Assembly: GCA_965226885.1 (NCBI GenBank)
Contig: CBDDEL010000009.1
Span: 144,776 to 208,775 of the forward strand
DNA: 64,000 bases
Direction: 5' to 3'
From: Opitutales bacterium
GTDB lineage: Bacteria; Verrucomicrobiota; Verrucomicrobiia; Opitutales; UBA2987
The notes beneath the pieces are model-generated. The model did not search any database. It was not told the origin of the DNA and saw nothing but the letters and a program-made list of their open reading frames with translations. Of the stretch, positions 1 through 64,000 are shown piece after piece (position 1 is the first letter of the stretch; every line of letters begins with the position of its first letter). The translations under genes and the position numbers were made by a program.

Positions 1-2
1 TT

Positions 3-206
3 CGTCTTGTCTGGGATCGGTATGATTGCCTCAAAGGCAAACGGATAAAGGCCCGCAGAGAAAATGAAATCCTTTGGGGCAGAGCCGACGGGATTGAAGA
101 CGATGGAGCCCTGCGGCTTTGCACGGACCAAGGGGAAGTGATAAAATTAAGGGCCGGCGATGTCAGCCTGGGCACGACGGAAACCCTGACGCATGGCAGC
201 TTATGA
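3..206 (+). CDS. birA: Biotin-protein ligase, C-terminal part (runs off the window start)
   Basis: My translation: ...WDRYDCLKGKRI...GRADGIEDDGALRL...RAGDVSLG...*, a BPL C-terminal pattern. Its TGA (204-206) overlaps the coaX ATG (ATGA). Confidence 0.8.
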   Translation, partial: RLVWDRYDCLKGKRIKARRENEILWGRADGIEDDGALRLCTDQGEVIKLRAGDVSLGTTETLTHGSL

Positions 207-973
207 GCATTCTGGCCATTAATATCAACAATACCAATACTCAGCACGGTCTGGTTTGCCAAGGACGCGTAAGGCAACACGATTCCTTCTCCACAAAACT
301 GCTGGAGGATCCTCAAAATGGGATTTTACCCATCCTGCAAAAGCATGCCTCCGGGGATTCCGCAGTTGAGGGACTGGCTTTCGGGTCCGTAGTCCCTCAG
401 GCAACAGTGAAATTCCGCGAACTTATGTCAAAAGCCGGTTGGGCCAAACCCATTTACCAGATTACCTGCGAAAATTGCCCATTGGAATTTAACTTTCCCG
501 ATGTGCGCGAAATCGGGCAGGATATCCTGGCCAATGCAGTGGCCGGCAAAAAGATTTACGGCACGCCGGTGGTGGTCATCGATATGGGCACGGCCGTCAC
601 TTTCGACATTGTCTCGAGCAAAGGTTACGAAGGCGGCATCATCGCCCCGGGGCTGGCCGTCATCACCCGTTACCTGCATGAGCGAACCGCCTTACTGCCG
701 GAACTGGATCCCAACGATTTAATGGTCTCGGCGGGAATCGGCAAGACTACCGTCGAGGCCATGAAATTGGGCTGCGCGGTCGGTTTCGAAGGCATGATCC
801 GCGCCCTTCTGGACCGCGTCCTGCGGGAGTTGCGGGAACGCGGCGAAGGCCCGGCCAAAGTCGTGGCTACCGGCGGGAGCGCCGGGATGCTGCCCCAGAC
901 ATGGCTCTCCGATATCGAGTTCAACCCCCACATAACCTTGCTCGGGCTGGCCGAAGCCTATGCCGCACAATAA
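203..973 (+). CDS. coaX: Type III pantothenate kinase
   Basis: N-terminal ILAININNTNT, IGQDILAN, VVIDMGTAVTFD, GGIIAPG and VATGG motifs. ATG 203 preferred over TTG 119 because of the birA overlap. Confidence 0.9.
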   Translation: MSILAININNTNTQHGLVCQGRVRQHDSFSTKLLEDPQNGILPILQKHASGDSAVEGLAFGSVVPQATVKFRELMSKAGWAKPIYQITCENCPLEFNFPDVREIGQDILANAVAGKKIYGTPVVVIDMGTAVTFDIVSSKGYEGGIIAPGLAVITRYLHERTALLPELDPNDLMVSAGIGKTTVEAMKLGCAVGFEGMIRALLDRVLRELRERGEGPAKVVATGGSAGMLPQTWLSDIEFNPHITLLGLAEAYAAQ

Positions 974-1056
974 TAAATTAAATTATCGAACAATTCCACC
1001 TCTTGGCGTTGTCTAAATATTAAAAAAATGTCCTTTCGGAAAATAAATTATTGATA

Positions 1057-2073
1057 ATGGCAGGGTACAGCATTGAGGTGCATAACCTCACCAAACGATA
1101 CCACCGCCTCACCGCCATTGAAAACGTTTCCTTCAACATCGAGCATGGGGAGGTAGTCGGTTTTTTGGGACCCAACGGGGCCGGAAAAAGCACTACCATG
1201 CGCATTTTGTGCGGGATTATTCCGGCTAGCTCGGGTGTGGCCAGGATTGGCGGGTTGTCCGTTGCCACCAGGATAGACGATGTCAAGCGGCTCATTGGCT
1301 ATATGCCGGAAAACAATCCCCTGCCTGAGGATATGCGGGTGTTGGAATACCTGCGATTTCGGGCCCGCCTCAAAGAAATCCCGGCCAAAAGGTTACAGGA
1401 CCGGCTGCAGGAAGTTCTCGAACTTTGCGATTTGAACCGAAAAACGAGCCGGAAAGTCATCGGCTCCTTGTCCAAGGGTTTCCGGCAGCGTGTGGGCATT
1501 GCCGATGCCATATTGGCCGAGCCCCAAGTCATCATCATGGACGAGCCCACCATCGGGCTGGACCCGCATCAAGTTCTTGCCATCAGAGATTTGATTGAAT
1601 CCTTTCGTGGAAAGATGACCGTAATCATATCTAGCCATGTCCTGGCCGAAGTCGAATTATCCTGCGACCGGGTGATCATCATCAATCACGGCCGCATCGT
1701 AGCCTCCGGCAATGCCGCATCTTTACGCAGAGAATTTATCAATAAGGTCGATTACCGGATTGAAATGAAAGGCGATCTGGGCGGCCTGGGATCATTGCTG
1801 AAAGAGATTGAACCCGGCATGACCTGGGTGGCTATGGGAAAACCGGATAGTGAGGGCTTTCTCAACATTTCCTTATCCACGCCGAGAACAGAGGACCTCA
1901 GTGAACGAATCCTGGAAAAGTTTCAACAACAGCCAGGTATCCGCCTGCGAGCATTCAACCGTGTGGAAGCCAAGCTGGAAGATATTTTTCTATCGGCCAC
2001 CCGTCGAAGCTGGAAAGAGGTCATGACGGCGGCAAAACGCAACGACCAGGATACGGAAAACGCCTCCACCTGA
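1057..2073 (+). CDS. ABC transporter ATP-binding protein (GldA-like)
   Basis: Walker A GPNGAGKST, signature LSKGFRQR, Walker B IIMDEPT, H-loop SSH. Confidence 0.9.
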   Translation: MAGYSIEVHNLTKRYHRLTAIENVSFNIEHGEVVGFLGPNGAGKSTTMRILCGIIPASSGVARIGGLSVATRIDDVKRLIGYMPENNPLPEDMRVLEYLRFRARLKEIPAKRLQDRLQEVLELCDLNRKTSRKVIGSLSKGFRQRVGIADAILAEPQVIIMDEPTIGLDPHQVLAIRDLIESFRGKMTVIISSHVLAEVELSCDRVIIINHGRIVASGNAASLRREFINKVDYRIEMKGDLGGLGSLLKEIEPGMTWVAMGKPDSEGFLNISLSTPRTEDLSERILEKFQQQPGIRLRAFNRVEAKLEDIFLSATRRSWKEVMTAAKRNDQDTENAST

Positions 2074-2094
2074 CCGGGAATACTTTAAGCCGCC

Positions 2095-2850
2095 ATGAAA
2101 CATTTTTTCTGTCTTTTGCACCATGAATTGAGAGCCCTTTTCATCGCTCCCTCCACTTATTCAGCGGGGGTGCTCTTTTTAATCCTGATGGGCTGGATTT
2201 ACTGGCGCATCCTTCTTCAATTCAGCCTGGCGCCTCAGGACGGTTTGCCCGCGAACATGTTTTTTCAACTTTTCTGGCTGCCGGTATTTTTCATGGTCCC
2301 ATTGCTGACCATGAAAAGCGTGGCCGAAGAGCGCCGGCAAGGAACCCTGGAAACGCTCATGACCACACCGGTCAATGCATTGGAGATCATCGGCAGCAAG
2401 TTTTTTGCCGCCTATTTGTTTTATTGCCTGATGTGGCTGCTGACCCTGGCTTTTCCCTGGATCATCAGCATCGGTCTGGATTCTCCGGCCGCCAGCCGCC
2501 ACCTTCTGGATCGTGGAACGCTGGTCGGCGGCTACACCTTTGTTGCCATCAGCGGTTTGCTTTTCATTGCGGTAGGCATTTTTTCGAGCAGTCTGACCCG
2601 CAGCCAGTTTGTCGCCGCCATGCTCAGTTTCTGCATCCTCTTTATCATTATCGTTGGGATGCGTGAATTGCAGGAAGAAACCATGGCCTGGTTACCTTGG
2701 CTGGGGGAGATCCTCAGCTATGTCCAGATTTTCAAACACCTAGAGGAATTCAGCCTCGGCATCATTGATACGCGACCCTTCTTTTTTTACATCAGTAACT
2801 GCGCCCTGGTTCTGGGCCTTTCCGTTGTAATGGTGGAGGCCAAAGTTTAA
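2095..2850 (+). CDS. ABC-2 type permease (GldF-like)
   Basis: About six hydrophobic segments; PLLTMKSVAEERRQGTLETLMTTPV motif. Confidence 0.85.
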   Translation: MKHFFCLLHHELRALFIAPSTYSAGVLFLILMGWIYWRILLQFSLAPQDGLPANMFFQLFWLPVFFMVPLLTMKSVAEERRQGTLETLMTTPVNALEIIGSKFFAAYLFYCLMWLLTLAFPWIISIGLDSPAASRHLLDRGTLVGGYTFVAISGLLFIAVGIFSSSLTRSQFVAAMLSFCILFIIIVGMRELQEETMAWLPWLGEILSYVQIFKHLEEFSLGIIDTRPFFFYISNCALVLGLSVVMVEAKV

Positions 2851-2855
2851 AATTC

Positions 2856-4340
2856 ATGTTCCGGGCAGAAAATTTCAGGACCGTAAATTGGTGCAAACGC
2901 CTCAACCGGGGCGCGCAAATCCTTCTTGGCATCATTTTGATAGCCGGATTGAATTTTTTAGCGGTCAGGCATTTCAAACGTTTCGATCTTTCCCTCCATC
3001 GCGTCTATACACTTTCCCCGGAGACGGTGGCGGAAATTAAAAAAATGGAGGCTGTGGCCAAAATCATTGTCACCATCCCGAAAGACGCTCCCGAAGCGCA
3101 GTTACGTCAAATCTACAAATATGTGCGCAGATTACTCAAAGAATACGAGTACGCCGGTCTGATAAACGGCGAACGGAAAATCGAGGTTGAATTTGTCGAT
3201 ATTTACAAGGAAATCAAAAAAGCGGATTTTATATCGCGCACTTACGGGATTAGCCAGCCCAATGTCATCCTGGTGGTTTCGGGGAACAGGCGCCGGCAAT
3301 TGCTTCCAACCGATATTGTTGAGCTGAAGGATGGCCTGCCCTCGGCTTATAAGGGCGAAAAAGCCTTTACCTCAGCTCTCATGGAGGTTTCCGGAAATCG
3401 TAGGCAAAAAGTATATTTTCTGACCGGTCATGGCGAAATGCGCCTTGACGATGTCGATCCCAGGCGAGGGCTTTCCGAGTTGGCGCAGCAGTTGAAGGAC
3501 AGAAATATTGAACTGCAAACGCTCGACCTGGCTGTTTTGACGGATGTGCCCGAAGATGCCGATCTGGTGGTCATAGCCTCTCCCCAGGGGCCCGTCATGA
3601 AGCACGAAGTTGAGAAATTGCGAATTTACCTGGGCGACAATGCCGGGCGCCTGGTAATCCTCATCGATCCTTGGCGCAACCATGGGCTGGAAGACATTTT
3701 TTACGAATGGGGGATTTTGACTGATGACATGCTGATCGTTGACGCAGGCCCGGACTTTCAGGAAACAAACGGCGATTTGCTCATACGAAGATTTGCCGAA
3801 CACCCCATCACCGATATTTTATTGCAAAACCACATTCCCATCATTGTGGGGATAACCCGCCCGGTGCGTCTCGATCTAGGATCGCCCCCGGATGGGCGAC
3901 TGAGCACGGTCCCGTTAATGGCATCGTCTGCCGATAGCTGGGCGGAGCGATCCTACCGGCAGGTCGAGAATATCGGGGATTTGAAATACGATTTCGATAC
4001 CGACCTCAAGGGACCGGTCAGCATTGCTGCGGTGTCCGAGCGCAAGGTGTCATCGAAACTGGGTATTGACTTTTCGGGGGGGCGTCTGGTCGCATTCGGA
4101 AATTCCGATCTCATTGCCAACCAGCGGATCGGCGCCATCGGAAATTTCATGCTTTTTTTGAACACCGTCAACTGGTGCCTGGGCCGGGACAGGATGCTGG
4201 CCATACCGCCCCGGCCCATCGAGAAATTTCAACTCACGGTCAGCGGGCAGGAACTGAACCGGCTCGGCTTATTGCTTTTAACCATCCCCGGACTGCTCGC
4301 AGTGATGGGAATTGCGGTCGGGTGGATCCGCAGGAATTAA
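2856..4340 (+). CDS. GldG-family ABC auxiliary component
   Basis: N- and C-terminal TM segments; RFDLS..YTLS, KVYFLTGHGE, RLVAFGNSD, N..LFLNTVNW motifs. Confidence 0.85.
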   Translation: MFRAENFRTVNWCKRLNRGAQILLGIILIAGLNFLAVRHFKRFDLSLHRVYTLSPETVAEIKKMEAVAKIIVTIPKDAPEAQLRQIYKYVRRLLKEYEYAGLINGERKIEVEFVDIYKEIKKADFISRTYGISQPNVILVVSGNRRRQLLPTDIVELKDGLPSAYKGEKAFTSALMEVSGNRRQKVYFLTGHGEMRLDDVDPRRGLSELAQQLKDRNIELQTLDLAVLTDVPEDADLVVIASPQGPVMKHEVEKLRIYLGDNAGRLVILIDPWRNHGLEDIFYEWGILTDDMLIVDAGPDFQETNGDLLIRRFAEHPITDILLQNHIPIIVGITRPVRLDLGSPPDGRLSTVPLMASSADSWAERSYRQVENIGDLKYDFDTDLKGPVSIAAVSERKVSSKLGIDFSGGRLVAFGNSDLIANQRIGAIGNFMLFLNTVNWCLGRDRMLAIPPRPIEKFQLTVSGQELNRLGLLLLTIPGLLAVMGIAVGWIRRN

Positions 4341-4355
4341 TGGCAACTCAGATAA

Positions 4356-6362
4356 ATGCGCCTTAAATTCACATTCATTCTTTTTGTTCTCAATCTGGTT
4401 CTGTTTGGGATTATTTACCTTTTCGAAAAAGGGCCTTCTATCGACCTGCCGGGCGTCGGTCCGGTCCTGCCTGCTGGTCTGGTTGATAACAGCGATTATC
4501 TTGAGATCGAGGGTCAAGAACTCAATGCCAACTGGATTTTGCACAAGACCGGCGAAGATTGGCGTATTGCCAGCCCCATCGACTGGCCGGCCAATTTTTT
4601 TGCTGTCAGCCGCCTCCTCAACCAGCTCCAGTTTTTGGAAAAGGAGTCCTCTTTTACCGTCCGCGAGATTGAAAATGCCGGTCGAACCCTCGAAGATTAC
4701 GGCCTGGACCAGCCTCGGGCCATCCTCACTTTGGGCCGGGGGAGAGAAAAAATCGTTCTCAAAATAGGGGAAGCCACCGGTATCGGCGACCGGATTTACA
4801 TTCTCTCACCCGACCAAAGCGAAGTCTTTGTCGTCAGCCGCTCGCTCCTGCAAAGCATCTCTCTGGAATTGGACGACCTTCGGGAGTCGAAAGTCTTCCA
4901 TATTCCCCTTTTCGAGGCGCGGGCTCTGCGGGTAGCGGTTAGCCCCGGCAACACCATCGTGAGGATCGAGAAGAACGATAAAAAGTGGAACTTTTTAACC
5001 CCTATCCAAACCGAGGCCGATCCGGCCCTGGTGGAGACCACGATTAGCCGGTTGTCCGCCATTCGGGTGACCGATTTTCTGCCGCCCGATCTTCGGGGGC
5101 AGGGGCTGGATGATTCCTCAATTTCCCTGCGAGTGACCATCGAGGGCAACAACCGCCGGCAAACGCTTTTGCTCGGCCATATCGTCCCGAACGACACCGG
5201 ACCATCCCGCAGATTTGCCAAGTTAACCAATAATGACACCGTTTTTTCTGTTCCAGCAGAGCCTTTTGATAATCTGCTCAGGGCGCAGGAAACTTTGCGT
5301 GAGAAAAAATTCGTGCAATTTGATCCAGCATCCCTCAATGAGATCGAAATTGCCTCGGGGCTAAAACGTGTAAATCTGCAAAAAAATGAGGCCGGCGGCT
5401 GGCAACTACCGATTAAAGACGATGCCGGGGCCTTGTACGCCTGGTCCGCCGAACCGACCCTGGTTAACGAACTGATCGGTGTTCTGCTTGAGCTGGAAGC
5501 GGTCGATTTCCCTAAAAATGCTCCGTCGGAAGCGGACCTCGAACGATTCGGAATCAATGATCCGCAACGGCGCGTGACCCTTCATGCGGATGGGGAACAG
5601 ACACTCTTGCTGGGCGATCTGGACCAATCTGGGGAATTAATTTACGCCAAAATGAAGGCCAAACCATTTGTTTATCAGGTTCCGGTAGAAGTTCTGCGTT
5701 ATTTGCAAGCCCGCACACTACATTTCCGATTCCGTACATTTCACAACCAACCCAAGTCTGCAATTATAGAAGAGATTGCTTTGCGAGATTTGGAATCGGG
5801 GGAAAACCTTTTTGTTTTGCACCGGCAAACGGGTGAGGACATCGGCAGAAACACAGATTTCGAAGAAAAGGGAAAAGAACCGGGATTTGCCGAAGCATTG
5901 GACCTATTAGCCGAAAACGAGCGTCGAGCGGCCCAAACGCTTTTAGAATATTCAAGCCGGTTCAAAGTAAAATCCTACCTGCGGACCGAATTTTCCGACA
6001 ACTACAATCTCGGAGACAAAGTCTTGCCCTGGAAATACCTTCTCGAATCGCAAATCAGCCTGCCGGGGGGAACGGAAAGCCAGTTGCGCATCTATAAGTT
6101 TTACTTTACCGATCGCATTGGGGGGACCACCCAGATAGGCGGGTCGCCGGAATACAATCTTATTTTTGAATTAAGCCAGGAGTTGATCGACGCTCTCTTT
6201 ACCCTAGCTTTCCGCAGGGAAGAGCCCGGTTTGCAGGATGTGGCGCCTCCACCGCCGCCACAGGAACCCGCGACCATTGATGAAAACGTCGGGGGGCCGC
6301 CGCCAACTGAACCTTCGCCCGATAGTATAGAGGAGACCGATTCCAACCAGGATGAAGAATAA
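4356..6362 (+). CDS. DUF4340-like periplasmic protein with repeated domains
   Basis: N-terminal TM; repeated W-x-x-x-x-P...A and L..Y/FGL..P patterns; follows the GldG-like gene; Pro/acidic tail. Confidence 0.7.
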   Translation: MRLKFTFILFVLNLVLFGIIYLFEKGPSIDLPGVGPVLPAGLVDNSDYLEIEGQELNANWILHKTGEDWRIASPIDWPANFFAVSRLLNQLQFLEKESSFTVREIENAGRTLEDYGLDQPRAILTLGRGREKIVLKIGEATGIGDRIYILSPDQSEVFVVSRSLLQSISLELDDLRESKVFHIPLFEARALRVAVSPGNTIVRIEKNDKKWNFLTPIQTEADPALVETTISRLSAIRVTDFLPPDLRGQGLDDSSISLRVTIEGNNRRQTLLLGHIVPNDTGPSRRFAKLTNNDTVFSVPAEPFDNLLRAQETLREKKFVQFDPASLNEIEIASGLKRVNLQKNEAGGWQLPIKDDAGALYAWSAEPTLVNELIGVLLELEAVDFPKNAPSEADLERFGINDPQRRVTLHADGEQTLLLGDLDQSGELIYAKMKAKPFVYQVPVEVLRYLQARTLHFRFRTFHNQPKSAIIEEIALRDLESGENLFVLHRQTGEDIGRNTDFEEKGKEPGFAEALDLLAENERRAAQTLLEYSSRFKVKSYLRTEFSDNYNLGDKVLPWKYLLESQISLPGGTESQLRIYKFYFTDRIGGTTQIGGSPEYNLIFELSQELIDALFTLAFRREEPGLQDVAPPPPPQEPATIDENVGGPPPTEPSPDSIEETDSNQDEE

Positions 6363-6389
6363 TGCGCCTTATAGTTTTACCGCATTGGC

Positions 6390-9218
6390 ATGATCCTTAA
6401 TTTAAAGCGGAAGATATCGAAGAGAAGTTTGATTTTTTACTTCGTTTGTCTTTACGGGCTAAATATTTTTTTGTTATTGCTGGCCCTGGCTCAGGCCGTT
6501 GTGAGCGGGTACTTAATAACCGGTAAGGATATTCCCATACCGAAATTTGTCCTTAAAGACCTGCAAGAAAAACTGGCCGATTACGGGCTCTATGCGGAAA
6601 CGGAAAAACTGAATTTCGATCTTCTGGGCCGTGTCACCGTCCGGCGTTTAAAGATTTTCCGGGAAAGGGGCGGGGATTTGTTGGGACAATTCGATTCTTT
6701 GCAGCTTGCCCTTGATATACCCTTGCTTCTGCTCAAAAGGGTAAGCGTGGATTCTCTCGTTTTTCAAAACGGGCGTCTTGTTTGCCCGGCATTTTATTCC
6801 TACAGCGGGGTCAGCGAAACTTTGGCCAACAAAATCCATGGCCGATTCTCCCGCCACGACAATAGCTGGGCCCGCCACGACAATAGCTGGGAGGTCGAGC
6901 GGTTTGACTTTCATTTTTCCAACTTGCGGACGCACGTCAGCGGAATCTGGCCACAGGCTGAATTTACCCTTCCCACGGAGCCGTTGGCGGAACCCGCATT
7001 TCGCCCTCGGCCGTTGGAGCGCTATCTTTCCTTTTGCCGGCGGGTTATTGAGATGCAGCCCAAGATGCGGGCGGTGGAAAATCCCGTTGCCCGGATCGCG
7101 CTTTCTATTAACAAGGGCGAGCGGCCCAAGGCGCATTTAAATTTAACCGGCGATTCATTCAAAGGACCCCGGGGATGGAGAGGCGGAGCTTTCCGCATGG
7201 AGGTTTCCCGCATCGGGTTGCCTCGATTGGCATTTACTCAACCCATTGCATGGAAAGTTCTCGATCTCAACTGGGAGAACCGGATTCGCGCCACCGATCT
7301 GGCTGTTCTCATCCACGCCAACTCTGCTCAGGAACTGATGGCTGGCCGGGTCGAGCGCACCCTTTTTTCAGCCGCCGGTTTCGCCGCCGAAGGCAATGCG
7401 GTGGAAGCTTTCAGCGGTGATGTAAAACTATCTTTTCCCCGTATTGAAGGTTCGGCCCAGGCATTGATTGAAAACCGTCCGGTTCGATTGCAGGGCGATT
7501 TTGACATTCAACTAAAAAGCGGCCGATTGAGCCTCGATTCCGAAGCGGACCTATTCGGTGCATTAAGGAACAACCCCGCCGATCGTTGGAATGGAGCAGC
7601 CGTTCTCGACCGATTGGCACTTTCGGCTCCGCCCCGCTTGCAGGCATCCTGTATCTTCGGGCCGGACTTCAATTTTGAATCTGTCGAATTTAGCCTGGCT
7701 CTTGGACCCCTGTCCTTCGGGGGTGTGAATTTCCTTCGGTTCAAGACGCGAGGCAGGGCCGACCTCAAAATGATCCATCTAGCCGATTTTACCTTGGAAA
7801 AGCCGGGCGAAAGAGTGGACGGCTCGCTCGAAATCGATTTTCAAAAGAGTGGTTACCGCCTGCTTCTGGCCGGCCACGGCAATCCTATTCCGCTTAACCC
7901 CATTATGCCGGATTGGTGGGACAATATCTGGAAGAATATCAACTTTGGTGGAAATCCCCTCTCTGCCGACCTGGAAGCCAGGGCCGGTTGGAAGGGGAGC
8001 GGGTTGCAATTTTATTTCGGCGGTTACGATGGTCGGGATGTTACTTTTCAGAATGCCGAATTTAAGGTCTTCGATCTTAAAAGCTGGGCTCTTCCCGGAT
8101 TTGTGGAAATCTATGATCTCAATGCCTATCGACCGGAAGGGAGCGCCCATGGGTCCGTAAAATGGGTTTTCCTGGAAAAAGCGACAGTTGCTCAAGTATT
8201 GGACCTGAGGACCAATCTGGATATTGCGCCATTGTCCACCCTTCTGGGGCCGGATGTCTCCGCAGTGGTGGCGGATTTCGACCTAACCGAGCCTCCGGAA
8301 TTGTGGTTAGCGGGAAATCTCTACTATCCCGCGGCGCCTTGGCCAATTCGTAGAAAGATCCATTTACAGGCAGCCTCCCGAGCACCTCTTTCCTACCTGG
8401 GTTATCCTCTGGATTATCTACATTTTCAATCCGATCTGACCGATGAACGTTTTGAAATGAACCAGATCGGTTTCGGATTTGCCGGGGGGGATGGAGGGGG
8501 CCGACTTTCCTGGCAAAAAGTGGAAGCTCTAAACCAGCTGGATGTAGCCCTGTTCTTGAAAGGCGCGGATCAAAGAAAGGCATTTGAAACTTTTGGCTGG
8601 TTGCCACCCCTCAACAATCAACCCGCAAACGGCAGGAAAATATCTCGCGGGGAATCGGTAGCCAGTGGTTTTCTCGATGTGGAGTTGAAAGCCACCGGCG
8701 TGCCCGGTGACCTCTACAGCTTCAAGGGAACGGGAAATTTGCAGGTGACGCAGGCGGATTTGGGGAAGGTCCACCTATTCGGCGGTCTCTCGCGCGCCTT
8801 CTCTGGAACCGGGTTAGATTTTACCACCTTCAAGCTCGATACGGCCGAAGGGAAGTTTATTCTGGATGAAAACATGCTCCAGTTCCCTGAAGTGAGCGTG
8901 AGCGGTCTGGGTTCCCTCATCCGGGCCAGCGGCGGAATTGTCATGCCGGAAGGCGGGCTCGATTTCAAGGTGCGGGTCCGTTTTTTCGAAAATGGGGAAA
9001 AATCCCTTTTGGCCATCCTGGGGCCCATCCTCAAACCCTTCGAAAATGCCCTCGAACTGCGCCTACGGGGCACCCTGAAGGAACCCAGGTGGCGTTTCCA
9101 GATCGACCCCCGCAATGTTTTCGGCAATCCGGTCACCCACCGGTATCCATTCAACGAGGAAAAAAAGGATGAAAGTCCCCTGCCCCCAACCAATCCACCT
9201 ATGCCCGAGAGCGATTAG
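6390..9218 (+). CDS. AsmA-like envelope protein
   Basis: 942 aa, single N-terminal TM, beta-rich body, C-terminal LRLRGTLKEPRW pattern as in AsmA-like C-termini. Confidence 0.7.
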   Translation: MILNLKRKISKRSLIFYFVCLYGLNIFLLLLALAQAVVSGYLITGKDIPIPKFVLKDLQEKLADYGLYAETEKLNFDLLGRVTVRRLKIFRERGGDLLGQFDSLQLALDIPLLLLKRVSVDSLVFQNGRLVCPAFYSYSGVSETLANKIHGRFSRHDNSWARHDNSWEVERFDFHFSNLRTHVSGIWPQAEFTLPTEPLAEPAFRPRPLERYLSFCRRVIEMQPKMRAVENPVARIALSINKGERPKAHLNLTGDSFKGPRGWRGGAFRMEVSRIGLPRLAFTQPIAWKVLDLNWENRIRATDLAVLIHANSAQELMAGRVERTLFSAAGFAAEGNAVEAFSGDVKLSFPRIEGSAQALIENRPVRLQGDFDIQLKSGRLSLDSEADLFGALRNNPADRWNGAAVLDRLALSAPPRLQASCIFGPDFNFESVEFSLALGPLSFGGVNFLRFKTRGRADLKMIHLADFTLEKPGERVDGSLEIDFQKSGYRLLLAGHGNPIPLNPIMPDWWDNIWKNINFGGNPLSADLEARAGWKGSGLQFYFGGYDGRDVTFQNAEFKVFDLKSWALPGFVEIYDLNAYRPEGSAHGSVKWVFLEKATVAQVLDLRTNLDIAPLSTLLGPDVSAVVADFDLTEPPELWLAGNLYYPAAPWPIRRKIHLQAASRAPLSYLGYPLDYLHFQSDLTDERFEMNQIGFGFAGGDGGGRLSWQKVEALNQLDVALFLKGADQRKAFETFGWLPPLNNQPANGRKISRGESVASGFLDVELKATGVPGDLYSFKGTGNLQVTQADLGKVHLFGGLSRAFSGTGLDFTTFKLDTAEGKFILDENMLQFPEVSVSGLGSLIRASGGIVMPEGGLDFKVRVRFFENGEKSLLAILGPILKPFENALELRLRGTLKEPRWRFQIDPRNVFGNPVTHRYPFNEEKKDESPLPPTNPPMPESD
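6850..6891. repeat. Perfect 21-nt tandem duplication inside the AsmA-like gene
   Basis: CCCGCCACGACAATAGCTGGG x2; in frame (RHDNSWA-RHDNSWE). Confidence 0.95.
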
Positions 9219-9248
9219 AGTGTAATTGAAGTCGCCACTGGCGCCCGG

Positions 9249-11120
9249 CTATTTCAGCAAACCAGGCAGAGTGAGGCTCAGCGCCGGCCAATAGGTGATG
9301 AGGAGGACTCCGGGTATCCGCACCAGAAGCAGGGGAAAAACGGACCGGTAAACGTAGGGCAGCGATTTCTTGAAGCGCATGGCGGAAATAAACAGATTCA
9401 TGCCCACCGGGGGGGTCAGGTAACCAAGTTCGAGATTGGCCAGGAAGATGATGCCCAGGTGAATGGGGTCGATTCCAAAGGCCAGCCCCATGGGGATTAT
9501 GAGAGGCGCGACCACCACAATGGCCGAAAAAATATCCATCACGCAGCCCACCAGGAGGAGAAAAAAGTTCAGGGTGAGAAGGAAGAGCCAGCGGTTTTCA
9601 ATGGTCCGGCCAACCCAGTCAACGGCTTGATCGGGCAGGCGCGCATCGATCAGGTAATTGTTGAAACCCATGGCTACCCCGAGGATGAGGAGAATCCCGC
9701 CCACCAACAGGCCGCACTCCGTAATAACCCTTGGAGTGTCGCGCCAGAATCGCAAATCGCGGTAAATAAAAGTTTCCACAACAAAGGCATAGAGGGCGGT
9801 AACGGCGGCCGCTTCCACCGGGGTGGCAATCCCCCCGAACAACGCCGTGAGGGCGACTACCGGCAGGAGCAATTCCCATTTTGCCACCCACATGGCCCGC
9901 CCTGCCGTCTTTATATTGAATGCCGGAAGATCGTCCTTATTGACGGTTCCGATGGCTCGTCGAACGCCCCACCAGGCCGTCAGACCAAGGATGAGAAGGC
10001 CGGGCCCCAAGCCGCCCAGAAACATTTCCTTAATTGTCACCGTAGCCCCGTTGGAAGTGGCCACCACGGCATAGAGTATGAGGGGTAGGCAGGGGGCAAA
10101 CAACAGCCCCAGCGACCCCGCCGAAGTAAGCAGCCCGAGGGCGTCCTTTTCATTGTATCGGGCTGAAATGAGCACCGGCATGAGAAGCCCGCCGAGGGCC
10201 AGAATGGTCACCCCGGAAGCGCCCGTAAAAGAGGTGAAAAAAGCGCAAACCAGAGCAGTCACAATAGCAGGTCCTCCTTTGATTCGCCCCACCAAGGCTT
10301 GAAAAACTGCAATCAGACGCCGGGACGCGCCCCCTTCGGCCAGAAAATACCCGGCCAGGGTAAACAGCGGGATGGCCGCCAGGGTCGGGTTCAAAACCAT
10401 GCGGTAGTGGTCTACGGCAATGGAGGCGATGGGATTGCGGACGCCCCAAATAAGAATCAGGGCGGCGCCCCCCAAAGCGCAAAAAATGGGCGCCCCTAAT
10501 ATAATGGCTACCCCCAGCAGAAGGAGCAACGGCAGGACCAGGTTCCCTGGGTCCGTGGGAGGATAAATCCCGAGCCCGATAAAACCCCCGCCAATGACCA
10601 GCATGAGGAGGCCTTCCTTCCAGGATTTGGCATTGTGGCGGAGAATTCTCCAGGCTATGACGGCAAACCCTAGAGGCATGAGCGCTTGAATGGCCCACAC
10701 CGGAATCCCGTAAGCGAGTATCTTGCCCGCTTCTTTGGAAATGAGAAAATATTGGCAGCCGGCCACTGCCAGGCCTGCGCAGATGGCAATGGAAAAGGCG
10801 CCGCTAAAGACCGCGGCCCCGGTTTTCCAACGACCTTTGAGGAAAGTAGTCACGGTGGACATCGAGAGCAGGCGGTCTTCCCGCGCCGCGATGGCCGCCC
10901 CCAGCAGCGAGGAGACAAGCACCAGGTGCTGCACGATCGCGGTGACGCCGGAGATGCTTTGTTGGAAAAACTTGCGCAGAGCAATTTCCGCCAGGGGCAG
11001 CAAAACCATGCCGGCCAGGGAAAGCGTCACGAGCAGGTTTTCGAATTGATGGAAATAATTACGCCATGCCGGTCTGCCCCTTTTTTCAGCCGGTCGTTCC
11101 GCTTCGATCTCTGGATTCAT
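9249..11120 (-). CDS. TRAP transporter fused small+large permease (DctQM/TatQM)
   Basis: Highly hydrophobic 623 aa; LAAIPLFTLAG, GIDPIHLGIIF and ELGYLTPPVGMNLF DctM motifs; DctQ-like N-terminal part. Confidence 0.9.
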   Translation of the reverse strand: MNPEIEAERPAEKRGRPAWRNYFHQFENLLVTLSLAGMVLLPLAEIALRKFFQQSISGVTAIVQHLVLVSSLLGAAIAAREDRLLSMSTVTTFLKGRWKTGAAVFSGAFSIAICAGLAVAGCQYFLISKEAGKILAYGIPVWAIQALMPLGFAVIAWRILRHNAKSWKEGLLMLVIGGGFIGLGIYPPTDPGNLVLPLLLLLGVAIILGAPIFCALGGAALILIWGVRNPIASIAVDHYRMVLNPTLAAIPLFTLAGYFLAEGGASRRLIAVFQALVGRIKGGPAIVTALVCAFFTSFTGASGVTILALGGLLMPVLISARYNEKDALGLLTSAGSLGLLFAPCLPLILYAVVATSNGATVTIKEMFLGGLGPGLLILGLTAWWGVRRAIGTVNKDDLPAFNIKTAGRAMWVAKWELLLPVVALTALFGGIATPVEAAAVTALYAFVVETFIYRDLRFWRDTPRVITECGLLVGGILLILGVAMGFNNYLIDARLPDQAVDWVGRTIENRWLFLLTLNFFLLLVGCVMDIFSAIVVVAPLIIPMGLAFGIDPIHLGIIFLANLELGYLTPPVGMNLFISAMRFKKSLPYVYRSVFPLLLVRIPGVLLITYWPALSLTLPGLLK

Positions 11121-11135
11121 CGGTGGTAGGAATGC

Positions 11136-12158
11136 TTAATGGCCTTTTCGGTATTCGTCCAATTGCCCGCGGACTTCATCGAATATATCGGCCGGAACAA
11201 TTTTGGTGCGGACAAAATCGTGAACTTTCTCCGCTTCCCGTCTCCATATTGCCTCAGTAGCGGGGTTTACTTTTTGAACTTTCAACCCCCATTTTTCTGC
11301 CATTGTCCTTACGGACTCCTCGTTTTCCCGTCGTCCTGTGGCCTTGATCTCGTCGCCCGCAATCCGCGCCGACTTTATCATTTCCATGCGCACGGGAAAC
11401 GGAATTTCTTCCCAGGCACTTCTCGTAATGACGAGCGCGCCCACCAGTGGAGACCAGTTGAGCTCGAGCATGTGGGGCGCCGGAGTGTAAATCTGTGCAC
11501 CCAGGGCGATCATCGGCGGCACGGGAACGGCTTCGATGAGGCCGGTCTGCATGCTGGTCAGGATATCCTCCGGTTCTAGGGGGACCACTTTAAATCCGGC
11601 GGCCCGAAAGGTGTCGGCCGTACCGGTGGATCCGGCCCAGGTAAAGAGTTTGAGTTTCCGCAGGTCGTCCGGGGTGATGACCGGAGTTTTGGAAAAGAAA
11701 CGCACCCAGCCCATATCGGCCCAGAAAAGGGCGATGAAGCCTTTAACCCGCAGCCGCTTTTCCAGCATGGGGCGGAGTTTTTCGCTCACATAATCGACCT
11801 CCGCCAGGTTCCTGAACATCATGGGCAAGAATTGCAGGCCGGCCACCGCCGGCTCGATCTCACTCAACCCGGTCGTTGTCAGCAAGCCGGCCTGGGTTTG
11901 TTTGATGCGCATCCGGTCCACCATGGCAGCCTCTCCTCCCTGGATAGCGCCGGGGTAAATAATCAACTCCACAGAATTGCCGGAAGCTTCCCTCCAGGCC
12001 TGCCCCATGCGTTGCAACGAGCGGTGAAAGGAGCCGCCCTTGGGCGCGATGGTGGTCAGTTTTATGATATGTTTATTCTCCGCTGCCTCCATCTTCACCC
12101 CAGCATGAATGGCCGTGAAAAAGGTGAGTAAAATGATTGCGCGGTAGACGGATCGCAT
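11136..12158 (-). CDS. TRAP substrate-binding protein (DctP/TatP)
   Basis: Signal peptide; IKLTTIAPKG, MGWVRFFSKTPV.TPDDL.KLK, LTSMQTGLI patterns. Confidence 0.85.
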   Translation of the reverse strand: MRSVYRAIILLTFFTAIHAGVKMEAAENKHIIKLTTIAPKGGSFHRSLQRMGQAWREASGNSVELIIYPGAIQGGEAAMVDRMRIKQTQAGLLTTTGLSEIEPAVAGLQFLPMMFRNLAEVDYVSEKLRPMLEKRLRVKGFIALFWADMGWVRFFSKTPVITPDDLRKLKLFTWAGSTGTADTFRAAGFKVVPLEPEDILTSMQTGLIEAVPVPPMIALGAQIYTPAPHMLELNWSPLVGALVITRSAWEEIPFPVRMEMIKSARIAGDEIKATGRRENEESVRTMAEKWGLKVQKVNPATEAIWRREAEKVHDFVRTKIVPADIFDEVRGQLDEYRKGH

Positions 12159-12176
12159 GGTGGAGGGGGGATTTTT

Positions 12177-13124
12177 TTAGAGGAAATAGCGTTCGATTCG
12201 ATCCAGGAGCCATTGCGCCCGGCGTTGAAAGATGAGATTGGACAAACGCCATTCTGGGCGAATATCTGTGTCGATGGCGAGAGCCTTGTAAAGGAGCATG
12301 CGGAATTCGGCACGATTCTGGTTGGGAATGGAGACCGCTTCGGCCAGGGCGAGATGAGGTCCCGCTTGTAGACCGCCGGACAACTCGATGGCTCGTTGAT
12401 AGTGGCGCCGCGAACGAATTTCGGGCAATTCCGCATCTTTGCCGCGATTCATCTCGTAGGTGATGAGAAAAGAGTGGATGGCCCCGTAATCGTAGGATTC
12501 GTCCAATTCCAGGGCTCGGTCGATGAGGGCATCGACTATTGGAAGATCGCCGATCAAATCGGCCTCCTTGGAAATGGCTATAGCGGAGATCCAGGCCGAG
12601 GCCGTCCAATAGAGAAGGGGAACATCCTCCATGGCCGCTTTTTGGACAATTTTTTGGGGATTCTCTCGCATCCCGGCCTGAAAACCGGGCATACTCACCT
12701 CCAGGCCCCGCAAGCCGTAGTTGCGGGCTCGCAGGTAGAGTTTTTGAGCCCGGTTGCGAAGGGCGAAAGCGACGTCCAGATCGGTGTCCTCCAGACGATC
12801 GGCCTCTTCCTGAACAAAAGCAAATCCGTACTGGGTAAAACCGCTGGCTGTGGCGTAAAGGAGACCTTCGTGGTCGGGAACCTGCTCCAGTAGCGTTTCC
12901 ATCAATTTCAGGCTGAAAGGCATGGCTGCGCCCACCAGTTCGGGATCGTCGTCCGAAGTGAAAGTCGTGCCACCGGAAGCCAGGGCGTCCCCCATTTTAT
13001 TAATGGCGATTTTTTCCAGCGAAACGCACCCTTGAGTCAAGCATACCAGCAGGGCGAGGGCGAGTCTGGCTCGAATATGATGAGACGAGGCTTCCAGGAA
13101 ATTCAGACAGGCGATATTCTTCAT
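12177..13124 (-). CDS. TRAP-associated TatT-family lipoprotein
   Basis: Lipobox LTQGC; DDDPELVGAAMPFSLKLME.LL, FTQYGFAFV, LYW.A.AW motifs; upstream of DctP/DctQM. Start uncertain. Confidence 0.8.
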   Translation of the reverse strand: MKNIACLNFLEASSHHIRARLALALLVCLTQGCVSLEKIAINKMGDALASGGTTFTSDDDPELVGAAMPFSLKLMETLLEQVPDHEGLLYATASGFTQYGFAFVQEEADRLEDTDLDVAFALRNRAQKLYLRARNYGLRGLEVSMPGFQAGMRENPQKIVQKAAMEDVPLLYWTASAWISAIAISKEADLIGDLPIVDALIDRALELDESYDYGAIHSFLITYEMNRGKDAELPEIRSRRHYQRAIELSGGLQAGPHLALAEAVSIPNQNRAEFRMLLYKALAIDTDIRPEWRLSNLIFQRRAQWLLDRIERYFL

Positions 13125-13412
13125 GAATAGAGGGCCTCCTTTGCTTTCATTTGCAATTTCATAGCCAATCCGTAGCAAAAAGGGAACTGGTAAATTTCTG
13201 GATTACAATTTTGATAAAAAAAGAGGCTCTTCCGGGTTTTGGGTGGGATTTTTTAAAAAGCATAGTCAATATAAGAGGCAATAAAAATCACCGTGGCTTG
13301 GCGTCCCTAAAGAAAGAGATTGAATAATGGCTTTGATTATTTTCCAGCCATGATTTAAGTTGAAGCAATTTATTAAATTTGAAACATCGAAAAACCAAAG
13401 GAGAATCAGGGC

Positions 13413-13898
13413 TTGGACCTAAAAGAAATCAAACAGATCATCGATCTCATGAAGCGCTCGGACCTGAGCGAATTTGAAATCGAGGAAGAAGGATTTAAAT
13501 TGCGCATATGCCGGGGCTCCAAGGGCGACCCACCCCAGGTTGTGACTATGGGCACGACAAGCCCGTTTCCTCCGCATGTCATGGAAGCGGTAGCGGTGCC
13601 CCAACCGCCCGCCGAATCGCAACCTATGGAACAAAAGGTGGAAAAGATGGACGAAAATATCGACTTCATCAAATCCCCCATGGTGGGAACCTTTTACCGG
13701 TCCGCTTCTCCGGAAAGCCCACCCTTTGTCGAAAAAGGTTCCGAGGTGGAGCCGGAATCGATTGTTTGTATCATTGAGGCAATGAAAGTCATGAACGAAA
13801 TCCAGGCTGATATGCCTGCCAAAATCATAGAGATTCTTGTCGAAAACGGTCAATCGGTCGAATACGGGCAGCCCATGTTCAAGGTCGAAAAGACCTGA
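13413..13898 (+). CDS. accB: Acetyl-CoA carboxylase biotin carboxyl carrier protein
   Basis: IKSPMVGTFY and biotinylation motif EAMKVMNEI; TTG start. Confidence 0.95.
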   Translation: MDLKEIKQIIDLMKRSDLSEFEIEEEGFKLRICRGSKGDPPQVVTMGTTSPFPPHVMEAVAVPQPPAESQPMEQKVEKMDENIDFIKSPMVGTFYRSASPESPPFVEKGSEVEPESIVCIIEAMKVMNEIQADMPAKIIEILVENGQSVEYGQPMFKVEKT

Positions 13899-13907
13899 AA
13901 ATCCTCC

Positions 13908-15296
13908 ATGTTCCAAAAAATCTTAATTGCCAACCGGGGCGAGATTGCGCTCCGTATCATCCGCGCTTGCAAAGAGTTAGGTATAAAAACCGTTGCCGTA
14001 TATTCCGAGGCCGACGAGCAATCCCTGCATGTTCAACTGGCTGACGGGGCTATCTGCATCGGCCCCGCCCCCAGCGCGGACAGCTATTTAAAAACCGATC
14101 GCATCATCAGCGCGGCGGAAATCGCCGATGTCGACGCCATTCATCCCGGATATGGATTTTTAGCCGAAAACCCCGAATTCGCGGAGCAATGCGAGGGGTG
14201 CAACATAAAATTTATCGGTCCCAAATCGGAAACAATCCGCATGATGGGGGACAAGGCGGTCGGCCGGGAAACAGTCAAGAAAGCGCGAGTCCCCATCATC
14301 CTGGGCAGCGACGGGCCGGTCGAAAACGACAAGGAAGCCCTCAAAATTGCCAAGAAAATCGGGTTTCCGGTTATCATCAAGGCGGTGGCGGGCGGCGGCG
14401 GCCGGGGTATGCGCCTGGCCCATAATGCGATCACCTTCGCGCGGGAGTTTGTCAACGCCAGCAACGAGGCCGAAAAAGCCTTCGGCAACGGGGCCGTTTA
14501 TGTCGAAAAATACATTGAAAACCCGCGGCATATTGAATTTCAGATCCTGGCTGATCGCTTCGGCAAAACCATTCACCTGGGGGAGCGCGATTGTTCGGTC
14601 CAAAGACGCCACCAAAAGCTGATCGAGGAAGCCCCTTCTCCCTTCCTCAGCAAAGACTTACGAAAGCGCATGGGCCGGGCGGCGGTGCGCGTGGCTCTCT
14701 CCTGCAATTATGAAAATGCCGGCACGGTGGAGTTCCTGGTGGACAAAAACGGCAAATTCTATTTTATTGAAATGAATACGCGCATTCAGGTCGAACACGG
14801 GGTGACAGAAGAAGTCACCGGAATAGACCTTATCAACGAGCAAATACGCCTGGCCGCCGGAGAGAAGCTCGACATGGAGCAAAAAGATATTAAATATACC
14901 CGACATGCCGTCGAATGTCGTATTTGCGCCGAGGATCCGGCTCGTAATTTTGCACCCAATCCCGGCGAAATATCGCTCTATTATCCACCTGGGGGACATG
15001 GCGTGCGGGTGGATTCGCATGTTTACGGCGGCTATACCATCCCGCCATATTACGATAGTATGATGAGCAAAGTAATCACATTCGGGAGAACCCGCGAACT
15101 AGCCTTGGATCGTATGTACAGGGCCTTGAGCGAATACATTATCCGCGGCGTCAAAACCACCATTCCCTTTTCTATGGCCGTGATCCGGGACCCCGTTTTT
15201 CGCCAGGGCGCGGCCACCACTGGTTATGTGGAAGAATTTATCAATCGCACACCAAAAAAAATATTCAGCAACTCCAATCAGGAAAGACAGGAATAA
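13908..15296 (+). CDS. accC: Biotin carboxylase
   Basis: [51 protein letters not shown]. Confidence 0.97.
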
Positions 15297-15298
15297 TC

Positions 15299-15763
15299 AT
15301 GCCCAGAAAAAAAGCAGAAACGACTGAAGCATCCGAAGTGCGGGAGATTCCCACCATCAGTGAAGAACCCTCCGGCCTCGGTTCCATACAAATCAACCTC
15401 GCCGTCATTAAAAGCATTGTCCATATGGCAGCCAAAGAAGTTGAAGGCGTTATAACCGTCGGCAAAGGCGGAATTGTGGACGATGTATCCAGCTTTATCA
15501 AAAAAGATTCCGGCTCCGGCATCCACGTGGAGGAGGAAAACGACAGTTACTTCATAACTGTTCGCCTCATCCTCGCATTCGGCTACGAATTGGCCAAAAC
15601 CGCCGATGAAGTACAACGGGCGGTGCGGGACCAGGTTTCCAGAATGACCAATAAGAACGTGGCCAAAGTCGATATCATGATTGAGGGCGTCAGAACCCCC
15701 GATAATACAAAACTGGATGTTCAGGATGACGATATCGACATGTCGACCCACAATACCGATTGA
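15299..15763 (+). CDS. Asp23/Gls24 family protein
   Basis: LGSIQI...VI..I...AAKEVEGV and VQ..V...V..MT...V..V.I.IEGV pattern. Confidence 0.8.
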   Translation: MPRKKAETTEASEVREIPTISEEPSGLGSIQINLAVIKSIVHMAAKEVEGVITVGKGGIVDDVSSFIKKDSGSGIHVEEENDSYFITVRLILAFGYELAKTADEVQRAVRDQVSRMTNKNVAKVDIMIEGVRTPDNTKLDVQDDDIDMSTHNTD

Positions 15764-15799
15764 TTCCAGATCGGTAGTTAAGAATTTTCAGTCACAACA

Positions 15800-16318
15800 A
15801 TGGAATTAATCCAGAACGCGCTCAACCACATTTGGACCGGTCCTTATCCCTGGATTGGCGGCGGCACCCTGTTGCTATTACTTGCCATGTGGCTGCGGGC
15901 CTGCCACCAGCCTGCCGCCATTGTCGCTTTCGACAATCCGGACGGGCAGGTAAAAGTTTCCCGCAACGCCATCAACGAGCTGGCCCAAAGCGCTACCGAC
16001 GACATGAGCGAAGTTGCCAAATGCGTTACCCGCATCCAAACCCGCGGGGGGCACCTAAACGTTCAATTACGGATCAAAATGGTGGCCGGAAGCAATTTAA
16101 GCGAAGTTTCCCTTGCTATGCAAAACCGGGTCAAAAATTCGTTGCGCAACAGTCTCGGGATTGAGAAACTGGGCTCTATCGAAGTTCGCCTGACCGGTTT
16201 TATAGGCCAAAACAAACCGGCCTACCTGCATACCGAACACACTCCCCAATCAGTCGAGACGGAATCCGTTGAAGAATCGACCATAGAGGAGACCCTTGAA
16301 GAAAAAAAAGAAGAATAG
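15800..16318 (+). CDS. AmaP-like membrane-anchored Asp23-fold protein
   Basis: N-terminal TM, G.VKVS..AI..L and Q..VK..L...LGI; adjacent to the Asp23 gene. Confidence 0.6.
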   Translation: MELIQNALNHIWTGPYPWIGGGTLLLLLAMWLRACHQPAAIVAFDNPDGQVKVSRNAINELAQSATDDMSEVAKCVTRIQTRGGHLNVQLRIKMVAGSNLSEVSLAMQNRVKNSLRNSLGIEKLGSIEVRLTGFIGQNKPAYLHTEHTPQSVETESVEESTIEETLEEKKEE

Positions 16319-16389
16319 GGGTCTTGAGACAGGCCATTTATTTAGTCGGCCCTTTTTCTTGTACCTCACTCGCTGATATATTATCCTCA

Positions 16390-17655
16390 TTATTGAGGAA
16401 CCTCCCAGTTATCGGTTCGAAACGGGACTGCGGGAAGACCTTCCCGATTGACAAGGTTGGGTTCTGCCAACTCGTGAAATCCGAATCGCACCGCCACCGG
16501 GAATTCGACTTTTTCGCTCATCACGACAACTTCATTACCTTCGATCTTTGCCTTTGCGAGGTAAAACCGCCGATCCTGGCCCGCAATTTCAAACCAGTTG
16601 AGTTCTTCTCCATCTCTTGATTGCAATCCCCCGCCTGTTTTATCAAAGAGAATGCGCATCCGGTCCTTTTCCACGCGCTGGGATTGATAACGGGGACCAG
16701 AGATAACAAGACCGGCCCTGCCATAGGTTTTGGCCAAGGCAAGTTGACCCAGGCGATGCCCAACCGTCTCTTTGTTGACGGGGTGAATATCATCCAGGTT
16801 TCCGACGTCGGTAATGGTCACCATGCCAGTATTGGGAAGGGCGAGTGCTTTCGCTTGGGCCTCCCAAATCAGAGGTAAATCCAAAGGCCTGGGATTGAAT
16901 TGTGAGTAATTAAAGGGAGCGAGTTGCACAAAATAAAATGGAAAATCTCCCTGTTTCCAAATGTTTCTCCAACCGCGAATGAGCGCTTGAAATTTCTCCG
17001 TGTAGTCTAGCCTGTCTTTACGATTTGACTCTCCTTGATACCAGATTACTCCACCTATGGAAAAGGGAACCAGAGGGTGTATCATACCGTTGTAAAGACT
17101 AGTATTAACTCTTTGCAAGTATGGTACCTGTGGCTTCCCCGGAGCCTGCCTTCCCTCTGTCAGGGCTTGTGTCTTTTCCTTTTCCCAATTTAATAAGACG
17201 CTTCCGTATTCACGCATTGATTCTTCATAGACATTTATACCTTCTTCGATCGTGGAAAGAAAATCATCCCGCGCTTCCCCTTCCGGATAGCCCGATGGCG
17301 GCGTCCACGGTTCAATCTTGGTCCCCCCCCAGGAACTATGGATTAATCCCACTGGAACCCCCAATTCGAGGTGAATTTCGCGACCGAAATAGAATGCAAC
17401 CGCCGAAAAATCGGGGGATGTCTCGGGGTTTGAACGACTCCAATGCCCTATCACATCACTGACGGGGTAACGAGTCGCGTTAATCTCCACAGAAAACAAT
17501 CGTAAATCGGGAATATCAGAGTTGCCAATGGCCTTATCTCCATTTTTTGACAACTTCAACAACCACCACATGTTTGACTGCCCCGAACAAACCCAGACTT
17601 CTCCCACCAAAACGTCATTTCGAGTAATTTCCTCATTTCGCCCAACGATCTCTAG
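16390..17655 (-). pseudogene. Sialate O-acetylesterase (SASA/SGNH), 5' end removed by IS1380
   Basis: GEVWVCSGQSNM, WYQGESN, DIHP catalytic motifs. The frame stays open (LEIVGRNEEITRNDVLVGEVW) up to the IS end at 17656, with no signal peptide or N-terminal domain. Confidence 0.8.
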
Positions 17656-18479
17656 CCCGGATATTTCGTAAAAAAAGTATCGTTGATATGCTTAACTGCT
17701 GATATACAGCAGGATAGATCAATAATTAAAGCAATATCAGCGATGACAAAAGGTAAACAATTAAAGCTACAGTTGACAAGGGTAAAAGGCCGCCGTGTGC
17801 GGGTTGATTTCAAGGGCGGAGAGGTTACTTCGGATGCCGGACTGCTTTTGATCCGGGAAGTGGATCGGCAGTTGGGCTTGACCGAACGAGCGGCCCGACA
17901 GTTAGTGGACAAACGGCAGAAGGGCAAAGTACGCCATGAGGTCTTGGGGATGCTGCGGCAGCGCGTTTACGGGCTGGTGGCGGGCTATGAGGATTTGAAC
18001 GACTTTGATACCCTGCGCCACGATCCATTGTTGCAAACGGTAACGGGGCGCATTGAAACGTTGGCCAGCGCGCCGACTTTGTGTCGTTTTGAAAACGGGC
18101 AGGATCGGCGGGCGGCCTTTGCGGTAAACGAGCTGTTGGTCGAACAGTTCATGGGCTCCTTTGCCGAGGAACCCGAAGAGATCATCCTGGACTTTGACGC
18201 CACCGACAAACCGGTGCACGGGCTCCAGGAGGGACGTTTTTTCCACGGTTATTATGATCATTACTGTTTTCTGCCGCTATATGTTTTTTGCGGTGATCAG
18301 CTGCTGGTGGCCTACCTGCGGCCGAGCAAGATCGATGCCAGCAAGCATGCCGGGGCCATCCTCAAATTGCTGGTTAAACGGATTCGCCAAAGCTGGCCCC
18401 GTACGCGGATTATCTGGCGCGCCGACAGTGGATTTTGTCGAGACCGGATACTCTCTTGGTGCGACCGCAACGAAGTTAG
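17656..18479 (+). mobile_element. IS1380-family element, 3'-truncated (transposase from ATG 17743)
   Basis: End CCCGGATATTTC after CTAG; TSDAGLLL, GYEDLND, LDFDATD, FFHGYY, RADSGF motifs; closely similar to 61162-62743. Confidence 0.9.
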
Positions 18480-18552
18480 CCCGGATATTTCGTAAAAAAA
18501 GTATCGTTGATATGCTTAACTGCTGATATACAGCAGGATAGATCAATAATTA
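18480..18552 (+). mobile_element. 73-bp left-end stub of a second IS1380 nested in the first
   Basis: Identical to 17656-17728, preceded by TTAG, cut off by IS1 at 18553. Confidence 0.9.
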
Positions 18553-19354
18553 GGTAGTGTATAAAAAAAGAATGTTATTTTGTATTTTTAGCTGTACAAA
18601 TAGCGTTAGGCAGCTTATTCTTAGTGCATGGTTACTAAAATTATTAATTGTCGGCACTGTGGAAGTGAAAATATCATTAAATTTGGCAAGACGCCCAACC
18701 ATAAACAGCGCTACCGCTGCCATGATTGTGGTAAACAAAGCCGCGAAAACCCCACAGTGAAATACACCGAAGAGCAAAAAGAAATGATCCTTCGAGTCTA
18801 TCAGGAACGCAGCAGTCTACGCGGTTTACAGCGCGCCTTCGGGGTGAGTCCCAACACCGTTTTGAGTTGGTTAAAAAAAACGACAATCGCTGCGACCGCT
18901 CAAAAGCACGATTCTTGCGGCCCGCCGCCATGATGTCATTGAACTGGACGAACTGTGGTCTTTTGTGGGGCGCAAGAGCGATGCCTAATGGGTTTGGATC
19001 GCTCTTTGCCGACGCACCCGTCAAATCCTCTCCTATGCCATTGGGCCTCGGGATTGGTATCGTTGCCGGGAACTTTACGAGCGTCTGCCACGGGCCTACA
19101 AAAGATGTGCCACCTACAGCGACTTTTGGAGCACTTATGATGAAGTCTTTCCTCATAACCGATCCGTGGGAAAAGAAACCGGTGAAACGGCCCATGTGGA
19201 ACGATGGAACAATACCCTGCGCCAACGACTGGGTCGTTTCACACGCAAAACCCTCTCCTTTTCCAAGCTTAAGAGTATGCATGAAACCTGTCTGAGACTT
19301 TTCATTCATCAATATAATCAAGAATTAGCCACCATTCCTACTTAATACACTACC
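18553..19354 (+). mobile_element. IS1-family element (802 bp), InsB inactivated
   Basis: IRs GGTAGTGTAT/ATACACTACC; InsA zinc finger (CRHC..CHDC) 18628-18933; A8C slippery site 18873-18881; InsB has TAA at 18986-18988 where the other copy has CAA; flanks do not match. Confidence 0.92.
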
Positions 19355-20685
19355 GAATATTCCTATCCCCTATCCCAATTGGATACTCATGTCGTTGCAT
19401 TGGATGCCGCCACGGGCCGCGAAATCTGGAAATCAAGCAGGGGGATTATCGCCGCGGCGAGACCCTGACGGCGGCTCCACTGGTGATTAAAGACAAAGTC
19501 ATTACGGGGATCAGCGGCGGTGAGTTCGGGGTGCGCGGTTTTTTGACCGCCAATGATGTTCGCACGGGAAAACAGATATGGCGCATGTACAGCACCGGAC
19601 CGGAAGATGAGGTCGGCTTTCCCGGGTCGATTGAAACCTGGAAGGGAGATGAGTGGAAACGGGGAGGCGGCACCACCTGGGGCTGGTACACTTATGACCC
19701 GGAACTGGATTTACTCTACTACGACGGAACCGGCAATCCCGGCGCCTGGAATCCAGACCAGCGCCCCGGCGATAACAAGTGGTCGATGTCAATTTTTGCC
19801 CGCAATCCTGACACGGGAATAGCCAAATGGGCCTACCAGAAAACTCCGCACGACGCCTGGGATTATGATGGCGTCAATGAAAACATACTCGTTGACCTGA
19901 AAATAGGAGGCGAGTTGCGCAAAGTCCTGGTAAATTTTGATCGCAACGGATTCGGCTATACGATGGACCGGGTTACGGGCGAACTGCTGGTGGCGGAACC
20001 CTTTGTCTTTGTCAATTGGGCCAAAGGGATCGATCTGGAAACGGGTCGCCCCATTGAAGATCCCACAAAACGCACCACCGCCAAACGCAACACCAAGAAC
20101 ATCGCCCCGGCCGCCATTGGAGGCAAGGATCAGCAGCCTGCGGCTTACTCCCCTCGCACGGGTCTATTCTATGTGCCTACCAATAACATCAAGATGGATT
20201 ACGAAGGAGTTGAAGTGAAATACCAGGCCGGCCAGCCCTATGTGGGGGCAATTGTGCGGATGATGCCCGGGCCGGGAGGCAACCGAGGCGAGTTTCTGGC
20301 CTGGGACGCCACCAAGGGCTAGAAAGTCTGGGGCATCAAGGAGAATCTGGCAGCTTATGGCGGCGCTTTGGCTACGGGAGGAGATGTTGTTTTCTACGGC
20401 ACCATGGAAGGGTGGCTGAAGGGGGTGGACGCTAACACAGGTAAAGTTCTGTGGAAGTTTAAGACTCCTTCAGGCATAATCGGCGCTCCCATGACTTATC
20501 AAGGTCCTGACGGCAGACAATATGTAGCCATTCTTTCCGGAATTGGAGGATGGGCGAGCATTGGCGCCGCTGCCGGGATCGGGGCGGAAGATCCCACCGC
20601 CGGCCTGGGCGCATTGGGCGCGTTTGGCGATGTCAGCGATATCAGCAACCTGGGTGGTGTGTTGACCGTTTTTGCACTGCGTTGA
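19355..20685 (+). pseudogene. xoxF: PQQ-dependent methanol/alcohol dehydrogenase, XoxF-like (lanthanide-type)
   Basis: [46 protein letters not shown] motifs. 5' part missing; 7-nt duplication 19362-19375; 1-nt loss at 19430-19432; in-frame TAG 20320-20322. Confidence 0.85.
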
Positions 20686-20737
20686 TCCCGTTGAAGCATC
20701 GGCCAATGGTTCTGTAGAACAGCAGAAAGTCGTTATT

Positions 20738-21571
20738 ATGTACCGTTATTTCTGTTCTGTTATCCACCCGGTTTTGGTTGCGGCGGTTTTCATGGCCATT
20801 CCTGCTGGACTGGCGGCGGAAGATTCCGAACCTCTCAAGGTTGCTTCCGATCCGAACAATATGCCCCTTTCGCACCGTGATCTTGGAGGATTCGAAAACA
20901 AGATAGCGGAATTGATTGCAAAGGATATGGGTGCTAATGTGCAATACACCTGGTGGGGGCAAAGACGGGGGTTTATCCGCAACACACTGAAAGCAACGCT
21001 AAATGAAGCCCGTGCCGATATTGTCCTGGGTGTGCCCAAGGGGTATGATATGGTCAGTTTGACTCGTCCCTATTACCGTTCGACTTACGTATTTGTTTAT
21101 CCCGAAAGCAGCGGATATTCCATCAAGTCACTGGATGATCCGATCTTGAAGGAACTTAAAATCGGTGTTCACCTTCTCGGCGACGATTATATGAATCCTC
21201 CGCCTGTTCACGAATTGGGCCGGCGCGGTATCGTGGACAAGGTTGTCGGCTTTAATACTTTTTACACCGAAGAAAACCACCCCGGAAAGATTATCGAGGC
21301 GGTGGTTTCAGGCGAGGTTGATTTGGCTATCGTGTGGGGTCCGCTGGCGGGGTATTATACGGCCCATCAGACCGAGCCTCTGTTAATGGTTCCAATTCCG
21401 TCCGGGGTCGACGATTTGCCGTTTGCCTTTGATATCTGTATGGGGATCCGGCATGGAGAGAAAGAATTGAAGTCTCGCCTGGAGGCCGCTCTTGAGCGCA
21501 AACATGATGAAATTGAAAAGATACTCGTAGAATATGGGGTTCCGCTCCTACCAATTGAATCAACGAATTGA
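20738..21571 (+). CDS. Quinoprotein dehydrogenase-associated periplasmic binding protein (XoxJ/MxaJ-like)
   Basis: Signal peptide; DPNNMPLS, GFENKIAELIA, QRRGFIRNTL, TRPYYRSTYVFV, AIVWGPLAGY. Confidence 0.88.
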   Translation: MYRYFCSVIHPVLVAAVFMAIPAGLAAEDSEPLKVASDPNNMPLSHRDLGGFENKIAELIAKDMGANVQYTWWGQRRGFIRNTLKATLNEARADIVLGVPKGYDMVSLTRPYYRSTYVFVYPESSGYSIKSLDDPILKELKIGVHLLGDDYMNPPPVHELGRRGIVDKVVGFNTFYTEENHPGKIIEAVVSGEVDLAIVWGPLAGYYTAHQTEPLLMVPIPSGVDDLPFAFDICMGIRHGEKELKSRLEAALERKHDEIEKILVEYGVPLLPIESTN

Positions 21572-22134
21572 AGAACAAAAATAACCGCCAAAGCACTCAG
21601 TGCGGTATTGATGCTTTTATGATTAAGGTAAAGAACCGGAAACGAAAAAAATTCCTGATAGGACTCTTATTGTTTCTGATTCTGGGCACACTGGCCGAAC
21701 CCGAAGATTCTGCAGCAACAGTAGCCATACCCACTCAGGAAGAGATCTATGACCGTATCTACAACGGCTGGAAATGGTATCATGTTTATTGTTTCCGCTG
21801 CCACGGGATGGACGCAATCGGCAGTAATCTGGCCCCCAATCTACGCCGGTCGATCGGTGTCCTGTCTTCTGATGAATTCATCATCACGGTTCGCGAAGGT
21901 CGTCTGGAAAAAGGTATGCAATCCTGGAAGGTCTTGTTGGACGACGATCAAATTGCTGATATATATTATTATGTGCGAGCGAGAAGTGATAAAGTCCTTC
22001 CCTCTGGACGTCCCGACGAACTTGGTGAATTTGGCGACGAATTGTGGGTGCCTACTGAGGAATGGATACAGAAACTATTCACTGACACCGACTCCTCGGC
22101 CGAAAATCAACCTGCTCCGAAAGGCGAGTCTTAA
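21568..22134 (+). CDS. Monoheme cytochrome c (XoxG-like electron acceptor)
   Basis: Hydrophobic N-terminus, CFRCH, distal Met in KGMQSW; follows xoxJ-like gene. Start may be ATG 21619. Confidence 0.8.
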   Translation: MKNKNNRQSTQCGIDAFMIKVKNRKRKKFLIGLLLFLILGTLAEPEDSAATVAIPTQEEIYDRIYNGWKWYHVYCFRCHGMDAIGSNLAPNLRRSIGVLSSDEFIITVREGRLEKGMQSWKVLLDDDQIADIYYYVRARSDKVLPSGRPDELGEFGDELWVPTEEWIQKLFTDTDSSAENQPAPKGES

Positions 22135-22175
22135 GGTTTGTTGATGGGTTTTACAGTGAAACTCTGGGTGGCTTA

Positions 22176-23462
22176 ATGGTGAATGCACGACAGGCTTGCA
22201 CACGTCGAGGTTTTCTCCAGGCCGTTGGCGCCGGATTCCTGGCCTCTTTAGGCAGGGGCGCAAGAGGGGCTGAAACGGCGGCGTCTGAAATCCCCGTAGC
22301 TATTCCTATCGGATACCTGGCCTCGCGTGGCAGAAGTCAGGCGAAATCACTATCCGCAGAAAAGATGGGGGCGCTTTTGGCGCTCGATGAGGCTAATGTC
22401 CTGGCCGGTTTATTCGGGAAAAAATTTGCCCTTCTAAACGAAGAAACCGATAGCGATCAGGAGACAGCCGCATTGGCTCGTTACTTGATTGAAGATCGCC
22501 ATGTCGCTGCCATAATAAGCAATCTCGATACGCAATCGACAAAAGATATCGGTGCTTTAACTCAAGAACTGAGAACGCCCTTTTTCAACTGTGCGTCACC
22601 ATCGAATATACTTCGGGGAAAACATGGTCATCGGTTCAGTTTTCATACCGTGCCTAGCGAGAGCATGTATTTGCAAGTTGTCGGCGACTGGCTGCTGGAA
22701 GAAAAAACTCTGACCAACTGGTTCGTGCTGAACGATTCAAGCGAGGCCGGCCGGTCAGCCTCTGCTGCTACAAAAAGCTTCCTGAAATCTGCCCATGGCA
22801 CACTGGCCGGCGCTCTTGAGATCCCCTCCCATAACATGAACATGGATTTCAAGCCTGTGCTGAACTCGATTGGTGAAAAGAAGCCGGAGGTTCTTTTTCT
22901 CTGCCTGCAGGGAGATGTTTTGCATCGTTTTTTGGAACAGTTTATCGAAATGCCTTTGCCGCTGCAACTTGCCGGGGCAACTCTGAATATCAAAAGATGG
23001 TGGAATGCTCCCAGCCTTCCTGCATTCGGAAGTATTTGGCCGACAGCATGGCACTATGGGTTGTTTCGCTACAGCGCGCGGGAGCTGAATTCTCGTTTTA
23101 CGAAACAATTCGATGAATCGATGGAAACCTCGGCCTGGGCGAACTGGTCGGCAGTTAAGCTGATTACCGAGGCGATCATCCGAACGGGGATAACGGATGG
23201 TGATTCGCTCGTTGGATATTTAGAAAATCAGACATCCTTTGACGGCCATAAAGGCATCGCGCTGACGTTCAGTTCCAGGAATCATCAACTTGCCCAGCCG
23301 CTTTACCTGGTGACACCGCGCAAGACCCCGGGCGAGAGGCCATTGGATATATTTGAGGTTATGGCGCCCGTTGATGGGATCAAGATGTATAGGCATGTCG
23401 ATCCCTTTGACAAAATGGGAGAATCCGAACAAGATGAATCTGGTAAACTGGAACCGTTTTGA
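22176..23462 (+). CDS. Tat-exported ABC substrate-binding protein of PQQ-dehydrogenase clusters
   Basis: TRRGFL Tat motif; WH...RYSARELNSRF, W.AVK, FDGHKG..LTF...NHQL.QP. Confidence 0.75.
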   Translation: MVNARQACTRRGFLQAVGAGFLASLGRGARGAETAASEIPVAIPIGYLASRGRSQAKSLSAEKMGALLALDEANVLAGLFGKKFALLNEETDSDQETAALARYLIEDRHVAAIISNLDTQSTKDIGALTQELRTPFFNCASPSNILRGKHGHRFSFHTVPSESMYLQVVGDWLLEEKTLTNWFVLNDSSEAGRSASAATKSFLKSAHGTLAGALEIPSHNMNMDFKPVLNSIGEKKPEVLFLCLQGDVLHRFLEQFIEMPLPLQLAGATLNIKRWWNAPSLPAFGSIWPTAWHYGLFRYSARELNSRFTKQFDESMETSAWANWSAVKLITEAIIRTGITDGDSLVGYLENQTSFDGHKGIALTFSSRNHQLAQPLYLVTPRKTPGERPLDIFEVMAPVDGIKMYRHVDPFDKMGESEQDESGKLEPF

Positions 23463-23533
23463 AATAGAGTTGGCGCACCTCAGGCAACAGATCGATATTT
23501 CATGTTCAAGACCGCATCAACCCCGAAATTTTT

Positions 23534-24487
23534 ATGCAATTCATATTTTTGGTTCTCTGTTTAGGGCTCTTTCAGGTAACGTCGCTCGGTGGTTCTTTGG
23601 CCTATGTGACTAATGAATATGACGATACCATCACCATAATCGAGACAACAACCGATAGTGTAGTTGCCACCATTCCAGTAGGTCAGCGCCCGAGAGGGCT
23701 CGGGTTGAGCCCGGACGGAAAATTTCTGTATCTCGCTTTAGGTCGTGAAGATGCTATTGGCGTCATTGATACGGCAACCCGCAAGGTCGTCAAAAAGTTC
23801 GCCTGTGGGAGTGATCCTGAAACTTTCTCTGTCAGTCCAGACGGATCTCGCCTCTATATCTCAAACGAAGACGCCAATACGGCAACCGTCCTCGATAGCC
23901 ATAGCGGAGAAATCCTTACCACCATACCCGTGGGTATCGAACCCGAAGGGGTGACCGTCAGCCCGGACGGACGCTGGGTATACGTCGCCGCCGAAACCAC
24001 CCATACCATCTCGGTCATCGACACACAGTCCATGAAGGCAGTCCATACCTTCCTGGTCGGCAGCCGGCCTCGTGAGTCTGCCTTCAGTCCCGATGGATTG
24101 CGCGCCTATGTGACTTCCGAAATCGGTGGAACTGTGTCGGTGGTCGATACGCGAGAGCATAAAGTCATTGACACTGTGAGCCTGCAAATCGAGGGCGTAT
24201 TCGTCAAACCGAAGGGTGTGATTGTAACCCCGGACAACACCAAGATTTATGTAGCCTTGGGGAGCGCTAATAATGTAGCCGTCATCTCTGTTCAGACCTT
24301 AGAGGTGTTGAAGTACATACCCGTTGGCAAACGCGTTTGGGGTTTGGCGCTCACTGCGGATGGCAAGAAGCTTTACAACGCCAACGGCGCATCGCACCAT
24401 ATATCCGTAATCGACACGGAAAGCGATTCGGTGATTGCCACGATCCCTACAGGCAAAGGGCCGTGGGGCATCGCCATAAGTAAGTAA
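23534..24487 (+). CDS. YVTN beta-propeller repeat protein (PQQ catabolism-associated)
   Basis: AYVTNE start and about seven repeats of I.VG..P.G...SPDG..LY. Confidence 0.88.
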   Translation: MQFIFLVLCLGLFQVTSLGGSLAYVTNEYDDTITIIETTTDSVVATIPVGQRPRGLGLSPDGKFLYLALGREDAIGVIDTATRKVVKKFACGSDPETFSVSPDGSRLYISNEDANTATVLDSHSGEILTTIPVGIEPEGVTVSPDGRWVYVAAETTHTISVIDTQSMKAVHTFLVGSRPRESAFSPDGLRAYVTSEIGGTVSVVDTREHKVIDTVSLQIEGVFVKPKGVIVTPDNTKIYVALGSANNVAVISVQTLEVLKYIPVGKRVWGLALTADGKKLYNANGASHHISVIDTESDSVIATIPTGKGPWGIAISK

Positions 24488-24525
24488 TTAAGTAAACAGA
24501 TCGCAAAATCCCACTGGTCCAAACT

Positions 24526-24586
24526 ATGCCCAATTCTCAACAGCCTGGAAATGTGCGGATCATCCTTTGTGCCAGCCTCATACTTA
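24526..24586 (+). pseudogene. Possible 5' stub of a gene cut by the IS
   Basis: ATG 38 bp after the propeller gene gives MPNSQQPGNVRIILCASLIL, a hydrophobic stretch running into the IS end. Confidence 0.3.
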
Positions 24587-26403
24587 GAGGCTGTCCCAAA
24601 AGGGTGATTTTTGCGAGGGCTTTTGATAGGCGCTCATTTTAGAGGTATTTGCATTTGGGAGAGTATCAACTTTGCTCTCCTATGACGTTAGGATACTGGT
24701 TTTGGGGTCCGGTTGCCTGGTTTTCTTTGTATGAGCCGACAGTACGGCTGTGAAAAAGTATTGTCCTTGCTTTTCCGCTCTCTAGGCCGCCGCTTTGGTT
24801 TTTAGTTCGTCTTGCTGGGCCAGCATCTTGGCTACTTTCCATAGGTTGTGCGAGAGTACCGACCAGGCTACGCTGATCGAGCGGTTGGCAAAGCCTTTGC
24901 TGCGCAACCGCCCGGCCTGCCAGCGATTCTTCAATACCCCGATCCGCCCTTCGGTGCTGGCCCGGCGCTTTTGCAATTGCCTGAACAGTGGTTCCTCCAT
25001 CCGTTTTTTCAACTGCTTCGGATCGCGTGGACAGAGCGCGTCGTAGATTCCCTCCTGGGCTAACTGCCGGCGGGCCCGCTGGGAGGCAAATCCCCGGTCC
25101 GCGCACATGGCCGCTATGGGTTCTTCCAGGTTGAAGCGGTTCTGTCTTTGCAAACTCTCTTGCATTTGTTCATTTTCGCTTGGAGTTCGGCTGCCGTAGA
25201 GTTTCCAGTCCAGCAGGTACCCTTCAACGCTTTCTCCCAAAAACAGGGTGTTGCCGAACTCGACCTCTTGGCCCGCTTTACCTCGCACAATCACCTGCCC
25301 ATCGAGTTCGTAAACACTCAAGACTTTCTCTGCGTTTTTCACCTGGCGGCCGCCAATGATCCGCTCGTGCGCCTGTTTGATGACCACCGGGATTTGCTCG
25401 CTCATGCGCTCCATCCGGGCGAGGATCTGTTGGACCTGTTTTTCGCTGTAATCGCTTTGCTCCCAGCAGGCTTGCAATAATTCCCGGTGACTGCGGGCAT
25501 GCTCCCCGATCCGTTTGAGCAGCTTTTTCATCTGCCTCAAGATACCCTTGCGCTGCCGCGCGCTGTCCTTTCGCCGCCGGCTGTGGGTCATCTGTATGCA
25601 CAGCCGATTCATCTGCCGAGCCAAGGGCTCCGGTTCGATCGGCATGCGATGGCGCACACCGGCCTTCTCGCGGATCAGCCGGATCGCTTTGAGCAACGTG
25701 CCGGCTACATCCTTGAGTAATACCCAGTCCGTCGGCCAATGAATGTTAGCCTCCAAACAGGTGCCGTCGATCAGGCAAATGGTGGTGTCAATCGGCTTGT
25801 CCAATCCCACCTGCCGGGCCAGAAGGGCATCGCCCACCACCTCAGTCAAGGTCCGGTGCAAGGCCCTCAACTGCTCTTCGCTGAAAAACTTCGAGGCCCG
25901 CTCCAGGGTGCTTTTGGAGATGCCCCTGATGCCATCGATCTGCCGGACACGGCAAAAGTCGGCCAACAGATCGCTGCTGCCCAGAGCCCGCGACAAATGC
26001 CGAAACGAAATCCCTCCGAGCAGACGGCCCAGCGTATCCATGCGCAGTGCCTTGATGGCAAAACTGGCCCGCTGCCGCCGGGCCTTTAGACCCATTGGCG
26101 GCCACCCCTCCAAGGCCAGCTCAATGGCCTGCGATTCCACCTCCGAGTCGATCAGCAGCCGATCGATTCGATCAATGGTGGCGCGGAAGTTATCGTAATC
26201 GAGGCACCGGTCGACCACAGTTAAAGCTGGACGCAGGAGGCATTGGATGGCTATATTTTTCATAGAAAGGGCTATATTGATTTTCGCTAACTCAATTATA
26301 GAACCCTTTTTTGGCCGGATCGAGCAAAAACTTGCTCTTTCCGGCTCTTTTTATCAACGTCATTCAGTTGACTATAAAATCTTTATATTTTTGGGACAGC
26401 CTC
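24587..26403 (-). mobile_element. IS5-like/ISNCY element, copy 1 (transposase 24782-26263)
   Basis: IRs GAGGCTGTCCCAAAA/TTTTGGGACAGCCTC with TA on both sides; DGTCLEANIHWPTD, RGKAG..VEFG, ADRGF, RRASTE DDE motifs. Family assignment tentative. Confidence 0.88.
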
Positions 26404-27167
26404 TAGGTAGGTCGTGTCCGCCACCCAGACCTCGTCGATATGGGTCGGCTGGCCATGCTTTTTAAGCACATTGGGGCTGTAACCATAGGGATGGTTACTG
26501 TTGGTTTTTAATGGCTTAAAGCGTTTACTCTGGGTGCTTTTGATTCCCATTTCACGCATCAGACGCAGAGCCCGGTCACGGCCGCAATCGATGCCCTCAT
26601 CATCCTTCAGATGGCGGTGCATTGGCCGATGCCCATAGCGGCCCTTGGCCTCTTTGTGTACCTTCAGGATCGCCCCCTTGATTCCCTCGTCCTCGATCCG
26701 CCGGGCCGAGGGCGCTCGGGGCCTCCAGCAGTAATAGCCACTGCGACAAATCCCCATCGCCGAGCATATTTCCTCGATCTTGAAGCGCCCCTCGTTGTCT
26801 TTGACAAACTGGTACTTCATTGTTCGTCCTTGGCAAAGTAGCCCACCGTTTTTTTTAGTATCTGGTTGATCCGCTCCGAGCGGCGCAGCTCTTTGCGAAG
26901 ACGATCTATCTCGGCCGCCATCTCCTTCGGACTGCTCTGTCGCTTTGAGGTGGCTTCGCCCTGCTGATCGTCCAGATAGAGCCTCTTCCACCTATACAAT
27001 TGGTTGGTGTTGACCCCAAGTTTGGTCGATACCTCGGTGGCGCTCAGACCATCGAGTATCATCAGTTGAACTGCCTCATTTTTGAACTCTATACTAAAGC
27101 GTCTTCTTCCCATGCTTCGATTCTCCATTTAGGAGAATCTCGTGTCCACTTTTTCCAGTGCACATCA
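26404..27167 (-). mobile_element. IS3-family element, 5' fragment (orfA 26817-27128, truncated orfB)
   Basis: Near-identical to 39496-40259; stops at WVADTTYL at the IS5-like junction. Confidence 0.92.
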
Positions 27168-27598
27168 TCGATGACAATACACCGGGCAGACGATTTTTCC
27201 AGAGGTTTGACGATGGGAGTCTTTTCAGCGTCCCGCCAATTCAAACGACCCCGATACTCTCACCTGGCCAAACCATTTCTGGAACTTTAACCACCAGTGA
27301 CGAAACGGATCCTTTTTTTGCAGACATAGGCGTTTTCTATAAGGATGACTTTGAACTCTCTGGCGTTTCCGCCGATCAGTCCGTTACGGTTGAAATGAAC
27401 TCGGTCGACTTCGATTCCTTTCTCGATCTGGTCGATGCGGACAATAATATATTACTCGACTTTGATGACGATGGCACCGGTTCCCTTAATTCCCGGATCA
27501 CTTTCACGGTTCAACCGAATATTCGCTACCTCATCCGTGCGACCAGCGCTAGTGCTGAAGAAACCGGAAACTATGAAATCCATATGGTTGTGAATTGA
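27168..27598 (+). pseudogene. C-terminal fragment of a secreted protein with a pre-peptidase C-terminal (PPC)-like domain
   Basis: GQTISGTLTTSD, VEMNS.DFDSFL.L, DDDG.G.LNSRITF, Y.IRATS...ETGNY; ORF start lies within the IS end. Confidence 0.65.
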
Positions 27599-27983
27599 TT
27601 AGACTCCGCCCCATATCATCACTATTAAGGACGAGGAATGGCGAGGCCGCCATCGATTACGATGACCTGACCGGTGGAATAAGGAAATTCTCCCCGAGAG
27701 AGGTCGGCATACAAGCATTTGGAGGACTCCCCGACTTATCAGGACTGCCATATCGGGTTCCGGGTGGTTACCATGGTGGAAAAATGAACTGGCAATGAGC
27801 ATCTGCGGCCAGGCTTTGGCAATTTCTGTGGTTTTGCTTGGTGGAATGAACCTGACGCCTCAATACCTTGCTTACATCTCTTGGTTCGTCTGGTTGATCA
27901 GCTTTATGAAGTTTTGCTTCCTGTTGCCTCATCTTTTCCAGAAAGGGCGGAAGGGGTGATCTATCCTTCGTAAAAAGCCGATT

Positions 27984-28075
27984 AACAACGGATTACACGG
28001 ATGAACGTGGATAATTATGAATTGGTGATTTAAAAGTTTTTTATAATCTGCGTTTATCTGCGCAATCTACGGGTT
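27984..28075. repeat. Imperfect intergenic inverted repeat built of 9-10-nt GAT-containing units (REP-like)
   Basis: ACGGATTACACGGATGAACGTGGAT ... ATCTGCGTTTATCTGCGCAATCT; a related left arm recurs at 30042-30070. Confidence 0.45.
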
Positions 28076-28278
28076 TATGATATTTTGGGGTATATTATCG
28101 GTGATTGGCGGTTTTTTAACTGTCGGGAGGGTGTTTTTTGGGTGAAATTGGGTTTTTTTGGTGAAAAATACACTGAAAATCGAAGTTTAATCAAACGCAT
28201 CAAACGTAGCCAACCTATCCATTGACGTTTTTGGGTTTTTGTGTTATGGTGACGGCCTATGAAGCAAAAAACAACAAC

Positions 28279-28555
28279 CCGAATCTTTACCGTTGCTTGG
28301 ATGTCTGGCAGACGGGGGAGGTGGATAACGCTGGATATTTGGCGCACATTTTTTGTGGAGAAAATGGAATATCGAAACTAGATGGAAAAGAAAATGAATC
28401 CAATAATAGCCACATATGTGGAACCGAATCTTTAACCGTTGCTTGGATGTCTGGCAGACGGGGGAGGTGGATAACGCTGGATATTTGGCGCACATTTTTT
28501 GTGGAGAAAATGGAATATCGAAACTAGATGGAAAAGAAAATGAATCCAATAATAG
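28279..28555. repeat. 131/132-bp direct repeat separated by a 12-bp palindrome
   Basis: 28279-28409 equals 28424-28555 except for one extra A; spacer CCACATATGTGG-AA. Confidence 0.95.
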
Positions 28556-28741
28556 TTGAAGAATCTAATGAGAGAAAGGTCTTTAAAATCAATGATGGCG
28601 AGTCCGGGAGCTTATGGACACGATCTTTGTTGCTGTTGCCATTGCCGGTTAAGGTTTGTTTTGAACTTTGTCCGGGGACTTGTTTGTCTGTGAACTTGCC
28701 TCGTTGAGGAGAATGGCATTTTTTCTAACCTTATAGGTGAT

Positions 28742-30010
28742 ATGAAAGCGATACCTTATCAGTTGAAGTGTATGGATTGCGATGGCCGTTACGATCCCGG
28801 TGAGGTTCTTTATGTTTGTCCGTCATGCTCGCAAGAACAGGCGCCGGGCCGGGCCTTGCGTGGGGTTTTGGAGGTGGATTACGATTACGAGCTGTTGGCC
28901 CGGCAATTCAATCGGGAGTATTTGGCCGACTGCCCTGTGGTAGGCACACGGCGTTATATGCCATTGCTGCCCCTTGCGGATGAAAAATATCTTTCGCCCC
29001 TGCTCATAGGGGGCACGCCATTGGCGGCCGGAGAGCGTTTGGGTGCGCATTTGGGGATGACATCTCTCTATATGAAGGACGATACCCGGAATCCGGCCGG
29101 TTCCTACAAGGACCGCGCTTCGGTATTGGTGGTGGCCAAGGCCCTCGAATTGGGGATGGAAACCGTTTGCACGGCCTCGACCGGCAATGCCGCCACCGCC
29201 CTGGCCTGTGTTTGTGCTTCGCAGGGGGTGAACTGCGCCGTTGTCGTGCCCGAATCCGCGCCCCCGGCCAAGCTGGCCCAAATGCTGGTTTACGGGGCCA
29301 GGGTGTTTCCCGTGCAGGGAAATTACGATCAAGCTTTCGACCTTTCCACCGAGGCCTGCGAACGACTGGGTTGGTACAATCGCAACACCGCCTTCAATCC
29401 CTATACCATCGACGGCAAACGGGTGGCCGCTTTCGAGATTTGGGAACAACTGGGGCAAAAGGTCCCCGACTCGGTCTGGATTCCCAGTGGGGACGGCGTC
29501 ATCCTGGCTGGAGTGGCCAAAGGATTTCGGGATTTGCTCGGGTTAGGATTGATCGACCGAATTCCACGCATGATCGCCGTGCAGGCGGAGGGAAGTGCGG
29601 CTCTCGTCCATGCCTTCCAGTCGGGCGCTTTGGAACCGGAACCGGTTTCGGGCGCAACCTCGGTGGCCGATTCCATAGTGGTGGAGGCGCCCCGCAACGG
29701 CATTTTGGCTCTGCGGGAAATCAGGGAGTCGGGCGGAAGGGCGATTGCCGTCTCCGATGCGGAAATCCTGTCGGCCCTGGCACTTCTGGGCCGCTTGACG
29801 GGCATTTTTGTGGAACCTTCCAGCGCCGCGGCGGTAGCGGGTTTGGCCAAAGAGCGCCAGGCCGGGCGGGTGGCCGATGATGAATGCGCCATCCTCCTGC
29901 TCACCGGAACGGGGTTAAAAGATATCGCCGCTGCCCGGCGCTCTGTCGAAATGCCCCCATCCATCGCACCGAATTTTCAGGCATTTGAGGAGGCATTGGG
30001 TAGATGCTAG
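28742..30010 (+). CDS. thrC: Threonine synthase-like PLP enzyme
   Basis: N-terminal CxxC..CxxC, NPAGSYKDR (PLP Lys), ASTGNA, PSGDG, FVEPSSA, LLTGTGLKD. Substrate not proven. Confidence 0.8.
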   Translation: MKAIPYQLKCMDCDGRYDPGEVLYVCPSCSQEQAPGRALRGVLEVDYDYELLARQFNREYLADCPVVGTRRYMPLLPLADEKYLSPLLIGGTPLAAGERLGAHLGMTSLYMKDDTRNPAGSYKDRASVLVVAKALELGMETVCTASTGNAATALACVCASQGVNCAVVVPESAPPAKLAQMLVYGARVFPVQGNYDQAFDLSTEACERLGWYNRNTAFNPYTIDGKRVAAFEIWEQLGQKVPDSVWIPSGDGVILAGVAKGFRDLLGLGLIDRIPRMIAVQAEGSAALVHAFQSGALEPEPVSGATSVADSIVVEAPRNGILALREIRESGGRAIAVSDAEILSALALLGRLTGIFVEPSSAAAVAGLAKERQAGRVADDECAILLLTGTGLKDIAAARRSVEMPPSIAPNFQAFEEALGRC

Positions 30011-30089
30011 ATACTGGATACTGGATGAGGATATTTTTTTCACCACGGATTGCACTACACGGATGAACACTGCTATTAATTAGCTACTT

Positions 30090-30935
30090 ATGAAAATGAG
30101 GATACTGGCCCTATTTAATTTAATTCTATTTAGCTGCGCCGGTTGCGTGGTTGCCGAAGAGGCGGCTGGGTTTGCCGAGGGTGTGGCGGAAAAATTAATT
30201 GAGGAGGCAAAACAAAATCAAGTCTGGCCCCTGGTCTCCGATATGGTTCCCGGTCTGGATATTGCCCAGGCCTATGCCATACAGCGTTCCCTGGTTGCAG
30301 CGAATTTGCCCGGAGACAGGATTTGCGGTTTCAAGGCCGCCCTCACAACCGGCCCGGCCCAGGAGCGTTTTGGGCTGAATGAGGCCGCCGCCGGGGTTTT
30401 GCTCGATTCCATGCGGCGCACCGGTAGAACCGATCTCGTTTTATCACAATTTTATCGACCGATGATAGAGCTGGAAGTCGCCTTCGTGGTGGGGAAAAGG
30501 ATCGACCGGCCGCTGGAAGACGTTTCCGCGCTGAAAACCCATATCCGCTCGGCCTTGGCCTCCATCGAGCTGCCGGACCTGCGTTTCGCGGATATGGAGG
30601 AGGTCTCGGGTATGGACATCATCGCCGTCAACACGGTTGCGTCCGCTTTCATGGTTGGAAATGAGGTTCCCGGCGCGAAACAGGATTTTAGCCAGATGGA
30701 AGTTAAATTGACCCTCGACGACAATACCATAAAGGAGGGTAGCGGGCCCGGTTTTACCGGCGATCCTTGGGCGGCAGTCTTGAAATTGGTCAACCACACG
30801 GTGGGACAAGGCTGGGTCATCAAGCCCGGGCAGATACTCTTGAGCGGCGCCATGGGCGGGCTGATTCCGGTCGAAGAGGGAAACTACGAAGCTCGTTTCA
30901 GCGGATTGGGCATCATTCGCTTCACGGTTCGTTGA
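30090..30935 (+). CDS. 2-keto-4-pentenoate hydratase-like (FAH superfamily) protein with export signal
   Basis: AYAIQ, GFKAALT, IELEVAF, IELPD, GQILLSGA; signal-like N-terminus. Confidence 0.75.
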   Translation: MKMRILALFNLILFSCAGCVVAEEAAGFAEGVAEKLIEEAKQNQVWPLVSDMVPGLDIAQAYAIQRSLVAANLPGDRICGFKAALTTGPAQERFGLNEAAAGVLLDSMRRTGRTDLVLSQFYRPMIELEVAFVVGKRIDRPLEDVSALKTHIRSALASIELPDLRFADMEEVSGMDIIAVNTVASAFMVGNEVPGAKQDFSQMEVKLTLDDNTIKEGSGPGFTGDPWAAVLKLVNHTVGQGWVIKPGQILLSGAMGGLIPVEEGNYEARFSGLGIIRFTVR

Positions 30936-32064
30936 GCCCGTTGGTTGGATTCTCGGCAATCATTCGCCGCACCACTTCGGACATTTTGCCGGTTTCTTCA
31001 AAAATCGAGCGTTGCCTATCCGCGCCGGTTGGTTGGTCAACCAATTTATAAATGCGATTCAGTTCCTTGGAGCAATCCAGCTCGACCGCATAGTCATGCA
31101 GGACGGAGGCCATTTGCGTTGCTAATTGACGCGCAGGGATCGGTTTGTGGGTAACGGAATCGACCAATTTCGCATCAAGGCCGTAGCGGCAGGCTTTCCA
31201 TTTGTTCTGTTTGACCATTATGGGGTGGATATCGTGCTGGTAAACGCCTTTATCGATGTCGTCCGATAATCGGCAAACCAGGCACTGAATGAGGGCGGCC
31301 AGGCTGAGGGCGTCATCCAGGCAGCAGGGCAGGTCGCAGATGCGCACCTCCACCGTGCCGAAACCCGGATGAGGCCGCACGTCCCACCAAATATCCCGAA
31401 TGCTGTTGATGAATCCGGTATTGATGGAATGCCGCACGACCCAGCAATATTCGCTGAAATTGCGCATCAGGGGCGGCAGCCCGGCATTCGGTAGCTGCTC
31501 CATGATCTTGCTTCTTTGGGAGTGCAGACCGGTGTCCCGGCTGACCCAGAATGGGCTGTTGACCGACAAGGCCAGCAGGGTGGGGATGTAGCGATTCATG
31601 CGGTCGATGAGCATGACGGCTTTGTCCCCGGAATCCACCCCCACATGCACATGCATCCCGAAGGTGACAATGCGCCGGGCGGTGTCCTGCATTTTTTCGA
31701 TGAGTAAATGATAGCGATCGCTAGGGGTGATTTTTTGGTTTTTCCAAATTGAAAACGGGTGCGTGCCGCCCCAGAACAGCAGGGTGTCCAGCTTTTTGGC
31801 AGCATCTTCCACCGCCTGAATCTTCTGTCGCAAATCCTCACCCACCTCCGCAATGGTGTTGCAGACCTTCGAATTGATCTCTAGATAGCACTGCATCAAC
31901 TCCGGCTTGATGGAATCCTCGAACTCGGGAGGGAGGGAATTGAGAACATCGGTGATGACGCTTTTCAAGGCATAAGTTTCAGCATCAACCAGTTGCAGCT
32001 CGATTTCGACACCCACCGAGGGCCGGGAGTTATGAGTAAATTTGAGAGCGGAATTTCCATCCAT
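30922..32064 (-). CDS. YbdK-family carboxylate-amine ligase (GCS2)
   Basis: SVGVEIELQLVD, GGTHPF, FGMHVHVG, LALSVNSPFW, IWWDVRPHP.FGTVEVRICD, NKWKACRYGL. Confidence 0.9.
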   Translation of the reverse strand: MDGNSALKFTHNSRPSVGVEIELQLVDAETYALKSVITDVLNSLPPEFEDSIKPELMQCYLEINSKVCNTIAEVGEDLRQKIQAVEDAAKKLDTLLFWGGTHPFSIWKNQKITPSDRYHLLIEKMQDTARRIVTFGMHVHVGVDSGDKAVMLIDRMNRYIPTLLALSVNSPFWVSRDTGLHSQRSKIMEQLPNAGLPPLMRNFSEYCWVVRHSINTGFINSIRDIWWDVRPHPGFGTVEVRICDLPCCLDDALSLAALIQCLVCRLSDDIDKGVYQHDIHPIMVKQNKWKACRYGLDAKLVDSVTHKPIPARQLATQMASVLHDYAVELDCSKELNRIYKLVDQPTGADRQRSIFEETGKMSEVVRRMIAENPTNGLNEP

Positions 32065-32086
32065 AAGCAGTGTCCGGCGTTTTAAT

Positions 32087-33292
32087 TTATTTAAGCAAAG
32101 CCAGGTTGAGAGTTGAACGGGCCAGGATTTTAGTTCCAATGGAAAGGGCCGATTCGGCGATATCGAACTGGGGAGAATGCAAATAACTGGGTTGCTGGCC
32201 GTGCATGCCTACTCCCAGCCTCAGCATACAGCCGGGGGCCGACGCCAGGTAATTACTGAAATCTTCTCCCCCCATGCTGGGGTGCGGAATCCAGCGGACG
32301 TTTTCCTTGCCCACCACCGAGATGGCCGCCTTACGGCATTTCCTCATTACTTCCCGATTGTTGATGACGCTTTCGATCTTGTAAGGAATGTGCATTTTAA
32401 AAACAGCGCCGGTGGCATTGGCAATGCCGTTGGCAATGTCCATCATCTTGACCTTGATGAACTGCGATGTGTCGTTTTCTACCGTGCGGATGGTGCCGCG
32501 CAATTGCACGTTTTCAGGAATGACATTGGGGTTGATTCCGCCCTGGAAAACACCGAAAGAAACCACCGCAGGCTCTTGCGCATCGAGCAGGCGCGGCATG
32601 GTGTTGTAAACGGTGTTGACGAATTGGGCGGCAGCGCCCACCGGATCTATAGTTTGATGGGGCCTAGCTCCATGGCCGCCCCGGCCCGAGACGCGAATAT
32701 CGAATTCTTCGCAAATAGCCGTCAAGGCGCCCTCTCTCACCCCGATGGTGCCGACCTTCCGAGAGGGGTCCACATGCAGGGCGATGATCGAGTCCACACC
32801 TTTCATGACTCCGAATTCGATCATCTCGTTGGCCCCCGTAGCGGACTCCTCGGCGGGCTGAAATATGGCCCGCCAGGTTAATGGCCGGGGAAAAAGGTCC
32901 CTGCATTTATGCAAGGCGAGGATGGCCCCCAGGAGCATGGCAGTGTGAGCGTCGTGCCCGCAAGCGTGCATGAGGTCGGCTTCGGTTGACCGGTAAATAA
33001 CGGTTTTTTCATCCTGCAAGCGCAGGGCATCGATATCGGCCCGCAGAGCGATGCGCATTTGGCCATTCTGTTCCTGCGAATCCACTGCCAGGCCTCTTTT
33101 GGTGGGCGCAATCCTTGGTGCCAGCCCCTTCTGGCGCAGCCATTGGGCGAGATAGGCGGTCGTTTTGAATTCATGTTCGCTGGCCACGGGATTGGCGTGC
33201 AGGTAACGCCTTACCTTGCGAATTTCATCATCAAGCGAATCGATTACCTGGTCTAATTCACCGTTGATGCTTGATGTAATGGAGGCTTCCAT
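32087..33292 (-). CDS. M20D-family amidohydrolase
   Basis: RRYLHANP..S..E, ALRADIDAL, MHACGHDAHTA, FQPAEE, GGHGARP, MGGEDF, LHSPQF. Confidence 0.9.
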   Translation of the reverse strand: MEASITSSINGELDQVIDSLDDEIRKVRRYLHANPVASEHEFKTTAYLAQWLRQKGLAPRIAPTKRGLAVDSQEQNGQMRIALRADIDALRLQDEKTVIYRSTEADLMHACGHDAHTAMLLGAILALHKCRDLFPRPLTWRAIFQPAEESATGANEMIEFGVMKGVDSIIALHVDPSRKVGTIGVREGALTAICEEFDIRVSGRGGHGARPHQTIDPVGAAAQFVNTVYNTMPRLLDAQEPAVVSFGVFQGGINPNVIPENVQLRGTIRTVENDTSQFIKVKMMDIANGIANATGAVFKMHIPYKIESVINNREVMRKCRKAAISVVGKENVRWIPHPSMGGEDFSNYLASAPGCMLRLGVGMHGQQPSYLHSPQFDIAESALSIGTKILARSTLNLALLK

Positions 33293-33378
33293 GACGAACA
33301 GTAAGTCGCCTCCATAATTGCCGATCCAGCCTGGCCAGGCAAGCAATCATTTTCTTCCGGTAATGAAGGTAACTCCGA

Positions 33379-34107
33379 TCAAAGTGGGCGATGCAGCCGA
33401 TGTTTGTAAGCTGAAATCAGCTCCTCATTTATAGTGCGGGCATCGGGGGTTGAGTTGGCGCTGACGAGTAGCGGAAGGGTGAGATTTTCATTCTTCAGGT
33501 ATTGCACAATTTCCATCAAAAGAAGATTTAAAAGCAATGCGCCGGTGAGGGTGGAAGTGGGCCCCGTATATTTTGACTGGCTGGGAATTTCGATGGCGGC
33601 GTCTCCCGGCGGGCCGCCGTTGTCGAGGACGTAATCCGCCACCTCGAACAGCTTTTGGCCGCTGGGGTGTCTGGATTGAGCTGGGCGAGACATAGGCAGG
33701 CTGGTCAGCGCGGCCACCATCAACCCCAGAGATTGGCACTTGAGGGCGACTTCGATGGGGCAGGGGTTTATACCTGAGTTGGAAATCACAATAACGGTTT
33801 CCCCCTCTCTCATGTCGTATATCGAATGGTGCTTTTCCACCAGCCGGGTTCCGTAACCGGGCAGGGTCTCCACCCAGCCGCCGGTGGGGTCGACAATGGC
33901 GCTGACTTGAGCCAGGCCACCCGCCCGGTGCACCAGTTCGCGAGCGAGAATGGCCGAGTGCCCGCTGCCGAATGTATGCAAGACTCCGCCGTTTCCAATG
34001 GAACGGCCGATGACAGCGCCTAATTTCTCCAGAGTTTCGCGGTTTTCCTGGAAAATCCGGCTGTTGCCGGCCTGGATTTGTTCAAAATATTGGTCGGAAA
34101 GTTTCAT
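33379..34107 (-). CDS. SIS (sugar isomerase) domain protein
   Basis: FGSGHS..A.E...RAGGL, ISNSGIN, HPSG.KL.E.AD.VLDN...GDA. Confidence 0.85.
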   Translation of the reverse strand: MKLSDQYFEQIQAGNSRIFQENRETLEKLGAVIGRSIGNGGVLHTFGSGHSAILARELVHRAGGLAQVSAIVDPTGGWVETLPGYGTRLVEKHHSIYDMREGETVIVISNSGINPCPIEVALKCQSLGLMVAALTSLPMSRPAQSRHPSGQKLFEVADYVLDNGGPPGDAAIEIPSQSKYTGPTSTLTGALLLNLLLMEIVQYLKNENLTLPLLVSANSTPDARTINEELISAYKHRLHRPL

Positions 34108-34358
34108 AATCGGATATATTCGGCTGAGAGCGTGTTTCTTGTCCAGAACAACCTTGACACAGTTTTCCAGAGTGTTTTCTTGACAAGCCGTAGCGCCTTG
34201 AGATTCGGTTAGCCGTTACCGGGAGACAGGGTCTTTTTTTAAGGAATTCGTCCTATCATTTTTCCCGGCAATCGATTCTGTTGACACAAGTCGGAAAATT
34301 TTTTTTTGAACCTGTAAATATATAACAACAAATACTGATCTAACGACACTTTAAACCT

Positions 34359-36554
<2,196 letters not shown>

Positions 36555-36574
36555 ATAAGGACGGTTTTGCTGCT

Positions 36575-37356
36575 ATGGCTGATTCAGCGGTGCGGCTTCT
36601 CAAGGTAGTCAAAAACTATGACCGGCAAAGGGCCGTGGACAATTTGTCCCTGGATGTCCCGGCCGGTTCCATATACGGTTTTATCGGTCCTAACGGCTCC
36701 GGGAAAACGACCACCCTGCGCCTTATCCTGCACCTGATCCTGCCTGACGAGGGGATTGTCGAAGTCCTTGGAAAACGGGAAACGCGGGCCGCCAACGACA
36801 GGATCGGCTATCTCCCGGAGGAGCGCGGCCTTTACAAAAAAATGACGGTCCGGCGGCAGATCGGGTATTTTGGCAGGCTCAAGGGAATGAGCGGCCCGCT
36901 TATCCGAAAAAGGACAGCATACTGGCTGGAACGCCTGGGATTGGCCGACCGCATCGATTCCAAAACGGAAAGTCTTTCCAAGGGCATGAGGCAAAAGGTG
37001 CAGTTTATCGCGGCCGTCATCATGCAGCCGGACTTGCTCATCCTCGATGAACCGTTTTCCGGGCTCGATCCTCTCAATCTGGAAGCTATCCGGGAAGTAA
37101 TCCTTCAACTCAAGCGGGAGGGAACCACCATCCTGTTATCCACCCATGACATGGTGGTGGCCGAGAATATGTGCGATTATGTTTTCATGATCGATAACGG
37201 CAAAAAGGTGCTCGATGGGCCACTTTCTGAAATACAGGAAACTTTTGGGCAGGATACGATTCGGGTGCGCCTTGGCGGGAGCGATTTTACCTCCTGGGAA
37301 ACCCTCCCCGGGGTTTCATCGGTGCGCGACCATGGGCGGTATCAGGAGCTTAGGTA
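36575..37356 (+). pseudogene. ABC ATP-binding protein, 3' end cut by IS; no permease follows
   Basis: GPNGSGKTT, IGYLPEERGLY, LSKGMRQK, LDEPFSGLDP; ORF reads into the IS IR after ...QELRY. Confidence 0.85.
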
Positions 37357-39192
37357 CAGGCTGTCCCAAAAGGGTGATTTTTGCGAGGGCTTTTGATAGG
37401 CGCTCATTTTTTTGATAGGCGCTCATTTTAGAGGTATTTGCATTTGGGAGAGTATCAACTTTGCTCTCCTATGACGTTAGGATACTGGTTTTGGGGTCCG
37501 GTTGCCTGGTTTTCTTTGTATGAGCCGACAGTACGGCTGTGAAAAAGTATTGTCCTTGCTTTTCCGCTCTCTAGGCCGCCGCTTTGGTTTTTAGTTCGTC
37601 TTGCTGGGCCAGCATCTTGGCTACTTTCCATAGGTTGTGCGAGAGTACCGACCAGGCTACGCTGATCGAGCGGTTGGCAAAGCCTTTGCTGCGCAACCGC
37701 CCGGCCTGCCAGCGATTCTTCAATACCCCGATCCGCCCTTCGGTGCTGGCCCGGCGCTTTTGCAATTGTCTGAACAGTGGTTCCTCCATCCGTTTTTTCA
37801 ACTGCTTCGGATCGCGTGGACAGAGCGCGTCGTAGATTCCCTCCTGGGCTAACTCCCAGCGGGCCCGCTGGGAGGCAAATCCCCGGTCCGCGCACATGGC
37901 CGCTATGGGTTCTTCCAGGTTGAAGCGGTTCTGTCTTTGCAAACTCTCTTGCATTTGTTCATTTTCGCTTGGAGTTCGGCTGCCGTAGAGTTTCCAGTCC
38001 AGCAGGTACCCTTCAACGCTTTCTCCCAAAAACAGGGTGTTGCCGAACTCGACCTCTTGGCCCGCTTTACCTCGCACAATCACCTGCCCATCGAGTTCGT
38101 AAACACTCAAGACTTTCTCTGCGTTTTTCACCTGGCGGCCGCCAATGATCCGCTCGTGCGCCTGTTTGATGACCACCGGGATTTGCTCGCTCATGCGCTC
38201 CATCCGGGCGAGGATCTGTTGGACCTGTTTTTCGCTGTAATCGCTTTGCTCCCAGCAGGCTTGCAATAATTCCCGGTGACTGCGGGCATGCTCCCCGATC
38301 CGTTTGAGCAGCTTTTTCATCTGCCTCAAGATACCCTTGCGCTGCCGCGCGCTGTCCTTTCGCCGCCGGCTGTGGGTCATCTGTATGCACAGCCGATTCA
38401 TCTGCCGAGCCAAGGGCTCCGGTTCGATCGGCATGCGATGGCGCACACCGGCCTTCTCGCGGATCAGCCGGATCGCTTTGAGCAACGTGCCGGCTACATC
38501 CTTGAGTAATACCCAGTCCGTCGGCCAATGAATGTTAGCCTCCAAACAGGTGCCGTCGATCAGGCAAATGGTGGTGTCAATCGGCTTGTCCAATCCCACC
38601 TGCCGGGCCAGAAGGGCATCGCCCACCACCTCAGTCAAGGTCCGGTGCAAGGCCCTCAACTGCTCTTCGCTGAAAAACTTCGAGGCCCGCTCCAGGGTGC
38701 TTTTGGAGATGCCCCTGATGCCATCGATCTGCCGGACACGGCAAAAGTCGGCCAACAGATCGCTGCTGCCCAGAGCCCGCGACAAATGCCGAAACGAAAT
38801 CCCTCCGAGCAGACGGCCCAGCGTATCCATGCGCAGTGCCTTGATGGCAAAACTGGCCCGCTGCCGCCGGGCCTTTAGACCCATTGGCTGCCACCCCTCC
38901 AAGGCCAGCTCAATGGCCTGCGATTCCACCTCCGAGTCGATCAGCAGCCGATCGATTCGATCAATGGTGGCGCGGAAGTTATCGTAATCGAGGCACCGGT
39001 CGACCACAGTTAAAGCTGGACGCAGGAGGCATTGGATGGCTATATTTTTCATAGAAAGGGCTATATTGATTTTCGCTAACTCAATTATAGAACCCTTTTT
39101 TGGCCGGATCGAGCAAAAACTTGCTCTTTCCGGCTCTTTTTATCAACGTCATCCAGTTGACTATAAAATCTTTATATTTTTGGGACAGCCTC
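37357..39192 (-). mobile_element. IS5-like/ISNCY element, copy 2 (transposase 37571-39052)
   Basis: Near-identical to 24587-26403; TA flanks; 19-nt internal duplication 37392-37429; three amino acid differences. Confidence 0.88.
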
Positions 39193-39495
39193 TATATAAT
39201 GCGACCACCAACCCGGCTACCCGCATCTGGTTGATGATAAATACGAACAGCAGCCCTCCTGACAATCCGATCAGTTTCGCCTTCCAGGAACACGGAAAGG
39301 GCAGTACGGCACTGGCCAAAATGAGGTAAGCCAAGGCGCCATCGCAACCATAGCCGATGGCTATATTTCTCACTACTCCCTGAAAAGTAACCCACATGGT
39401 CACATCGTGAAGTATTATATCCACTCCAGCCAATCAGACAAAAAATGTGAATGCCATGGCCGTGAATTTATCGATCGGGTAAAGAACCGCTGCAG
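39193..39495 (-). pseudogene. Internal fragment of an exosortase/archaeosortase-family gene
   Basis: IAIGYGCDG...LILASAVLPFP.SWK.KL.GL..G.....IINQMR contains the catalytic Cys and Arg pattern; bounded by IS on both sides. Confidence 0.6.
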
Positions 39496-40823
39496 TGATG
39501 TGCACTGGAAAAAGTGGACACGAGATTCTCCTAAATGGAGAATCGAAGCATGGGAAGAAGACGCTTTAGTATAGAGTTCAAAAATGAGGCAGTTCAACTG
39601 ATGATACTCGATGGTCTGAGCGCCACCGAGGTATCGACCAAACTTAGGGTCAACACCAACCAATTGTATAGGTGGAAGAGGCTCTATCTGGACGATCAGC
39701 AGGGCGAAGCCACCTCAAAGCGACAGAGCAGTCCGAAGGAGATGGCGGCCGAGATAGATCGTCTTCGCAAAGAGCTGCGCCGCTCGGAGCGGATCAACCA
39801 GATACTAAAAAAAACGGTGGGCTACTTTGCCAAGGACGAACAATGAAGTACCAGTTTGTCAAAGACAACGAGGGGCGCTTCAAGATCGAGGAAATATGCT
39901 CGGCGATGGGGATTTGTCGCAGTGGCTATTACTGCTGGAGGCACCGAGCGCCCTCGGCCCGGCGGATCGAGGACGAGGGAATCAAGGGGGCGATCCTGAA
40001 GGTACACAAAGAGGCCAAGGGCCGCTATGGGCATCGGCCAATGCACCGCCATCTGAAGGATGATGAGGGCATCGATTGCGGCCGTGACCGGGCTCTGCGT
40101 CTGATGCGTGAAATGGGAATCAAAAGCACCCAGAGTAAACGCTTTAAGCCATTAAAAACCAACAGTAACCATCCCTATGGTTACAGCCCCAATGTGCTTA
40201 AAAAGCATGGCCAGCCGACCCATATCGACGAGGTCTGGGTGGCGGACACGACCTACCTACGGACCCTGGCCGGTTGGATGTACTTGGCCACGGTGATGGA
40301 CCTGTTCAGCCGACGCCTGCTGGGCTGGAGCGTTTCCAACCACAACGACGCGAAGCTGGTTGGCAAGGCCCTCAAAGCCGCGGCCATGACCCGCGGCACA
40401 CTGCGCACCGGGATTATTCATCACAGCGATCGGGGCAGCCCCTACGCCAGCGACGACTATCAGAGGCTGGTCTCTGAACTAGGCATGAAGCCGAGCATGA
40501 GCGGCCAAGGCAACTGCTACGACAACGCGGCCATGGAATCGTTCTACGGCCGCTTCAAGACCAGCACGATTCGAGGCCGCCACTTTGCCGACGAGCGCGA
40601 ACTGCGATCAACTGTCTTCGAATACGTGGAAATCTTCTACAACCGATATCGCAAACATTCCTCTCTGAGTTACCAAAGCCCAGTCCAATTCGAGGAAAAT
40701 ATTTGCCCCCCATGGGGGGCAACGAGAAAACAAAACCCTTTACCAAAACAAGCCGCCTGACACACTAATCAATAAACAATGAATATAAGAGAATCCCGTG
40801 TCCAACAAATCCAGTACACGTCA
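39496..40823 (+). mobile_element. IS3-family element, complete (orfA to 39846, orfB 39843-40760)
   Basis: Ends TGATGTGCACTGGA.../...TCCAGTACACGTCA; ATGA overlap; A8 run 39807-39814; WVADTTY, HHSDRGS.Y, CYDNA.MESF. Confidence 0.95.
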
Positions 40824-41390
40824 CCTACGGACCCTGGCCGGTTGGATGTACTTGGCCACGGTGATGGACCTGTTCAGCCGACGCCTGCTGGGCTGGAGCG
40901 TTTCCAACCACAACGACGCGAAGCTGGTTGGCAAGGCCCTCAAAGCCGCGGCCATGACCCGCGGCACACTGCGCACCGGGATTATTCATCACAGCGATCG
41001 GGGCAGCCCCTACGCCAGCGACGACTATCAGAGGCTGGTCTCTGAACTAGGCATGAAGCCGAGCATGAGCGCCCAAGGCAACTGCTACGACAACGCGGCC
41101 ATGGAATCGTTCTACGGCCGCTTCAAGACCAGCACGATTCGAGGCCGCCACTTTGCCGACGAGCGCGAACTGCGATCAACTGTCTTCGAATACGTGGAAA
41201 TCTTCTACAACCGATATCGCAAACATTCCTCTCTGAGTTACCAAAGCCCAGTCCAATTCGAGGAAAATATTTGCCCCCCATGGGGGCAACGAGAAAACAA
41301 AACCCTTTACCAAAACAAGCCGCCTGACACACTAATCAATAAACAATGAATATAAGAGAATCCCGTGTCCAACAAATCCAGTACACGTCA
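40824..41390 (+). mobile_element. IS3-family element, 3' fragment in tandem
   Basis: Near-identical to 40256-40823, including the right IR. Confidence 0.92.
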
Positions 41391-41462
41391 AAGGGAATCG
41401 ACCTCAAAAGCAACAGTTAGTTGGCAGCTTTTTCTCCCCGCCTGGAATAAGGCCTGGCGAGT

Positions 41463-42119
41463 TCATTCAACCAATATCTTTTTCGCCGCGCTGGCCCCGA
41501 TGGTCAATGTTTTGCCGGTGCAGAGAGAGAAAGTGACCGTGCCGGCAACCTGGTTTTGTTCTAAAATCTTGAGATCCGTTCCTGGCTGAAGCCCATTATC
41601 TTCAATGAATCGAAGAAATTCCGGGTCTTGATCGGTAATGCGCGATATGCACAGAGGCTCTCCTCTCGGACTGCCGGAGAGATTCTCCAGATTGCGGGCG
41701 TCGATTTTTCCTTTGGCCGTGGGAATCGGGTCTCCGTGCGGGTCCACCGTCGGGTATGCCAGCAGAGCGTCGATTTTTTCTAATACCTTATCCGAAATGA
41801 CGTGTTCGAGTTTTTCCGCCTCCTCGTGTATTTCCGACCAACTCAGGCCGAGAATTTCTACCAGAAAAAGTTCGACCAGCCGGTGGCGGCGAAGCACATG
41901 CAAAGCGAGCTTTTCCCCTTTTTCGGTCAGCCTCACGCCTATGCGGGGGGCATAGTCGACCAAGCCCGAGTCGGCCAGGGACTTTGCCATAGTGGTCGTG
42001 GTGCCGGGGACGACACCCAGAGCCGATGCCACCCTGCCCATGGGAACCCGCGATCCTTCCGCTTGCTGCTGCTCCAACAGGATTTGCTTGAGGTAATTTT
42101 CTACGGTGCTAGTGGCCAT
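41463..42119 (-). CDS. DtxR/MntR-family metal-dependent repressor with C-terminal FeoA-like domain
   Basis: ENYLK.I, RRHRLVELFL, HEEAEKLEH, DPHGDPIP. Confidence 0.92.
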   Translation of the reverse strand: MATSTVENYLKQILLEQQQAEGSRVPMGRVASALGVVPGTTTTMAKSLADSGLVDYAPRIGVRLTEKGEKLALHVLRRHRLVELFLVEILGLSWSEIHEEAEKLEHVISDKVLEKIDALLAYPTVDPHGDPIPTAKGKIDARNLENLSGSPRGEPLCISRITDQDPEFLRFIEDNGLQPGTDLKILEQNQVAGTVTFSLCTGKTLTIGASAAKKILVE

Positions 42120-42212
42120 GAGTTGAGACTTTTTTGCGAAGCTGACAGGTTTTCGGGTTTTGAACAAATAAAATCCTTTTACGACGTGTCCCTGATTAAT
42201 TATGTTTGTGCC

Positions 42213-43058
42213 CTATCTTAAACGGCGCCGAATTTGGATGCTGGCCTGTTCCACCGCCAGGACCACCAGCATGGTTACCAGCACCATGGTGGCAACGCTC
42301 CGGTAGTCGAAGGCGCGGCGGTAGTTTTCTATCCACAAACCCAATCCTCCCACTCCCACAAATCCGAGCACGGCGGAATCGCGAATGTTCATATCGATGC
42401 GAAAAAGAATGAGCGAAGCGAATTGCCTGGAAACCTGCGGCCAGATGGCGAAGCGGACCTTTTGCAGCCAGTTGGCGCCAGCACTGTCGAGCGCTTCCCA
42501 GACGCCCCATTCGGCGCTCTCGCATTGTTCCGCAAAAAGTTTGCCCAGCATCCCAATGGAGTGAATGGCTATGGCCAGGACGCCCGCAAACGGTCCCAAC
42601 CCAACTGCGGCGACAAAGAGCAAAGCCAGCACCAGGACCGGGATCGACCGCAGAAGTGCCAGCATGGTTTTGATCGGATGGTGTATCCAGGCCGGAGTCA
42701 GGTTTTCGGCTGCCAGAAAGCCCAGTCCAAAAGCGGCCAGGGTTCCCAAAAAAGTTCCCAAAAGCGAGATTTGCAGGGTCACCGCGACGGTTTCACCGGC
42801 CAGCCGCAAGGGCGGCACAAAGGGCCGCGCCTCGGTCGGATTCCAGGATAAATCCGGGGGCAGCATGCGGGAAAGAAATAGCTTCAGGTTGGGGGTCGAT
42901 CGTGCCAACTCGAAAATATTCATTTCCGTGCCCACCCAAGACCAGACCAAAACCGCGGTTACCGAAGCGAGAATAATGAGATGGACCGCAATCCGTTTCC
43001 CTTTACCCGGAAACGGGGGCGGCGTCATCATCGAAGTAGAGGAGGTTTTTTCCGCCAT
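42213..43058 (-). CDS. PhnE/PtxC-type ABC permease
   Basis: LRSIP.LV.ALLFV.AVGLGPFAGVLAI..HSIGMLGKLFAE, NIRDSAVLGFVG.GGLG. Confidence 0.88.
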   Translation of the reverse strand: MAEKTSSTSMMTPPPFPGKGKRIAVHLIILASVTAVLVWSWVGTEMNIFELARSTPNLKLFLSRMLPPDLSWNPTEARPFVPPLRLAGETVAVTLQISLLGTFLGTLAAFGLGFLAAENLTPAWIHHPIKTMLALLRSIPVLVLALLFVAAVGLGPFAGVLAIAIHSIGMLGKLFAEQCESAEWGVWEALDSAGANWLQKVRFAIWPQVSRQFASLILFRIDMNIRDSAVLGFVGVGGLGLWIENYRRAFDYRSVATMVLVTMLVVLAVEQASIQIRRRLR

Positions 43059-43785
43059 AGATTCCTTCCATTTTTGATTCCGTGAGTGTGTCTGAAGGGC
43101 CGTCGAAAACGACGCGACCTTCCTTCAAGCCGATAATTCTTTTTGCGTAAGTCTTTGCCAAACGTGGCTGGTGCAAGCTCATAATGAGGGTGTTTTCATG
43201 GTGTTTCTGCACTTCTGACAACAGTTGCAGGACTTCCGCCGCCCGCAGGGGGTCGAGGCTCGAGACCGGCTCGTCGGCCAGGATGAGGGAAGGGCGTTGA
43301 GCCAGGGCGCGGGCCACGGCCACTCTTTGTTGCTCGCCCCCGCTGAGCGTTTCCGCCATTTGATGAACGAGATCGGACAGACCCACCTCGCAAATGGCCT
43401 CCCAGGCAATGCGTCGATCCCGGGGCGGGAAATAACCGAATAACGAGGGGAGCGGATGCGCCGCCCCCAGCCGCCCACAGAGAACGTTTTGCCAGACCGT
43501 CATCCTCGGAGCGAGATGGAATTGCTGGTAGATCAACCCCATCCGCCGTTTGATCCGGTTTCTCTGCCGACGCGCCGCCAAAAAAAGATTGCAGCCCAAT
43601 ATTTCGACTTTTCCCTGAACCGGCGGCACATAGCCCTTGAGGCATCGCAGAAGGGTGCTTTTGCCTGCTCCGCTGGGACCGATTACAGCCACTCTTTCGC
43701 CGCCCTCAATACGGAGGCTTGGAATGGCGAGGGCCGCCGGCTTGTTTTTGCCGTAACGAACCTCCAAGTGTTCGATTGTGACCAT
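43003..43785 (-). CDS. PhnC-type ABC ATPase
   Basis: GPSGAGKST, NVLCGRLG, LSGGEQQRVAVARAL, ILADEPVSSLDP, SLHQ. Confidence 0.9.
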   Translation of the reverse strand: MVTIEHLEVRYGKNKPAALAIPSLRIEGGERVAVIGPSGAGKSTLLRCLKGYVPPVQGKVEILGCNLFLAARRQRNRIKRRMGLIYQQFHLAPRMTVWQNVLCGRLGAAHPLPSLFGYFPPRDRRIAWEAICEVGLSDLVHQMAETLSGGEQQRVAVARALAQRPSLILADEPVSSLDPLRAAEVLQLLSEVQKHHENTLIMSLHQPRLAKTYAKRIIGLKEGRVVFDGPSDTLTESKMEGIYGGKNLLYFDDDAAPVSG

Positions 43786-43806
43786 GGGTCGGATGGCGGG
43801 GTCAAG

Positions 43807-44739
43807 TTATGGAGAAAATAATTCCGGTTTTTTAACGAAACCGTGACGCGCCGCGATCTTCGCTACTTCGGAAAAATCGGAAAGCCGGGCTTTCGTAAAC
43901 CCGCGCACCCCATACAATTTATTCAATAAAATTTTATCTTCCGGGTCGTTCCAATCCAGGGCCAGTAGGGCTTCCTGGATTTTCTCCCGGATTTCCTGGC
44001 TCAGTCCCCGGCGTGCCATGACCAGATGAGATGGACTTTGAATGGAATCGGCAATGGTCATTACCCGGTCGCGTTCCTCCGGCCGCAGAAGTAGGTAGGC
44101 GTACTGGCTGATCCCGGCCGCATCGACAAAGCCGTTGAGAACGGCGCGGATGGCCTGCTCGTCCCCGCCCGCAAAATAGACTTGTTTGAAAAATCCGCCT
44201 TCCGGCTTGTTGCCGTTGAGCAGTTTGGCCCGGTTGAAGACATCCCTTGGCAATAAATGCCCCGACATGTCCACCTGGTCGGCATAGGCAATGGTTTTCC
44301 CCTGCAAATCGGCCAGGCTGGCGATCGATTCTCCTCGCCTTACCCAGATAGAGGAGTGGTAGGTGGGTTGGCCGCTCTCATAAACTTCCAGCAAGAGCGG
44401 GATGACTCCGATTTGCTCATGGGCCATCATGAAAGCCAGTGGATCGACAAAGGCGAGGTCCGCTTTTTCAGCCCGCATGGCTTCGATGGAAGAGCCGTAG
44501 TCCAGGGTGATGAAACCCTTTACCGGCCTACCCAGAAGCGGCTCCAGGTAATTCAGAATGGCTTCGCTGTCGTAGGCCACCTGTTGGGGATTGGCATAGG
44601 AGATAAAGGCGATACGGAGTTCCCGTTCATCGGATTCCCCACCTTTTGCCAGCGGATTGGATTGCAGGATCGTCCCGACTACAACTGCTATAAAAAAGGC
44701 TTTCATGGACATACCCGTAAACGAAAATTGTTGGTTCAT
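43807..44739 (-). CDS. PhnD-like substrate-binding protein with atypical binding site
   Basis: Signal peptide; DY...IEAM....ADLAF..P, Y.S.I.VR, DLQGKTIAYAD; DMSGH and GGDE where PhnD has STSG and GH. Confidence 0.8.
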   Translation of the reverse strand: MNQQFSFTGMSMKAFFIAVVVGTILQSNPLAKGGESDERELRIAFISYANPQQVAYDSEAILNYLEPLLGRPVKGFITLDYGSSIEAMRAEKADLAFVDPLAFMMAHEQIGVIPLLLEVYESGQPTYHSSIWVRRGESIASLADLQGKTIAYADQVDMSGHLLPRDVFNRAKLLNGNKPEGGFFKQVYFAGGDEQAIRAVLNGFVDAAGISQYAYLLLRPEERDRVMTIADSIQSPSHLVMARRGLSQEIREKIQEALLALDWNDPEDKILLNKLYGVRGFTKARLSDFSEVAKIAARHGFVKKPELFSP

Positions 44740-46658
44740 TTTAACACCTCCACATTTTCTGCGTAGAGCGCCCGGTATTCGGCCACTTTGGTTCGCACTT
44801 CTTCAACATTGCCCTCGCGGTTGGCGGCAAGGGCTTCGTCCATGATTTCTGCCATCATTTCCAGGATCGGTCGATATTGTGAATCCCGCAGTTCCCATTT
44901 ATGATTGCGGATCTCGAACGCGATGGTTTGGAAAGTCAGATTGATGGAAACCTGCTCGTTCTTTTCTTCCAAAAACTCGTAGGCCGATAGAAAAAAGTAA
45001 AACTCCTCCATCTCGGCATCCAGGTAGTAGGTGGTGTCTTCGTAGGGATCGATTCCATCTCCCACCGTTTCCAAATAGGCCGTCAGGTCTTCTTTTTCAT
45101 TTTCATCCAGATTGAGGCCGTAAGTCCGGTCAAACCAATCGACGACCGAACGCAAGGTGGGCTGGCTCCCGTCATGAAAATAGGGCGGCGACCAAAGGGT
45201 GCTGAGCAGGGTGGGGGTGTCCATAGTCCTGTCCAGCGAGTTTTCTCCGTAACCGGATACCGTACCGATGTCGTGTCGTTTGTGATCGACGAAATTGGCC
45301 GAGGGAATATGGCAACTGGCGCAGCTCATCCCGCCCATGCGGGAAAAGGGTTTGTTGAAAATCATCTCTCCCCGTTTGGCCGTTTCCGGGGCTGTCTCGG
45401 CCAGCTGGCCATCTTTTTGCAAATGCTTGTTGGGCAGAAAGTCGAACTCGTTCATGTAGGCGATCAAACCGTCCAGGATAACAGGGTCCGGCTCCGGTCC
45501 GTTGAATTCATTGACGATTACATTGCGGGTAAATTCGCGCAGTGATGCGAAACGCCCGTTGCGTCCATAGGGAGCGGTAAAGCGGATGCCGCGCAAATCG
45601 GGGATATTGAGGGGATCGAAATGTCCGTTGTTGGCATGGGGGGCAAAGAAGCTGTTGGACACATCCATACCGCCCTTTCTTCCAGACAGGCCCGGTATCA
45701 TGAAATCTGGGTTGGTGATGCTTTTATTGTGGCAGCTATTACAGGACAAGCCGATTGAGCGCATGGGGTTTCCGTAGATAAAGGCGCTGTCGAAAGCCAT
45801 GTCCCCCACCGCTATGAGCGGCGTCCCGGCTTCGTCCACCCCGCGTGAAGCCATGTTGAGAATTTGCCGTGGGCGCGGTATTTGTTTGTTGATATTGCTG
45901 CCGGGGGGAAGTTTCATGGGCAGTCGCGCAGTGGAATCATAGGTTGGACTGCGGACCGGACGGGGGGCCAGTTTTATTCCGGCGGAAGGAATAAAATCTT
46001 CACCGAAATTCATGCTCAAATACTCGACAATTTGCCGGGCAGCCCGTTGGAAATCATCGCGATTGGCTTCCACCACGCCGAACCCCAGCAATCCCGCCGA
46101 CCCCAGCGCATTGGTCATGCCAAGCCAGCTTTGACCCAAATGGTAGTAGCCCTCCATATCGCCTACCCGTATAACGTCCGAAAATGAATCGAATACTCCG
46201 CGGGCATTTTCGACCTCTTTAGAGGCTGCCTGCGGGGTTTCAAACAACTCCTCGGCAACACCGATATGCTGCCGGCACAAGGCGGAAACGCTCTTGGTAA
46301 GGGTTTGAAAAACTTCCCGACTGTCCATGTTTTCGAGGCCTTTTATTAACTGCCGGTTAAAATGCTCTCCTACTGCCGGAGCGAACTCATTCCAGTAGTT
46401 GGCGACTGTTTCCAGGTCTCCCTTGACCCATTCCCAGTCCACCGGATTAAGATTAAGAATGAAGGCCGACCGCCGATAAGCCTCGGCCACCGGATGGAGG
46501 TTCTCCTGGGGAATAATGTGGGCTATGGCCAGACCTTGCCCCAATGCCAAAAGAGCGATTAGGGTAAACGGAATCTTCTTGCCAGGCAAACTTTGGCACA
46601 TCCGCAGACCAGCAATTTGATGGATGTTCGACCAGGTAAATATTGAATTTAAACGCAT
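44736..46658 (-). CDS. Exported di-heme cytochrome c peroxidase/MauG-family protein with long N- and C-terminal extensions
   Basis: CNSCH (45743-45729) and CASCH (45323-45309); P.LRGI..TAPY, RGE.IF, DTPTL....SPPYFHDGS..TL..VV. Start may be ATG 46601. Confidence 0.8.
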   Translation of the reverse strand: MRLNSIFTWSNIHQIAGLRMCQSLPGKKIPFTLIALLALGQGLAIAHIIPQENLHPVAEAYRRSAFILNLNPVDWEWVKGDLETVANYWNEFAPAVGEHFNRQLIKGLENMDSREVFQTLTKSVSALCRQHIGVAEELFETPQAASKEVENARGVFDSFSDVIRVGDMEGYYHLGQSWLGMTNALGSAGLLGFGVVEANRDDFQRAARQIVEYLSMNFGEDFIPSAGIKLAPRPVRSPTYDSTARLPMKLPPGSNINKQIPRPRQILNMASRGVDEAGTPLIAVGDMAFDSAFIYGNPMRSIGLSCNSCHNKSITNPDFMIPGLSGRKGGMDVSNSFFAPHANNGHFDPLNIPDLRGIRFTAPYGRNGRFASLREFTRNVIVNEFNGPEPDPVILDGLIAYMNEFDFLPNKHLQKDGQLAETAPETAKRGEMIFNKPFSRMGGMSCASCHIPSANFVDHKRHDIGTVSGYGENSLDRTMDTPTLLSTLWSPPYFHDGSQPTLRSVVDWFDRTYGLNLDENEKEDLTAYLETVGDGIDPYEDTTYYLDAEMEEFYFFLSAYEFLEEKNEQVSINLTFQTIAFEIRNHKWELRDSQYRPILEMMAEIMDEALAANREGNVEEVRTKVAEYRALYAENVEVLK

Positions 46659-46722
46659 GTATTGGAATAAGATTTATTATGTTTCGATTCCCAGAAACTT
46701 TTTTTTGGACTAATAGTCAAGG

Positions 46723-46744
46723 ACATTTTGATTAATCAAAATGT
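46723..46744. promoter_or_regulatory. Perfect 22-bp palindrome, candidate DtxR/MntR operator
   Basis: ACATTTTGATTAATCAAAATGT, 64 bp upstream of ATG 46658, next to a minus-strand TTGACT (46720-46715). Confidence 0.7.
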
Positions 46745-46869
46745 GAAAATAGAGCAATATTCCATCCTTGCCGGGATTGAATTAAGCCTGCCGGAATGAT
46801 GAGGAATGGTCCTCTTGCCGTGATCAATGAGTCGAAGGCAGGGCCTCAAATTCGGCCACCCACATCGGT

Positions 46870-47400
46870 TTATGGGGCTTTTGCCAGAGCCGCGAGGGCA
46901 TCCTGGGCCTGGCTGGCCGGGGTGGCCTTGAGATCCCGCCAGACTATTTTGCCGTCCTTGATGAGGAAAGCCTGCCGGCGGGCATAGGTATCCACATAGG
47001 GCACCCCAAAAGCCTGCACAACTTTTCCCTTGGCATCGGCAATCAAAGTGAATGGCAGGTGGTATTTTTCCTTAAAGGCCAATTGCGCCTCGGGCGTGTC
47101 CATGCTTACGCCAAAAACGGTGATGCCCGCTTCGCCCAACTCCGTGTAGGCGTCGCGCAGGTTGCAAGCCTGGGTGGTGCAGCCCGGCGTGTCAGCCTTG
47201 GGGTAGAAATACACCAGCACGGCGCCCTTTTTGTAATAATCCCCAAATTTTACTTTTTTGCCCTTCTCGTTCACGCCCTTTATCTGGGGGGCTTTCTGGC
47301 CAACTGCAATGGGTTCAGCCATTTCAGCCATAGAGGTTAATAACGAGATTGGGAAAAACAGAAAAGCCAAAAAAAAAGATTTCACGGCATAATTAGTCAA
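46870..47400 (-). CDS. bcp: Peroxiredoxin BCP/PrxQ with signal peptide
   Basis: YFYPKADTPGCTTQAC motif; hydrophobic N-terminus. Confidence 0.88.
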   Translation of the reverse strand: MTNYAVKSFFLAFLFFPISLLTSMAEMAEPIAVGQKAPQIKGVNEKGKKVKFGDYYKKGAVLVYFYPKADTPGCTTQACNLRDAYTELGEAGITVFGVSMDTPEAQLAFKEKYHLPFTLIADAKGKVVQAFGVPYVDTYARRQAFLIKDGKIVWRDLKATPASQAQDALAALAKAP

Positions 47401-47771
47401 TTCTTAATCGACCAGATAGTTGACTCCTTGGTCGCGCTGGCCAGTTTTTGGGTCGTGCGGTCGAGCCGTGTGGCCAGGGTTTTTATTATTTTCAGGGCAA
47501 TTTCGGGACTTTCCTTAATGAGCGCTTCCATATCGCCGTCCGGCACATGGATGACTTTCGAGTCGTTTTTCGCCCGCACCGTGCAGGTTCTGGGTTTTCC
47601 CAAAATATCCCCCATTTCCCCAAATATGGTTCCCGGAAACATGAGAACGCTGAGCAATACGTCATCCTTGAGCACTTCCAGTGAGCCGGATTTAAGGACG
47701 TAAAATCCCTGGCCGATCTCATCCTGCTCGATCACGTTTTGACCAGCCGGCACATTCAATTCCTCTTGCAT
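47397..47771 (-). CDS. Stand-alone cyclic nucleotide-binding domain protein
   Basis: FYVLKSG.LEV, FGEM...G.PRTCTVRA; no HTH. Confidence 0.85.
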   Translation of the reverse strand: MQEELNVPAGQNVIEQDEIGQGFYVLKSGSLEVLKDDVLLSVLMFPGTIFGEMGDILGKPRTCTVRAKNDSKVIHVPDGDMEALIKESPEIALKIIKTLATRLDRTTQKLASATKESTIWSIKN

Positions 47772-47877
47772 AATATTTCCCCGTGAAAAGGTTATGATGG
47801 TAGTTATTGGAAACTGAGGTTAGTTGTCGCTTTTTCTATTGGCAAGAAGCGGCAAGAAGCTTTTCTATCCAATGAAT

Positions 47878-49356
47878 TTATAAATTTCGCAAATAACGGT
47901 GCAGTTGCAAACTGTTTTTTTCCCCAATCCCGTCAACCGCGCGCAGTTCCTGGGGGGTGGCCTTTTTCAGCCTCTGAGTGGTTTTGAAATGATTGAGGAG
48001 GGCATTTCGGCGCACCGGGCCAAGCCCCGGCAAATCATCCAATACGGTTTCCTTCATTCGCCGTGAACGCAGCTGGGCGTTGTAGGTATTGGCGAAGCGG
48101 TGGGCTTCATCGCGGAGCCGCTGGAGCATTTTCAGCCCCTCGCTGCGGGCCGGCAGATTAAGGGGCTCCCGCTCATCGGTAAAAATGAGGGTCTCCCGTC
48201 TTTTGGCCAATCCGGCCATGGCCGGTGGTTCGATCTCCAGGGCAATGAAAGCTTTCAGGGCCGATGTCAATTGGCCTTTACCGCCATCGATCAGGATGAG
48301 GTCGGGGAGGGGCTTCTTTTCATTGAGGAGCCTCCGGTATCGGCGGCCGACTACTTCTTCCATGGCCCGGAAATCGTCGTTTCCGATAAAACTTCTTATT
48401 TTGTAGTGGCGGTATTTTTTTCGATCCGGCCGGCCTCCCGAAAAACGCACCATGGAGGCAACGACAAAAGTTCCCGATATATGGCTGATGTCAAAACACT
48501 CCATCTGCTCGGGCCGCCCCGGCAGACGGAGCTTCTCCTGCAATTCAGCCAAGGCCTCGTCAATCGCTGCGTGATCGGAGGGACCGAATGGGCGGGAGAA
48601 CTTACGCGTTTTCAGCACTGTCTTTTCCAGCGCAAAGACGATGTTCCTCAAATAAGCCGCTTTTTCGTATTGTCTCTTTTCCGCCGCAGCCATCATTTCG
48701 GCTTTCAGTTCGACCAGCCATTGGCGCGATTTCCCCTCCAGAAAGACGCACGCTTCATCCACCCGGCAGCAGTATTGTTCACTGCTGAGATGGTTGGGGT
48801 GGCCGTAAATTTCCTTCCGCACGTCCTCGTAAAGATGCCAGGAGCCATCCGGTTGGCGAATGGGCCGGGCGTCGCCCAACAGGATACCAAACCGCAGTCG
48901 CATCTGGGAAAGCGTTTTTCGCAAAAGGCCGGAGTGGGCGAACGGCCCGTAATAGGCGGAGGCGTCCTCATTGCGAAACCGGGTCAGCCGGAATCGCGGC
49001 ATTTCGTTCTGCCGATCGACCCTCACCAGTAGAAAGCGTTTGTCGTCCGTAAAATCGGTGTTGTATTTGGGCTTCCACTGTTTGATCAGCTTGCCTTCGA
49101 GCAGGAGCGCCTCGGCCTCCGACTTGACCTCAATGACGTCGAAACCATGAATGAGGTCCACCATGACGGCTATTTTCGGCTGCTGCGCGGTAAAACGGCG
49201 CGACGGCTGGAAATAACTGGAAACCCGTTTTTTCAAATCCTTGGCCTTGCCCACATAAATGATCCGGGCCAAACGGTCTTTCATCAGATAAACGCCCGGC
49301 CGGTGGGGCAGGTGCCGCACTTTTTCTTTTAAAAGGCTCGATTCGGGGGCTGGCAT
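47878..49356 (-). CDS. uvrC: Excinuclease ABC subunit C
   Basis: PGVYLMKD...IIYVGKAK.L..RV.SYF, ECFDISH, PDLILIDGGKGQL, RDEAHRFA, HhH C-terminus. Confidence 0.95.
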   Translation of the reverse strand: MPAPESSLLKEKVRHLPHRPGVYLMKDRLARIIYVGKAKDLKKRVSSYFQPSRRFTAQQPKIAVMVDLIHGFDVIEVKSEAEALLLEGKLIKQWKPKYNTDFTDDKRFLLVRVDRQNEMPRFRLTRFRNEDASAYYGPFAHSGLLRKTLSQMRLRFGILLGDARPIRQPDGSWHLYEDVRKEIYGHPNHLSSEQYCCRVDEACVFLEGKSRQWLVELKAEMMAAAEKRQYEKAAYLRNIVFALEKTVLKTRKFSRPFGPSDHAAIDEALAELQEKLRLPGRPEQMECFDISHISGTFVVASMVRFSGGRPDRKKYRHYKIRSFIGNDDFRAMEEVVGRRYRRLLNEKKPLPDLILIDGGKGQLTSALKAFIALEIEPPAMAGLAKRRETLIFTDEREPLNLPARSEGLKMLQRLRDEAHRFANTYNAQLRSRRMKETVLDDLPGLGPVRRNALLNHFKTTQRLKKATPQELRAVDGIGEKNSLQLHRYLRNL

Positions 49357-49384
49357 TTTCCAATTTTTGCGTCTATATTAATAG

Positions 49385-49845
49385 TTGGACAAGGAAAATG
49401 AAATTAGACCACATTCAGCTAGCAATGCCAGTTGGCAGAGAAGATGAGGCACGGGGCTTCTTCATTGGCATTCTTGAAATGAAAGAGGAAGAAAAGCCAG
49501 AACCATTGGCCTCGCGCGGTGGATGGTGGATGTTGGTTTCGAAAAAAGGGAGTTATTGTGCATGTTGGCGTCGAGAAAAGTTTCATTCCACAGAAGAAAG
49601 CACACCCGGCATTTGTCGTAGAAAATTTAACAAACCTCGAACAGAAGCTAAAAGAAAAGAGTTATCAGGTAATTTGGGATGAAGCGCTACCAAATCGTAA
49701 GCGATTTTATACGACCGATTCCTTTGGTAATCGAATTGAATTTCTAAAAGAAGGCGACGGTTTTAACCAAAAATAGAAAGCAGTCCTAAAAATCGATGCA
49801 TTTAACGCCATTTGGCGTCGCTCCTTTCCTCACTTCATCTCGACG
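49385..49845 (+). mobile_element. Probable solitary integron gene cassette with degenerate attC (about 49783-49851)
   Basis: G/TTGGAC core at 49384-49390 just before RBS and ATG; GTCCTAA after the stop; internal hairpin ACGCCA-TT-TGGCGT; ends TCATCTCGACG/TT. Confidence 0.55.
49398..49776 (+). pseudogene. Glyoxalase/VOC-family gene frameshifted by a 7-nt duplication
   Basis: LDHIQLAMP.G.E..AR.F and HVGVE..F.P.KKAHPAF...RFY..D.FGNRIEF lie in different frames; GGTGGAT x2 at 49518-49531; removing one copy restores SRGGCWF. Confidence 0.9.
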
Positions 49846-49896
49846 TTATTTATTATAAAATCCAAGAAAAGTTCACTGGATAAACCGGCCCCATTT

Positions 49897-51183
49897 ATGA
49901 CCCATACACTCCGTCTCGAAACCATAACTCTGGGTGATGAATTACTCCTCGGGATTCGTGAAAACAGCCACCTCACCTATTTGGGCGACCTCTTGGCCCG
50001 GCATGGGATGGCCATGCGGCGGAACTCCGTTATCCGCGATGAATCTGCGGATATTAAACGCATCTTTATCGATGCTTGGAACCATGCTGACATTGTTATC
50101 ACGACGGGGGGGCTCGGTCCCACCACCGACGATATTACCCGCGAGACCATTGCCCAGGCTTTGGGGCTTTCCCTCGTGCACGATGCTGCCGTGGAGGAGG
50201 CCATACGGGATCGCTTTGCCCAATTTGAACGGCCCATGACGGAGAATAACCTGAGGCAGGCCAAGGTTTTGGAAGGGGCGGACGTCATCCCCAACAGCTT
50301 CGGAACCGCCCCCGGTCTGTGGCTGGAAAAAGACGGTAAACGCCTCATCATGCTGCCCGGTCCGCCGATGGAGCTATATCCCATGTTTGAAAATCAGGTG
50401 CTCCCGCGAATGCAGGAAGAGGGGCTGATCGAGGAAAAGCAATCCTATTTGCAATTGCGCACCTGCGGGGCTGGAGAGTCCAGCCTGGAAACAAAATTGA
50501 GGCCTCTTTTCGATCCAATAGGCAAAAGGTTGTCGGTTGGTTATTGCGCGCACGAAGGCTTAGTCGATGTGCGCCTTGGCGGAGGGCCTGAAAATCCCCT
50601 CGAGTGGGCTGAAATCGAAGCTCTGGGGGAGGAATGCAAGGAGGTGATCGGTGATGATTTTGTAAGCTTTGGCCACGAATCCATAGCTTTACTCATCCTC
50701 AGCCACTTGCGCAGCCTGGGCAAACACCTGGCCGTGGCCGAGTCCTGCACGGGCGGCATGCTTTCCAGCGCCTTTGTTAAGATTCCAGGAGCGTCGAAAG
50801 TTTTTATGGGGGGCGCCACCTGCTATACCAACGAAGCCAAAGTGCAGATACTGGATGTTCCCGATGTCATTATTCAGCAGCACGGGGCGGTCAGCGCAGA
50901 ATGTGTGGCGGCCATGGCTACGGGAGCGGCTGAGAAATTTTCCGCCGATTATGCCTTGAGCGTCACCGGCATCGCCGGGCCGGGCGGCGGGACTTGTCAA
51001 AAACCGGTCGGGACTGTTTATTTGGGCTATCATTCACCCATCGGGGTCTGGTCCCAGCGCATTGTTTACCCCGGCAATCGGCAGGCCATTCAAGAAAGGG
51101 CGGTTTACGCCGCTCTTGACTGGATGCGCCGTAAATTGAAAAAATACGAAGTCGAAGACATTCTCGAAGGTATGGCCAGTTAG
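49897..51183 (+). CDS. cinA: CinA (MoCF-like domain plus NMN deamidase PncC domain)
   Basis: GDELLLG, TTGGLGPTTDDITR, GTAPG, LPGPP.E, AESCTGG, HGAVS, TGIAGPGGG..KPVGTV. Confidence 0.93.
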   Translation: MTHTLRLETITLGDELLLGIRENSHLTYLGDLLARHGMAMRRNSVIRDESADIKRIFIDAWNHADIVITTGGLGPTTDDITRETIAQALGLSLVHDAAVEEAIRDRFAQFERPMTENNLRQAKVLEGADVIPNSFGTAPGLWLEKDGKRLIMLPGPPMELYPMFENQVLPRMQEEGLIEEKQSYLQLRTCGAGESSLETKLRPLFDPIGKRLSVGYCAHEGLVDVRLGGGPENPLEWAEIEALGEECKEVIGDDFVSFGHESIALLILSHLRSLGKHLAVAESCTGGMLSSAFVKIPGASKVFMGGATCYTNEAKVQILDVPDVIIQQHGAVSAECVAAMATGAAEKFSADYALSVTGIAGPGGGTCQKPVGTVYLGYHSPIGVWSQRIVYPGNRQAIQERAVYAALDWMRRKLKKYEVEDILEGMAS

Positions 51184-51244
51184 GAATTCCGGTCATAGAA
51201 TATCGGGAACATTCTTTCCCTTTCCGTCCTCCTAAAGACCATCC

Positions 51245-51703
51245 ATGTTGATTCATAATTCATTTCCCGCTTTGATCGTATTGGTAATTAGCCCTGCCTT
51301 GGGTTTGGGCAACGATCTGGAAACGCCCAAAGTACAATTCGGCACCCTCGAAGTGCGCATCATCGGGTTGCGCAACGACAAAGGCACGGTTCACCTGGGG
51401 CTTTTTAATACCAAGGAAGGTTTTTCAAAACGAGGAATGGAGTTTCGCAAGATGACTGTGAAACCCGCCTCAGAAATCGCCATTGCGGAATTTACGGAAC
51501 TGCCCTTCGGTGAATATGCTGTAGCCATGTATCACGATGAAAACGACAATGACCGGCACAATAAGGGGCTTATATTGATCATGATGGAGAAATACGGGTT
51601 TTCCAACGATGCAAAACCGGGACTGAAAGGCCCACCGGAATTCGAGAAGGCCAAATTCTTTCTCCTCCAGAAGCAAAAAACCATCACCATCCGCGCCCAG
51701 TAA
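51245..51703 (+). CDS. DUF2141-family secreted protein
   Basis: Signal peptide; LRNDKG.V, LP.GEYAVA..HDEN.N, E.YGFSNDA, GPP.FEKAKF. Confidence 0.8.
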   Translation: MLIHNSFPALIVLVISPALGLGNDLETPKVQFGTLEVRIIGLRNDKGTVHLGLFNTKEGFSKRGMEFRKMTVKPASEIAIAEFTELPFGEYAVAMYHDENDNDRHNKGLILIMMEKYGFSNDAKPGLKGPPEFEKAKFFLLQKQKTITIRAQ

Positions 51704-51842
51704 TCATATTCTTTCTTGAGGGTCTCGGGTGAGATTTTCGAGTGATATCGAGGCGAATCCCGCCCGAATATACATTATGAACATTGAAATTTTTTTACCA
51801 TTTTGGTGAAAGAGAATTAGAGCTCCAAAGGATTTCCCAAGA

Positions 51843-51880
51843 AAAGCCGTCCCGGTCCAGAAAGTGCTTTGGACGGCTTT
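51843..51880. other. Intergenic hairpin (10-bp stem)
   Basis: AAAGCCGTCC-18 nt-GGACGGCTTT; possible terminator. Confidence 0.4.
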
Positions 51881-51963
51881 ATCGGTAGAAATGTATGCCT
51901 GTCTGTAAAAAAAGATTGACTTCCATTTAAAATACTAAAATAATTTAAGTTCTATAAACATTT

Positions 51964-52593
51964 ATGTATGGAGCATTCATTATGAACACAGAAAAAATTG
52001 AGCGCGTGCAAACGGATCTTCAAACCATGCGAGACGCAATGAACCTGGACCTGCCGTTCGATGAAAAGGACATCTGGCTCATGATTGGGATGGCTATTTC
52101 TTTGCTGCCACCCATCGCTGTGGGCATTTCTTGGCCGTTGGGCGTTGTGGAGTGGCTTTCTCTCCTGCCTATCGCGGTACTCGGATTGCTTGCGCTTTTC
52201 CGATCCTTTCGCCGAAGTTTCTCTCGGAAAACTAACGTAGGGATGAAGAAAGACAGCCGGTTTGAGTTAATTTTGGGGATGATTGTCCTGCCATCGGCTT
52301 TTGTCCTTAAGAAATGGGCTCCCGCTGCAGGTTTGCCGGTAACGGCAGTAGTAGCGGTCTTATTGGTATCTCTAGGTCTTTTATATTGCCTGTTGCCCTA
52401 CTGGAATAGAACACTACTACCCGGTTTAGGGGTGGGCTTCGCCTTTTTAGCAATTGGATTTGTGGCTCCTTTATTTCCCAAAGACTATCTGCCACTGTTT
52501 GCAATGAGCATCCTAATTCCCGGTATTCTAACGTCGGCGGGGATCATGCGTTGGCAACTCAATCGGAAGGATGGATCAAGCTATCGTGGATGA
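51964..52593 (+). CDS. Hypothetical multi-pass membrane protein
   Basis: About six hydrophobic segments; overlaps the downstream HTH gene. Confidence 0.65.
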   Translation: MYGAFIMNTEKIERVQTDLQTMRDAMNLDLPFDEKDIWLMIGMAISLLPPIAVGISWPLGVVEWLSLLPIAVLGLLALFRSFRRSFSRKTNVGMKKDSRFELILGMIVLPSAFVLKKWAPAAGLPVTAVVAVLLVSLGLLYCLLPYWNRTLLPGLGVGFAFLAIGFVAPLFPKDYLPLFAMSILIPGILTSAGIMRWQLNRKDGSSYRG

Positions 52594-52891
52594 GATAAAC
52601 TTCAACGGCCTGGATTCGGCGGTTCATGGTCCTCTTCGACTGGGAGTATTGACTTCATTACAAACTGACGGCCCGCTGGATTTTACTTCACTAAAGAAGC
52701 GGCTCGATGCAGCTGATGGTTCCGTCGCCATGCACCTGCGCAAGCTTGAGGAAGCAAGATACGTGACTTGCCAGAAAAGTTTTGTCGGGCGACGTCCGAA
52801 GTCCACCTACCGCATTTCCTCAAAAGGCCAGCAGGCGCTCCGGGATTACCTGGATACGATGCAGGAGATTATCAATCGATACAGAATGTAG
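52571..52891 (+). CDS. Winged-helix transcriptional regulator (ArsR/MarR-like)
   Basis: LD..VH.P.RLGVL..L, DF..LK..L...DG....HLRKLEEA.YV...K.F.GRRP.S.Y. Confidence 0.85.
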   Translation: MDQAIVDEINFNGLDSAVHGPLRLGVLTSLQTDGPLDFTSLKKRLDAADGSVAMHLRKLEEARYVTCQKSFVGRRPKSTYRISSKGQQALRDYLDTMQEIINRYRM

Positions 52892-52926
52892 ATTTCAAAA
52901 AGTAAAAAACTTAAGAGTCTTTAAAT

Positions 52927-53949
52927 TTAATGGGCAGACCCTGTCGCCGGACTCCCCTTGTCCTGCCCCCTCCACTGGTCGTAGGCGGAGGCGGTGCGGA
53001 CACAGCCCACGGTGCAGGTGGCGTGGCAGTCTTTGGGCGTGTAAAATTGTTTTTTCAGGTCGTCCATGGTGTATTGAAGGAGATTTTTTTGAAAGACGCC
53101 GCGGGTCTGCGAACACCAGTGGACCTGGCCGAATTCGTCCACATACAAATAACGGGAGCCCGCGCGGCACTTGAACGGGGCCGTGCCGTCTTTAATCAGC
53201 TTTTCCCGGTAGGCATCGACATCTTCAAATCGCGAGCCGATTTTTCTTTTCACTTCACGGTAGGCGTCCAGTTCTTCGGCCGTTAATTTCAACTGTCCGT
53301 TTTCATCGTGAATGAGCAGAATCCTCGGAATGAAGCCGTGCTCCCGGGCGTAATCGATGACTTCGATAGCTTCGGCGGGCGGGGCGCTCCCAATAACGCC
53401 GCTCATGACCACCTGGAAGCGGGCGTGTTCGGCCAGAAGGGCGAGTCTTTTCCGCAAAGGCTGCAAGGTTTTGACGGTTGTTGCATTGGGTTGAACGCCG
53501 TCCACGCTGATCTGCATATCGGTCAGCCCGCTTTCATTGAGGGATTGGATGAGTTCCTCGGTCAATTTATAACCGTTGGTGATTATTTGCCGCCGGCGAA
53601 AACCGAGAGCGGTCATTTCAGCGACAAGATCGGCAAGCCGGGGATGCAGAGTGGGTTCGCCACCGGTCAAACAGACGGTCCAGGTTTTTAATTCCCTCAA
53701 TTTCCTCAACTGGCGGCTGAGTGTGGGGAACGGGATGGGATCGGAGGTCTTGTCAAATTCCGAACAATACCCGCAGGACAAATTGCAGCGGCGGATAACG
53801 ACCATTTGTGCGAGAAACGGACCGTAGCGAATCCATTGCCACCAGTCCAGTTTTCCGTCATCGACTTCGGAAGGGTCCGGCACCTTTTCTTTGGCTATTT
53901 GATTTGCCAGGCGGGTTTGACGCGGCTGTCGGATTGGATTTGACGCCAT
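52927..53949 (-). CDS. Radical SAM protein with Cys-rich C-terminal (twitch/SPASM-like) domain
   Basis: CNLSCGYC, TGGEPTLHP, ITNG, C.AG..YLYVDE.G.V.WC, CHATCTVGC. Start uncertain. Confidence 0.85.
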   Translation of the reverse strand: MASNPIRQPRQTRLANQIAKEKVPDPSEVDDGKLDWWQWIRYGPFLAQMVVIRRCNLSCGYCSEFDKTSDPIPFPTLSRQLRKLRELKTWTVCLTGGEPTLHPRLADLVAEMTALGFRRRQIITNGYKLTEELIQSLNESGLTDMQISVDGVQPNATTVKTLQPLRKRLALLAEHARFQVVMSGVIGSAPPAEAIEVIDYAREHGFIPRILLIHDENGQLKLTAEELDAYREVKRKIGSRFEDVDAYREKLIKDGTAPFKCRAGSRYLYVDEFGQVHWCSQTRGVFQKNLLQYTMDDLKKQFYTPKDCHATCTVGCVRTASAYDQWRGQDKGSPATGSAH

Positions 53950-55817
53950 TTGCTAAGGATTCCCGTATAAATGGTTTCAGGGTCCAGGCCATTGGCCGCC
54001 CGTAATACGCCTACCGAGGTCCCGTGGTCCACGAATTTATCCGGCCACCCCACCCGATGCACGTTTACGGCGCAGTCGGCCAAATTGAGTTCTTCCAGTA
54101 CGGCGCTGCCAAAACCGCCTTTGAGAACATTGTCTTCCAGCGTGACGAGCAGTTGGCAACTGTTTCCCTGGGTTTTCAGAAGGGCTTTATCGAGCGGTTT
54201 GACAAACCTCGCATTGACCACCCCAGCGCTGATACCCTCCTCGACTTTAAGCCTTTCGGCCAGATCGAGAGCATCGCTCACCCAAGAGCCCAAAGCCCAT
54301 ATAATGATGTCGTCGCCTTCCCGGAGAACCTCTGCCTGGCCCATGGCCAGACGGGCAGGGCGTTTTTTGATGGGAACTCCCTGGCCGGCGCCGCGCGGAT
54401 ACCGGATAAAGGCCGGGCTCCTCAATTGCAGCGAAGTCCAGAGCATGTCCACCAGTTCGTCTTCGTCCTTCGGCTGCATGACAATGGCATTCGGCACGCA
54501 ACGGAGGTAGGCGATATCGAAAAGACCGTGATGGGTGGGGCCGTCATTGGGGGAAAGCCCGGCCCGGTCCATACAAAACACGACGGGCAGGTTTTGCAGG
54601 CAAACATCGTGAATGATGGGGTCATAGGCCCGCTGGAGAAAAGTGGAGTAGATGGCTGCCACAGGCTTGTAGCCTTTTATGGCCATTCCAGCCGCAAAGA
54701 GGACGGCGTGTTCCTCGGCGATGCCGACATCGAAGAATTTTTCGGGGATATCCTCCCGCATGTGGCTCAAACCCGTCCCGGTGGACATGGCGCCTGTAAT
54801 GCCGACTATTCTGGGGTCGCTTTTGGCGAAACGTACCATGGCTTTTCCGAAAACATCCTGATAATTGGGCGGTGTGCCCGGCTTTTTCGGCGCTCCCTTG
54901 CCTGTTGAGATGGCGAAGGGGCTCGTTCCGTGAAATTTTTCTGGATGTTCGAGGGCGATATCGTAACCTTTGCCTTTGGTTGTAAGAAGGTGCAGGACGA
55001 TGGGCTCATCAAAATTTTTACAGAAATTGAGGTATTGGGTGACCAGTTCGAGATCGTGCCCGTCGATCGGCCCGATGTAGCGCAAACCGTATTTTTCAAA
55101 AAGGCAGGAGGGGACGATAAAATCTTTGGCCTCCTTCTTGGCTTTGGATCCGATGCGGATGAGGGAATCGCCCCCCGGTATTTTATGGAGAATCGACTCC
55201 AGGTCGTCATGCAAACGATTGTAGAGCGGATTGGTGATCAGTTCGTTCAGGTATTTGGCCATCGCCCCGACATTCTTGGAGATCGACCATTTGTTGTCGT
55301 TGAGCACCACGACCAGCCGTTTGGTCTGGGCGGCGGCATTGTTCAACGCCTCCATGGTAATACCGCAAGTCAGGGCGGCGTCGCCGATAATGGCCACCAC
55401 ATGCTCATCTCCGCCGCGTAAATCCCTCGCCACGGCCATGCCCAGAGCGGCGGATAGGGCGGTTCCGGCGTGGCCCGCGCCGTAGCAGTCGTGCTCACTC
55501 TCGGAACGGTTGAGAAACCCGCTGACTCCTCCGCTCTTGCGCAATTTCTCAAATTTCCGCCCCTGCCTGCCGGTCAACAGTTTGTGCACATAGCCTTGAT
55601 GGGAAACATCGAAGACAAACTGGTCCCGCGGGCTTTCGAATACCCGATGCAGGGCCAGGGTCAGCTCGACAACGCCGAGGTTGGGGCCGATGTGGCCACC
55701 GTTTTTCGAGGTAACCTCGATAATCCGGGTGCGTATTTCCCCAGCCAATTCTGTCAATTCTTCGGTAGAAAGTGATTTGACATCGGCCGGGCTTTTAATC
55801 GTTTCAAGGAATGCCAT
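53895..55817 (-). CDS. dxs: 1-deoxy-D-xylulose-5-phosphate synthase
   Basis: GGHIGPNLG, FDVSHQGYVHK, IGDAALT.G...EALN, DVGIAEEHAV, YSTFLQRAYD, DGPTHHG. Confidence 0.97.
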   Translation of the reverse strand: MAFLETIKSPADVKSLSTEELTELAGEIRTRIIEVTSKNGGHIGPNLGVVELTLALHRVFESPRDQFVFDVSHQGYVHKLLTGRQGRKFEKLRKSGGVSGFLNRSESEHDCYGAGHAGTALSAALGMAVARDLRGGDEHVVAIIGDAALTCGITMEALNNAAAQTKRLVVVLNDNKWSISKNVGAMAKYLNELITNPLYNRLHDDLESILHKIPGGDSLIRIGSKAKKEAKDFIVPSCLFEKYGLRYIGPIDGHDLELVTQYLNFCKNFDEPIVLHLLTTKGKGYDIALEHPEKFHGTSPFAISTGKGAPKKPGTPPNYQDVFGKAMVRFAKSDPRIVGITGAMSTGTGLSHMREDIPEKFFDVGIAEEHAVLFAAGMAIKGYKPVAAIYSTFLQRAYDPIIHDVCLQNLPVVFCMDRAGLSPNDGPTHHGLFDIAYLRCVPNAIVMQPKDEDELVDMLWTSLQLRSPAFIRYPRGAGQGVPIKKRPARLAMGQAEVLREGDDIIIWALGSWVSDALDLAERLKVEEGISAGVVNARFVKPLDKALLKTQGNSCQLLVTLEDNVLKGGFGSAVLEELNLADCAVNVHRVGWPDKFVDHGTSVGVLRAANGLDPETIYTGILSKWRQIQSDSRVKPAWQIK

Positions 55818-56018
55818 TTACTCTTTTTGAGAAATTTTCTCCGGTGACGGAAAATCGAACAGGCCGATGGCTTGAAAATCCTGATTTAAAGTCCTCGGAG
55901 ACAGTAGGGGTTCCATTTATTGTATTGTTAATACCAGTCTTTTGAAAGGGGAGTATTAAAATACCTTTCCACTTAATATTCAAGCGTTAATTGAACCTTC
56001 CCCCCGGGCATTTTGAAA

Positions 56019-56750
56019 TTATCGGCTTTCCGCCTGCAATCGCTCCAGCAAGGCGTTTTCGGCAAATCGCAGGGTGGCGGGATCATCCACATCCACCCAA
56101 ATCTGCTGGCCCACATCGACCGCATTGACCCGCCCCTGAGCCGCCAGATGGCGGACTCCGCCCGTCAGGCTGGTGTCGCCGGTTTCCTCCACGCTTTGCC
56201 CAATTCCCTCGAACAGGGCAGGGGTGCAGGCAAAGATTCCCGTGTCGAAACCGTTAAAATCATCCAGGCCCTTGCCCAGTTGACGGACTTTTGTTTCCAC
56301 AATCCGAACACGGGTAACATCCTCCAGATCGACGGATGGGTTGGTCGTATTTCGATCTACGCCCAGGTTTATGTGGTCATCCGGCAGGGGATGATGGATG
56401 ACGCGGCGGGCGGCTGAAGCTTCGAATATATGATCCGACATAAGAAGAAGAAAAGGCTCTTGCAGGTGTTCTTTACCCTGGAGCACGGAAATCCCGTTTT
56501 CCTTTTCCCAATCTTTATTAAAAAGCGGCGTGATACCGACTTCGAGCCGGTCGGCCAATTCCAGCAAAAAAGGTTCCACCTGGTTGGCCCTATATCCGGT
56601 GACGACGTAAAATCCGGTTATGCCGGCGCTTCGGGCGGTGCAGATTACCCTTTCGATAAGGGGAACCCCGAAAAGTGAAATCAAAGGTTTGCTCTCTCCT
56701 CGCATTTGCAGCCGGCTACCTTTGCCCGCTGCTATAATCAGGCATCTCAT
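56019..56750 (-). CDS. Nucleotidyltransferase, inositol-1-phosphate cytidylyltransferase (IPCT)-like
   Basis: IIAAGKGSRL...KPL, VVTGY, N.DWEKENGISVL, LLMSDH, DTGIF, W.DVDDP; 4 bp downstream of ino1. Confidence 0.8.
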   Translation of the reverse strand: MRCLIIAAGKGSRLQMRGESKPLISLFGVPLIERVICTARSAGITGFYVVTGYRANQVEPFLLELADRLEVGITPLFNKDWEKENGISVLQGKEHLQEPFLLLMSDHIFEASAARRVIHHPLPDDHINLGVDRNTTNPSVDLEDVTRVRIVETKVRQLGKGLDDFNGFDTGIFACTPALFEGIGQSVEETGDTSLTGGVRHLAAQGRVNAVDVGQQIWVDVDDPATLRFAENALLERLQAESR

Positions 56751-56754
56751 GGCT

Positions 56755-57864
56755 TCAATCGGTTGATTCTTCTTTGTTCAGGATAAAATACTCCATCATG
56801 TGGAATGCTTCGTCGTCGGTGTATTGTTTGGGTGGATGCTTGCAAAAATAAGCGGAGGGGGCATAGAGGATGCCGCCTTTGCCCCGGTCCAGCGCCAGCC
56901 GGGCGCAGCGGATGGCGTCGATAGCCACCCCGGCCGAGTTAGGGGAATCCTCCACCGAGAGGCGCAATTCGAGGTTCATAGGCACATTGCCGAAGAGCAA
57001 CCCTTCCATTCGCAGGAAGCAGACCTTGTTGTCCTTTTGCCAGGGCACATGATCGCTTGGGCCGATGTGGATGCTGTCCTTGTCCATACGGCTGGCCGTA
57101 ACCGATTGCACGGCCTCGGTTTTGGAAATTTTCTTCGAGGCCAGGCGGCTGCGGCTTAGCATATTGAGAAAATCAGTGTTTCCCCCCGTGTTCAACTGGT
57201 AGGTGCGTTCCAGTTTGACCCCCCGTTTATTAAAGAGATCGGTCAGGGTGCGGTGGGTGATGGTGGCGCCAAGCTGGGCTTTGATGTCGTCGCCGATGAT
57301 GGGAAGGTTTTTCTCCTCGAATCGTTTGGCCCAGGCCGGATCGCTGGCGATGAAGACCGGTATGTTGTTGACGAAAGCGACCTCCGCCTCCAAGGCGCAT
57401 TCGGCATAAAAACGGGTGGCTTCCTCGGACCCGACAGGCAGGTAATTGCAAAGAATTTCCGCTCCCGATTCTTTAATCGCCGCGACTACCTCTTCCTGAG
57501 TGGGTTCCTCGGCCTCCGCTTTTATAAAAGTGAGGTTATCGCGGAAATTTCCCATGTGCTCGGCAAATCCATCAAGCACCCTGCCCATTTTCACGATCAC
57601 TCCCGACGGCGGAAAATTGTCGCAAAAAATCTTGGTGCAATTGGGCAAGGCGAAAATGGCTTCGTTCACATCCCGGCCCACTTTGCGCTTGTCGATATCG
57701 AAAGCCGTAACCACTTCGATGTCGGACGGTTTGTAGGGGCCAATTTCCGTGTGCATCAGTCCCACAGCGGTTTCCAGCTTGTCATCCGTGTAATAATGGA
57801 TGCCTTGAATGAGAGAGCTGACACAGTTGCCAACCCCGACTATGGCGATTTTAATCTTGCTCAC
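56755..57864 (-). CDS. ino1: myo-inositol-1-phosphate synthase
   Basis: IVGVGNC.SSL.QG, NYLPVGSEEA, IIGDDIKAQLGATITHR, YQLNTGGNTDFLNM, SKKISKT, VEDSPNSAG. GTG 57864 start inferred. Confidence 0.93.
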   Translation of the reverse strand: MSKIKIAIVGVGNCVSSLIQGIHYYTDDKLETAVGLMHTEIGPYKPSDIEVVTAFDIDKRKVGRDVNEAIFALPNCTKIFCDNFPPSGVIVKMGRVLDGFAEHMGNFRDNLTFIKAEAEEPTQEEVVAAIKESGAEILCNYLPVGSEEATRFYAECALEAEVAFVNNIPVFIASDPAWAKRFEEKNLPIIGDDIKAQLGATITHRTLTDLFNKRGVKLERTYQLNTGGNTDFLNMLSRSRLASKKISKTEAVQSVTASRMDKDSIHIGPSDHVPWQKDNKVCFLRMEGLLFGNVPMNLELRLSVEDSPNSAGVAIDAIRCARLALDRGKGGILYAPSAYFCKHPPKQYTDDEAFHMMEYFILNKEESTD

Positions 57865-58043
57865 AGCGCTGTTATTATTCTGTCGCAGGTTTTCTCTAAC
57901 TCTGCGCCAGTGGAAGTTCAAAGGTTGATTTCATTTGTTAAGAATCTTTAAGACTGTATGAAACCCTCCATCTGCCGTGTCAATAACCACAATTAATAAT
58001 CTGCTCGTTCTTCTCCTGTTATTTGGGTAAATTTGATTGCTCC

Positions 58044-59192
58044 ATGCTTGAAACCACTTCTCCCCAAGGCCCTCTGGTCGTTCTGGATTTATCCGATTTG
58101 GTTCCGCCATGCGATTTTGTTCAATGGCATTGGCGCAGTGTGGCGGGTGTCCCTTTTTTGCTGAGGAATCTTCTCACCCTGCAACGAAGTGGAACGGAGA
58201 AGGCATTGGTTTATTTGGGCAACCAACACGAGGCCGGGGCGGTCGAAGATTTGGGCAATAAATTGCAGGCCGATCCGCGTTTGAAAATAAAATGGGATCT
58301 GATTGCGGAAAACTTTCAGCCAGCCCGTGCGTCTCAACTCGCCCATCGGGTTCTTATTTTGGATGGTCGAGCGGTACACGATAGAGTCGAGGTCGCCGCA
58401 GCGCTTCGCAAGCTGGACCAAAAAGATGGCCATGGCCCGTGGGCAGTGGAAACCTTGTCGGCAACATCGGAAAATCGCATTGAACGGGAGGAAGATTTTC
58501 TCCTCCAACACAACAGATTACTGCGCGCCGGCGGGGGCCTGGGCAACGACAGCCTGATAACCCGCTGGCTCTCCCGAACCGTTTCCACCCGGCTTACCCG
58601 GCTGGTCATCGATACCGCTCTGACGCCCAACCAGGTGACCCTCTTCAGCTTTTTACTGGGTCTGTTGGCGGCCTGGCGGTTTTTCCAGGGAGGCTACTGG
58701 CCGGGCGTTATGGGGGGCGCCTTGTTGGTGTTTTCAACCTGGGTGGATGGCGTCGACGGCGAACTTGCCCGACTTAAATTCATGGAATCGAAGCTTGGCG
58801 CAAAACTCGACATCTATTGCGACAACATCGTCCATTTCGTGCTCTTCCTGGCCATTGGATTAGGATTGGCAAAAGCGATGGACCGTGAACTCTACGCCCT
58901 ATTGGGCATAATCGCGGCCATTGGGAGTCTGCTTTCCTTTTTCATGCTCAATGCCCTGGTCACCGCCGGCAAATCGACTGACGCCAATAGTTCATCCGAA
59001 AAATCGGAAAAACCGAAACCAACACCGAACCTGGCCGAAAAGATGGCCAACCGGGATTTCATCCACCTCCTCTTCCTCCTCGCTCTATTTGGCCGAGTGG
59101 ATGTATTCCTCTGGCTGACAGCGATCGGGGTGACCATTTTTACCCTCTACCTGGTTTTCCTGAGAATACGGTCCTCTGGACAAGGCGGTTAA
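58044..59192 (+). CDS. CDP-alcohol phosphotransferase (DIPPS-like) with degenerate N-terminal nucleotidyltransferase-like domain
   Basis: TPNQVT and DGVDGELARLK...SKLGAKLD...D signature; N-terminal VAGVPFLLRNL lacks the AAGxGxR motif. Confidence 0.82.
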   Translation: MLETTSPQGPLVVLDLSDLVPPCDFVQWHWRSVAGVPFLLRNLLTLQRSGTEKALVYLGNQHEAGAVEDLGNKLQADPRLKIKWDLIAENFQPARASQLAHRVLILDGRAVHDRVEVAAALRKLDQKDGHGPWAVETLSATSENRIEREEDFLLQHNRLLRAGGGLGNDSLITRWLSRTVSTRLTRLVIDTALTPNQVTLFSFLLGLLAAWRFFQGGYWPGVMGGALLVFSTWVDGVDGELARLKFMESKLGAKLDIYCDNIVHFVLFLAIGLGLAKAMDRELYALLGIIAAIGSLLSFFMLNALVTAGKSTDANSSSEKSEKPKPTPNLAEKMANRDFIHLLFLLALFGRVDVFLWLTAIGVTIFTLYLVFLRIRSSGQGG

Positions 59193-59941
59193 TGGCCCAG
59201 TTTCGTGGCCAGCAGGATGGTGGCAATACCGGCCAGGAAAAGGGCCACCTGGGGCCAGGGCGGCTGCCGCTGGTTTTGCCGGTGCATATTGGCGATCAGA
59301 TCAACGGTGGCGATGTAGATGAAACTGGCCGCCGAAAGTGCCAGCACATAGGGTATGGCGGGGCGCAGGTAATCCAGGGCGGCATAACCGAGAATCGCCC
59401 CGATGACGGTTGTCAGGCTGGAAAGGATGTTCAATCCCATGGCCTTGGATTTTTTGTAACCGTGATCGAGCAAGATGGAAAAGTCGCCCACTTCCTGGGG
59501 CACCTCGTGGATGATGATTGCAATGGCGGTGGTTATCCCCAAAGAAAAATCAGTCAGGAAGGCCGCCGCGATAAGAATGCCATCGACAAAATTGTGCACG
59601 GAATCGCCAATGACGATTAACGGTCCGCCCGTGCTGTGCACCTCGCAATCATGGTCGTGGCAATGCCGCCAGATCAATAGTTTCTCCAGTAAGAAAAATA
59701 GGACTACGCCGAACAGCACCGTGCCCATAACGGGACCCGGATCTTCTATTTTCAGCGCCTCGGGCAGCAATCGTAAAAATGAGACCGCCAAAAGTGTGCC
59801 CGCCGCATAACTAACCATGGCGGATAGGAATTTATCCCTCGCCAGGCGCGAGCACATTAGAAGCAGGGAACCTCCGACAATCGTTCCCACCGTTCCGGCG
59901 AGACTGAAAATTATGATCCAGAACAAGAGCATTTTTTCCAT
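59189..59941 (-). CDS. ZIP-family divalent metal transporter
   Basis: AAG.LL, His-rich loop HCHDHDCEVH, GDSVHNFVDG, HEVPQEVGDF. Confidence 0.9.
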   Translation of the reverse strand: MEKMLLFWIIIFSLAGTVGTIVGGSLLLMCSRLARDKFLSAMVSYAAGTLLAVSFLRLLPEALKIEDPGPVMGTVLFGVVLFFLLEKLLIWRHCHDHDCEVHSTGGPLIVIGDSVHNFVDGILIAAAFLTDFSLGITTAIAIIIHEVPQEVGDFSILLDHGYKKSKAMGLNILSSLTTVIGAILGYAALDYLRPAIPYVLALSAASFIYIATVDLIANMHRQNQRQPPWPQVALFLAGIATILLATKLGH

Positions 59942-59951
59942 AGTATGAACT

Positions 59952-60305
59952 TCATTCGGTTTTTGAAACTCTGTAAAGGTGGTTCAGGAGTGGGACGACA
60001 TTGATCAGCGGTTCTTCGTAGGGATGGGCACGATGCACCCGTTCCAATGCCTCGGGCACTCTTTCCCTGGGGCAGCGCGCTTCGATTCGGCATTCCTCGC
60101 CGTGGTAAATTTCGCCCACCGTGCCTGTGTGCGGGTCGGCCCCCTCCAGGGGTTTCCACGAACCGCGAGTATCCACCACCGACATGCAATGATCGTAATT
60201 TCCCACCACGCCTGCTCCCGCCTCATGGAGCGCTTGCTGTATGGCTTCCACATATTCCGCCGGCACAAAGATGTGCAAATTAACCTCCTCCTTTTTCTCT
60301 TTCAT
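59952..60305 (-). CDS. Stand-alone YqfO/Nif3 insert-domain-like small protein
   Basis: IFVP.....I..AL..AGAG.VGNYDHC, W.PLEGADP..G..G, HPYEEP. ATG 60305 chosen to avoid overlap with kdsB. Confidence 0.8.
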   Translation of the reverse strand: MKEKKEEVNLHIFVPAEYVEAIQQALHEAGAGVVGNYDHCMSVVDTRGSWKPLEGADPHTGTVGEIYHGEECRIEARCPRERVPEALERVHRAHPYEEPLINVVPLLNHLYRVSKTE

Positions 60306-60417
60306 AGCATTTCCTTTTGCGTTTGCCTTTTCCCTATAAAGTAATGATTTGATTCTTTTGCCAATTTTAAATCGTTCCTCATCCCCAATCGCTCGATATT
60401 GAGAAAATCCTTCTGTT

Positions 60418-61161
60418 ATGCCCGAGATTGCCATAGTGGTTCCGGCCCGGTTGGCCTCCATGCGTTTCCCGCGCAAACTACTCTACGAAATTAAGGGGAA
60501 ACCCCTCATTCTGTGGACTGCCGAGCGCATCGCCTCCCAAGCCCCGAACCTGCCGCTTTATTTTGCCGTTGACGATACCACCTTGGGCGACCTGCTGGCG
60601 GCTCACGGCTTTGAATCGATATTGACTTCCCAGAAGCACCCCAGCGGAACCGACCGCATCGCCGAGGCCAACGACCGGATCGGGGCTGATTACGTCATCA
60701 ATGTCCAGGCTGACGAGCCGATGGTGACGAAAGACCAGATAGATACCTTGGCCAGGCTCATTCGTGATCAAGCCGATATGGCCACCTTGGCCGCGCCTTT
60801 CCGCCGGGAGGAAGATTTTAACGACTACAATAAAGTCAAGGTAGTCCTCAACGATAAGGGCCGGGCGCTTTATTTCTCCCGATCGCCCATACCCTTTGCA
60901 AGGGAGCACAAAGGTTTTGTGGATGCCGCCTGGCTGCAAAAAAATAACGCTCTCTGGCACCTGGGTCTCTATGCCTACAGTGCTGAGTTTTTAAAAAAAT
61001 TCAGAAACCTCGCCCCCGGACGCCTCGAACGAATCGAAAAGTTGGAACAGCTCCGCGCTCTCGAAAACGGCTTCACCATTGCGGTGGGTATTTCCAAAAA
61101 AGCGAACATCGGAATCGACACTCCCGAAGATGCCGCCGCCTTTGAAGCCCTCCTGGCCTAA
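60418..61161 (+). CDS. kdsB: CMP-KDO synthetase
   Basis: VPARLASMRFPRK.L, HPSGTDRIAE, NVQADEP, ALYFSRSPIP, EKLEQLRALENG, IDTPED. Confidence 0.95.
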   Translation: MPEIAIVVPARLASMRFPRKLLYEIKGKPLILWTAERIASQAPNLPLYFAVDDTTLGDLLAAHGFESILTSQKHPSGTDRIAEANDRIGADYVINVQADEPMVTKDQIDTLARLIRDQADMATLAAPFRREEDFNDYNKVKVVLNDKGRALYFSRSPIPFAREHKGFVDAAWLQKNNALWHLGLYAYSAEFLKKFRNLAPGRLERIEKLEQLRALENGFTIAVGISKKANIGIDTPEDAAAFEALLA

Positions 61162-62743
61162 CCCGGATATTTCATGAAGGGTAAAGTTTGGCTCGTTATT
61201 GCTATTGGAGATGGATTTCTTTGTATTTTGGGCGGATCGTCTTGATTTTGAGGTGTTTTTCAGGGTGTAGAGACACTTCCCCCTTTCCCCCATTGGTTCG
61301 GTAGCGCCGGGGGCAGCGCCAATGCGCCCTTTAGGTTGGCACCAACCGGCGGGCCGCATGGTTGAAAAGACTGGCCCATGGATAACTTTCACTTAGATGA
61401 AAGTGAATCGTTCGGGTGTTGCGCACGATGACCGCTCCGATCTTGATTAATTTTAGCCGTAGACTGTGGCATTGGAGCCGCGCCCACTTCGTCCCTTTTA
61501 ATGCGAACCGGCGCAAGGCTTCCATCAAGGTGTAGGCCAGCCCCGACAAGAGCAATCGCCACTGGTTGGCCCACCATTTATGCGCGCTGGTGCGTTCGCT
61601 GAACAATTGCATCTGTTCCTTGATCCGGTTCTCCATCTCACCGCGGCCACAGTATACTTTGTCGTAAAGCTCTTGGGGATCGCCCTGCAGGTTCGTCACC
61701 ACGAAGCGCGGGTTGGACCCCTGTGCGGTGTGTTCGGCTTTGTGGATGATAAGGCGTTGGCGCCGCCACGATTTTGCCCCATACTCGAAGTGCTGAAACA
61801 GCCGTTGCTTTTTGCCGCTACCCTCGAACCATTGTTTGGCTTGCTCCTGCAACTGCCGGGCCGCTTGCTGCAAGCGTGCATGGCGGGCCGTTCCCACTAT
61901 AAAATAAACCTCGTTGCGCTCGCACCACGAGAGAATCCGATCCCGGCAGAATCCGCTGTCGGCACGTCAAATAATCCGCGTATGGGGCCAGCTTTGGCGA
62001 ATCCGTTTAACCAGCAATTTGAGGATGGCCCCGGCATGCTTGCTCGCATCGATCTTGCTGGGCCGCAGGTAGGCCACCAGAAGCTGATCGCCGCAAAAAA
62101 CATACAGCGGCAAAAAACAGTAATGATCATAATAACCGTGGAAAAAACGTCCCTCCTGGAGCCCGTGCACCGGATTGTCGGTGGCGTCAAAGTCCAGGAT
62201 GATCTCTTCGGGTTCCTCGGCAAAGGATCCGATGAACTGTTCGACCAGCAACTCGTTCAGGGCAAAGGCTGCCCGCCGATCCTGCCCGTTTTCAAAACGA
62301 CACAAAGTCGGCGCGCTGGCCAACGCTTCAGTGCGCCCCGTTACCGTTTGCAACAAAGGATCGCGGCGCAGGGTGTCAAAGTCGTTCAAATCCTCATAGC
62401 CCGCCCCCAGCCCGTAAACGCGCTGCCGGATCATGGCCAGCATCTCATGGCGCACTTTGCCCTTCTGCCGTTTGTCTACTAATTGCCGGGCCGCTTGCTC
62501 GGTCAAGCCCAACCGCCGATCCACTTCCCGGATCAAAAGCAGCCCGGCATCCGAAGTAACCTCACCGCCCTTAAAATCAACCCGCACACGGCGGCCTTTT
62601 ACCCTTGTCAACTGTAGTTCTAATTGTTTACTTTTTGTCATCGCTGATTTTGTCATCGCTGATATTGCTTTAATGTTTAATCTATCCTGCTGTATATCAG
62701 CAGATAAGCATATCAGCGATACTTTTTTTATGAAATTTCCGGG
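61162..62743 (-). mobile_element. IS1380-family element, full length, transposase (61331-62656) broken by a nonsense codon
   Basis: IRs CCCGGATATTTCAT/ATGAAATTTCCGGG; CTAA duplicated at 61158-61161 and 62744-62747; TGA at 61969-61967 where copy 1 has TGG; 15-nt duplication 62633-62662. Confidence 0.93.
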
Positions 62744-62871
62744 CTAACCCAAAACCCTATCTATGATTCTGAACATCACGCCCTGACCCAATACTCCCAG
62801 GTGATGGAAAACAGTCGTTTGGGACATGGCCAGTATTTCGGTATTCATTCCTTATGTGAATACCTTAATTT

Positions 62872-63673
62872 GGTAGTGTATAAAAAAAGAATGATATTTT
62901 GTATTTTTAGCTGTACAAATAGCGTTAGGCAGTTTATTCTTAGTGCATGGTTACTAAAATTATTAATTGTCGGCACTGTGGAAGTGGAAATATCATTAAA
63001 TTTGGCAAGACGCCCAACCATAAACAGCGCTACCGCTGCCATGATTGTGGTAAACAAAGCCGCGAAAACCCCACAGTGAAATACACCGAAGAGCAAAAAG
63101 AAATGATCCTTCGAGTCTATCAGGAACGCAGCAGTCTACGCGGTTTACAGCGCGCCTTCGGGGTGAGTCCCAACACCGTTTTGAGTTGGTTAAAAAAAAC
63201 GACAATCGCTGCGACCGCTCAAAAGCACGATTCTTGCGGCCCGCCGCCATGATGTCATTGAACTGGACGAACTGTGGTCTTTTGTGGGGCGCAAGAGCGA
63301 TGCCCAATGGGTTTGGATCGCTCTTTGCCGACGCACCCGTCAAATCCTCTCCTATGCCATTGGGCCTCGGGATTGGTATCGTTGCCGGGAACTTTACGAG
63401 CGTCTGCCACGGGCCTACAAAAGATGTGCCACCTACAGCGACTTTTGGAGCACTTATGATGAAGTCTTTCCTCATAACCGATCCGTGGGAAAAGAAACCG
63501 GTGAAACGGCCCATGTGGAACGATGGAACAATACCCTGCGCCAACGACTGGGTCGTTTCACACGCAAAACCCTCTCCTTTTCCAAGCTTAAGAGTATGCA
63601 TGAAACCTGTCTGAGACTTTTCATTCATCAATATAATCAAGAATTAGCCACCATTCCTACTTAATACACTACC
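62872..63673 (+). mobile_element. IS1-family element, apparently intact (insA 62947-63252, insB to 63664)
   Basis: IRs GGTAGTGTAT/ATACACTACC; 8-bp target duplication CTTAATTT (62864-62871, 63674-63681); A8C frameshift site; ELDELWSFVG motif. Confidence 0.95.
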
Positions 63674-63680
63674 CTTAATT

Positions 63681-63950
63681 TTAATTAAGCGATTGTCCCA
63701 AGCCGGTCTTTTGCAGTTCGTTCTTATCTACCCCCTGGTTTTTACAGCAAGCGGCCAACTTGCCGTCAATTGCTACCGCAGGCACGGATTTTATTCCTAA
63801 ATCCTGGGCATATTTAACGGTTTCCGGACTGTTCATGTCCAGAACGCTGATTTCACAGGAGGGGCAAGCCATCTGGTTAACCCACTTAACCGTTTCTTCG
63901 CAAGTCGGGCAGCCAGCGCTGAATATTTCAACTTTACGTGTGTTTGTCAT
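63681..63950 (-). CDS. Small thioredoxin/glutaredoxin-like protein
   Basis: VEIFSAGCPTC, GIKSVPAVAIDGKL, extra CPSC and CC cysteines. Confidence 0.8.
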   Translation of the reverse strand: MTNTRKVEIFSAGCPTCEETVKWVNQMACPSCEISVLDMNSPETVKYAQDLGIKSVPAVAIDGKLAACCKNQGVDKNELQKTGLGQSLN

Positions 63951-64000
63951 TTCCTTTCCTTTCTTTTTATTTATTAATCCGGCAAATAAATAGTGACATA

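Follow-up and report, generated by a model that had tools for sequence, protein, structure and literature searches.

A Di-Heme Protein and a PhnDCE-Type Transporter Form a Conserved Bacterial Cassette with a Possible Role in Trace-Metal Acquisition

Introduction

EfeUOB, FtrABCD, FetMP and the eukaryotic pairing of ferroxidase with transferrin each rely on an oxidoreductase, periplasmic or extracellular, that sets the redox state of a metal and passes it on to a binding protein or permease. The classic Fe(III) site of transferrin consists of two tyrosines, an aspartate and a histidine, together with an anion loop. MauG and MbnH are di-heme enzymes, each of which acts on a partner protein, and MbnPH is tied to metal (copper) handling. 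At the level of regulation, some DtxR-family proteins with Asp/Glu ligands also respond to iron. Post-translational modification by the MauG/MbnH-type enzyme family is mentioned in the abstracts of PMC6405878 and PMC11951088. PMC13217887 describes the TBDR-pTFP module of Stenotrophomonas maltophilia, which is extracytoplasmic, includes a redox-fold periplasmic protein and is controlled by an MntR box.

The locus described here resembles each of these systems in part. Its transporter has the architecture and fold common to the PtxABC, PhnDCE and HtxBCDE importers but differs in the binding pocket, in an obligate di-heme partner, in DtxR/MntR-type rather than Pho-type regulators, and in the lack of catabolic genes found in the genome. 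By analogy with EfeUOB, FtrABCD, FetMP and ferroxidase plus transferrin, an oxidoreductase may pass a redox-set metal to a binding protein and permease, although in this locus a di-heme c-type protein takes the redox role and an ABC system serves as permease. As with MbnH-MbnP and MauG-preMADH, a di-heme protein of the bCCP/MauG superfamily is encoded beside a periplasmic partner on which it is predicted to dock; here, however, an ABC binding protein stands in the place of MbnP or an amine dehydrogenase, and the predicted contact is made by additional helical domains. Finally, a family repressor, a palindromic box near the promoter and an uptake operon that includes the repressor's own gene are shared with MntR/DtxR-controlled MntH and MntABC/SitABCD, from which the locus differs, as it does from the S. 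maltophilia module, in pairing a PhnDCE-family transporter with a di-heme protein. On balance, the cassette is somewhat better explained as a repressor-controlled, high-affinity system for acquiring a trace metal, most likely manganese and possibly iron, than by anything else. It probably represents an undescribed route of trace-metal scavenging; no description of this gene combination was found in the open-access literature searched, in keeping with the sequence-only reading, which knew of none.

Locus Anatomy and Candidate Operator

In the window (the entire 64,000-nucleotide stretch analyzed, from an Opitutales bacterium), a 22-bp palindrome precedes a row of five minus-strand genes (Table 1), every element lying where the sequence-only reading had placed it. 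The di-heme and binding-protein genes share 4 bp (44736-44739), an overlap that translationally couples the second to the first. In the NCBIfam scan, PhnE scored 259.9 bits against TIGR01097, above the cut-off of 216.7, and the PhnC-like ATPase scored 258.3 bits against TIGR02315, slightly below the cut-off of 266.1. The true start of phnE may lie further downstream, since its longest ORF runs 56 bp into phnC. For the regulator, the ATG at 42119 is the likelier start, giving a protein of 218 aa as in its orthologues at two related loci (L002 and L003).

Table 1. Features of the locus, with positions numbered within the window.
Feature	Position	Strand	Remarks
Palindrome ACATTTTGATTAATCAAAATGT	46723..46744	.	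Candidate operator of DtxR/MntR-family repressor
TTGACT, -35-like hexamer	46715..46720	-	2 nt downstream of palindrome
Di-heme protein, secreted, 640 aa	44736..46658	-	Two CxxCH; PF03150 match
PhnD/PtxB-fold periplasmic binding protein, 310 aa	43807..44739	-	PF12974 match
PhnC-type ABC ATPase, 260 aa	43003..43785	-	PF00005; TIGR02315
PhnE-type ABC permease, 281 aa as longest ORF	42213..43058	-	TIGR01097
DtxR/MntR-family metalloregulator with C-terminal FeoA/SH3-like domain	41463..42167	-	PF01325, PF02742, PF04023

The palindrome has 11-nt arms that are 100% complementary with no spacer, contains the core TTTTGA-N4-TCAAAA, and lies 65 bp upstream of the di-heme ATG. No second copy appears in the window when up to 3 mismatches are allowed (0.00 matches expected from 100 shuffles), or in the 5.48-Mb genome when up to 4 are allowed. 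Four aligned upstream regions (the window and L001-L003) conserve the palindrome, and CTTGACTA is invariant across them. Over 80 related loci, totaling 1,091,678 bp, the exact core occurs 17 times. Fifteen of these occurrences fall inside -300 to +30 of di-heme starts (24,272 bp in total), while one of the remaining pair separates dtxR from a divergently oriented di-heme gene (L010) and the other is immediately 5′ of dtxR (L014); all 17 matches sit in regulatory regions of the system. Sites with one mismatch were found at the start of a ZnuA-family gene (L011) and 5′ of dtxR (L039). Other lineages carry two further palindromes in place of the TTTTGA core, namely TTTAG-N6-CTAAA, with 16 of 17 matches upstream, and TAGC-N4-GCTA, with five of seven.

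With a repressor bound at the palindrome, RNA polymerase would plausibly be kept from the TTGACT hexamer. This hexamer is -35-like only; a generic sigma-70 scan detected no complete promoter there. Counting against the metal-acquisition reading, the exact core is present in just 7 of the 16 loci that have a long-form DtxR neighbor. In the window's genome, the operator occurs only before this operon and is absent before all Nramp-family matches, so the regulator's metal cannot be cross-checked via a known manganese gene.

The Metalloregulator

All three Pfam families of the regulator score above their cut-offs, and it is the sole DtxR-family gene found in the window's genome, where three Fur-family genes were also found. 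Its best solved relatives are 5zr4 (E 1.7e-42), 8pvt, SloR (5cvi) and ScaR (3hrs), which we take to be manganese-responsive, with IdeR and DtxR behind; against the MntR equivalog model it scores 171.3, below the cut-off of 350. It carries Glu at the DtxR Cys102 position and, counting against a manganese reading, Asn where manganese-type members have Asp and DtxR has Met, two residues from which the metal specificity of DtxR-family proteins is not reliably readable. DtxR/MntR-family genes are present in 25 of the 80 loci, mostly immediately adjacent to the cassette, and no DtxR-family gene was found in the DNA covered for each of the other 55. At the DtxR Met10 position, the 25 neighboring regulators have Asp (13), Asn (6) or Gln (3) and never Met, with three unmatched; Glu occupies the Cys102 position in every one of the 13 that the search pattern matched, and the other 12 gave no match.

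Conservation and Neighbors of the Cassette

The phnD, phnC and phnE genes follow the di-heme gene in order and on the same strand in 68 of the 69 genome loci whose downstream DNA extends for 2.7 kb or more, and the 69th (L046) fails solely because of an overcalled ORF. In the reverse direction, a di-heme homologue lies directly 5′ in 51 of 51 metagenome loci that were found via the binding protein and have at least 600 bp upstream. Among the 76 loci where phnD was matched, 29 show the same 4-bp overlap between the di-heme and phnD genes. Together, di-heme-PhnD-PhnC-PhnE is a fixed, obligate four-gene cassette, and it is spread over many, mostly marine, bacterial phyla. The sequence-only reading had looked to co-occurrence of all five genes and the palindrome, and had named lack of conservation as grounds for abandoning it; the cassette proved conserved in the genome loci, but the regulator gene and the exact core are found across the 80 loci only at the frequencies given above. 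Judging by title, many of the records stem from marine water-column or sponge samples.

The genes found beside the cassette fit cation uptake. They encode PF13557 outer-membrane channels (15 of 80 loci), OprB porins (5), ZIP transporters (3), a TonB-dependent receptor (1) and a ZnuA-family binding protein (1); a phosphorus-related neighbor occurs in just one locus (L010). Clustering and Pfam scans of the neighboring genes found no PhoB-type or arsenic-type regulator family. The sequence-only reading had seen no C-P lyase gene in the window; a scan of the entire genome (96.3% complete) likewise gave no C-P lyase gene (PhnJ, PF06007) and no phosphonatase above cut-off.

The Di-Heme Protein

The match of the di-heme protein to PF03150 (CCP_MauG; 47.9 bits, cut-off 25.6) covers only residues 428-504. 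A signal peptide ending in A-I-A precedes His47, the predicted first mature residue, and is followed by an N-terminal helical domain (~56-218), a divergent bCCP/MauG-like core bearing C306xxCH310 and C446xxCH450, and a C-terminal four-helix bundle (~545-639). Both CxxCH motifs are invariant among 82 di-heme sequences, and Trp is aligned at the Met-ligand position of the electron-transfer heme. No Pfam family was found for residues 47-300 or 535-640, and ~300 extra residues thus belong to no known family. Of the named NCBIfam models, MbnH, a MauG-like protein and MauG come closest, yet all are far under their cut-offs; with 41 bits for TIGR04039 (cut-off 362.85) and 33.5 for TIGR03791 (cut-off 443.85), the protein belongs to neither of these two families. 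Its heme core was modeled at low confidence, and solved bCCP/MauG-type structures match it weakly (best Foldseek E 4.3e-3). Among the Foldseek matches was 6e1c, titled 'MauG-like protein associated with microbial copper homeostasis', and EfeO/EfeM appeared as weak rows (E about 1.8) for the first model and were absent for the better one. Pfam and NCBIfam scans of the proteins from all five genes gave no DyP, cupredoxin, EfeO/M75 or Ftr1 match. A secreted Bcp-type peroxiredoxin is encoded just upstream in the window's Opitutales relatives.

The Binding Protein and Its Predicted Contact

The binding protein matches PF12974 (Phosphonate-bd; E 3.1e-56, Pfam scan) and scores 137.4 against a cut-off of 261.1 for the PhnD equivalog model. 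It aligns full-length to PtxB (5o2j; E 5.7e-26 pairwise, 3.1e-39 by profile), and its best solved relatives are PtxB, phosphite-/phosphonate-binding PhnD, ArrX, HtxB and AioX. Mapping the pocket through the pairwise and profile alignments, with the PtxB ligand residues listed in the available part of PMC5700983, identified Y81, Y127, D157-M158-S159, D193 and H238. Both tyrosines are invariant (74 of 74). At the STS-loop position, DMS is found in 15 of 74 proteins, including the window's clade, where Asp thus enters the anion loop, and SSS in 59. With respect to the ligands named in that partial source, the PtxB His is replaced by an invariant Asp (D193) and the capping Tyr by an invariant His (H238). 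Read from these alignments, the pocket holds a transferrin-like Tyr/Tyr/Asp/His set, and by score the protein's profile also matches melanotransferrin (6xr0_M, E 4.8e-8). Since the majority clade keeps an SSS loop like the STS anion loop, the cargo could also be an oxyanion or a metal together with an anion.

A complex model of the di-heme and binding proteins scored 0.62, the median of three runs (0.68, 0.61 and 0.62), and the best of three controls scored 0.00. Scores this high were seen for 116 of 157 solved complexes and for 2 of 215 mismatched pairs, counts that apply only roughly here because the complex was modeled with its own alignments and riding hemes. The runs have at least 96% of contacts in common, with partner pLDDT of at least 85. 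The predicted interface comprises Y81, D154-V156, Y188-G191 and Q195 of the binding protein, among others, and the extra N- and C-terminal helical domains of the di-heme protein. Conserved residues are enriched on the binding-protein side (14 of 30 vs 51 of 248; Fisher p = 0.003), while conservation on the di-heme side does not exceed that of the remaining protein (10 of 26 vs 214 of 568; p = 1.0). The model thus supports docking of the di-heme protein on the binding protein.

Discussion

The system is proposed to work as follows. When cytoplasmic metal is replete, the DtxR/MntR-type protein would occupy the palindrome abutting TTGACT and keep the operon off. When metal is scarce, the secreted di-heme protein would be made together with the translationally coupled PhnD-fold binding protein, in which the phosph(on)ate-type STS-His and capping Tyr have been exchanged for the transferrin-like set. 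Using its helical domains, which carry no heme, the di-heme protein would dock where the binding protein's cleft opens, and its hemes may change the metal's redox state, for example from M(II) to M(III), such that the binding protein captures a hard trivalent ion by a logic like that of ferroxidase plus transferrin or EfeB plus EfeO. PhnC and PhnE would then import the captured cargo. The sequence-only reading had likewise proposed a phosphonate-family transporter repurposed for manganese or iron, one that works alongside a heme redox protein and is controlled by a DtxR/MntR repressor. All comparative tests run are consistent with that proposal, including the two-way co-occurrence, the recurrent adjacent manganese-type regulator genes, the conserved operator, the channel, ZIP and ZnuA-family neighbors, the loss of the STS-H motif, and a genome in which no phosphonate catabolism genes were found; the Ser-rich anion loop of the majority clade sits less easily with it. 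The data here establish the gene anatomy, the conserved cassette, the operator, the type of regulator and the altered pocket residues, with modeling in support of the contact; we infer the metallic nature of the cargo, its identity, and what the heme chemistry does and in which direction.

Iron instead of manganese is unlikely as the cargo but deserves the closest attention among the alternatives. The di-heme protein would oxidize periplasmic Fe(II) to Fe(III), the Tyr/Tyr/Asp/His site would capture the product as transferrin and FbpA do, and the regulator would sense Fe(II). The likeness of these residues and the anion loop to the transferrin site, the melanotransferrin match and the iron-scarce settings suggested by the record titles all point this way. 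The Met of iron-type DtxR/IdeR, however, occurs in none of 22 scored adjacent regulators and the Cys in none of 13, the genome has three Fur-family genes, a family that usually handles iron, and the regulator's closest solved relatives are presumably manganese-responsive. Rather unlikely too is protein maturation, by which a MauG/MbnH-like enzyme would oxidize a residue of the binding protein, such as an invariant Tyr, and so generate a metal ligand from the protein itself, the way MbnH does with MbnP, with the modified protein capturing metal for PhnCE. This would accord with the nearest named NCBIfam models, with the position of Y81, Y188 and D154, all residues of the cleft, in the modeled interface, and with the strict, translationally coupled pairing; yet the scores rule out membership in TIGR04039 and TIGR03791, a modified residue is not visible from sequence, and a catalytic maturase needs no one-to-one coupling, though coupling is compatible with one.

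Uptake and periplasmic oxidation of phosphite, hypophosphite, arsenite or a similar oxyanion, with the PhnD-like protein binding its anion as PtxB, HtxB, AioX and ArrX do, is improbable. Those proteins are indeed among its best solved relatives, PhnE exceeds its equivalog cut-off, and the majority clade retains the Ser-Ser-Ser loop and both pocket tyrosines. Against this stand the changes at the STS-H His and at the capping Tyr, the latter needed for phosphite binding according to the available text of PMC5700983, the Asp in the loop of the window's clade, the recurrence of DtxR/MntR-type regulators, the presence of a phosphorus-related neighbor in just one of 80 loci, and a genome in which neither PhnJ nor a phosphonatase was found. 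Very improbable, despite the PF03150 match and the nearby peroxiredoxin, is that an ordinary periplasmic peroxidase removing H2O2 merely happens to lie beside a transporter, given the two-way linkage over many phyla, the extra residues of no known family, the Trp at the Met-ligand position and the modeled docking.

Operon Structure and Conservation

The system in the window is a five-gene operon preceded by a perfect palindrome, and the gene order, overlap, strands and palindrome described in an earlier sequence-only reading were correct in every detail that could be checked by ORF calling, Pfam/NCBIfam searches and a palindrome search. The coordinates of the operon and of the elements around it are collected in the table below.

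Features of the operon and its surroundings in the window
Feature	Position	Strand	Evidence or description
Di-heme protein, 640-aa ORF	44736-46658	minus	Pfam CCP_MauG (PF03150), 47.9 bits vs cut-off 25.6, residues 428-504 only
Binding protein, 310-aa ORF	43807-44739	minus	Pfam Phosphonate-bd, E 3.1e-56; 4-bp overlap with di-heme ORF
PhnC-like ATPase, 260-aa ORF	43003-43785	minus	TIGR02315, 258.3 bits vs cut-off 266.1 (marginally below)
PhnE, 281-aa ORF	42213-43058	minus	TIGR01097, 259.9 bits vs cut-off 216.7 (passed)
DtxR-family regulator, 234-aa ORF	41463-42167	minus	Pfam, all three domains above cut-offs
Palindrome ACATTTTGATTAATCAAAATGT	46723-46744		65 bases upstream of first ATG; perfect 11+11 arms
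Bcp/PrxQ-type peroxiredoxin	46870-47400	minus	Hydrophobic N-terminus (likely signal peptide)
cNMP-binding-domain-only protein, 124 aa	47397-47771	minus	
IS3-type element	39535-41390 (listed span)	plus	HTH_Tnp_1 ORF 39535-39846; rve ORF 39672-40760
Exact 300-nt repeats	40255-40554, 40823-41122		568 bp apart
Second rve ORF	40798-41349		In the partial duplicate
DDE transposase ORF	37571-39052	minus	Weak match

The four-gene cassette of di-heme protein, PhnD-like binding protein, PhnC and PhnE is conserved and obligate. Scanning a single genome for each species turned up 82 confirmed places; 80 of these loci were retained. Where at least 2.7 kb was present after the di-heme gene, crude ORF calls searched with the window's proteins recovered phnD, phnC and phnE homologues, in that order and on the same strand as the di-heme gene, in 68 of 69 loci; the sole failure, locus L046, was caused by an overlong ORF call. 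The reverse test, a metagenome scan with binding-protein patterns, gave 80 loci; 51 of these extend at least 600 bp beyond the match on its upstream side, and in all 51 the gene directly upstream, on the same strand, is a di-heme homologue. The co-occurrence of the cassette genes that the sequence-only reading had proposed as a check was thus found in both directions, with counts that speak only for close relatives, both scans having been built on patterns from this family, and with related genomes among the loci that are not independent samples. Of the 76 loci with a phnD match, 29 share the 4-bp stop-start overlap.

The di-heme family itself is large and tightly conserved. Of 8000 proteins scored in a word-based search, 2115 had E ≤1e-3, the weaker of which may be ordinary CCP/MauG proteins, and the 120 matches listed were 53–100% identical and 533–688 aa long. 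At least ten groups of phylum level are named in the record titles of the 80 loci, among them Opitutales, Verrucomicrobia, Planctomycetota, Phycisphaerae, Acidobacteriota, Thermoanaerobaculia, Nitrospinota, Nitrospirales, Hydrogenedentota, Sumerlaeota, Lentisphaeria, Deltaproteobacteria and Oligoflexia. As these titles read, many of the samples came from marine water columns, trenches or sponges, and some from groundwater; members of the Nitrospinota are major marine nitrite oxidisers. Within the window's own order, the di-heme gene occurs in 9 of 151 sampled genomes (the window's own counted), namely in all six other genomes of the same family and in two of other families, so its distribution there is patchy.

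Apart from regulator genes, the cassette repeatedly adjoins a gene for an outer-membrane beta-barrel protein (PF13557, 15 loci) or an OprB-type porin (five loci); ZIP transporters are neighbours in three loci, and a TonB-dependent receptor and a ZnuA-family binding protein in one each. A phosphorus-related neighbour was seen in one locus only, L010, where a type I phosphodiesterase is encoded on the other strand. The amt, P-II, AMP-ligase and M20 genes that surround the Nitrospinota copies look like lineage synteny.

The Periplasmic Proteins

The binding protein fails the PhnD equivalog model TIGR03431 (137.4 vs 261.1) and passes only the broad subfamily model TIGR01098 (156.7 vs 112.05). Its best solved relative is PtxB (5o2j; E 5.7e-26 pairwise, 3.1e-39 with the family profile), followed by two phosphite-/phosphonate-binding PhnD/PtxB proteins, ArrX, HtxB, E. 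coli PhnD and AioX. In PtxB, according to the available text of the structural work, phosphite is held by two tyrosines, an 'STS-H' motif and a capping tyrosine, and mutation of the capping residue costs 2–3 orders of magnitude in affinity (PMC5700983). These residues were mapped onto the window's protein by pairwise and profile alignments, with conservation scored over 74 family members.

Counterparts of the PtxB ligand residues in the binding protein
PtxB residue	Window protein	Conservation among 74 sequences
Two pocket tyrosines	Y81, Y127	Invariant
STS loop	D157-M158-S159	DMS in 15/74 (window clade), SSS in 59/74
Ligand His	D193	Invariant Asp, 74/74
Capping Tyr	H238	Invariant His, 74/74

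Neither the STS-H ligand motif nor the capping tyrosine of PtxB/PhnD is kept. By alignment, the pocket keeps the two tyrosines and gains an aspartate and a histidine, with a Ser-rich loop at the helix start in most members. Transferrin ligands are Asp, Tyr, Tyr and His plus carbonate, and the pocket inventory predicted here, which is drawn from the PtxB alignment and not from a structure, resembles that set. The family profile also matches melanotransferrin (6xr0_M) by score, at E 4.8e-8, and none of the transferrin or FbpA Pfam families matched the binding protein at E ≤0.01. The sequence-only reading had noted that C-P lyase genes were missing from the window, and this extends to the 96.3%-complete genome, which has 0 matches to PhnJ and no phosphonatase match above cut-off; the only other Phosphonate-bd match in it is weak and lies inside a 1247-aa ORF.

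The di-heme protein carries two CxxCH motifs (C306-x-x-C309-H310 and C446-x-x-C449-H450) that are invariant in 82 aligned homologues. Its core is distantly related to hydrazine synthase gamma (the best solved relative by profile, E 5.3e-11), to bacterial cytochrome c peroxidases (CCPs, about 1e-8) and to MauG, and the best Foldseek E-value of its model is 4.3e-3. It fails the equivalog models for both MauG (TIGR03791, 33.5 vs 443.85) and MbnH (TIGR04039, 41 vs 362.85). The nearly invariant W508 (residues 505-508, window 45126-45137) aligns by HMMER, in a test of the region past the PYFHDG motif, to the methionine of 'NTMAD' in 3o5c, which we take to be, as in Shewanella CcpA, the ligand of the electron-transfer heme in canonical di-heme peroxidases. 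With a tryptophan at this position the protein is not a canonical peroxidase, and its second heme must be ligated otherwise than in those enzymes.

Outside the heme core, the AlphaFold model has about 170 N-terminal and 100 C-terminal residues as confident helical bundles, its pLDDT rising from 61.7 with 19 sequences to 76.1 with 82. The signal peptide ends in A-x-A, and the predicted first mature residue, His47, is at least 90% conserved; it is followed by an invariant E52 and by nearly invariant H55, P56, E59, Y61 and R62, a concentration of residues that hints at a possible metal site at the mature N-terminus. Searches of these regions returned little: Pfam gave noise only for residues 47-300 and 535-640 at E ≤10, the ESM Atlas had no usable match for residues 47-260, and the VIA-align rows matching residues 535-640 were generic four-helix bundles. 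An imelysin/EfeO-like helical domain is conceivable but unsupported, as EfeO (7wgu) and EfeM (7q1g) appeared weakly (Foldseek E of about 1.8) with the poor first model only and are absent from the Foldseek matches listed for the better one. No family typical of EfeUOB, FtrABCD or FetMP (Ftr1/EfeU permease, DyP, cupredoxin, M75) was matched among the five operon proteins.

Modelling supports binding between the two periplasmic proteins. With di-heme residues 47-640, binding-protein residues 33-310 and two hemes as input, the complex scored 0.62 (median of 0.68, 0.61 and 0.62), and the best of three controls scored 0.00. Among solved complexes 116 of 157 attain the 0.62 mark, as do 2 of 215 mismatched pairs, a calibration that is rough here because custom alignments and hemes were included. 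At least 96% of contacts were common to the runs, with a pLDDT of at least 85 for the partner. Solved complexes of this kind are not known to us, which makes a score drawn from memorized structures improbable. On the di-heme side, the predicted contact involves the mature N-terminus (49-52), a conserved segment (171-196) and helix residues 584-593; on the binding-protein side it involves Y81, D154-V156, Y188-G191, Q195, 199-205, 219-224 and 300-301. The latter surface is enriched for conserved residues (14/30 vs 51/248, p = 0.003), and the di-heme surface is not (10/26 vs 214/568, p = 1.0).

Probable Metal-Responsive Regulation

The regulator comprises an N-terminal DNA-binding domain (PF01325, 36 vs 26), a metal-binding and dimerisation domain (PF02742, 109.6 vs 27) and an SH3-like FeoA domain (PF04023, 50.9 vs 23). 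It aligns best to 5zr4 (E 1.7e-42), 8pvt, SloR and ScaR, which we take to be manganese-responsive regulators, ahead of IdeR and DtxR. Where these four have [EQ]DYLK, the window's protein has ENYLK, with Asn in place of Asp, and where they have H[DE]EAE.LEH it has HEEAEKLEH, with Glu at the position of DtxR Cys102. Its score with the MntR equivalog model NF047407 is 171.3 vs a cut-off of 350. Regulators encoded beside the cassette at related loci come in two forms, a long one with the FeoA-like domain and a short one of about 150–190 aa, and usually lie immediately next to it on either side. At the position of DtxR Met10, the 25 neighbouring regulators have D (13), N (6), Q (3) or are unmatched (3), with M in none, and all 13 that could be pattern-matched at the Cys102 position have E; Met10 and Cys102 are presumably the marks of iron-type DtxR. 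The window's genome has one DtxR-family gene and three Fur-family genes. Regulation may also be unlinked: in Acidobacteriota loci with the motif and no adjacent regulator, a DtxR-family protein is encoded elsewhere in four of five genomes tested, with EDYLK in three of the four (three being readable), and no autoregulatory box was found at ≤2 mismatches in the fetched 3.2-kb stretches around those dtxR genes.

The palindrome ACATTTTGATTAATCAAAATGT is the sole match in the window at ≤3 mismatches (expected 0.00) and in the 5.48-Mb genome at ≤4 mismatches. In an alignment of the window with its three closest relatives, an invariant CTTGACTA stands 2 nt downstream of the palindrome, which would fit repression at a putative -35 element. 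A sigma-70 consensus scan found no promoter in the leader (its three sites, vs 4.3 expected, all lie elsewhere), and in window 41000-48000 no match to an Rfam family, be it a riboswitch or another RNA element, scored as high as the gathering cut-off.

When the regions upstream of the di-heme genes were searched blindly for palindromes, the motif of the window emerged again in distant phyla. The core TTTTGA-N4-TCAAAA has 17 exact matches in the 1,091,678 bp of loci, 15 of them within the 24,272 bp that span -300 to +30 of di-heme ORF starts. Of the remaining two, one is in L010, where it separates a divergent pair of dtxR and di-heme genes, and one in L014, a short way upstream of dtxR. Cores with one mismatch occur upstream of dtxR in L039 and at the start of a ZnuA-family gene in L011. 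In the latter locus, from Planctomycetota, a ZnuA/MntC-family binding-protein gene (12626-13463) follows the cassette and has this one-mismatch core at its start (site at 12644), a hint that one regulator governs both the cassette and a classical Mn/Zn-type importer there. The regulator and palindrome, which the sequence-only reading had grouped with the other genes as one system, do recur at the loci, but as less constant members, with a DtxR/MntR-family gene in 25 of the 80 loci and the exact core in only 7 of the 16 that have a long-form regulator as neighbour. On the sequence evidence, the link between motif and regulator appears good, not perfect.

Other palindromes replace the window's operator in L043-L077 (Nitrospinota and other bacterial records) and in L012, L030, L040, L071 and L075. 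Of the 17 matches to TTTAG-N6-CTAAA, 16 are upstream of the di-heme gene, mostly in Nitrospinota; for TAGC-N4-GCTA the figure is 5 of 7, in Sumerlaeota and others. Each seems to be a variant operator of particular lineages, serving an unlinked regulator.

A larger regulon in the window's genome was rejected: the core has 17 matches at ≤1 mismatch, two of them exact, the second exact one lying inside an 816-aa ORF, and none stands convincingly in front of a metal gene. Nramp-family matches in this genome have no site at ≤2 mismatches close upstream, with one 2-mismatch site about 660 bp from one of them. The best Nramp-family match (contig C16, 573168-574179, minus strand) is itself in two parts: neighbouring pieces read in different frames match model positions 1-261 and 264-353, a possible frameshift that would mark either a pseudogene or an assembly error. 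If the frameshift is real, the canonical MntH-type importer would be broken in this organism.

Proposed Function

The most economical reading is that of a metal-repressed uptake system. An outer-membrane channel would admit the cargo in many lineages, the di-heme protein would dock on a binding protein whose site offers hard ligands, import would run through a PhnCE-type translocator, and a repressor of the manganese-responsive DtxR/MntR type would act at the conserved palindrome. We favour manganese as the cargo because of the regulator type and the presence of separate Fur proteins. Iron is a serious rival on account of the transferrin-like pocket set. Phosph(on)ate or another oxyanion, the cargo that the fold and its solved relatives would suggest, is unlikely, though less so in the clade with the Ser-rich loop, and the Asp and Met in the corresponding loop of the window's clade argue further against it there.

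The role of the hemes could be conceived in two ways. The di-heme protein might oxidize M(II) to M(III) for tight capture, much as a ferroxidase serves transferrin or EfeB serves EfeO; alternatively, by analogy with MbnH and MbnP, it might carry out an oxidative maturation of the binding protein. Taking metal oxidation at its fullest, the di-heme protein would be a periplasmic metal oxidase that docks on and loads a transferrin-like PhnD-fold protein with Mn(III) or Fe(III). The system would then be a parallel in bacteria to ferroxidase and transferrin and the first binding-protein-dependent ABC importer with an obligate redox partner, permitting sub-nanomolar manganese scavenging in Nitrospinota, Planctomycetota, Acidobacteriota, Verrucomicrobiota and others; we regard this complete scheme as tentative and rather improbable as a whole. 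Read as a case of redox-assisted, repressor-controlled metal uptake, the system has a real chance of working by a mechanism new in principle.

Each of the component families is known. The sequence-only reading knew of no described system with this combination, and that claim held: for the fixed gene combination, the re-tooled pocket and the predicted docking of a redox protein on an ABC binding protein, no description was found in the open-access literature searched, including the available text of PMC6405878 and PMC2631029. The nearest published idea, in what could be consulted of the source, is an MntR-regulated TonB receptor of Stenotrophomonas with a periplasmic thioredoxin-fold module (PMC13217887).

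Should the metal-uptake reading hold, a widespread and unnamed cassette would represent a new route of trace-metal acquisition, and the PhnD/PtxB fold would have been re-tooled from oxyanions to another cargo. Counts of phosphonate and phosphite genes in metagenomes would be affected, because the cassette genes are now labelled as phosphonate transporters and 'cytochrome c'. The cassette would also provide a concrete, testable instance of docking between a redox enzyme and an ABC binding protein, and the regulator-operator pair, with its three lineage-specific operator variants, would be a marker for predicting metal regulons in poorly studied phyla.

Flanking Genes and Mobile Elements

Two genes lie just upstream of the operon on the same strand, encoding the peroxiredoxin and the cNMP-binding protein. 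The pair precedes the operon only in the window and in two of its closest relatives (L002 and L003, of the Opitutales); L039 has the cNMP protein alone. As the other phyla lack the pair, it may have been added to the system within one lineage.

An IS3-type element, followed by a tandem partial duplicate of itself, adjoins the regulator gene on its downstream side, and beyond it lies a weakly matching DDE transposase ORF. These transposase ORFs place the cassette at the edge of a mobile-element patch. Elsewhere in the genome, the 22-mer ACATTTTGAATGTTTAAGCTGT and its reverse complement occur in about 45 copies across contigs C6-C17 (e.g., C9:2791 and C9:69765). It has only its first 9 bases in common with the operator, to which it is unrelated, and probably forms the terminal repeats of an insertion sequence present in many copies.
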